From a virus (Duplodnaviria; Caudoviricetes): DNA of 26,024 nucleotides. The stretch lies in IMG/VR virus record IMGVR_UViG_3300030059_002474, positions 1 to 26,024 of that record; one strand, given 5' to 3'. The notes below the pieces were generated by a model, which saw only the letters and a program-made list of their open reading frames with translations, was not told the DNA's origin and did no database searches. Of this stretch, positions 1 to 26,024 are shown in pieces (the first letter of the stretch is position 1; every line of letters begins with the position of its first letter). The translations under genes were made by a program, and so were the position numbers.

Positions 1-134
1 CAGAATTAAACGCAACCAGCCAAGCCTACCTAAACAGCACCGATTGGTACATCACTCGTCATGCAGAAACAGCAGAAGCAGTGCCAGAAGCGATAACTTT
101 AGCTAGGGCAACCGCTAGGTCAGCTATCATTTAA
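1..134 (+). CDS. 3' end of a probable tail fibre assembly/chaperone-like protein (5' truncated)
   Basis: The frame from base 3 reads ELNATSQAYLNSTDWYITRHAETAEAVPEAITLARATARSAII*. The YLxSTDWYxxR...P...R..AR pattern resembles tail-fibre-associated small proteins. Confidence 0.55.
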   Translation, partial: ELNATSQAYLNSTDWYITRHAETAEAVPEAITLARATARSAII

Positions 135-148
135 TAAGGAGAATAATT

Positions 149-229
149 ATGCCACAAGGCAAAGGTACATACGGCTCAACTAAGGGCCGTCCCCCAGCAA
201 AACCTACAAAGAAACCAAAGAAGAAGTAG
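149..229 (+). CDS. 26-aa basic peptide (not in ORF track)
   Basis: AAGGAG SD at 136-141 and ATG at 149 give MPQGKGTYGSTKGRPPAKPTKKPKKK*. The ORF fills the gap exactly up to the next ATG at 230. Confidence 0.8.
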   Translation: MPQGKGTYGSTKGRPPAKPTKKPKKK

Positions 230-457
230 ATGTGGTCAATAATATTGGCAACAATGTTATCTAATTCTGAACCTCAAGTCCCTATAATAGTATCCAGCTA
301 CAACTCGCTTGATAGCTGTAGATATGAATTGTTACGAATAGGTAAGATGAGAGGTTACAGTTTAGTAACTAGCCCAATGGTTGGGTACTCAGTAGTAAAA
401 GTAGAAGACAACAAAACTTCTACGGCTTTTTGTGTTAGAAACATGCAGTCTATTTAA
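230..457 (+). CDS. hypothetical protein, hydrophobic N-terminus
   Basis: 75-aa ORF abutting the upstream stop, with two Cys. Confidence 0.65.
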   Translation: MWSIILATMLSNSEPQVPIIVSSYNSLDSCRYELLRIGKMRGYSLVTSPMVGYSVVKVEDNKTSTAFCVRNMQSI

Positions 458-458
458 A

Positions 459-638
459 GTGTGGTCTAGCCCAACAGGGCTTCCTTTAGTACACCAAAGC
501 ACTTCCCTTCTCCCAGAGGGGAAGGCTCTCCTGATAGAGCCAGTGGTGGCAGAGAAGCCAATCGAATATCTAGTAGTACAACCATCAAAAGAACCCTACG
601 AAACCCAAGAATATAGCAGGAGGTATTGGCTATGCTAA
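459..638 (+). CDS. hypothetical protein (start uncertain: GTG 459 or TTG 432)
   Basis: Open frame filling the gap between two tightly packed genes; no clear SD. Confidence 0.45.
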   Translation: MWSSPTGLPLVHQSTSLLPEGKALLIEPVVAEKPIEYLVVQPSKEPYETQEYSRRYWLC

Positions 639-1078
639 TGGAAATTGCCGCTGCAAATGCTGTCTGGAAGACACTATCGACAGCTCTATCGCATGGACGC
701 TCATTGTGGGATTTAGGAGCAGAAGTAAATGACTACCTAAGCGCAACTCAGACTGTAAAAGAAAAAGCTGGAGATGCCAGCAGCCGAGGGACTCCACTAG
801 AATGCTTCCAATATAACGAGCAGCTACGAATCCAGCGTGAAACGCTAGAACACCACTTAAAAAAATCGAGACTAAATGGCTGGAGTGATTTTGTAAAATT
901 CGAAGCAGAGTGGCACAGAGAGCGTAGGGAAGCAGAACAGGAAAAAATCAACGCTAAGATTAGGCGAAACAACAAACTACAATCGGATATTGCGTTAGCA
1001 ATAAACATAGGCATCTGCTTAGTTGTAGGAATGGGAATATTGTTTGGAATAGCAATCTACATAAAGGGTATCACATGA
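626..1078 (+). CDS. hypothetical membrane-anchored protein (coiled coil plus C-terminal TM helix)
   Basis: AGGAGG lies upstream (start 626 or 632). C-terminal hydrophobic segment IALAINIGICLVVGMGILFGIAIYI. Confidence 0.8.
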   Translation: MAMLMEIAAANAVWKTLSTALSHGRSLWDLGAEVNDYLSATQTVKEKAGDASSRGTPLECFQYNEQLRIQRETLEHHLKKSRLNGWSDFVKFEAEWHRERREAEQEKINAKIRRNNKLQSDIALAINIGICLVVGMGILFGIAIYIKGIT

Positions 1079-1302
1079 ATTCCATGTCGGAATATGACGC
1101 TGGTAGGTTTGTGACACTCGTTGAGACACTAACCACCCAAGTCAAATCTTTAAACGAAACCACAGTAATCTTATCCAACCGCATTAACGACCTAGAAAAA
1201 CAGTTAGTCAAAGGCAAGGGATTCCTTGCTGGAGCTATGCTTCTTTCAATTGGTCTTGGTGGTGTTGGTACATCAGTCCTGTCCAGATGGATGGGAACTT
1301 AA
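1075..1302 (+). CDS. small coiled-coil protein with C-terminal TM helix, possible lysis accessory
   Basis: ATGA overlap, heptad-like N-terminal half, hydrophobic C-terminus, adjacent to the holin. Confidence 0.7.
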   Translation: MNSMSEYDAGRFVTLVETLTTQVKSLNETTVILSNRINDLEKQLVKGKGFLAGAMLLSIGLGGVGTSVLSRWMGT

Positions 1303-1320
1303 CAAGCCAGGATTTATTAT

Positions 1321-1716
1321 ATGTCATCTCTCAACCCCTTTGCGGGGATTGCAGGGAGTGTAATGGATGGCCTTGATGATTTATTCACTTCAGATGAAGA
1401 GCGAGCAAATGCTCGTTTGAAGCTGACAGAACAACTCCAAAAACCTCACAACTTACAAGCGATGGCAAACATCGAAGGTGCAAAACATAGCTCCGTGTTC
1501 GTTGCAGGTTGGAGGCCAGCAATTGGATGGGTATGCGCTATTGGTTTGTTTTACCAGTTCCTTATCCTTCCATTTGCTGGACTCATTAACGCCTACTTTG
1601 CACTACCCGCAGAACTTCCTGCAATCGCATCCGCAGAACTCACAACACTCGTAATGTCTCTCCTAGGTCTAGGCGGTTTACGCTCCTATGAGAAAACAAA
1701 AGGACTAACTAAATGA
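1321..1716 (+). CDS. holin (GTA-type 3TM holin family)
   Basis: Family motifs DDLFTSDEER, FVAGWRPAIGWVC and LLGLGGLRSYEK; located directly before TerS. Confidence 0.8.
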   Translation: MSSLNPFAGIAGSVMDGLDDLFTSDEERANARLKLTEQLQKPHNLQAMANIEGAKHSSVFVAGWRPAIGWVCAIGLFYQFLILPFAGLINAYFALPAELPAIASAELTTLVMSLLGLGGLRSYEKTKGLTK

Positions 1717-1943
1717 ACACTCAGCGTTTAGACCAAATCATGGCTGACCTTCATGAAGAATTAGCCACCCAGTTACTTGGACAAGTCCAAACTGGTGAAG
1801 CTACCGCTAGTATCTTCAATGTAGCTCGTCAGTTTCTTAAAGATAACGGCATAGACGGAGTACCGACTCAAGGTAACCCTCTGGACAATCTTATACACGC
1901 TCTTCCCGACTTTGATGAAGACGAACTACCACTAAATCACTAG
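1713..1943 (+). CDS. terminase small subunit (T7 gp18-like)
   Basis: 76 aa with the ATAS.FNVARQFLKDNGID motif, immediately upstream of TerL. Confidence 0.85.
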   Translation: MNTQRLDQIMADLHEELATQLLGQVQTGEATASIFNVARQFLKDNGIDGVPTQGNPLDNLIHALPDFDEDELPLNH

Positions 1944-1950
1944 GTAACTC

Positions 1951-3615
1951 ATGGCTAAACCCACTACTACGTTGGTAGCAAATGACCCCATCACGAAAGA
2001 CTTCAGAAAGTTCCTATACATCGTTTGGAAGACCCTCAATTTACCAGACCCAACACCCATTCAATACGACATGGGTAACTATCTTCAGGTAGGCCCAAGG
2101 CGTTGTGTCATTGAAGCCTTTCGTGGGGTAGGTAAGTCATGGATAACCTCCGCATACGTGGTGTGGCTCCTGTATTGTGACCCTCAACACAAGATTCTGG
2201 TGGTGTCTGCATCTAAAGAACGTGCAGATGCTTTCTCAACCTTTACCAAGCGTCTTATCAATGAGATTGAGCTACTTTCACACCTTCGTACCAAGAATGG
2301 TCAGCGTGATTCAGTCATCGCATTTGATGTTGGCCCTGCCATGCCTGACCACTCTCCTTCAGTTAAATCTGTAGGTATCTCAGGGCAGCTTACAGGCTCC
2401 CGTGCTAACACAATAATTGCTGATGACGTGGAAGTTACAAACAACTCTGCAACCCAGACCATGCGTGACAAATTGTCTGAAGCAATCAAAGAATTTGATG
2501 CTATTTTAAAGCCCAATGGACGTGTTATTTACCTAGGTACACCTCAGACTGAAATGTCCATCTACAACCTGCTACCAGAAAGGGGCTACGAGATACGTAT
2601 ATGGCCTTCTCGCTACCCTACGGACAAACAATCTACAATGTATCAAGGAAGATTAGCACCCTTCATAGAGCTTCACAGAACCTCTCAGGAGGGGTTACCT
2701 ACAGAGCCTGATAGATTCACTAAGGTTGATTTAATGGAGCGTGAGGCATCCTATGGAAAGGCAGGTTTTGCTCTGCAATTCATGCTGGACACTACGCTAT
2801 CTGATGCTGATAAGTACCCATTAAAACTCAGTGACCTATGTGTCGCTGCACTCAATCCTAGGAAGGGTTGGGCTGACTTAGCGTGGGCTTCTGGCCCTGC
2901 TCAGATTGTCCAAGAAGTTCCTGTTGTGGGCTTCACTGGTGACAAGTTCTACAGGCCCATGTGGTTCTCTGACGAGATGTATGAGTTCACTGGTGCTGTC
3001 CTTGCCATAGACCCTTCAGGTCGTGGTAAAGACGAGACAGCCTATGCTGTTGTGAAGATGTTAAATGGTTACCTATACGCTTCCCAATGTGGTGGCTTTA
3101 AGGGTGGCTATGATGACCTTACTCTACAAAAGCTTGCCAACCTTGCGAAGATTGAGAAGGTCAACATGATTGTGGTGGAGAGTAACTTCGGTGACGGAAT
3201 GTTCTCCAAGCTACTAGCACCATTTATCAATAAGACTTACCCAGTGTCCATAGAAGAAGTCAGACATAACACACAGAAAGAAGTCCGTATCATTGATACG
3301 CTTGAACCTGTGATGATGCAGCACCGACTTATCATTGATGAGAAGCTGATTAAGGAAGACTACGACAGCGCACCAGAACCTTCATATAGCCTCTTCTATC
3401 AGATGACTAGGCTGACTAAAGATAGAGGTGCAATTGTCCATGATGACCGATTAGAAGCCCTATCAATGGCAGTTAATTACTGGACTGAACAGATGGATAC
3501 TGATGCTGAATCTATGGCTGCTGAACAGAAGCTTGAGGCTTTTAATGGAGAGATTCAGAGGTTCATTGACAGTGCTACAGGTGTCTATAAAAGTGCGGGT
3601 GATAGATGGTTTTAA
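1951..3615 (+). CDS. terL: terminase large subunit (T7 gp19-like)
   Basis: Walker A AFRGVGKS, Walker B IIADDVE, GTPQ coupling motif, nuclease motifs IDPSGRGKDE and HDDRL. Confidence 0.97.
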   Translation: MAKPTTTLVANDPITKDFRKFLYIVWKTLNLPDPTPIQYDMGNYLQVGPRRCVIEAFRGVGKSWITSAYVVWLLYCDPQHKILVVSASKERADAFSTFTKRLINEIELLSHLRTKNGQRDSVIAFDVGPAMPDHSPSVKSVGISGQLTGSRANTIIADDVEVTNNSATQTMRDKLSEAIKEFDAILKPNGRVIYLGTPQTEMSIYNLLPERGYEIRIWPSRYPTDKQSTMYQGRLAPFIELHRTSQEGLPTEPDRFTKVDLMEREASYGKAGFALQFMLDTTLSDADKYPLKLSDLCVAALNPRKGWADLAWASGPAQIVQEVPVVGFTGDKFYRPMWFSDEMYEFTGAVLAIDPSGRGKDETAYAVVKMLNGYLYASQCGGFKGGYDDLTLQKLANLAKIEKVNMIVVESNFGDGMFSKLLAPFINKTYPVSIEEVRHNTQKEVRIIDTLEPVMMQHRLIIDEKLIKEDYDSAPEPSYSLFYQMTRLTKDRGAIVHDDRLEALSMAVNYWTEQMDTDAESMAAEQKLEAFNGEIQRFIDSATGVYKSAGDRWF

Positions 3616-3620
3616 ATGCC

Positions 3621-3643
3621 AATAATATAATTGCATTATAGGG
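3621..3643 (+). promoter_or_regulatory. phage RNAP promoter (phiOR-like position)
   Basis: AATAATATAATTGCATTATAGGG is one of five intergenic copies of the motif and ends in a T7-like TATAGGG. Confidence 0.8.
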
Positions 3644-3662
3644 ATGACAGATATAAGCAACA

Positions 3663-3680
3663 CCTATAGATAACTATAGG
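3663..3680. other. perfect inverted repeat downstream of the right-end promoter
   Basis: CCTATAG-ATAA-CTATAGG. Confidence 0.5.
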
Positions 3681-4012
3681 GTAGCTTGCTCTTGACCCAT
3701 ACATCATGACCATCAGTTTATAACTAATAAGACTACTTACAGGTGACTAATGTAAGGAATAGCTCAAAGACAATGGTAAGCTAACCAAAGGGTCAGTCCA
3801 ACTAATGACTCTACTTGGCCACGGGGTTCTCCAGAACTTCGTTGGTCATACCTTTCTATTTCTATTGGTTTTCTGAAGGTTCTCTGGGAATAATTTGTCA
3901 CAAAAATCTGTGCCGCTATATCGGATAAGGACAAAAGCGTTTACCCCCGTGGCCCACCCGACACAGGCCCGATTGGCAAAATGTGGGGGCGGGGGGTCGT
4001 CTTGTTTAATCC

Positions 4013-4032
4013 TTGCACGATACTTTGCACGA
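4013..4032 (-). repeat. tandem pair of integrase arm-type motifs (12-bp period)
   Basis: The minus strand reads TCGTGCAAAGTA-TCGTGCAA, the same motif and period as the pairs flanking attP. Confidence 0.7.
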
Positions 4033-4062
4033 CCGCCTGTATGCCCCTATTTATAGCCCTGA

Positions 4063-4084
4063 CCGAGAGGTATATCAGCTCTTC
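4063..4084. other. putative second integrase core site
   Basis: CCGAGAGG-TATATCA-GCTCTTC. The left arm is the exact reverse complement of the attP right arm CCTCTCGG (9232-9239), and the spacer is 7 bp. Confidence 0.6.
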
Positions 4085-4195
4085 TTTTAATGCATGACGC
4101 GCGGGGCCGTGTTGACCTTCTATTAGCCATTTAGTCAGCCTGTTTTAATTCCAGTAAGAGGGGGCAAAAAGCTGTTTTTGTTTTTTTGACTCCTA

Positions 4196-4215
4196 AAGTT
4201 ACCCAGAGACAACCA
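4196..4215. promoter_or_regulatory. 20-bp operator-like palindrome
   Basis: AAGTTA-CC-CAGA-GA-CAACCA versus consensus TAGTTGYC-N4-GRYAACTA. Confidence 0.55.
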
Positions 4216-4283
4216 AAAGACACCCAGCCGAAACCCATACAAACTGGGCATCTATCATTTATTTTCACTTAAACATCAAATAA

Positions 4284-4334
4284 TAGTTGCACAACGACAA
4301 CTATATATATCTAATAGTTGCCACTCGGTAACTA
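4284..4334. promoter_or_regulatory. two operators flanking and overlapping the putative sigma70 early promoter
   Basis: TAGTTGCACAACGACAACTA (4284-4303) and TAGTTGCCACTCGGTAACTA (4315-4334); TTGCAC(4287)-N17-TCTAAT(4310). Confidence 0.7.
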
Positions 4335-4360
4335 TATCGAGCAACCAAAGAGGCAACACA

Positions 4361-4576
4361 ATGAAAGCTTATACAACCAGAAACCCAGCCGACCAAAGCG
4401 CACTAAATGCAGTCTGTGAGCAGAACTGCCTGTGGCATCACTTCGACAACTTAGACAGTCCTTTAGCTTATGACGCTTGGGACAAGATGGCTAGAAACCT
4501 TCACAAGCTCCCAGATGAAGATTGGACAAAGCTTGAGATTCAGCATGTTCAGCTTCACGGGTATGGCATCTATTAA
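4361..4576 (+). CDS. first early gene, hypothetical
   Basis: GAGG SD, 71 aa, first ORF after the terminal region. Confidence 0.8.
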   Translation: MKAYTTRNPADQSALNAVCEQNCLWHHFDNLDSPLAYDAWDKMARNLHKLPDEDWTKLEIQHVQLHGYGIY

Positions 4577-4579
4577 TAG

Positions 4580-4630
4580 TTGTTTTGGTGTAGCGGCTTT
4601 CATTCCCCGAAGGCTTCTACCACAAACCAA
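4580..4630 (+). promoter_or_regulatory. long imperfect stem, probable RNase III-type processing site
   Basis: TTGTTTTGGTGTAG...CTACCACAAACCAA pairing, directly before an A/C-rich leader and SD, as in T7 early mRNA. Confidence 0.5.
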
Positions 4631-4657
4631 GTAAACCAACCAAAGGAAGTACAGACC

Positions 4658-4837
4658 ATGAAGTATTCAATCCTAAGCAAGTTAACAGATGACCAGCTTC
4701 GTTCACTTAAAGGCGAGCGTCCAACTATCAAAACCCAGCCCCACTATGTTGAAACCCCTGACTATATCGTAGCCCTAGCAGTGATTACTTTTACTGGTCT
4801 TCTAATGGCTATTTGTTTGTCACCTTTATACCTATAA
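4658..4837 (+). CDS. early hypothetical protein with C-terminal TM helix (start revised to ATG 4658)
   Basis: AAGGAAG SD before 4658; reads MKYSILSKL...IVALAVITFTGLLMAICL. Confidence 0.75.
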   Translation: MKYSILSKLTDDQLRSLKGERPTIKTQPHYVETPDYIVALAVITFTGLLMAICLSPLYL

Positions 4838-4850
4838 CCAAGGAATCATT

Positions 4851-5021
4851 ATGACTTATTCAGAATCAGCCGAAGGCATCATCATCACCCAAAAACGGGC
4901 CTTGCAAGAACTGGCTAAACACGGCTTGGACTTGCCTTCTTCCCATGAAGAATTCTTCACCGATATGGGCAACTACTCACACTATGAAGCCTCTGACGTT
5001 TTGTCATGGCTGGGGTATTAA
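4851..5021 (+). CDS. 56-aa early hypothetical protein (not in ORF track)
   Basis: AAGGA SD; MTYSESAEGIIITQKRALQELAKHGLDLPSSHEEFFTDMGNYSHYEASDVLSWLGY*. Confidence 0.8.
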   Translation: MTYSESAEGIIITQKRALQELAKHGLDLPSSHEEFFTDMGNYSHYEASDVLSWLGY

Positions 5022-5023
5022 TT

Positions 5024-5263
5024 ATGAAATATCAAAAGACCTTAAACATCTGGAAGCTAAGTCAAGAAGAGCGCAGGGCTTTACCTGTTGGCCAGTGGAT
5101 AAGAGCAGGGGAAAGCCGTGACCCACACAGTCGCGGGATTTGGTGTGGTGTCAGTCCAAGCGGTTCTGATGTGGCTGTATGGATGGGCAACATCAAGGGC
5201 TTAAAGGGTAAGGCTAGGGAAGCCCACATCAAACGCTTAATGGACTATGCCAAAGGAATCTAA
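5024..5263 (+). CDS. early basic hypothetical protein (start probably 5024)
   Basis: ATG 2 nt after the upstream stop, with GGGG as SD. Confidence 0.75.
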   Translation: MKYQKTLNIWKLSQEERRALPVGQWIRAGESRDPHSRGIWCGVSPSGSDVAVWMGNIKGLKGKAREAHIKRLMDYAKGI

Positions 5264-5305
5264 GGCTTATCAGGTGGCCTTCTAGCGAGGGTCACTGAGT
5301 AAACC
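5264..5305 (+). promoter_or_regulatory. imperfect stem, probable RNase III-type site
   Basis: GGCTTATCAGGTGGCCTT-ctagcg-AGGGTCACTGAGTAAACC, followed by an A/C-rich leader. Confidence 0.5.
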
Positions 5306-5332
5306 AACAACCAACAAACCGAGGTAGTAAAG

Positions 5333-5521
5333 ATGAAAATAATCAAATCAAAGAAGCTTAATACCAGCATCCATCTTTCTGATGATGGGCGCATGTTCAT
5401 GCGTGTTACTGACTACTTTCACAATCTAGGTGAAGGGTGGCTTGAGTACATCGCAGACCAACACCGCATGGAGGGTGTCTCTTCTCAGATGGCCGCAGAA
5501 CTAGATAATCAAGTCCTATAA
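5333..5521 (+). CDS. early hypothetical protein
   Basis: GAGGT SD, 62 aa. Confidence 0.75.
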   Translation: MKIIKSKKLNTSIHLSDDGRMFMRVTDYFHNLGEGWLEYIADQHRMEGVSSQMAAELDNQVL

Positions 5522-5578
5522 ATCACTCAATTCGCCTGGGGGGAATACCACCCACCCAGACAACCAAAAGGAACTATT

Positions 5579-5944
5579 ATGAGCACTACAGACAACAGAT
5601 TAAAAGACCAAGTTTTATCAATCATCAAAGACATTGAAAACGGGATTCCCGTAACCCAGCAAGATATTGATGATGGCTATTACGATGAAGGCCAGTACGA
5701 AGCGGGTGACACCCTTGGAGCTTGGGACTACATCAAAGATGCCTTAGATGTTGAATACACTGTGAGCGGTAAGAAGGACTATCTAGGGGCTAGCATACTG
5801 GTTGCATTCGGTGGCCCTAACATCACCATCAATACCAGAACCCAACAGGTCGCTGGTCATTGGTGGGGTCAATCTTACGTGGAGTCCTACCACACCGATG
5901 AAATGGAATTAGACAGCATGTGCGAGGAGCTTTTTGGTTACTAA
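5579..5944 (+). CDS. acidic early protein; paralogue of 7160..7831
   Basis: AAGGA SD, D/E-rich, YLGASILVAFGGPNITINT core. Confidence 0.85.
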   Translation: MSTTDNRLKDQVLSIIKDIENGIPVTQQDIDDGYYDEGQYEAGDTLGAWDYIKDALDVEYTVSGKKDYLGASILVAFGGPNITINTRTQQVAGHWWGQSYVESYHTDEMELDSMCEELFGY

Positions 5945-5964
5945 TAGTTGCCATAAGACAAAAT
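5945..5964. promoter_or_regulatory. operator-like site
   Basis: TAGTTG-CC-ATAA-GA-CAAAAT. Confidence 0.5.
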
Positions 5965-5968
5965 TAAT

Positions 5969-5992
5969 AAGGGGGCATTTAGCCCCTTTTTT
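5969..5992 (+). terminator. intrinsic terminator ending the early operon
   Basis: GGGGC-ATTTA-GCCCC followed by T6. Confidence 0.85.
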
Positions 5993-6295
5993 GTGGGCCA
6001 TTGTTTTAAGTGTAACTGAGTAAATAACAAGTGTACCTTGACCTCTAAAGGCTCATAAAATCTGCATTAGCTTTTGTCTTTTAAGGTCAATAAAAATCCG
6101 TATTCATGCATTAACACTATCGTATATGAGGACATACACTTGCGTATAAGGTAATTAAATTTGCGTTTAAGGTTTATATGGGTATCTATGAAATGTCCTT
6201 ACAAGTCATTTTTGACGCCTTAAAATCGAAAGTTACACTTACCAAGTGTATTTTATGACCATAGCTGGTGAGTAAAATGGCAAATATTGGCTAAG

Positions 6296-6397
6296 TTACA
6301 AAAAAAGAACAAACTTATTTATAGTTGGAGAAGTGCAGCCTGTCTAGCCTAGCACCTTGTCAAGACCCACTGGCTAGTTTTTTGGTGATTTAATAGT
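6296..6397 (+). repeat. copy 1 of a ~100-bp imperfect direct repeat
   Basis: Ungapped match to 9744-9845 (offset 3448), with an identical 18-mer at 6296-6313 and an identical 27-mer at 6340-6366. Confidence 0.9.
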
Positions 6398-6463
6398 TGA
6401 TTTTATCTGACCAAATGCCTATATTTCAATCAAGTTATCCAGAAACGCACGATAATTTATGTA

Positions 6464-6490
6464 CTGGCTGTATTAACAGTGTTCCATAAT
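6464..6490 (+). promoter_or_regulatory. LexA-type SOS box overlapping a putative sigma70 promoter
   Basis: taCTG-GCTGTATTAA-CAGt (CTG-N10-CAG, 6464-6479); -10-like CATAAT at 6485-6490. Confidence 0.55.
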
Positions 6491-6565
6491 ATTGGTGTCG
6501 TATGGTAATATAAGAGTCAGCCCCAAAAGGGTTGGCTAAGAGAACTCTCATCTGAGGACTTTTAG

Positions 6566-6727
6566 ATGGTTATAGGTATTATTAGTGTAGTGGTGACGAC
6601 AGCTTATTTAGTAGTTAGTCGCAGTGAAATTAACTTAAACAGCCGTGAGTTTTACATTAGGTTAAACGACAGTCACGGGAAGGAAAAGTGGGCATATTAC
6701 AAGTCATGGGATGGTTACCATGATTAG
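6566..6727 (+). CDS. 53-aa protein with hydrophobic N-terminus (not in ORF track)
   Basis: GAGGA SD at 6554-6558; MVIGIISVVVTTAYLVVSRSEINLNSREFYIRLNDSHGKEKWAYYKSWDGYHD*. Confidence 0.65.
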   Translation: MVIGIISVVVTTAYLVVSRSEINLNSREFYIRLNDSHGKEKWAYYKSWDGYHD

Positions 6728-6761
6728 GTTTTAAATGCCCCAAGCTTAGGGGAATGGAATA

Positions 6762-7133
6762 ATGGACAATGCAGATAGCGACTACGGACGCTTTCAAAGG
6801 GTAATGAAGGGTATCAATGACTCACTCAGTGACATTTCAGAAGAAACCGAAGAATTATCAATAGCCCAAATTAGGGTGCTGATATTTGTAATGCGTAGAG
6901 AAAATGTCACGGGTGCTGAAATAGCAAAGGGTTTAAACCTTTCACGCCCTACAGTGAGCCGTTGCCTGTCCACGCTAGATGTTGATGATAAAGCCAGACG
7001 TAAGAACAAACCGCCATTGGGATTTATAAAACTCATTAAGGGCGACTCCACCACCGATACCAGAAGTAAAACTGCGGTGTTGACTGCAAAAGGTAAGAAG
7101 ATGGCCGAGAGAATCGTTGGGTATTTTGGGTAA
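6762..7133 (+). CDS. MarR-like winged-helix regulator, candidate prophage repressor
   Basis: HTH TGAEIAKGLNLSRPTVSRCL and wing DTRSKTAVLTAKGKK; no autopeptidase domain. Confidence 0.85.
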   Translation: MDNADSDYGRFQRVMKGINDSLSDISEETEELSIAQIRVLIFVMRRENVTGAEIAKGLNLSRPTVSRCLSTLDVDDKARRKNKPPLGFIKLIKGDSTTDTRSKTAVLTAKGKKMAERIVGYFG

Positions 7134-7159
7134 TTGAACTGACTAAAGGACTTAGCAAA

Positions 7160-7831
7160 ATGAGCGATATTAAATTTACAACAGCAGGTGATTATATGAA
7201 TGACGTAGAAGATATAACTCCTGACTATACCGATGCACCTTGGTCGGATGAAAAGGAATATACACCTGAAGAACTTGCTGCAAAAGAAGCAAGCCTTGGG
7301 GCAGTGCTGCAAATGGTTGCCTCTGACCTTAGTGAAGGTATTTTGATTACCGAAGATATGGTTGAAGAAGAGGATGGCGAATATGCCTACCCTGAGATTA
7401 AAGATAGGATTGGTGAATCTATACGCTTTGACGACTACTTGTCAGAGAAAATTATGGCAATTAACTTCTTTACAGAAGAGTGCACGATTAAGAAGGATGG
7501 AAGCATGGACATGATAGGTGCTGAGATTCTTATTGACTACTATGGGACTGAAGTATTTATAGACACGACTTGTAACAGGTTAGTGACTAAGTTTGGGCCT
7601 CTTCATCTTATGACTTATTTTCATGGTGATGAAGATGGCGTTTCCGATACTCATTTTGAAGACCCTATGGACACACGGGGATTTTGTGACTTCTTATGGG
7701 AGCAGGAAGATGTTGACCCAGCTAGTCTGAAAGCCCTTATTATATCTAATGCAGAAGTTTGGACAGAATTGACAGGAAGGCAGCCTTCAAAGTTAATGAG
7801 TTTAGAAAACCCACTGCCACAGGTTCATTAA
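7160..7831 (+). CDS. very acidic hypothetical protein; paralogue of 5579..5944
   Basis: AAGGA SD, D/E-rich, MIGAEILIDYYGTEVFIDT core. Confidence 0.85.
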   Translation: MSDIKFTTAGDYMNDVEDITPDYTDAPWSDEKEYTPEELAAKEASLGAVLQMVASDLSEGILITEDMVEEEDGEYAYPEIKDRIGESIRFDDYLSEKIMAINFFTEECTIKKDGSMDMIGAEILIDYYGTEVFIDTTCNRLVTKFGPLHLMTYFHGDEDGVSDTHFEDPMDTRGFCDFLWEQEDVDPASLKALIISNAEVWTELTGRQPSKLMSLENPLPQVH

Positions 7832-7957
7832 AAACCCAAAGACCGCAGGGTTTAAAATGCGGTCATAACTGAAGTAAGGCCAACACTTGGCCATAACAAT
7901 AGCGGAGCCATTTCAGGCGTAAGCTAGGCTAGTGCAAGGGCCTTTAAGAGAGGACTT

Positions 7958-9157
7958 ATGGCTAGGAAGAAGGTAGAACGGGGCATCTATATGTTGCCTT
8001 CAGGATACCAAGTAAAGGTCACTGTAAAAGGTGTGCCGTTTGATACTTTTGTTGAAGGACACGACATAGTGAAAGCTAGAAGTGTACTGGCAAAAGCTAA
8101 ATCGGATATGCACCTTGGGCTTAACCCAGAGAAGCAAGAAAAGGCTAACTCAGGGCCAAGCATTTATAGTTTGCAAAACGCATACGATGAAACTTGGAAG
8201 CATCAGTGGGCATCTTTATCCAAGGATTATGGAAAGAAGATAAATCAGTATTGGGTGTGTTTTTCATCCTTTGTTCATGACGAATTGAAGTTGACTCGCG
8301 TGGACAAGATAACGACCAAGCATATAGATGAATACGTGACATTTCTGAAGTCTGTTAAAGGCAACAGTGGTTCCACTATTAATAATAAGCTAGGACTCGT
8401 TTCACCAATATTGAAGTTAGCATTTCGTCATAATGTTATAGCGAAAATGCCAGCAATAAAGTGGGAGCCAAAGGGTGAAGCTAGGCTCAGGTATTACACA
8501 CACGTTGAAGAGCAAAAGTTGCTTGAACTTTGTGACCTAATCCACTTTCACGATACGGACATCAACACCTTGCTGAAGGACTTTACTAAGGTTCTATTTA
8601 GTACAGGTATGAGGCCGTGGATGGAAGCACGGAATATCCAGCGAAGTTGGATACGTCAGGACTCTAGTGGCAACACTATATTGGAAGTGCCAAAAGCCTT
8701 CTCTAAGACGAACAGGAAGCGAAGCATACCGATTACTGGTGATGCGCTTGAGGTTCTCTGGAGGCGCGCAAGTGGCCTAGAACGGGACGAATACTTATTC
8801 CACCGCCTAGACTACAAATGGCATTGCAACAGGTTCTGGCAAGAGGTAGTCCGACCCACAATGGGATGGGGCGAAGATGAGGTGTGGTATGGTATCAGAC
8901 ACACATTCGCAACCCGACTATGTGAGTTGAAGGTGAACCTCAAGGTAGTACAGGAACTGATGGGACACACTAACATCAACCAAACAGCGCAGTATGCCAA
9001 GGCAACTGATAACGCCAAGTTTGATGCTATAGACGCTCTATCAGGTATGACAGGACAACGTGAGGAAGGAGCATTAAGCTTCCAAATGTTTTCAAATAAC
9101 GAGCAAAAAGCCGTGCAAAGTGCCGTGCAAAGTTTTGCTGAAGTAAGGGTTGGCTAG
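7958..9157 (+). CDS. int: tyrosine integrase
   Basis: TGMR, SKT, YGIRHTF (Y in place of the H of HxxR), LMGH and TAQY; N-terminal arm-binding-like segment. Confidence 0.95.
   Translation: MARKKVERGIYMLPSGYQVKVTVKGVPFDTFVEGHDIVKARSVLAKAKSDMHLGLNPEKQEKANSGPSIYSLQNAYDETWKHQWASLSKDYGKKINQYWVCFSSFVHDELKLTRVDKITTKHIDEYVTFLKSVKGNSGSTINNKLGLVSPILKLAFRHNVIAKMPAIKWEPKGEARLRYYTHVEEQKLLELCDLIHFHDTDINTLLKDFTKVLFSTGMRPWMEARNIQRSWIRQDSSGNTILEVPKAFSKTNRKRSIPITGDALEVLWRRASGLERDEYLFHRLDYKWHCNRFWQEVVRPTMGWGEDEVWYGIRHTFATRLCELKVNLKVVQELMGHTNINQTAQYAKATDNAKFDAIDALSGMTGQREEGALSFQMFSNNEQKAVQSAVQSFAEVRVG
9110..9133 (+). repeat. attP left arm-type sites
   Basis: Perfect tandem GCCGTGCAAAGT x2 inside the int 3' end. 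Confidence 0.75.
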
Positions 9158-9221
9158 ATGCTTAACCTCACGGGAAACCCAGTGACATCAGGGTGACCAT
9201 CTCTACGATAGCGACCGAATA

Positions 9222-9247
9222 AGGTTCGAATCCTCTCGGGCGCGCCA
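9222..9247 (+). mobile_element. attP core: 3' fragment of a tRNA, probably tRNA-Arg
   Basis: AGGTTCGAATCCTCTCGGGCGCGCCA comprises a T-loop, the 3' acceptor strand and CCA, like proteobacterial tRNA-Arg 3' ends. The 5' half is absent. It lies 65 bp downstream of int. Confidence 0.85.
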
Positions 9248-9310
9248 TTTTAGAGTGTGTTGCAGTGATGCAAATGAGTTTCAAATGAGGGCTAAAAGCC
9301 ACTCTTAAAC

Positions 9311-9341
9311 AAAGACTTGCTGAAAAGCAGGTCTTTTTTTT
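9311..9341 (+). terminator. intrinsic terminator downstream of attP
   Basis: AAAGACTTGCT-GAAA-AGCAGGTCTTT plus a T-tract; it would terminate the reconstituted tRNA transcript after integration. Confidence 0.9.
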
Positions 9342-9382
9342 GCCTAAAATTTAACCCTTCCCCTGTCCTTCATTTCAGGACT

Positions 9383-9406
9383 GTGCAAAGAATCGTGCAA
9401 AGAATC
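9383..9406 (+). repeat. attP right arm-type sites
   Basis: Perfect tandem GTGCAAAGAATC x2. Confidence 0.75.
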
Positions 9407-9743
9407 AGGACACATAATGTCTGATTTTCAATTAGCGTACCCTTACACACTACCCCACCGAAATCCAACTGTAGCACTATAGCTAATCAAAGCTTTGACC
9501 AAAGGTTGCACTATCACAATAGGTAAGCCTTCTATTCCCATTGTCGGCCCTCTTGCTAAGGCATAAATTCTTTTAAGTACCTTATAGGAAAGTTTACTTT
9601 TCGGGTCACTGGGAAGTCGGTATGTCCCTTTGGCACATCGGCATGTCAATAGACGTGCCTCTTGCCACTCACTTACCATATCCAGAGCCTGTCTAGGTTT
9701 GCTGTCAATCCCATATTTTCTCAATCAAAAGCATATGTGTTGA

Positions 9744-9845
9744 TTACAAAAAAAGAACAAATAGGTTTCCACTCGGAGACTCACGGGCTGTCTAGCCTAG
9801 CACCTTGTCAAGACTGACTGGCTGATTTTTTGGTTATTTAGTAGT
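9744..9845 (+). repeat. copy 2 of the ~100-bp direct repeat
   Basis: 27-bp identical core CTGTCTAGCCTAGCACCTTGTCAAGAC at 9788-9814. Confidence 0.9.
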
Positions 9846-9867
9846 GCGCAAAGTTTATTTCAACCTG

Positions 9868-9893
9868 TATAATTAGTTGTCTTTCGACATCTA
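9868..9893 (+). promoter_or_regulatory. sigma70 -10 element with an operator over the start site, upstream of RNAP
   Basis: TATAAT (9868-9873) abuts TAGTTG-TC-TTTC-GA-CATCTA (9874-9893). Confidence 0.65.
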
Positions 9894-9951
9894 TATAAAC
9901 GCATCTTAGGAGAGCCTATGAACCAGACATAAACCCCCGCAGTTAGTGACC

Positions 9952-9974
9952 AATAATTAAATTGCATTATAGCC
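9952..9974 (+). promoter_or_regulatory. phage RNAP promoter upstream of the RNAP gene
   Basis: AATAATTAAATTGCATTATAGCC. Confidence 0.75.
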
Positions 9975-10010
9975 TACGAGAATCGGCAGACCAGCGAAGC
10001 TGTGCCTATA

Positions 10011-10030
10011 AGTTTGTCTCTAGGTAACTA
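10011..10030. promoter_or_regulatory. operator-like site in the RNAP leader
   Basis: AGTTTG-TC-TCTA-GG-TAACTA. Confidence 0.55.
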
Positions 10031-10055
10031 TAAAACCTTAAAATAGGAGTGACAA

Positions 10056-12644
10056 ATGTCACAAGATAACTCTACATCCATCATCAATGATGACAATACA
10101 TTATTTGATACACAGCTAAACATAGAGATGACTATGAGGACTGAAGGTATTGAAAAAATGAAACGCAGCATCAACAAAAACCAACAAACTAGAGGTGAGT
10201 CAGGAACAGAATATGGTCACACTTTAATGGTTGAGGGTCTTCATAGATTTGCTGTTGGTGTCCAAGAATGGTTTGACCAACCTGTCACTGCTGGAAGAGG
10301 TTCACGTGTCCATAAAATTCTAAAGGGTGGCGATGCTGAGGTGATTGCTTATGTGTTTATGAAGTCCGTCATCAATGGTATTTCATCAAAGACATTCACT
10401 TTACAGAATGTCCAAAGAGCAGCAGCAGGTCATGTAGAAGATGAATTTCGTTTGGCTATGGTCAGGGAAGAAGATAAGGCTTTGCACCAACGATTAGTTG
10501 ACGCAGCGAACAAGCGAATTGGTTGGGCGAAGCGAGACACGTTGATGAGCGGTATGAAAGATGCAGCCTCTAAACGTAAAATCTCACACTGGCAAGATTG
10601 GGATGGTAATACCACCATTCACGTAGGTTCAGCGTTACTAACAATACTGATGGAAACTGTAGGTCTAGTAAAGATTGTCACTGAGTCTGCTGGCAAGAAC
10701 AACAAGGTTAAACGCTTAATGGCGACAGATGAAACACTGGAATGGATTACAAGGCGCAGCGATAAAGCTGGCCTAACCACACCAGTGTATAAGCCCCTTG
10801 TTATTCGTCCCAGAGATTGGACTTATGAGAACTTGACCGATGGTGTTTACTACACCCGTCATAACCGCCCAGTGAAGTTGGTTAAGTCCAGCAACAGGGC
10901 TTACTTTGATGAACTGAAACACGCTGACATGGATGTAGTTTTGTACTCAGTAAACGCTATGCAGGGGACTGCTTGGTCAGTCAATAAACCAATACTCAAA
11001 CTTCTTACAGAGATGTGGGAAGCGGGAATTGATTGGTGTCCTTCTATCCCTTCACGTCACAATCAAGAAGAGCCAGCAAAGCTTGAGGACTACGACAACG
11101 CTTCTATAGAAGAACGTGCTGCCTATGCTCAAGAACGAAACCTTGTTCGCATAGCTAATCGTGAGGAAATGTCTAAACGCTTTGCTTACGTTTCGCTGGT
11201 GGACACAGCAACAGAGTTTAGTCAGTACGATGAGTTTTACTTTGGGATGCAGTTAGATTTCAGAGGTCGTGTTTATAGTGTGTCCTCTTATAACTGTTTA
11301 GGGCCAGATGAAATGAAAGCCAGCTTACAGTTTGCTAAGGGTAAAGCCTTGGGCAAGGATGGATGGAAATGGCTGGCCACTCAATTATGTAACGTAGGAG
11401 ATTTTGACAAGATGTCTAAGGCTACATTTGAAGAGCGTGTTCAATGGGTCATGGACAATGAAGATTGGATACTAGACTGCGTAGAAAACCCTTGGGAAAA
11501 CCGCAGGTGGGCAGAAGCTGACAAGCCGTTCCTATTTATGGCTGCTGCAATTGAGTGGAAAGGATTCCTAGAACAAGGGGATTCATTCGTGTCTCACATT
11601 GCTGCATCACTTGATGGGTCGTGTTCAGGTCTTCAGCATTTAGCTATGGCTATGAACTGCAAAACGACTGCTAGAAGTGTCAACATCCTTCCCAATGATG
11701 TGCCACAAGATGTCTATCAAATCGTGGCAGACAAGGTTACAGCTCGCCTAGTGGAGGACTCACAGAAGTCATTTGAACATTGGGGTGAACCTGTCCTCAA
11801 TAACATGGGTGTGCGTGTGCCTTGCTACACTGAGTTGGCCTTAGAATGGTTGAAGTATGGGTTCGGGCGTAAAGAGGCCAAAACTTCAACAATGACTTAC
11901 AGCTATGGCTCAAAGCAATATGGTTTCAAGACTCAAATCCAAGAGACTGTCATGAAGAAAGCTAAAAAAGAATGTGCCAGAACAGGCCAGGATTTTCCAT
12001 TCTCTTATGATGGTGGTTATCGTGCTTCTAGCTACATAGCTCGGCTTCTTTGGGATGCGATAGTTGATACAGTGAAACGCCCTGCTCAGTTGATGGAGTG
12101 GCTAACACAAGCTGCAAGTAAGGTCGCCAAGACTAAGTTCGTCATGCGAGATGGTTCTAAACAAACTATGCCTGTGCGTTGGACTACACCTCTAGGTTTA
12201 CCTGTCCTTCAGTCGTATTACAACATGGAGACTCGCAGGGTTCGCACCAGTATCAATGGCACGATTGTGTACATGAACAGTAACTCACCACTTGACCAAA
12301 TTTGCAGTCGTAAATCTGCTCAAGGCATGAGTCCGAATTATGTTCATTCGCTTGATTCTAGCCATCTGATGCTGGCAGTAGCGAGGGCTAAGGAAGAGGG
12401 GATAGATGACTTCATGCTTATCCATGATTCATTTGGGACGCACTGTGCAGACACTGGACGCTTTGGTGGAATCATTCGTGAGGCTATGGTTGAAATGTAC
12501 TCTAACAGTGATGTGGTTCACGCACTTTACCTAGAGTTAAGGGCGCAGCTTTTACCTGAAGACATGGATGACTTTGCTCTACCTCCAGCCAAAGGCAACT
12601 TGGTATTAACTGACTCACTTGAGTCCCGTTATTCTTTTGCCTAA
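10056..12644 (+). CDS. single-subunit T7-like RNA polymerase (gp1)
   Basis: DFRGRVY, DGSCSGLQH, RKEAKTSTMTYSYGS, PNYVHSLD and IHDSF. Confidence 0.99.
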   Translation: MSQDNSTSIINDDNTLFDTQLNIEMTMRTEGIEKMKRSINKNQQTRGESGTEYGHTLMVEGLHRFAVGVQEWFDQPVTAGRGSRVHKILKGGDAEVIAYVFMKSVINGISSKTFTLQNVQRAAAGHVEDEFRLAMVREEDKALHQRLVDAANKRIGWAKRDTLMSGMKDAASKRKISHWQDWDGNTTIHVGSALLTILMETVGLVKIVTESAGKNNKVKRLMATDETLEWITRRSDKAGLTTPVYKPLVIRPRDWTYENLTDGVYYTRHNRPVKLVKSSNRAYFDELKHADMDVVLYSVNAMQGTAWSVNKPILKLLTEMWEAGIDWCPSIPSRHNQEEPAKLEDYDNASIEERAAYAQERNLVRIANREEMSKRFAYVSLVDTATEFSQYDEFYFGMQLDFRGRVYSVSSYNCLGPDEMKASLQFAKGKALGKDGWKWLATQLCNVGDFDKMSKATFEERVQWVMDNEDWILDCVENPWENRRWAEADKPFLFMAAAIEWKGFLEQGDSFVSHIAASLDGSCSGLQHLAMAMNCKTTARSVNILPNDVPQDVYQIVADKVTARLVEDSQKSFEHWGEPVLNNMGVRVPCYTELALEWLKYGFGRKEAKTSTMTYSYGSKQYGFKTQIQETVMKKAKKECARTGQDFPFSYDGGYRASSYIARLLWDAIVDTVKRPAQLMEWLTQAASKVAKTKFVMRDGSKQTMPVRWTTPLGLPVLQSYYNMETRRVRTSINGTIVYMNSNSPLDQICSRKSAQGMSPNYVHSLDSSHLMLAVARAKEEGIDDFMLIHDSFGTHCADTGRFGGIIREAMVEMYSNSDVVHALYLELRAQLLPEDMDDFALPPAKGNLVLTDSLESRYSFA

Positions 12645-12683
12645 TAGTTGTCGTACGACATTAATGTTGTCTAGTAACAACAG
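12645..12683. promoter_or_regulatory. two adjacent operator-like palindromes
   Basis: TAGTTGTCGTACGACATTAA (12645-12664) and ATGTTGTCTAGTAACAACAG (12664-12683). Confidence 0.6.
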
Positions 12684-12696
12684 TTCTCACTTTGCA

Positions 12697-12719
12697 AATA
12701 ATTAAATTGCATTAGAAGG
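12697..12719 (+). promoter_or_regulatory. phage RNAP promoter (class II)
   Basis: AATAATTAAATTGCATTAGAAGG. Confidence 0.8.
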
Positions 12720-12785
12720 ACACCAAACTCAAACCCTAATCAAGCCCCTCAATTCCGAGGGGTTTCTTGTATATGGAGATTAATT

Positions 12786-12923
12786 ATTAAAGACCTTACC
12801 GCAGAGCAAGCACTAGCTGCTCGCCTTCTACAAGCAGGTGAACCATTGCCTCTTGACCTAGCCGCCAAGCTTATTTCGCAGGGCGTAATCCTCGATGAGT
12901 TCATCGAAAAGCACATTAACTAA
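12786..12923 (+). CDS. 45-aa protein, apparently ATT-initiated (not in ORF track)
   Basis: GGAG SD at 12775-12778, then ATT. Reads (M)KDLTAEQALAARLLQAGEPLPLDLAAKLISQGVILDEFIEKHIN*; no in-frame ATG. Confidence 0.6.
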   Translation: MKDLTAEQALAARLLQAGEPLPLDLAAKLISQGVILDEFIEKHIN

Positions 12924-12958
12924 TAGCGTATTTACGCACCTGACATATAGGAAATTAT

Positions 12959-13597
12959 ATGACCCAAGTAAAGAAGAAAACTAACAAACTACCTATGCAC
13001 ATCTCACCAAAAGGTCGGACTGAATGGGCTAAGTTATGGAAGCCAGATACAAAGTTTAATGTAGATGGTGAATTTGGAACTAAGCTAATCATGGATAACG
13101 CAGACGCTACTGACATCATGTCGATGTTAGATGCAGCCCATGAGTTAGCCATTAAGTCAGCACTAGCTGAAACTGGAAAGGCGCGAGACAAGCTTCGTGT
13201 TACTGACCCTTATGTCGTTAACCAAGAAACTGGTGATGTCACTATTAAGCTCAAGCTTAAAGCAAAAGTAACCACCCAAAAGGGTGACAAGTTTGACCAG
13301 AAACCATTGGTCGTTGATGCAAAACGTAACCCCATCACTTCGGAGATTCCACTATGGAATGGCTCACTTGTGCGTGTTGGCTTTCAAGTCATTCCGTACT
13401 ACACATCTCTTGCTGGTGCAGGGTTATCACTGAGGTTACGTTCCGTCCAAGTCATTGAAGCATTGGCTGGGAATAGCGATGCCACTAGCTTGTTTGAAGA
13501 CGAAAATGGTTATGAGCATGAAGCCCAAGTAGTAGCTCCAGATGCCCAAGGCTTTTCAGAAGAAGCGGGGCAGGTGAATGAAGCCTTCCCATTCTAA
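12959..13597 (+). CDS. ssb: single-stranded DNA-binding protein (gp2.5-like)
   Basis: SPKG...KPDTKF, LWNGS and GLSLRLRSVQVIE; acidic tail ending in Phe. Confidence 0.92.
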   Translation: MTQVKKKTNKLPMHISPKGRTEWAKLWKPDTKFNVDGEFGTKLIMDNADATDIMSMLDAAHELAIKSALAETGKARDKLRVTDPYVVNQETGDVTIKLKLKAKVTTQKGDKFDQKPLVVDAKRNPITSEIPLWNGSLVRVGFQVIPYYTSLAGAGLSLRLRSVQVIEALAGNSDATSLFEDENGYEHEAQVVAPDAQGFSEEAGQVNEAFPF

Positions 13598-13985
13598 AGA
13601 CGTTGGTCTGAAGTACGGGTTTAGAAGTGGATTAGAAGTACGGGTAGCTAAAGAGTTACAAGCTCAAGGCATCCCTTATACCTACGAGGAAGAGAAGATT
13701 AAGTACACAAAACCTTCTCGCCTCAGCGTCTACACGCCTGACTTTAAGATAGGCAACATCTTTATTGAAACCAAAGGACGCTTCATGGTGGCTGACCGCC
13801 AGAAGCACATCCTAATCAAAGAACAACATCCTGATTTAGACATCAGGTTCGTGTTCTCCAACCCCAAGCAGCGAATCTCTAAATCTTCACGCACTACATA
13901 TGCAATGTGGTGTGAGAAACACGGGTTCCTGTTCGCAAAGGAGTCGATACCACATCAATGGCTAATCGAAGCAAAACAGAATTAA
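13578..13985 (+). CDS. endonuclease I (gp3-like)
   Basis: FRSGLE, YTPDF, IETKGRF and HPDLDIRFVF. Confidence 0.97.
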   Translation: MKPSHSKDVGLKYGFRSGLEVRVAKELQAQGIPYTYEEEKIKYTKPSRLSVYTPDFKIGNIFIETKGRFMVADRQKHILIKEQHPDLDIRFVFSNPKQRISKSSRTTYAMWCEKHGFLFAKESIPHQWLIEAKQN

Positions 13986-14395
13986 TAGTCATTCACTGCA
14001 CCGCAACACGCCCTAGCATGACAGATGTTGGGCGAACTGAAATAGACGCATGGCATCGCCATCGAGGATTTTTTGGTGTGGGTTACCACCACATTATTAA
14101 ACGTGATGGTGTGCTTGAAGAAGGCCGTCATCCAGACAAAGTGGGCGCACATGCCCGTGGCTTTAACTCTATTTCTATAAGCATCGCAATGGTCGGTGGC
14201 GTTACTGAAAATGACGTGAACTTACCAGAAGACAATTTTACGGACGAACAATGGGTGACTCTTAAAGCACTCGTTGAAAGGCTGACGGAGTTATATCCAG
14301 ACGCTGAAGTTCTTGGCCATCGTGATTTACCTAAAGTTTCTAAAGCCTGTCCAGCCTTCGATGTGAAGAGCTGGTGGGCTAATGAAAATAATTAA
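13958..14395 (+). CDS. N-acetylmuramoyl-L-alanine amidase (T7 lysozyme gp3.5-like)
   Basis: IVIHCTAT, VGYH, GAH, GHRD and KACPAFDV. Confidence 0.96.
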   Translation: MANRSKTELIVIHCTATRPSMTDVGRTEIDAWHRHRGFFGVGYHHIIKRDGVLEEGRHPDKVGAHARGFNSISISIAMVGGVTENDVNLPEDNFTDEQWVTLKALVERLTELYPDAEVLGHRDLPKVSKACPAFDVKSWWANENN

Positions 14396-14409
14396 ATTGC
14401 ATTATTGCC
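14387..14409 (+). promoter_or_regulatory. phage RNAP promoter (class II)
   Basis: AATAATTAAATTGCATTATTGCC. Confidence 0.75.
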
Positions 14410-14482
14410 AGACCTAAATCAACGCCTTCAATTCTGAGGGCGTTTCATTCTTATGAACTCAATAACTGAGAGAGAAAAAATT

Positions 14483-14680
14483 ATGACCCAAACAAATACA
14501 GTAATTAATCACCTGAACAACAACCGCAAGTTAACTTCAATTGAAGCGATAGGCTTGTACGGAATCACACGGCTTGCTGCTGTGGTTTTCACCTTGAGAA
14601 AGAGCGGTATTCAAGTCAACACGACCATGAAAGATGGCGTGAACAAAACTCAGTACGCTGAATACAGCTTAGTCCACTGA
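14483..14680 (+). CDS. small winged-HTH protein (start probably 14483)
   Basis: Q...VINHL....LTSIEAI..YGITRLAA....LRKSG pattern of phage HTH proteins. Confidence 0.8.
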   Translation: MTQTNTVINHLNNNRKLTSIEAIGLYGITRLAAVVFTLRKSGIQVNTTMKDGVNKTQYAEYSLVH

Positions 14681-14682
14681 CC

Positions 14683-16311
14683 ATGCGGGAACATGATGAC
14701 AGTCCCGTGGTGGGGCGTGAACCCTGCCCAGATTGTGGTTCCCGCAACAACCTAACCCGATACGCATCAGGCCGAGCTTATTGCTTTACGCCTGACTGCG
14801 CTCGACTTGAGTGGCCTGATGATGATGGCGAATACAAACCTCAAACTCCAAGGACTCGTATGGCTAGTGATTTAATAACAGGTGAAATCAGTGCGCTACG
14901 GCAACGTGGTATCTCTGAAGAAACTGCACGACATTTCGGGTACAAGATTGGTTCACACCGAGGCCAGCCTGTACATATTTGTCCATTACATAACGTAGAT
15001 GGAAAGTTAGTAGCACAACAACTGCGAACCTCAGACAAAGAGTTTCCCATCCTTGGCGACTTCAGTCAGACACCAATGTTTGGCACGAAGCTTTGGTCAA
15101 AAGGGAAGAAGGTTGTAGTCACTGAAGGCGCACTTGATGCAATGTCATTAAGCCAAATTCAAGACAACAAATGGCCTGTGGTTTCACTACCTAATGGAGC
15201 AGCAGGGGCAGCTAAAGCAATCAAAGCTAACCTGTCTTACTTCAATAATTTTGAAGAGGTCATCCTGATGTTTGATGCAGATGACGCAGGGGAGAAAGCT
15301 GCAAAGGCTTGCGCTCCACTGTTCGCTGCTGGTAAATGTTTCATCGCTACCATCAATGGTTATAAGGATGCTAACGAAGCACTGATGGCTGGTGCTAGTC
15401 GTAAGATTCTTGAGGCGATGTGGAATGCAAAGGTGTACCGACCTGATGGCATTGTGTCCTTAGCTGACATCCGTGAAGAGTTAGACAAACCTGTTGAGTG
15501 GGGCTTGTCTTGGTACTTAGATACCTTGAACAAGCAAACCTATGGAAGACGAAAAGGTGAAGTCTACTGCGTGGGTGCTGGTACGGGAGTTGGTAAAACT
15601 GACTTCCTCACTCAGCAAATAGTCTACGACATGTATGACTTAGAGCAGCGTGTTGGCATCTTCTTCCTAGAACAAATGCCTACTGAAACTGCCATACGAA
15701 TTGCAGGGAAACAGGCAGGTAAATTGTTTCATATCCCTGATGGGGATTGGACAAAGGAAGAGCGAAGCAATGCACTAGACGAACTCACTGAGTCTGACAG
15801 GTTGCGCATGTATGACAGCTTTGGTGTGTGCGAGTGGGATGTAGTTAAGTCCAACATCGAGTACATGCACCATGCTGAAGGTATTGAAATATTCTACATC
15901 GACCATCTCACTGCATTGGCTACTGGCCAAGGTACAGATGAACGTGTGGAACTTGAACGTATCACATCAGACATCGCCAAGTTAGCCAAAAGACTGAACA
16001 TCATAATCATTATGGTGAGTCACTTAGCTACACCAATCGGCAAACCTCACGAAGAGGGTGGCCGTGTATCAATCAGACACTTCAAAGGTTCACGGGCCAT
16101 CGGCTTCTGGTGTCACTTTATGTTTGGTCTTGAACGTGACCAGCAAGCTGAAGATGAAACTGAACGACAGACTACAACCTTCCGTGTCTTGAAAGATAGA
16201 TACACAGGCCAAGCCACAGGTTTGACCTTCCCACTTAACTATAACCATGTAACAGGAAAGCTCTACGAGGCTAGTCCATTTGACTCAGCCGCTTTAGCCA
16301 CACCCTTTTAA
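14683..16311 (+). CDS. primase/helicase (gp4-like)
   Basis: Zn ribbon CPDC...CFTPDC, TOPRIM TEGALD and MFDAD, Walker A GAGTGVGKT, IDHL, and LKDRYTG. Confidence 0.98.
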   Translation: MREHDDSPVVGREPCPDCGSRNNLTRYASGRAYCFTPDCARLEWPDDDGEYKPQTPRTRMASDLITGEISALRQRGISEETARHFGYKIGSHRGQPVHICPLHNVDGKLVAQQLRTSDKEFPILGDFSQTPMFGTKLWSKGKKVVVTEGALDAMSLSQIQDNKWPVVSLPNGAAGAAKAIKANLSYFNNFEEVILMFDADDAGEKAAKACAPLFAAGKCFIATINGYKDANEALMAGASRKILEAMWNAKVYRPDGIVSLADIREELDKPVEWGLSWYLDTLNKQTYGRRKGEVYCVGAGTGVGKTDFLTQQIVYDMYDLEQRVGIFFLEQMPTETAIRIAGKQAGKLFHIPDGDWTKEERSNALDELTESDRLRMYDSFGVCEWDVVKSNIEYMHHAEGIEIFYIDHLTALATGQGTDERVELERITSDIAKLAKRLNIIIIMVSHLATPIGKPHEEGGRVSIRHFKGSRAIGFWCHFMFGLERDQQAEDETERQTTTFRVLKDRYTGQATGLTFPLNYNHVTGKLYEASPFDSAALATPF

Positions 16312-16326
16312 CGAGAGAGACTAATT

Positions 16327-16557
16327 ATGTTTGATATTAAATTACATCCAGAAGTTGAAGATGCCTTTGATGATTTCACACTAACAATGACTGACTCTAT
16401 GATTCAGGCAGACCTTGAAAACTATGAAATGCTAACAGTAACTGGGCTTGTTTCCCCAGCCATTCAAGGCTTTGTTAAAACCATGTCTGACCTGTTGGAT
16501 AGGCGTGACCATATGAGTGAGCCAACTCAGTTAGAACTAGACTTAACGCTTAACTAA
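16327..16557 (+). CDS. acidic hypothetical protein
   Basis: GAGAG upstream; TAATG coupling to the polymerase gene. Confidence 0.75.
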   Translation: MFDIKLHPEVEDAFDDFTLTMTDSMIQADLENYEMLTVTGLVSPAIQGFVKTMSDLLDRRDHMSEPTQLELDLTLN

Positions 16558-18350
16558 TGCGCCTCGTCATAGACATTGAAACCAATGGCTTCCTTGAGCA
16601 TTTAACTACAATCCATTGCATCGTTGCCTATGACTTAGACACCACCACACTCTACAGATTTAAACCTGAAGAGATACGTGAGGGTATCGCTCTTCTTCAG
16701 TCGGCTGATGCATTGATTGCTCACAACGGCATCAAGTTTGATATACCAGCAATCCAGAAACTCTACCCTGATTTTAAACCGAATCAAGTCATAGACACCC
16801 TCGTCTGTTCACGCCTTATATGGTCAAACGTAAAGGACTTAGACTTCAGTCATTTCAGGAAAACTTTGCCCCCCAGGCTAATTGGTTCTCACTCGCTAAA
16901 GGCTTGGGGTTACAGGCTTGGAGAGCATAAGGGTGAGTATGGTCAGAAAGATAATGCTTGGGATAAATTCACGGAAGAAATGCTTACGTACTGTGAGCAA
17001 GATGTCCGTGTCACTGTAAATTTATACAACAAAGTGTTGGGCAAAGATTACAGCCAACAGGCATTAGACCTTGAGCATTCTGTAGCTGAACTGATGTGGA
17101 AGCAGGAGTGTAATGGGTTTGTGTTTGATGAAAAGAAAGCACAAGAACTGTACATCAATCTAGCGGAACAACGTGACGTAATCTACCAAGAACTTTACAG
17201 CTTGTTCCCATCTTGGGTGGTGTCTGAAGGTACTAAAAAACCAGCACGTAGCTGCAAGTACAAAGACCCACACAAAGCTGACCGAACAAAGGATGCTTCT
17301 TTCACGGCCATCAAGGTTGTTAACTTTAACCCGTCATCACGTGCCCATATCTCCAATCGTCTTATCAATAAGTATGATTGGAAGCCCTCAGTCTTCACAG
17401 ACAATGGACAGCCTAAAGTAGATGAAACAATTCTATCAAAGCTGCCCTATCCAGAAGCAAAGCACATGGCTACTTACTTCATGTTGCAGAAGCGTATTGG
17501 ACAAGTATCAGAAGGCAAGCAAGGCTGGCTCAAGGTCTGTACCAACGGAAAGATTCATGGAAGTGTGAACCCGAATGGAGCAGTCACTGGACGAGCCACG
17601 CACTCTTATCCGAACTTGGCTCAAGTACCCTCAATGCGTTCACCTTATGGTAAAGACTGCCGTGAGTTGTTCACTGTTCCTAAACATTGGAAGTTGATGG
17701 GTGCTGATGCATCTGGCTTGGAGCTTCGCTGTTTGGCTGCTTACATGGCTATCTATGATGATGGGGCTTACGTTGATGTCGTCTTAGATGGAGACATCCA
17801 CACTGTGAACCAACTTGCTGCTGGCCTACCTACACGTGAGGATTCAAAGCGTTTTATTTACGCTTTTAATTATGGGGCAGGTGACCAACTCATTGGTGAA
17901 CTGGTCGGTGGTGGAGCCAAAGAAGGGAAGAAGATTAAGAAGGCATTTCTTGATAAGACTCCTGCTTTAAAACAGTTACGTGAGGCTATCACCAAAGCTG
18001 CTGGACGTGGCTTCATCAAGGCAATTGATGGTCGGCGCATCCACATTCGCTCACCTCATGCTGCTCTTAACTCACTACTCCAATCTGCTGGTGCAATCAT
18101 TTGCAAACAGTGGCTTGTGGAATTTGAGAACGAGATGCAAGCCCAAGGATATACACATGGATGGAATGGCGACTACTGCCTCTGTGCGTGGGTACATGAT
18201 GAGATTCAAGTGGCTGTTCGTGAAGACATCGCTCAGAAGGTTGGTGAGATAGCTGTCTTAACAATTCAACGGGTCACTGAGGTGTTCAACTTTAAGTGTC
18301 CATTAGATGGAGAGTTCAACATTGGAAGCTCATGGGCTGAAACTCACTGA
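16557..18350 (+). CDS. family A DNA polymerase (gp5-like)
   Basis: Exonuclease motifs DIET, HNGIKFD and YCEQD; polymerase motifs DASGLELR, KRFIYAFNYG (Tyr at the T7 Y526 position) and VHDE. Confidence 0.99.
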   Translation: MRLVIDIETNGFLEHLTTIHCIVAYDLDTTTLYRFKPEEIREGIALLQSADALIAHNGIKFDIPAIQKLYPDFKPNQVIDTLVCSRLIWSNVKDLDFSHFRKTLPPRLIGSHSLKAWGYRLGEHKGEYGQKDNAWDKFTEEMLTYCEQDVRVTVNLYNKVLGKDYSQQALDLEHSVAELMWKQECNGFVFDEKKAQELYINLAEQRDVIYQELYSLFPSWVVSEGTKKPARSCKYKDPHKADRTKDASFTAIKVVNFNPSSRAHISNRLINKYDWKPSVFTDNGQPKVDETILSKLPYPEAKHMATYFMLQKRIGQVSEGKQGWLKVCTNGKIHGSVNPNGAVTGRATHSYPNLAQVPSMRSPYGKDCRELFTVPKHWKLMGADASGLELRCLAAYMAIYDDGAYVDVVLDGDIHTVNQLAAGLPTREDSKRFIYAFNYGAGDQLIGELVGGGAKEGKKIKKAFLDKTPALKQLREAITKAAGRGFIKAIDGRRIHIRSPHAALNSLLQSAGAIICKQWLVEFENEMQAQGYTHGWNGDYCLCAWVHDEIQVAVREDIAQKVGEIAVLTIQRVTEVFNFKCPLDGEFNIGSSWAETH

Positions 18351-18552
18351 GGTACTAAGACGTGCCTATCAATCACCCTTTACGACACGCAGTGAATTCT
18401 CTCGCACTAACGCTGAGTGGATAGCTGTGTGTGCGTGTCAGGGTTTTATATCAACCAGTATTGTAGGTGATGACGAGTTCGGCAGAGTGTGGCATATCAC
18501 TGTCATGGGCCTAATGCATCTACGAGAAACCAGAGGACAGTCTGATGACTGA
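18307..18552 (+). CDS. gp5.7-like protein (start uncertain)
   Basis: VL......P.T..S.F.R.NA..IA..A..G.IS...G.VW.IT..G...L pattern and position match T7 gp5.7. Confidence 0.75.
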   Translation: MESSTLEAHGLKLTEVLRRAYQSPFTTRSEFSRTNAEWIAVCACQGFISTSIVGDDEFGRVWHITVMGLMHLRETRGQSDD

Positions 18553-18706
18553 CGAAACTGTAACAGTGAATCGTGAATACCTGACCTACATAGAAAAAGA
18601 CAGCCACTTGTTGGAATGCCTTTACAGCTACGGAGTAGAAGAGTGGGCAGGATTTAAAAAAGCTTTGGACATGTACCACGAAGAACTAAAGGAGTTTGAC
18701 GAATGA
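18545..18706 (+). CDS. 53-aa acidic protein at a gp5.9-like position (not in ORF track)
   Basis: GAGGA SD; MTDETVTVNREYLTYIEKDSHLLECLYSYGVEEWAGFKKALDMYHEELKEFDE*; ATGA overlap with thyX. Confidence 0.8.
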   Translation: MTDETVTVNREYLTYIEKDSHLLECLYSYGVEEWAGFKKALDMYHEELKEFDE

Positions 18707-19353
18707 AAGCTGAATACATTGACAGCATGGGCAGTGATGCCTCAGTTGTTCGTGCAGCCCGTGTGTCGTTCTCTTCAGACACCACAGAGTTTGATGAAGA
18801 TAAGGATTGTAAGTTAATTAATTACCTTGCTAACCACAGTCATTGGACTCCATTTGCTCACACCTCTGTGACTCTGCGTATGACTGCTCCTGTGCCTATT
18901 CGCACCCAATGCTTTAAGCACAAAGTTGGCTTCAGTGAGAACGAAGAAAGCCGCAGGTACATCAGTTCTAAGCCCACCTTCTTCATCCCTGACCAGTTCA
19001 GGAAAGCTCCTAAAGGTAGCGCAAAGCAGGGTAGTGGTGAAGACATGCATCCCACTGGTAACAAGCATTGGAAGCGTCAATTTCAGACAGTAAACACTGT
19101 TTGCCTAGAAGCCTACGAGACTGCTGTGGCTGGTGGTATGTGTCCTGAACAAGCTCGATTTATGTTACCCCAAGGTACTGAGGTTTCTTGGTATTGGACA
19201 GGTTCAATAGCTGCCTTTGCACGTTTCGTTAAGCAGCGAACTGACCCTCATGCTCAAAAAGAAATCCAAGACCTAGCCCAAGAAGTATCCAACATCATTG
19301 AACCTAAGTTCCCTGTTAGTTGGAACGCCCTTATAGGAGAACACAATGGTTGA
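18703..19353 (+). CDS. thyX: flavin-dependent thymidylate synthase
   Basis: RAARVS, HWTPF, KHKVGFSENEESRRY, EQARFMLP and HAQKEI. Confidence 0.95.
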   Translation: MKAEYIDSMGSDASVVRAARVSFSSDTTEFDEDKDCKLINYLANHSHWTPFAHTSVTLRMTAPVPIRTQCFKHKVGFSENEESRRYISSKPTFFIPDQFRKAPKGSAKQGSGEDMHPTGNKHWKRQFQTVNTVCLEAYETAVAGGMCPEQARFMLPQGTEVSWYWTGSIAAFARFVKQRTDPHAQKEIQDLAQEVSNIIEPKFPVSWNALIGEHNG

Positions 19354-19537
19354 AACTTTAATGATGGTTCTTGTTTGTCTAGCCTTTTCAGTAGTGTCAC
19401 TAGCCTTAGCTTTTAACTTTGCAATGGGTGCATACCTTGATTGGCAAGAACAGAACGTAGCAATTAAGCATGGTATTCAGGTTGTGACTAGGCGAAATAT
19501 GGAAGCAGGAGAAGTCTATGACGACCTTACTGATTGA
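19346..19537 (+). CDS. small membrane protein
   Basis: AGGAG SD and an N-terminal TM helix. Confidence 0.75.
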   Translation: MVETLMMVLVCLAFSVVSLALAFNFAMGAYLDWQEQNVAIKHGIQVVTRRNMEAGEVYDDLTD

Positions 19538-20288
19538 TGGTGACATCGTGGCTTATCAAGCTGCGGCTGCTACTGAAGTCCCAGTGAAATGGGATGATGA
19601 CTTATGGACACTTCATGCCTATGAGTCAGAAGGCCAAGACCTAATCAGGAAGAAGATAGCTTCGATGCTTGAACACACAGGTGCTGAAAATTATAAGCTC
19701 TACCTGACAGGTTCAAAGAACTATCGGACTGATGTACTAGAATCCTACAAAGGTAATCGTAAGGATGTGCGTAAGCCACTCACATTAAAGCCACTCAAGC
19801 AGTGGATGATTGATGAGTATCAGGCTGTGCTTCGTGAACCTTTTGAAGCAGACGACTTGCTAGGTATTCGGGGTAGTGATGGTAATGACACCATCGTTGT
19901 GTCTGAGGACAAAGACCTCAAGACCATACCATGCAGATTCTTTAACCCTGCCCACCCAGAAGATGGTGTGGTTACTATTAGCGAAGCTGATGCTGACTTC
20001 TCTTTCTTCACCCAAGTCCTCACTGGTGATGCTGTAGACAACTACAAAGGTTGTCCAAAAGTTGGCCCTGTAAAAGCCCAGCAAATCCTCCACAAAGCGT
20101 CACTCCAATCCACAGACCTCCACCTACGTAATGTAGCAATCTGGGAAGCTATCGTAGCTGCCTATAAGAAGGCTGACCTGACTGAATATGACGCATTAAC
20201 CCAAGCCCGATGTGCAAGAATTTTACGATTCAATGACATCACTGATGATGGAAATATTATCTTATGGACACCACCAAAATTAAATTAG
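19518..20288 (+). CDS. 5'-3' exonuclease (gp6-like)
   Basis: LIDGD, YKGNR, EADD, DKD, GDAVDNYKGCP and QARCARILR. Confidence 0.96.
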   Translation: MTTLLIDGDIVAYQAAAATEVPVKWDDDLWTLHAYESEGQDLIRKKIASMLEHTGAENYKLYLTGSKNYRTDVLESYKGNRKDVRKPLTLKPLKQWMIDEYQAVLREPFEADDLLGIRGSDGNDTIVVSEDKDLKTIPCRFFNPAHPEDGVVTISEADADFSFFTQVLTGDAVDNYKGCPKVGPVKAQQILHKASLQSTDLHLRNVAIWEAIVAAYKKADLTEYDALTQARCARILRFNDITDDGNIILWTPPKLN

Positions 20289-20497
20289 GTCTATCCCGCC
20301 AAGAAGGAGGTGACCATTACGTGCATCCAATCCAGCCCATTGAATACATCATGCTAAATGAACTCGACTTTTGTGCAGCTAACATTGTGAAGTACGCAAC
20401 CCGTGCGCCCTACAAAGGTCAGTTTGAATCTGATGTTAAAAAAATAATTCACTATGCCGAGCTATGGCAAGACATAAAAGGACGAACCTATGATTGA
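20264..20497 (+). CDS. DUF3310 / gp1.7-like protein
   Basis: QEGGDHY, IQPIEYI and NIVKY..R...KG. Confidence 0.8.
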   Translation: MDTTKIKLGLSRQEGGDHYVHPIQPIEYIMLNELDFCAANIVKYATRAPYKGQFESDVKKIIHYAELWQDIKGRTYD

Positions 20498-20816
20498 CCT
20501 CATGAGCTTTAACCTTTATCAAAAAGCTGCCCTTGAGACAGCCGTCTTTCCAAAAGAAAATGCATTGCCTTACCTGTCCCTAGGTCTTGCTGCTGAAGCT
20601 GGTGAAGTCGCTGATAAGGTCGCTAAATACTATCGCAGTGATAACCCCTTAGACCCAGAAGAATTGATGAAAGAAGTGGGTGATGTTCTTTGGTTTGCAG
20701 CCTTACTTGCCAGCCATTTTGGTTACAGCTTAGAGCATATTGCATTGATGAATTTGCATAAGCTTAACTCTCGTAAAGAGCGGGGAACATTGAAGGGTTC
20801 GGGTGACAACCGATGA
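20490..20816 (+). CDS. MazG-like nucleotide pyrophosphohydrolase
   Basis: LGLAAEAGEV, KEVGDVLWF and N..KL..R...G.L.GSGDNR. Confidence 0.9.
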   Translation: MIDLMSFNLYQKAALETAVFPKENALPYLSLGLAAEAGEVADKVAKYYRSDNPLDPEELMKEVGDVLWFAALLASHFGYSLEHIALMNLHKLNSRKERGTLKGSGDNR

Positions 20817-21046
20817 TTATAAAGTTCCACACGAAAGGGTGCAGCCCATGTAAAACTGTGTCTTCAATTCTTGATAATTTAGATGTGAGTTATGAGGAAA
20901 TTGATATTGGTAAGGACACTGACTCAGCGATTCTATATCGCGTCATGAGCGTCCCTACATTGCTCAATACTGATAATGGTTCAAGGCTTATAGGCTTTAA
21001 AAATAAGGCCACAGTGGAGGCTTGGATAGATGACAATCAAGGTTGA
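20813..21046 (+). CDS. thioredoxin/glutaredoxin-like protein
   Basis: CSPC and SVPT motifs, directly upstream of nrdA. Confidence 0.9.
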   Translation: MIIKFHTKGCSPCKTVSSILDNLDVSYEEIDIGKDTDSAILYRVMSVPTLLNTDNGSRLIGFKNKATVEAWIDDNQG

Positions 21047-22790
21047 TTACTCACGTAACAGTTTGCTATCAGAGCAAGCTTATACCCTTCTCAATGACTA
21101 CTACTGTCGTGAGGGGGAAGACCCTCAAGATGCTTATGCCCGTGCAGCGATGGCCTTCTGTAAAACTGATTACGAGTTAGCGCAGCGTATCTATGACTAT
21201 GCCAGTAAAGGCTGGTTCATGTTCAGTTCACCCATATTATCAAACGCCCCAGCGCAAGGAGAGAAGGCTCGTGGATTACCTATTTCATGTTTTCTTAGTT
21301 ACGTGCCTGATAGCTTGCATGGTCTTATCGGACACACGACAGAACTACGATGGTTATCCGTTAAAGGTGGTGGAGTTGGTGGTCATTGGTCTAGCGTTCG
21401 CAGTGTTAGTGACGTGGCTCCTAGTCCAATTCCTTTCCTTAAAACAGTAGACAGTGACATGACTGCTTACAGGCAGGGCAAGACTCGCAAAGGTTCTTAT
21501 GCTGCCTACATGGATATTAGTCACCCTGACATAGTTGAGTTTATTAACATCCGTGTGCCAACAGGAGGCGACCCTAATCGCAAAGCATTTAACATTCACA
21601 ACGCTGTGAATATACCTGATGCTTTTATGGATGCAGTCAATGCTGGTGGTGAATGGAATCTGATAGACCCAAATGACCAAACAGTTAGGGATAAAATACT
21701 GGCGCGTGATTTATGGGAACGTCTGATTGAAACACGATTTCGCACAGGTGAGCCTTATCTCAATTTTATTGATGAAGCTAATAGGCATCTGCCTCCAGCG
21801 ATGAAAGATAAGGGTCTGACCATTCATGGTTCAAACCTGTGTAATGAGATACACCTGCCTACCTCTGAAGACCGAACTGCTGTGTGTTGTTTGTCTAGTG
21901 TGAACCTAGAACATTATGAGCATTGGAAGAACACCACGATGGTGGCTGACCTCATTGAAATGCTTGATAACGTCATTAGCTTCTTCTGCTTTCATGCACC
22001 TAAAGAACTCCACAAGGCTGTCTTCAGTGCCACTCAAGAGCGAAGCTTAGGTCTTGGAGCAATGGGTTTTCATAGCGCATTACAACGTGCTGGAATACCT
22101 TGGGAGTCCATAATGGCTACCTCGTATAACACTGAGATGTTTACGCATATCAAGGCACAAGCTACCGAAGCGACAATTCGCCTGGGGGGAGAACGTGGTG
22201 CATGTCCTGATGTTGAAGGTGTCCGTAACTCACACCTAATGGCTATAGCACCAAACGCAAACTCATCAATTATTGCTGGTTGTTCAGCTTCCATTGAACC
22301 TCTTAAATCTAACGCATTTACACATCGTACCCGTGTTGGAGCGCACCTTGTCGTCAACCCTTACCTTGATAAAGTAATCTTTGACTATGCATACACATGG
22401 ATGAATGAATCTAAAGTTTGGATAGAAGAACAATGGACTTCAATCATTCTGCATGAGGGCAGCGTCCAGCATCTTGAGTGGATGGATGAGTGGCATAAAG
22501 AAATCTACAAGACAGCTTTTGAGCTAGACCAACGCTGGGTAATAGACCATGCAGCAGAGCGTCAACCATACATCTGCCAAGGTCAAAGCGTAAACCTATT
22601 CTTCCCTGCTGGGACTGATAAGGCTTACGTCAATGAGGTACATCTTCGTGCCTTCAACAAGAAACTTAAAGGACTTTATTACCTGCGAACTTCCGCAGGG
22701 GCTAAGGCTGATACTGTCAGCTTCAAGCCTACTCGCGTAGCTTTAAAAGACTATGCCGATGATGATGAATGCCTTTCCTGTCATGGATAA
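21030..22790 (+). CDS. nrdA: ribonucleotide reductase class I alpha subunit
   Basis: ISCF, GGGVG, SNLCNEI, APNANSS, GLYYLR and a C-terminal CLSC; no ATP cone. Confidence 0.97.
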   Translation: MTIKVDYSRNSLLSEQAYTLLNDYYCREGEDPQDAYARAAMAFCKTDYELAQRIYDYASKGWFMFSSPILSNAPAQGEKARGLPISCFLSYVPDSLHGLIGHTTELRWLSVKGGGVGGHWSSVRSVSDVAPSPIPFLKTVDSDMTAYRQGKTRKGSYAAYMDISHPDIVEFINIRVPTGGDPNRKAFNIHNAVNIPDAFMDAVNAGGEWNLIDPNDQTVRDKILARDLWERLIETRFRTGEPYLNFIDEANRHLPPAMKDKGLTIHGSNLCNEIHLPTSEDRTAVCCLSSVNLEHYEHWKNTTMVADLIEMLDNVISFFCFHAPKELHKAVFSATQERSLGLGAMGFHSALQRAGIPWESIMATSYNTEMFTHIKAQATEATIRLGGERGACPDVEGVRNSHLMAIAPNANSSIIAGCSASIEPLKSNAFTHRTRVGAHLVVNPYLDKVIFDYAYTWMNESKVWIEEQWTSIILHEGSVQHLEWMDEWHKEIYKTAFELDQRWVIDHAAERQPYICQGQSVNLFFPAGTDKAYVNEVHLRAFNKKLKGLYYLRTSAGAKADTVSFKPTRVALKDYADDDECLSCHG

Positions 22791-22793
22791 ACA

Positions 22794-23747
22794 ATGAGCT
22801 TATTAACAGCATCAAAAGCTTTTAAACCATTCTCCTATGCCAGCTTTGTCACTCAAGCAATTGAACATGACAAGCTGCATTGGGGCGAGTGGGAATGTGA
22901 CTTAAATGAAGATGTCACTCAGTGGAAGTCTGGCAAGATTTCTGCACCTGAGAAAAACTTCATCACCCAAATCCTTCGGCTCTTCACACAATCAGATGTG
23001 ATAGTTGGAGGCAGCTATGTAGATGTCTTCCTACCTCGTATTAAGAACAATGAGGCAAGGATGATGATGTTGTCCTTTGCCCAGCGAGAGACAATCCACA
23101 TGCGCTCTTACGCATTACTCAACGACACCCTTGGATTCCCAGAGTCTGAGTACACAGCGTTCCTTGAGTACGAGGCAATGGCTGAGAAGATTGAGTTTAT
23201 GCAGACCTTTGACCCAGACACTAAGCAAGGGCTGGCTAAGTCCATTGCTCAGACTGTTTGCAATGAGGGGATGTCCCTGTTTTCTGCCTTCGTCATGCTC
23301 CTTAACTTTCAGCGTTTTGGAAAGCTTAAAGGGATGTGCGAGATAGTTGAATGGTCAATACGTGATGAAACAATACATGTTGCAGGTATGACTGAATTGT
23401 TCCGTGTTTATATCAACGAAAATCCAGAGGTTGTGACTGATGAATTTAAATTATCTATCTACGAAATGTACCGCACTGCTGTGCAGCTTGAAGATAAGGT
23501 TATTGATTTGGCGTTTGAATTGGGTGCTATGGAAGGTATCACTTCGGACGAGGTTAAAAAATATATACGCTATATCGCAGATAGACGTTTAACCAACTTA
23601 GGTTTAAAGCCTAACTGGGAGATTGAAGAGAACCCACTTCCTTGGCTTGATTGGGTTTTAAATGGCGACAGCTTCAAGAACTTCTTTGAAGGTCGTGTTA
23701 CTGACTACTCAGCAGATGGTATGTCTGGTTCTTCTTGGGGCTGGTAA
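22794..23747 (+). CDS. nrdB: ribonucleotide reductase class Ia beta subunit
   Basis: FTQSD, ETIHMRSY (radical Tyr), NEG, RDETIH and NFFE.RVTDY. Confidence 0.97.
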   Translation: MSLLTASKAFKPFSYASFVTQAIEHDKLHWGEWECDLNEDVTQWKSGKISAPEKNFITQILRLFTQSDVIVGGSYVDVFLPRIKNNEARMMMLSFAQRETIHMRSYALLNDTLGFPESEYTAFLEYEAMAEKIEFMQTFDPDTKQGLAKSIAQTVCNEGMSLFSAFVMLLNFQRFGKLKGMCEIVEWSIRDETIHVAGMTELFRVYINENPEVVTDEFKLSIYEMYRTAVQLEDKVIDLAFELGAMEGITSDEVKKYIRYIADRRLTNLGLKPNWEIEENPLPWLDWVLNGDSFKNFFEGRVTDYSADGMSGSSWGW

Positions 23748-23765
23748 GCATGTCAGAACTAGAGC

Positions 23766-23788
23766 ATGAATATAATTGCATTATAAGG
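23766..23788 (+). promoter_or_regulatory. phage RNAP promoter (class III, start of the structural module)
   Basis: ATGAATATAATTGCATTATAAGG. Confidence 0.8.
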
Positions 23789-23796
23789 ACATCCTA

Positions 23797-23985
23797 ATGA
23801 CTATTGACAAGTTCCCACCTGTATCTGTGGAGCTAACCAACGCCCTGCGTGAATTTTTTCCTATCAACGAAAGAACATTGGAACAATCACAAAATGAAAT
23901 CCAAAACACTCGTGGTATGTACACCATCATTACCTTTTTAGAACACGTCACTGACGTACAAAATAACCAAGATTCGGAGTCTTAA
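23797..23985 (+). CDS. small protein at the gp6.5-like position (start revised to ATG 23797)
   Basis: AAGGA SD; the ORF-track TTG start lies inside the promoter. Confidence 0.75.
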   Translation: MTIDKFPPVSVELTNALREFFPINERTLEQSQNEIQNTRGMYTIITFLEHVTDVQNNQDSES

Positions 23986-23987
23986 TT

Positions 23988-24221
23988 ATGTGTTTTCCAA
24001 TGTCTTCCCCATCCCCAGCAGCCGCAGCCGCAGCCGCTCCTCCCCCTCCAGTAGCACCACCCCCTGCTGACATGAGAGTCGCTAAACTAAAGATTGGTGA
24101 TGAAGGTAAAAGTGGCTCACGTTCTCAGTACAATAAGAAGAAGAGAGGCACAGCAGCCTTGCGTATTGATTCTCAAGTTGGTGGCACTGCTGCTGCTGGT
24201 ACAAATATTCCAAAGAAGTAA
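23988..24221 (+). CDS. gp6.7-like virion protein
   Basis: MCF start, Pro/Ala-rich segment and KKRG..ALRID; directly before the portal gene. Confidence 0.75.
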   Translation: MCFPMSSPSPAAAAAAAPPPPVAPPPADMRVAKLKIGDEGKSGSRSQYNKKKRGTAALRIDSQVGGTAAAGTNIPKK

Positions 24222-24227
24222 ATCTAT

Positions 24228-25763
24228 ATGACAGCTATACGCCAACGCTACGAGCGTTTGGAGGAGGCACGTCAACCTTTTCTTGATAGAGCCAGAGATG
24301 CTAGTAAGTTAACCATCCCTTCTCTACTACCCCCTGATGGGCATTCAGCACATTCAAAGTTATACACTCCGTACCAAGGTATTGGCGCACGTGGTGTAAA
24401 TAATTTATCGTCAAAAATGTTGCTGGCATTACTACCTCCTAACTCACCATTCTTCCGCTTAACAGTGGATGATTTTAAGTTACAAGAGTTAGCCCAAGAA
24501 GAGGGTGCAAGAGCCGAAGTTGAAGAAGCTCTCTCCAAAATTGAACGTGCTGTAATGTCTGAGATTGAAGCTTCTTCAACTCGTATTGCAGCCTTTGAAG
24601 CTATTAAACATCTTTTAGTTGCAGGTAATGTACTGTTGTTCCAACCTGATAAAGGTGGCATGAGAGTATTCCATTTAGACCGCTACGTACTAAAGCGTGA
24701 CCCTATGGGCAACCCGCTTGAAATCATCACCAAAGAAGATGTATCCCCCAGTGCTTTGCCAGAAGAAATACGTGCTTTGCTAGACACGTCTGACACAGAA
24801 GACACTAGCAATGATGAGCCTGTTTCTTTATTCACTCACATCGTGCGAAGAAATGGTAAGTGGAATGTGGCACAAGAAGTAGCTGGCATTCCTGTACCTG
24901 ATGCAGATGGCACATACCCCTTAGATAAATCCCCTTGGATTCCCCTCCGACTCAGCCGCATTGATGGTGAGTCTTATGGGCGTGGTTATGTAGAAGAATA
25001 TCAAGGTGACTTAAACTCCCTTGAGACTCTGACACAAGCTATTGTTGAGGCTGCTGCTGCATCTGCTAAGGTACTATTCTTAGTACGACCCAATGGCACA
25101 ACACGTGCAAGAGTCTTAGCAGAAGCACCTAACGGAGCTATCCGAGAAGGTGATGCTGCTGATGTAAGTACACTGCAAGTCCAAAAATCAGGTGACATGC
25201 AGATAGCTTTTCAAACTTCACAGGAAATCAAAGAGCGTTTGTCCTTTGCCTTCTTAATGAACTCATCAGTCCAGCGTAATGCTGAACGAGTGACTGCTGA
25301 AGAAATCCGATATATGGCTTCGGAGCTAGAAGATGCCCTTGGTGGTATCTACTCTATCCTGAGTCAAGAATTTCAACTTCCCCTAGTTAACCGCCTCCTA
25401 CTACAAATGCAAAAGCAGAAGAAAGTTCCGCAATTGCCAAAGGGTGTGGTGTCTCCAACTATTGTCACTGGACTTGAGGCTTTAGGCCGAGGCCATGACT
25501 TAAATAAATTAGCTGCAATGCTCGACCATCTTCAACCACTAGGCCCAGAAGCACTTCAGAAGTACATGAATGTGGGTGACTATATCACCCGTGTAGGTAC
25601 TTCATTGGGCATGGATATGGATGGTTTAATTAAATCTGAAGAACAGATTCAACAAGAAGAACAGCAATCAATGATGATGCAAACTGGACAACAGTTAGCA
25701 CCTCAAGCTTTTGATGCTGTGAAAGAGCAGATGACAGCACAACAAGGAAATGAACAAACATAA
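24228..25763 (+). CDS. portal / head-tail connector (gp8-like)
   Basis: TPYQGIGARGVNNL, GESYGRG, AERVTAEEIR and LEALGRG. Confidence 0.98.
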   Translation: MTAIRQRYERLEEARQPFLDRARDASKLTIPSLLPPDGHSAHSKLYTPYQGIGARGVNNLSSKMLLALLPPNSPFFRLTVDDFKLQELAQEEGARAEVEEALSKIERAVMSEIEASSTRIAAFEAIKHLLVAGNVLLFQPDKGGMRVFHLDRYVLKRDPMGNPLEIITKEDVSPSALPEEIRALLDTSDTEDTSNDEPVSLFTHIVRRNGKWNVAQEVAGIPVPDADGTYPLDKSPWIPLRLSRIDGESYGRGYVEEYQGDLNSLETLTQAIVEAAAASAKVLFLVRPNGTTRARVLAEAPNGAIREGDAADVSTLQVQKSGDMQIAFQTSQEIKERLSFAFLMNSSVQRNAERVTAEEIRYMASELEDALGGIYSILSQEFQLPLVNRLLLQMQKQKKVPQLPKGVVSPTIVTGLEALGRGHDLNKLAAMLDHLQPLGPEALQKYMNVGDYITRVGTSLGMDMDGLIKSEEQIQQEEQQSMMMQTGQQLAPQAFDAVKEQMTAQQGNEQT

Positions 25764-26024
25764 TGGTAGATTCTGTAACGATTGCCCAAGGCGAAAAAAT
25801 AGATGACCAAGCTCACATTGATGCTATGGTCGCTAAAGCTGATGGTGATTCCCCCCAGACCCCAGACAACCAAGAGTCCTCTACGGATGAACGGCCTGAG
25901 TGGTTACCAGAGAAGTTTAAGACTCCAGAAGATATGGCTAAGTCTTACGCTGCACTTGAAAAGAAAATGTCAGGCGGTAAAGACACTGAGCAAGCTATCA
26001 GTAAAGCTGAAGGTGACGAAACCC
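25763..26024 (+). CDS. capsid scaffolding protein (gp9-like), 3' truncated
   Basis: TAATG coupling; reads MVDSVTI...ERPEWLPEKFKTPEDMAKSYAALEKK. Confidence 0.88.
   Translation, partial: MVDSVTIAQGEKIDDQAHIDAMVAKADGDSPQTPDNQESSTDERPEWLPEKFKTPEDMAKSYAALEKKMSGGKDTEQAISKAEGDET

Follow-up and report, generated by a model that had tools for sequence, protein, structure and literature searches.

Background

T7-like phages carry blunt linear genomes with short direct terminal repeats (160 bp in T7) and without cohesive ends, and many of them integrate, including abundant phages of SAR11. Integration of a whole genome needs a circle. Phage lambda closes its genome by annealing of the cos ends and has a single phage att site; its integrase reportedly also recombines two attL sites by a 'bent-L' pathway. 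Cre of phage P1 is an arm-less recombinase. According to PMC11437467, which cites Hochman 1983, Cre closes the linear virion DNA of P1 through twin loxP sites in the terminal redundancy, the ends are permuted and the prophage is a plasmid. Lambda-type integrases require 7 bp of overlap identity, as stated in a figure legend of PMC1807965. In the temperate T7-like phage LUZ100, transcription of int and the MarR gene starts from a promoter of the host type (PMC10134795). The portions of the literature on temperate T7-like phages that were covered mention neither a second Int site nor a route of genome closure, and the papers on the pelagiphages, LUZ100 and S-TIP37 do not use the word 'circular' in their main texts. 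Literature searches, which covered main texts and few subscription journals, returned no paper that describes an integrase site within the terminal repeats of T7-like phages.

In this study, a 26,024-nt stretch of phage DNA (the window) was analysed, and a locus at 4011-4082 was compared with these systems. On the sequence comparisons given below, we put the probability at roughly 70% that 4011-4082 is a second integrase recombination site, at which Int would circularise the genome by joining its two ends, ahead of integration. Such a system would share with P1 Cre/loxP a tyrosine recombinase that closes linear DNA via twin sites in repeated ends. It differs in that the ends of the window phage are fixed, whereas those of P1 are permuted, and in that Cre is dedicated to its task, whereas the window phage has a site with arm motifs and, as far as the window shows, a single integrase gene, which has a tRNA attP to serve as well; neither a dedicated arm-less recombinase nor a plasmid prophage of the P1 type was found for the window phage, of whose genome the window is a part. 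The proposed system is like P1 circularisation in its working, is not Cre/lox, and puts lambda-type parts to a new use. A predicted three-domain Int, arm-type and core-type sites and a 7-bp overlap are shared with lambda, and the end site is built like attL; lambda differs in its closure by cos and its single phage att site, and no IHF consensus was found between the arms and core of the window end site. With other temperate T7-like phages (HTVC019P-type pelagiphages, LUZ100, Pasto, ProddE, S-TIP37 and P-SSP7), the window phage has in common the order MarR-int-attP before the RNA polymerase gene, a tRNA target and short direct terminal repeats, and several of these phages carry the end site, unannotated. 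The end site is a real group-wide feature of temperate T7-like phages for which the literature covered gave no description, and an earlier one may exist.

Genome organisation, integrase and attP

The features discussed in this study are as follows.

1951-3615, plus strand: terminase large subunit gene (terL), PHROG 38, E 1e-116; last gene before the inferred genome end
3902-3918, plus strand: T7-type motif just outside the inferred left repeat end; the same 9-mer and spacing precede the T7 repeat
3919-4190, no strand: inferred direct terminal repeat of ~270 bp, from the depth step and the T7-type end motif
4011-4030, minus strand: arm-type motif pair with 12-bp period; 4023-4030 exact, 4011-4018 with one mismatch to the 8-mer
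4066-4082, no strand: core-type site, with AGAGG at 4066-4070, a 7-bp overlap at 4071-4077 and GCTCT at 4078-4082
6762-7133, plus strand: gene of a MarR-like regulator upstream of int, PF12802 (E 1e-7), PHROG 9665
7958-9157, plus strand: tyrosine integrase gene (399 aa), PF00589
9113-9132, plus strand: left attP arm pair inside the int 3' end, 12-bp-period motif
9220-9247, plus strand: attP core and tRNA-Arg 3' end; the overlap 9225-9231 is the tRNA T-loop
9383-9402, plus strand: right attP arm pair, 12-bp-period motif
10056-12644, plus strand: T7-type RNA polymerase gene, PHROG 414, E 4e-221

Judging by its terL, MarR-like gene, tyrosine integrase, tRNA-Arg attP and RNA polymerase, the window phage is a temperate T7-like marine phage. 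The window spans the ends of a T7-like genome and runs from holin, terS and terL across a non-coding stretch and small early genes to the MarR-like gene, the integrase, the RNA polymerase and T7 replication genes; int and attP thus lie upstream of the RNA polymerase in a T7 gene order. A single integrase gene was present among the 40 ORFs scanned in the window, which is part of the genome. Close relatives are marine metagenomic contigs, and blastn of 3400-9960 against cultured phages returned nothing beyond a 100-bp terL match. No RNA genes were detected by ARAGORN or Rfam in the window and in 3600-10100.

Residues R219, K250, Y311, R314, H337 and Y346 of the integrase were invariant in an alignment of 21 sequences and form the R-K-(H/Y)-R-H-Y catalytic set. 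The nearest cultured integrases, mostly from integrase-bearing T7-like phages, are at most 33% identical. In the structure model, whose mean pLDDT is 81, the N-terminus folds into a small domain of a beta-sheet plus helix, and the top Foldseek match of the model was full-length lambda Int (1z1b), aligned from model residue 7 over 298 residues (Z 15.9, rmsd 14.4). Pfam gave no match for residues 1-61. Judging by the model, the N-terminal domain is likely an arm-binding domain. Residues 367-399 are variable and modelled with low confidence, and the coding 3' end contains the left attP arm pair.

A search of 300 other genomes (one order) found 17 with bacterial tRNA-Arg genes that contain the attP 25-mer at 9223-9247 without mismatch. 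The T-arm of the host tRNA-Arg reads AGAGG-TTCGAAT-CCTCT in 13 of 13 copies read, with the left half AGAGG in all, and attP itself has two mismatches to the host core AGAGG-N7-CCTCT. CAAAT(G/A) repeats with a 10-11-bp period lie on both sides of the attP core (9083, 9093, 9271 and 9282); they are kept in relatives with different arms, are absent from the gap between arms and core of the end site, and are candidate sites of an excisionase or an accessory factor. Clade prophages were absent from the genome contigs searched, where one phage contig within a bin was the only find. That contig (L104 / G001:C452, Int 46%) belongs to a bin titled Bermanella sp. and carries attP; it had no host tRNA match within the Bermanella sp. 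bin, and the host is thus not proven by the bin.

The candidate second integrase site

The motif GTGCAA-N6-GTGCAA, which was defined from two of its three window copies, occurs exactly three times in the window, at 9113-9130 (plus), 9383-9400 (plus) and 4013-4030 (minus), against 0.01 in shuffled sequences; the recurrence of the attP arm pair on the minus strand near 4013, as given in the preliminary description, was thereby confirmed. At 4063-4070, the sequence CCGAGAGG matches the reverse complement of attP 9232-9239 exactly. Just two exact copies of CCTCTCGG occur in the window, namely, attP 9232-9239 and 4063-4070 on the minus strand. The end-site overlap differs from the attP overlap at 5 of 7 positions. 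The same description had placed such an exact core half and a different 7-bp spacer 30 bp from the arms; the core half and the spacer stood, and the gap was corrected to 32 bp. Its minus-strand order of spacer, core half and arm pair, which is that of the right half of attP, was also found.

The conserved core half comprises 5 bp (AGAGG/CCTCT), and the additional CGG is specific to the window lineage. At up to one mismatch, the host-tRNA core AGAGG-N7-CCTCT occurs once in the window, at 4066-4082. This single match is within chance for a 26-kb window (0.77 expected), and the significance of the core therefore comes from its position and its recurrence in relatives. The locus has inverted core halves around a 7-bp overlap, as in lambda-type sites, and arm-type repeats in fixed orientation that it shares with attP (one fixed-window variant of the arm test was not significant). 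An IHF consensus was not found within two mismatches between arms and core in the window. Across phages, an IHF site within one mismatch was present in 3 of 16, against a background of 39 of 634; an IHF site first seen there by eye was dropped because it was not enriched over background.

Position within the terminal repeat

The T7 repeat is preceded by a 9-mer and 8 bases, and the same 9-mer at 3902 places the left end of the repeat at 3919; a related motif is present in relatives, and a T-rich motif at 4174, near the inferred right end, is also conserved in them. Contig depth in run X1 was 10.4 before the step and 20.5 after it, with a variant adding 6.7 (3919-4065), followed by 17.3 (4036-4251) and 12 from 4222; in run X2 it rose from 51-54 to 121 plus 35 (3919-4039), followed by 65, 59 and 48; in run X4 it was 83 over 3893-4365 against 52 downstream, and run X3 showed little step. 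All of these values were averaged per contig and stem from a single study, possibly of the source sample, and a strain bubble falls at the 3919 step. Of the two repeat ends, the left one (3919) can be placed well and the right one (4160-4190) approximately. The roughly twofold depth step at 3919 and the T7-type end motif put 4011-4082 inside the inferred repeat, in agreement with the earlier claim that the site lies within the terminal repeat.

Stronger support for this position than the depths give comes from the annotated repeats of cultured phages, which measure 244 bp in LUZ100, 271 bp in ProddE, 271 bp in Pasto and 281 bp in vRsoP-WF2. The 12-bp-period pair lies inside the annotated repeat, at positions 90-132, in all four cultured phages with such an annotation. 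Site 4011-4082 is thus likely inside the terminal repeat and hence present twice on linear virion DNA, the evidence for the window itself being indirect.

Cultured phages and integrase-less controls

Among 14 cultured integrase-bearing T7-like phages, nine had, as judged by eye, arms and a core like their own attP together with a different spacer (Lo5R7ANS, RHEph01, ProddE, Pasto, CRP-171, CRP-804, CRP-118, HTVC119P and HTVC200P). Arms were present in LUZ100 and BB8, with a weak or unresolved core; vRsoP-WF2 had an arm pair without a matching attP and no resolved core; HTVC021P, with a short Int of 290 aa, had the core only; and S-TIP37 had no clear end site. The cleanest case was Lo5R7ANS, in which 13 of 14 flanking bases equal attP and 5 of 7 spacer bases differ. 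For Lo5R7ANS and CRP-118, the repeats were read before the attP regions were fetched, and the two matched.

Correspondence between the end site and the phage's own attP was evaluated by scripted self-versus-cross permutations, for which all windows were chosen after seeing the data. The observed correspondence was reached in 0 (arms) and 20 (cores) of 100,000 permutations for 25 phages, in 0 and 14 of 100,000 for 18 less related phages, and in 2 of 100,000 in a relaxed arm test of 21 phages. A stricter blind core test of 15 phages was not significant (13,307 of 100,000), because the filter removed several cores. A core test anchored on the tRNA loop gave 22 of 100,000 for nine phages and 161 for seven; individually, three of the nine beat all background windows and two did not stand out. 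The cores of LUZ100 and HTVC119P scored no better than background windows. Most self-versus-cross tests were therefore significant (p ~1e-3 to <1e-5), and two variants were not.

The layout was absent from all five integrase-less controls, namely, four pelagiphages and T7. The integrase-less pelagiphages keep both end signals and lack the core. All four scored 6 of 10 against the HTVC021P core, for which HTVC021P itself scored 8; with certain cores of other phages, repeats of integrase-less phages attain 8-9 of 10 by chance, and a single core match is therefore not specific. CRP-118, initially a control, proved to encode an integrase and was then counted with the test phages. Inverted repeats around a 7-bp spacer were rejected as sole marker because unrelated ones occur in T7 and HTVC142P. 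Taken with the arm classes described below, these comparisons bear out two expectations of the preliminary description, that attP motifs co-vary with a copy in the terminal repeat of integrase-bearing relatives and that the site is missing from relatives without int.

S-TIP37 speaks against circularisation at the end site, as it integrates without a clear site. It integrates through Int and attP, and no stable lysogens were found according to PMC8776855. The want of stable lysogens would fit a need for the end site, as one case.

Variation among close relatives

The search for loci with TerL at least 78% identical gave 47; no end motif was detected in 9 of these, and the sequence of 4 stopped short of the site. 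The 34 kept represent 31 distinct contigs, window included. The core was found at up to two mismatches in 33 of 34 loci and at up to one in 30 (0.02 per repeat expected at one mismatch), and in nearly all of them at repeat positions 122-162; it was scored on the same ten columns, so the conservation of these columns is partly by selection, which does not apply to the constant position. Spacers took 15 forms among 20 distinct sites, all at least 3 positions away from the attP overlap, and 17 forms among 30 sites once metagenome loci were included, with no form identical to that overlap. L047 and L048 (no end motif found) and L034 and L099 (no anchor) were left out. Among distant metagenomic phages, L046 and L069 were without signal and L060 had the core only.

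Phages of the clade have one attP core in common and different arm sequences, and the end-site arms follow the phage's own attP. Class 1 comprised the window, L001, L150 and L151; class 2, L004 and L159; class 3, L017, L032, L038, L042 and L091; and class 4, L183. Matching to the own attP by shared 5-mers anchored on the core was equalled in 1 of 100,000 permutations for 11 phages and in 137 of 100,000 for seven classes. The co-variation appeared only in the attL-like orientation, with no signal in the opposite one. A fixed-window version of the arm test within the clade was not significant (7,188 of 100,000), and the arms of L176 fit their own attP poorly. Co-variation of bases between the arms, seen in the window and L001, failed in L151 and was rejected.

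In L041, arms and core are missing as one block and both end signals are kept. Relative to L042, ~140 bp with arms and core are absent at ~4840 of L041, and L080 ends near the same point. The junction is known from one 5-kb contig, and five related records are fragments; the missing block may reflect a deletion that exists in nature or a fault of assembly.

A spacer changing faster than its flanks was not supported as a general pattern (2/56 versus 66/1,280, p = 1.0, in eight disjoint close pairs). A clear spacer swap was seen in one case only. The repeats of L024 and L030 are 97-99% identical to those of L027 and L029 left of the core, and 5 of 7 spacer bases differ. A mosaic between the window and L150 was considered as a crossover at the spacer and discarded, as the break lies ~13 bp beyond the core.

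Proposed mechanism and alternative explanations

The end-joining role that had been proposed for this integrase is supported by the site in the inferred repeat and by the co-variation in relatives, from which we infer the circularisation itself. Both virion ends would carry an identical copy of the site, each attL-like with a core and one arm pair. DNA of T7-type phages enters the cell slowly and left end first, and uptake of the right end must therefore continue even when the phage is set on lysogeny. Int would be made early and, after the right end has entered, would bridge both copies; strand exchange across the identical overlaps would yield a circle with one repeat and, as by-product, a discarded fragment of ~270 bp that contains the former ends. 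Integration of this circle by attP x attB at tRNA-Arg would follow, and the overlap mismatch would block cross-reactions between the end site and attP or attB. The same reaction may also excise unit circles from concatemers. As the partners at the end site would always be twins, its overlap would be free to drift, whereas the tRNA loop holds the attP overlap constant.

For temperate T7-like phages as a group, the balance of the comparisons leans towards a single integrase with two insulated reactions, in which twin attL-like ends circularise the genome before tRNA integration, the drifting overlap would act as a self-recognition code that separates the two reactions and the ends of different phages, and the site, not int alone, would enable lysogeny. 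The 70-bp end site would then be a candidate for the missing circularisation step. If this is true, a lambda-type integrase has two natural jobs kept apart by overlap sequence alone, the attL x attL geometry is a normal step of a life cycle, and the site can serve to recognise truly temperate T7-like phages by sequence and, paired with its Int, as a compact tool for engineering.

An unlikely alternative is that Int recombines the site on concatemers or circular dimers, arising from replication or after excision, and that RecA closes the incoming genome through the repeat. Identical chemistry and an identical sequence signature would be expected, and T7-type replication makes concatemers through the repeats. 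A repeat of ~270 bp could be closed by RecA as well, which counts against a need for closure by Int. Recombinases of plasmid prophages are thought to resolve dimers (PMC8026635), and the end site resembles XerCD/dif and phage Xer-like dimer resolution in that a tyrosine recombinase would act on directly repeated twin sites; it differs in matching the motifs of its own attP, in having arms and in sitting in the terminal repeat. A site for resolving multimers could be anywhere, yet it stays at repeat positions ~70-170 in phages whose hosts belong to several bacterial classes, although the repeat offers little room, and no form of the genome but the linear one holds the site twice.

Binding of Int without recombination, which would protect or anchor the ends or act on packaging or on early promoters as a regulator, is quite improbable. 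Operator-like palindromes and likely early promoters 200-250 bp away would suit such a role, and a variable spacer is also compatible with a dimer site; however, binding would need neither two inverted core halves at 7-bp spacing nor an arm pair in attL orientation, nor an overlap unlike attP in all 15 types counted. It is very doubtful that the site is kept in reserve for attachment at other targets in the host or is the leftover of a half-attP duplication. The site does resemble half of attP and is lost in one relative (L041), but the DNA between core and arms has no similarity to attP, with a gap of 32 rather than 143 bp, a conserved host target would not fit such a variety of spacers, and the arms and cores change along with the integrases as these diverge. 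That the motifs match by chance or belong to the packaging signal, already disfavoured, can be set aside almost entirely: in one window, chance could account for the core by itself, and short repeats are common near T7-type ends, but the arm-pair shuffles, the recurrence of the core, the self-versus-cross and within-clade tests and the core-free ends of the integrase-less pelagiphages argue against it.

Further features of the genome

A conserved 21-23-bp motif has five copies, at 3621, 9952, 12697, 14387 and 23769, in T7-like promoter positions, and is likely a promoter of the phage RNA polymerase. Other elements were noted at 4283-4304, 4314-4335 and 9873-9894, with weaker ones at 5944-5965 and 12644-12665. 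The 223-aa ORF at 7160-7831, between the MarR-like gene and int, is without a PHROG match and has a faint Pfam match only. A module swap was observed immediately right of attP when L001 and L002 were compared with the window, as Int is 92-99% identical and the RNA polymerase only 68%; TerL of L001 and the window is 99% identical. The MarR-orf-int-attP module is flanked by a 102-bp direct repeat (6296-6397 and 9744-9845, 80% identical), a possible control element or boundary of module exchange, which is also present in L001, L002 and L008.
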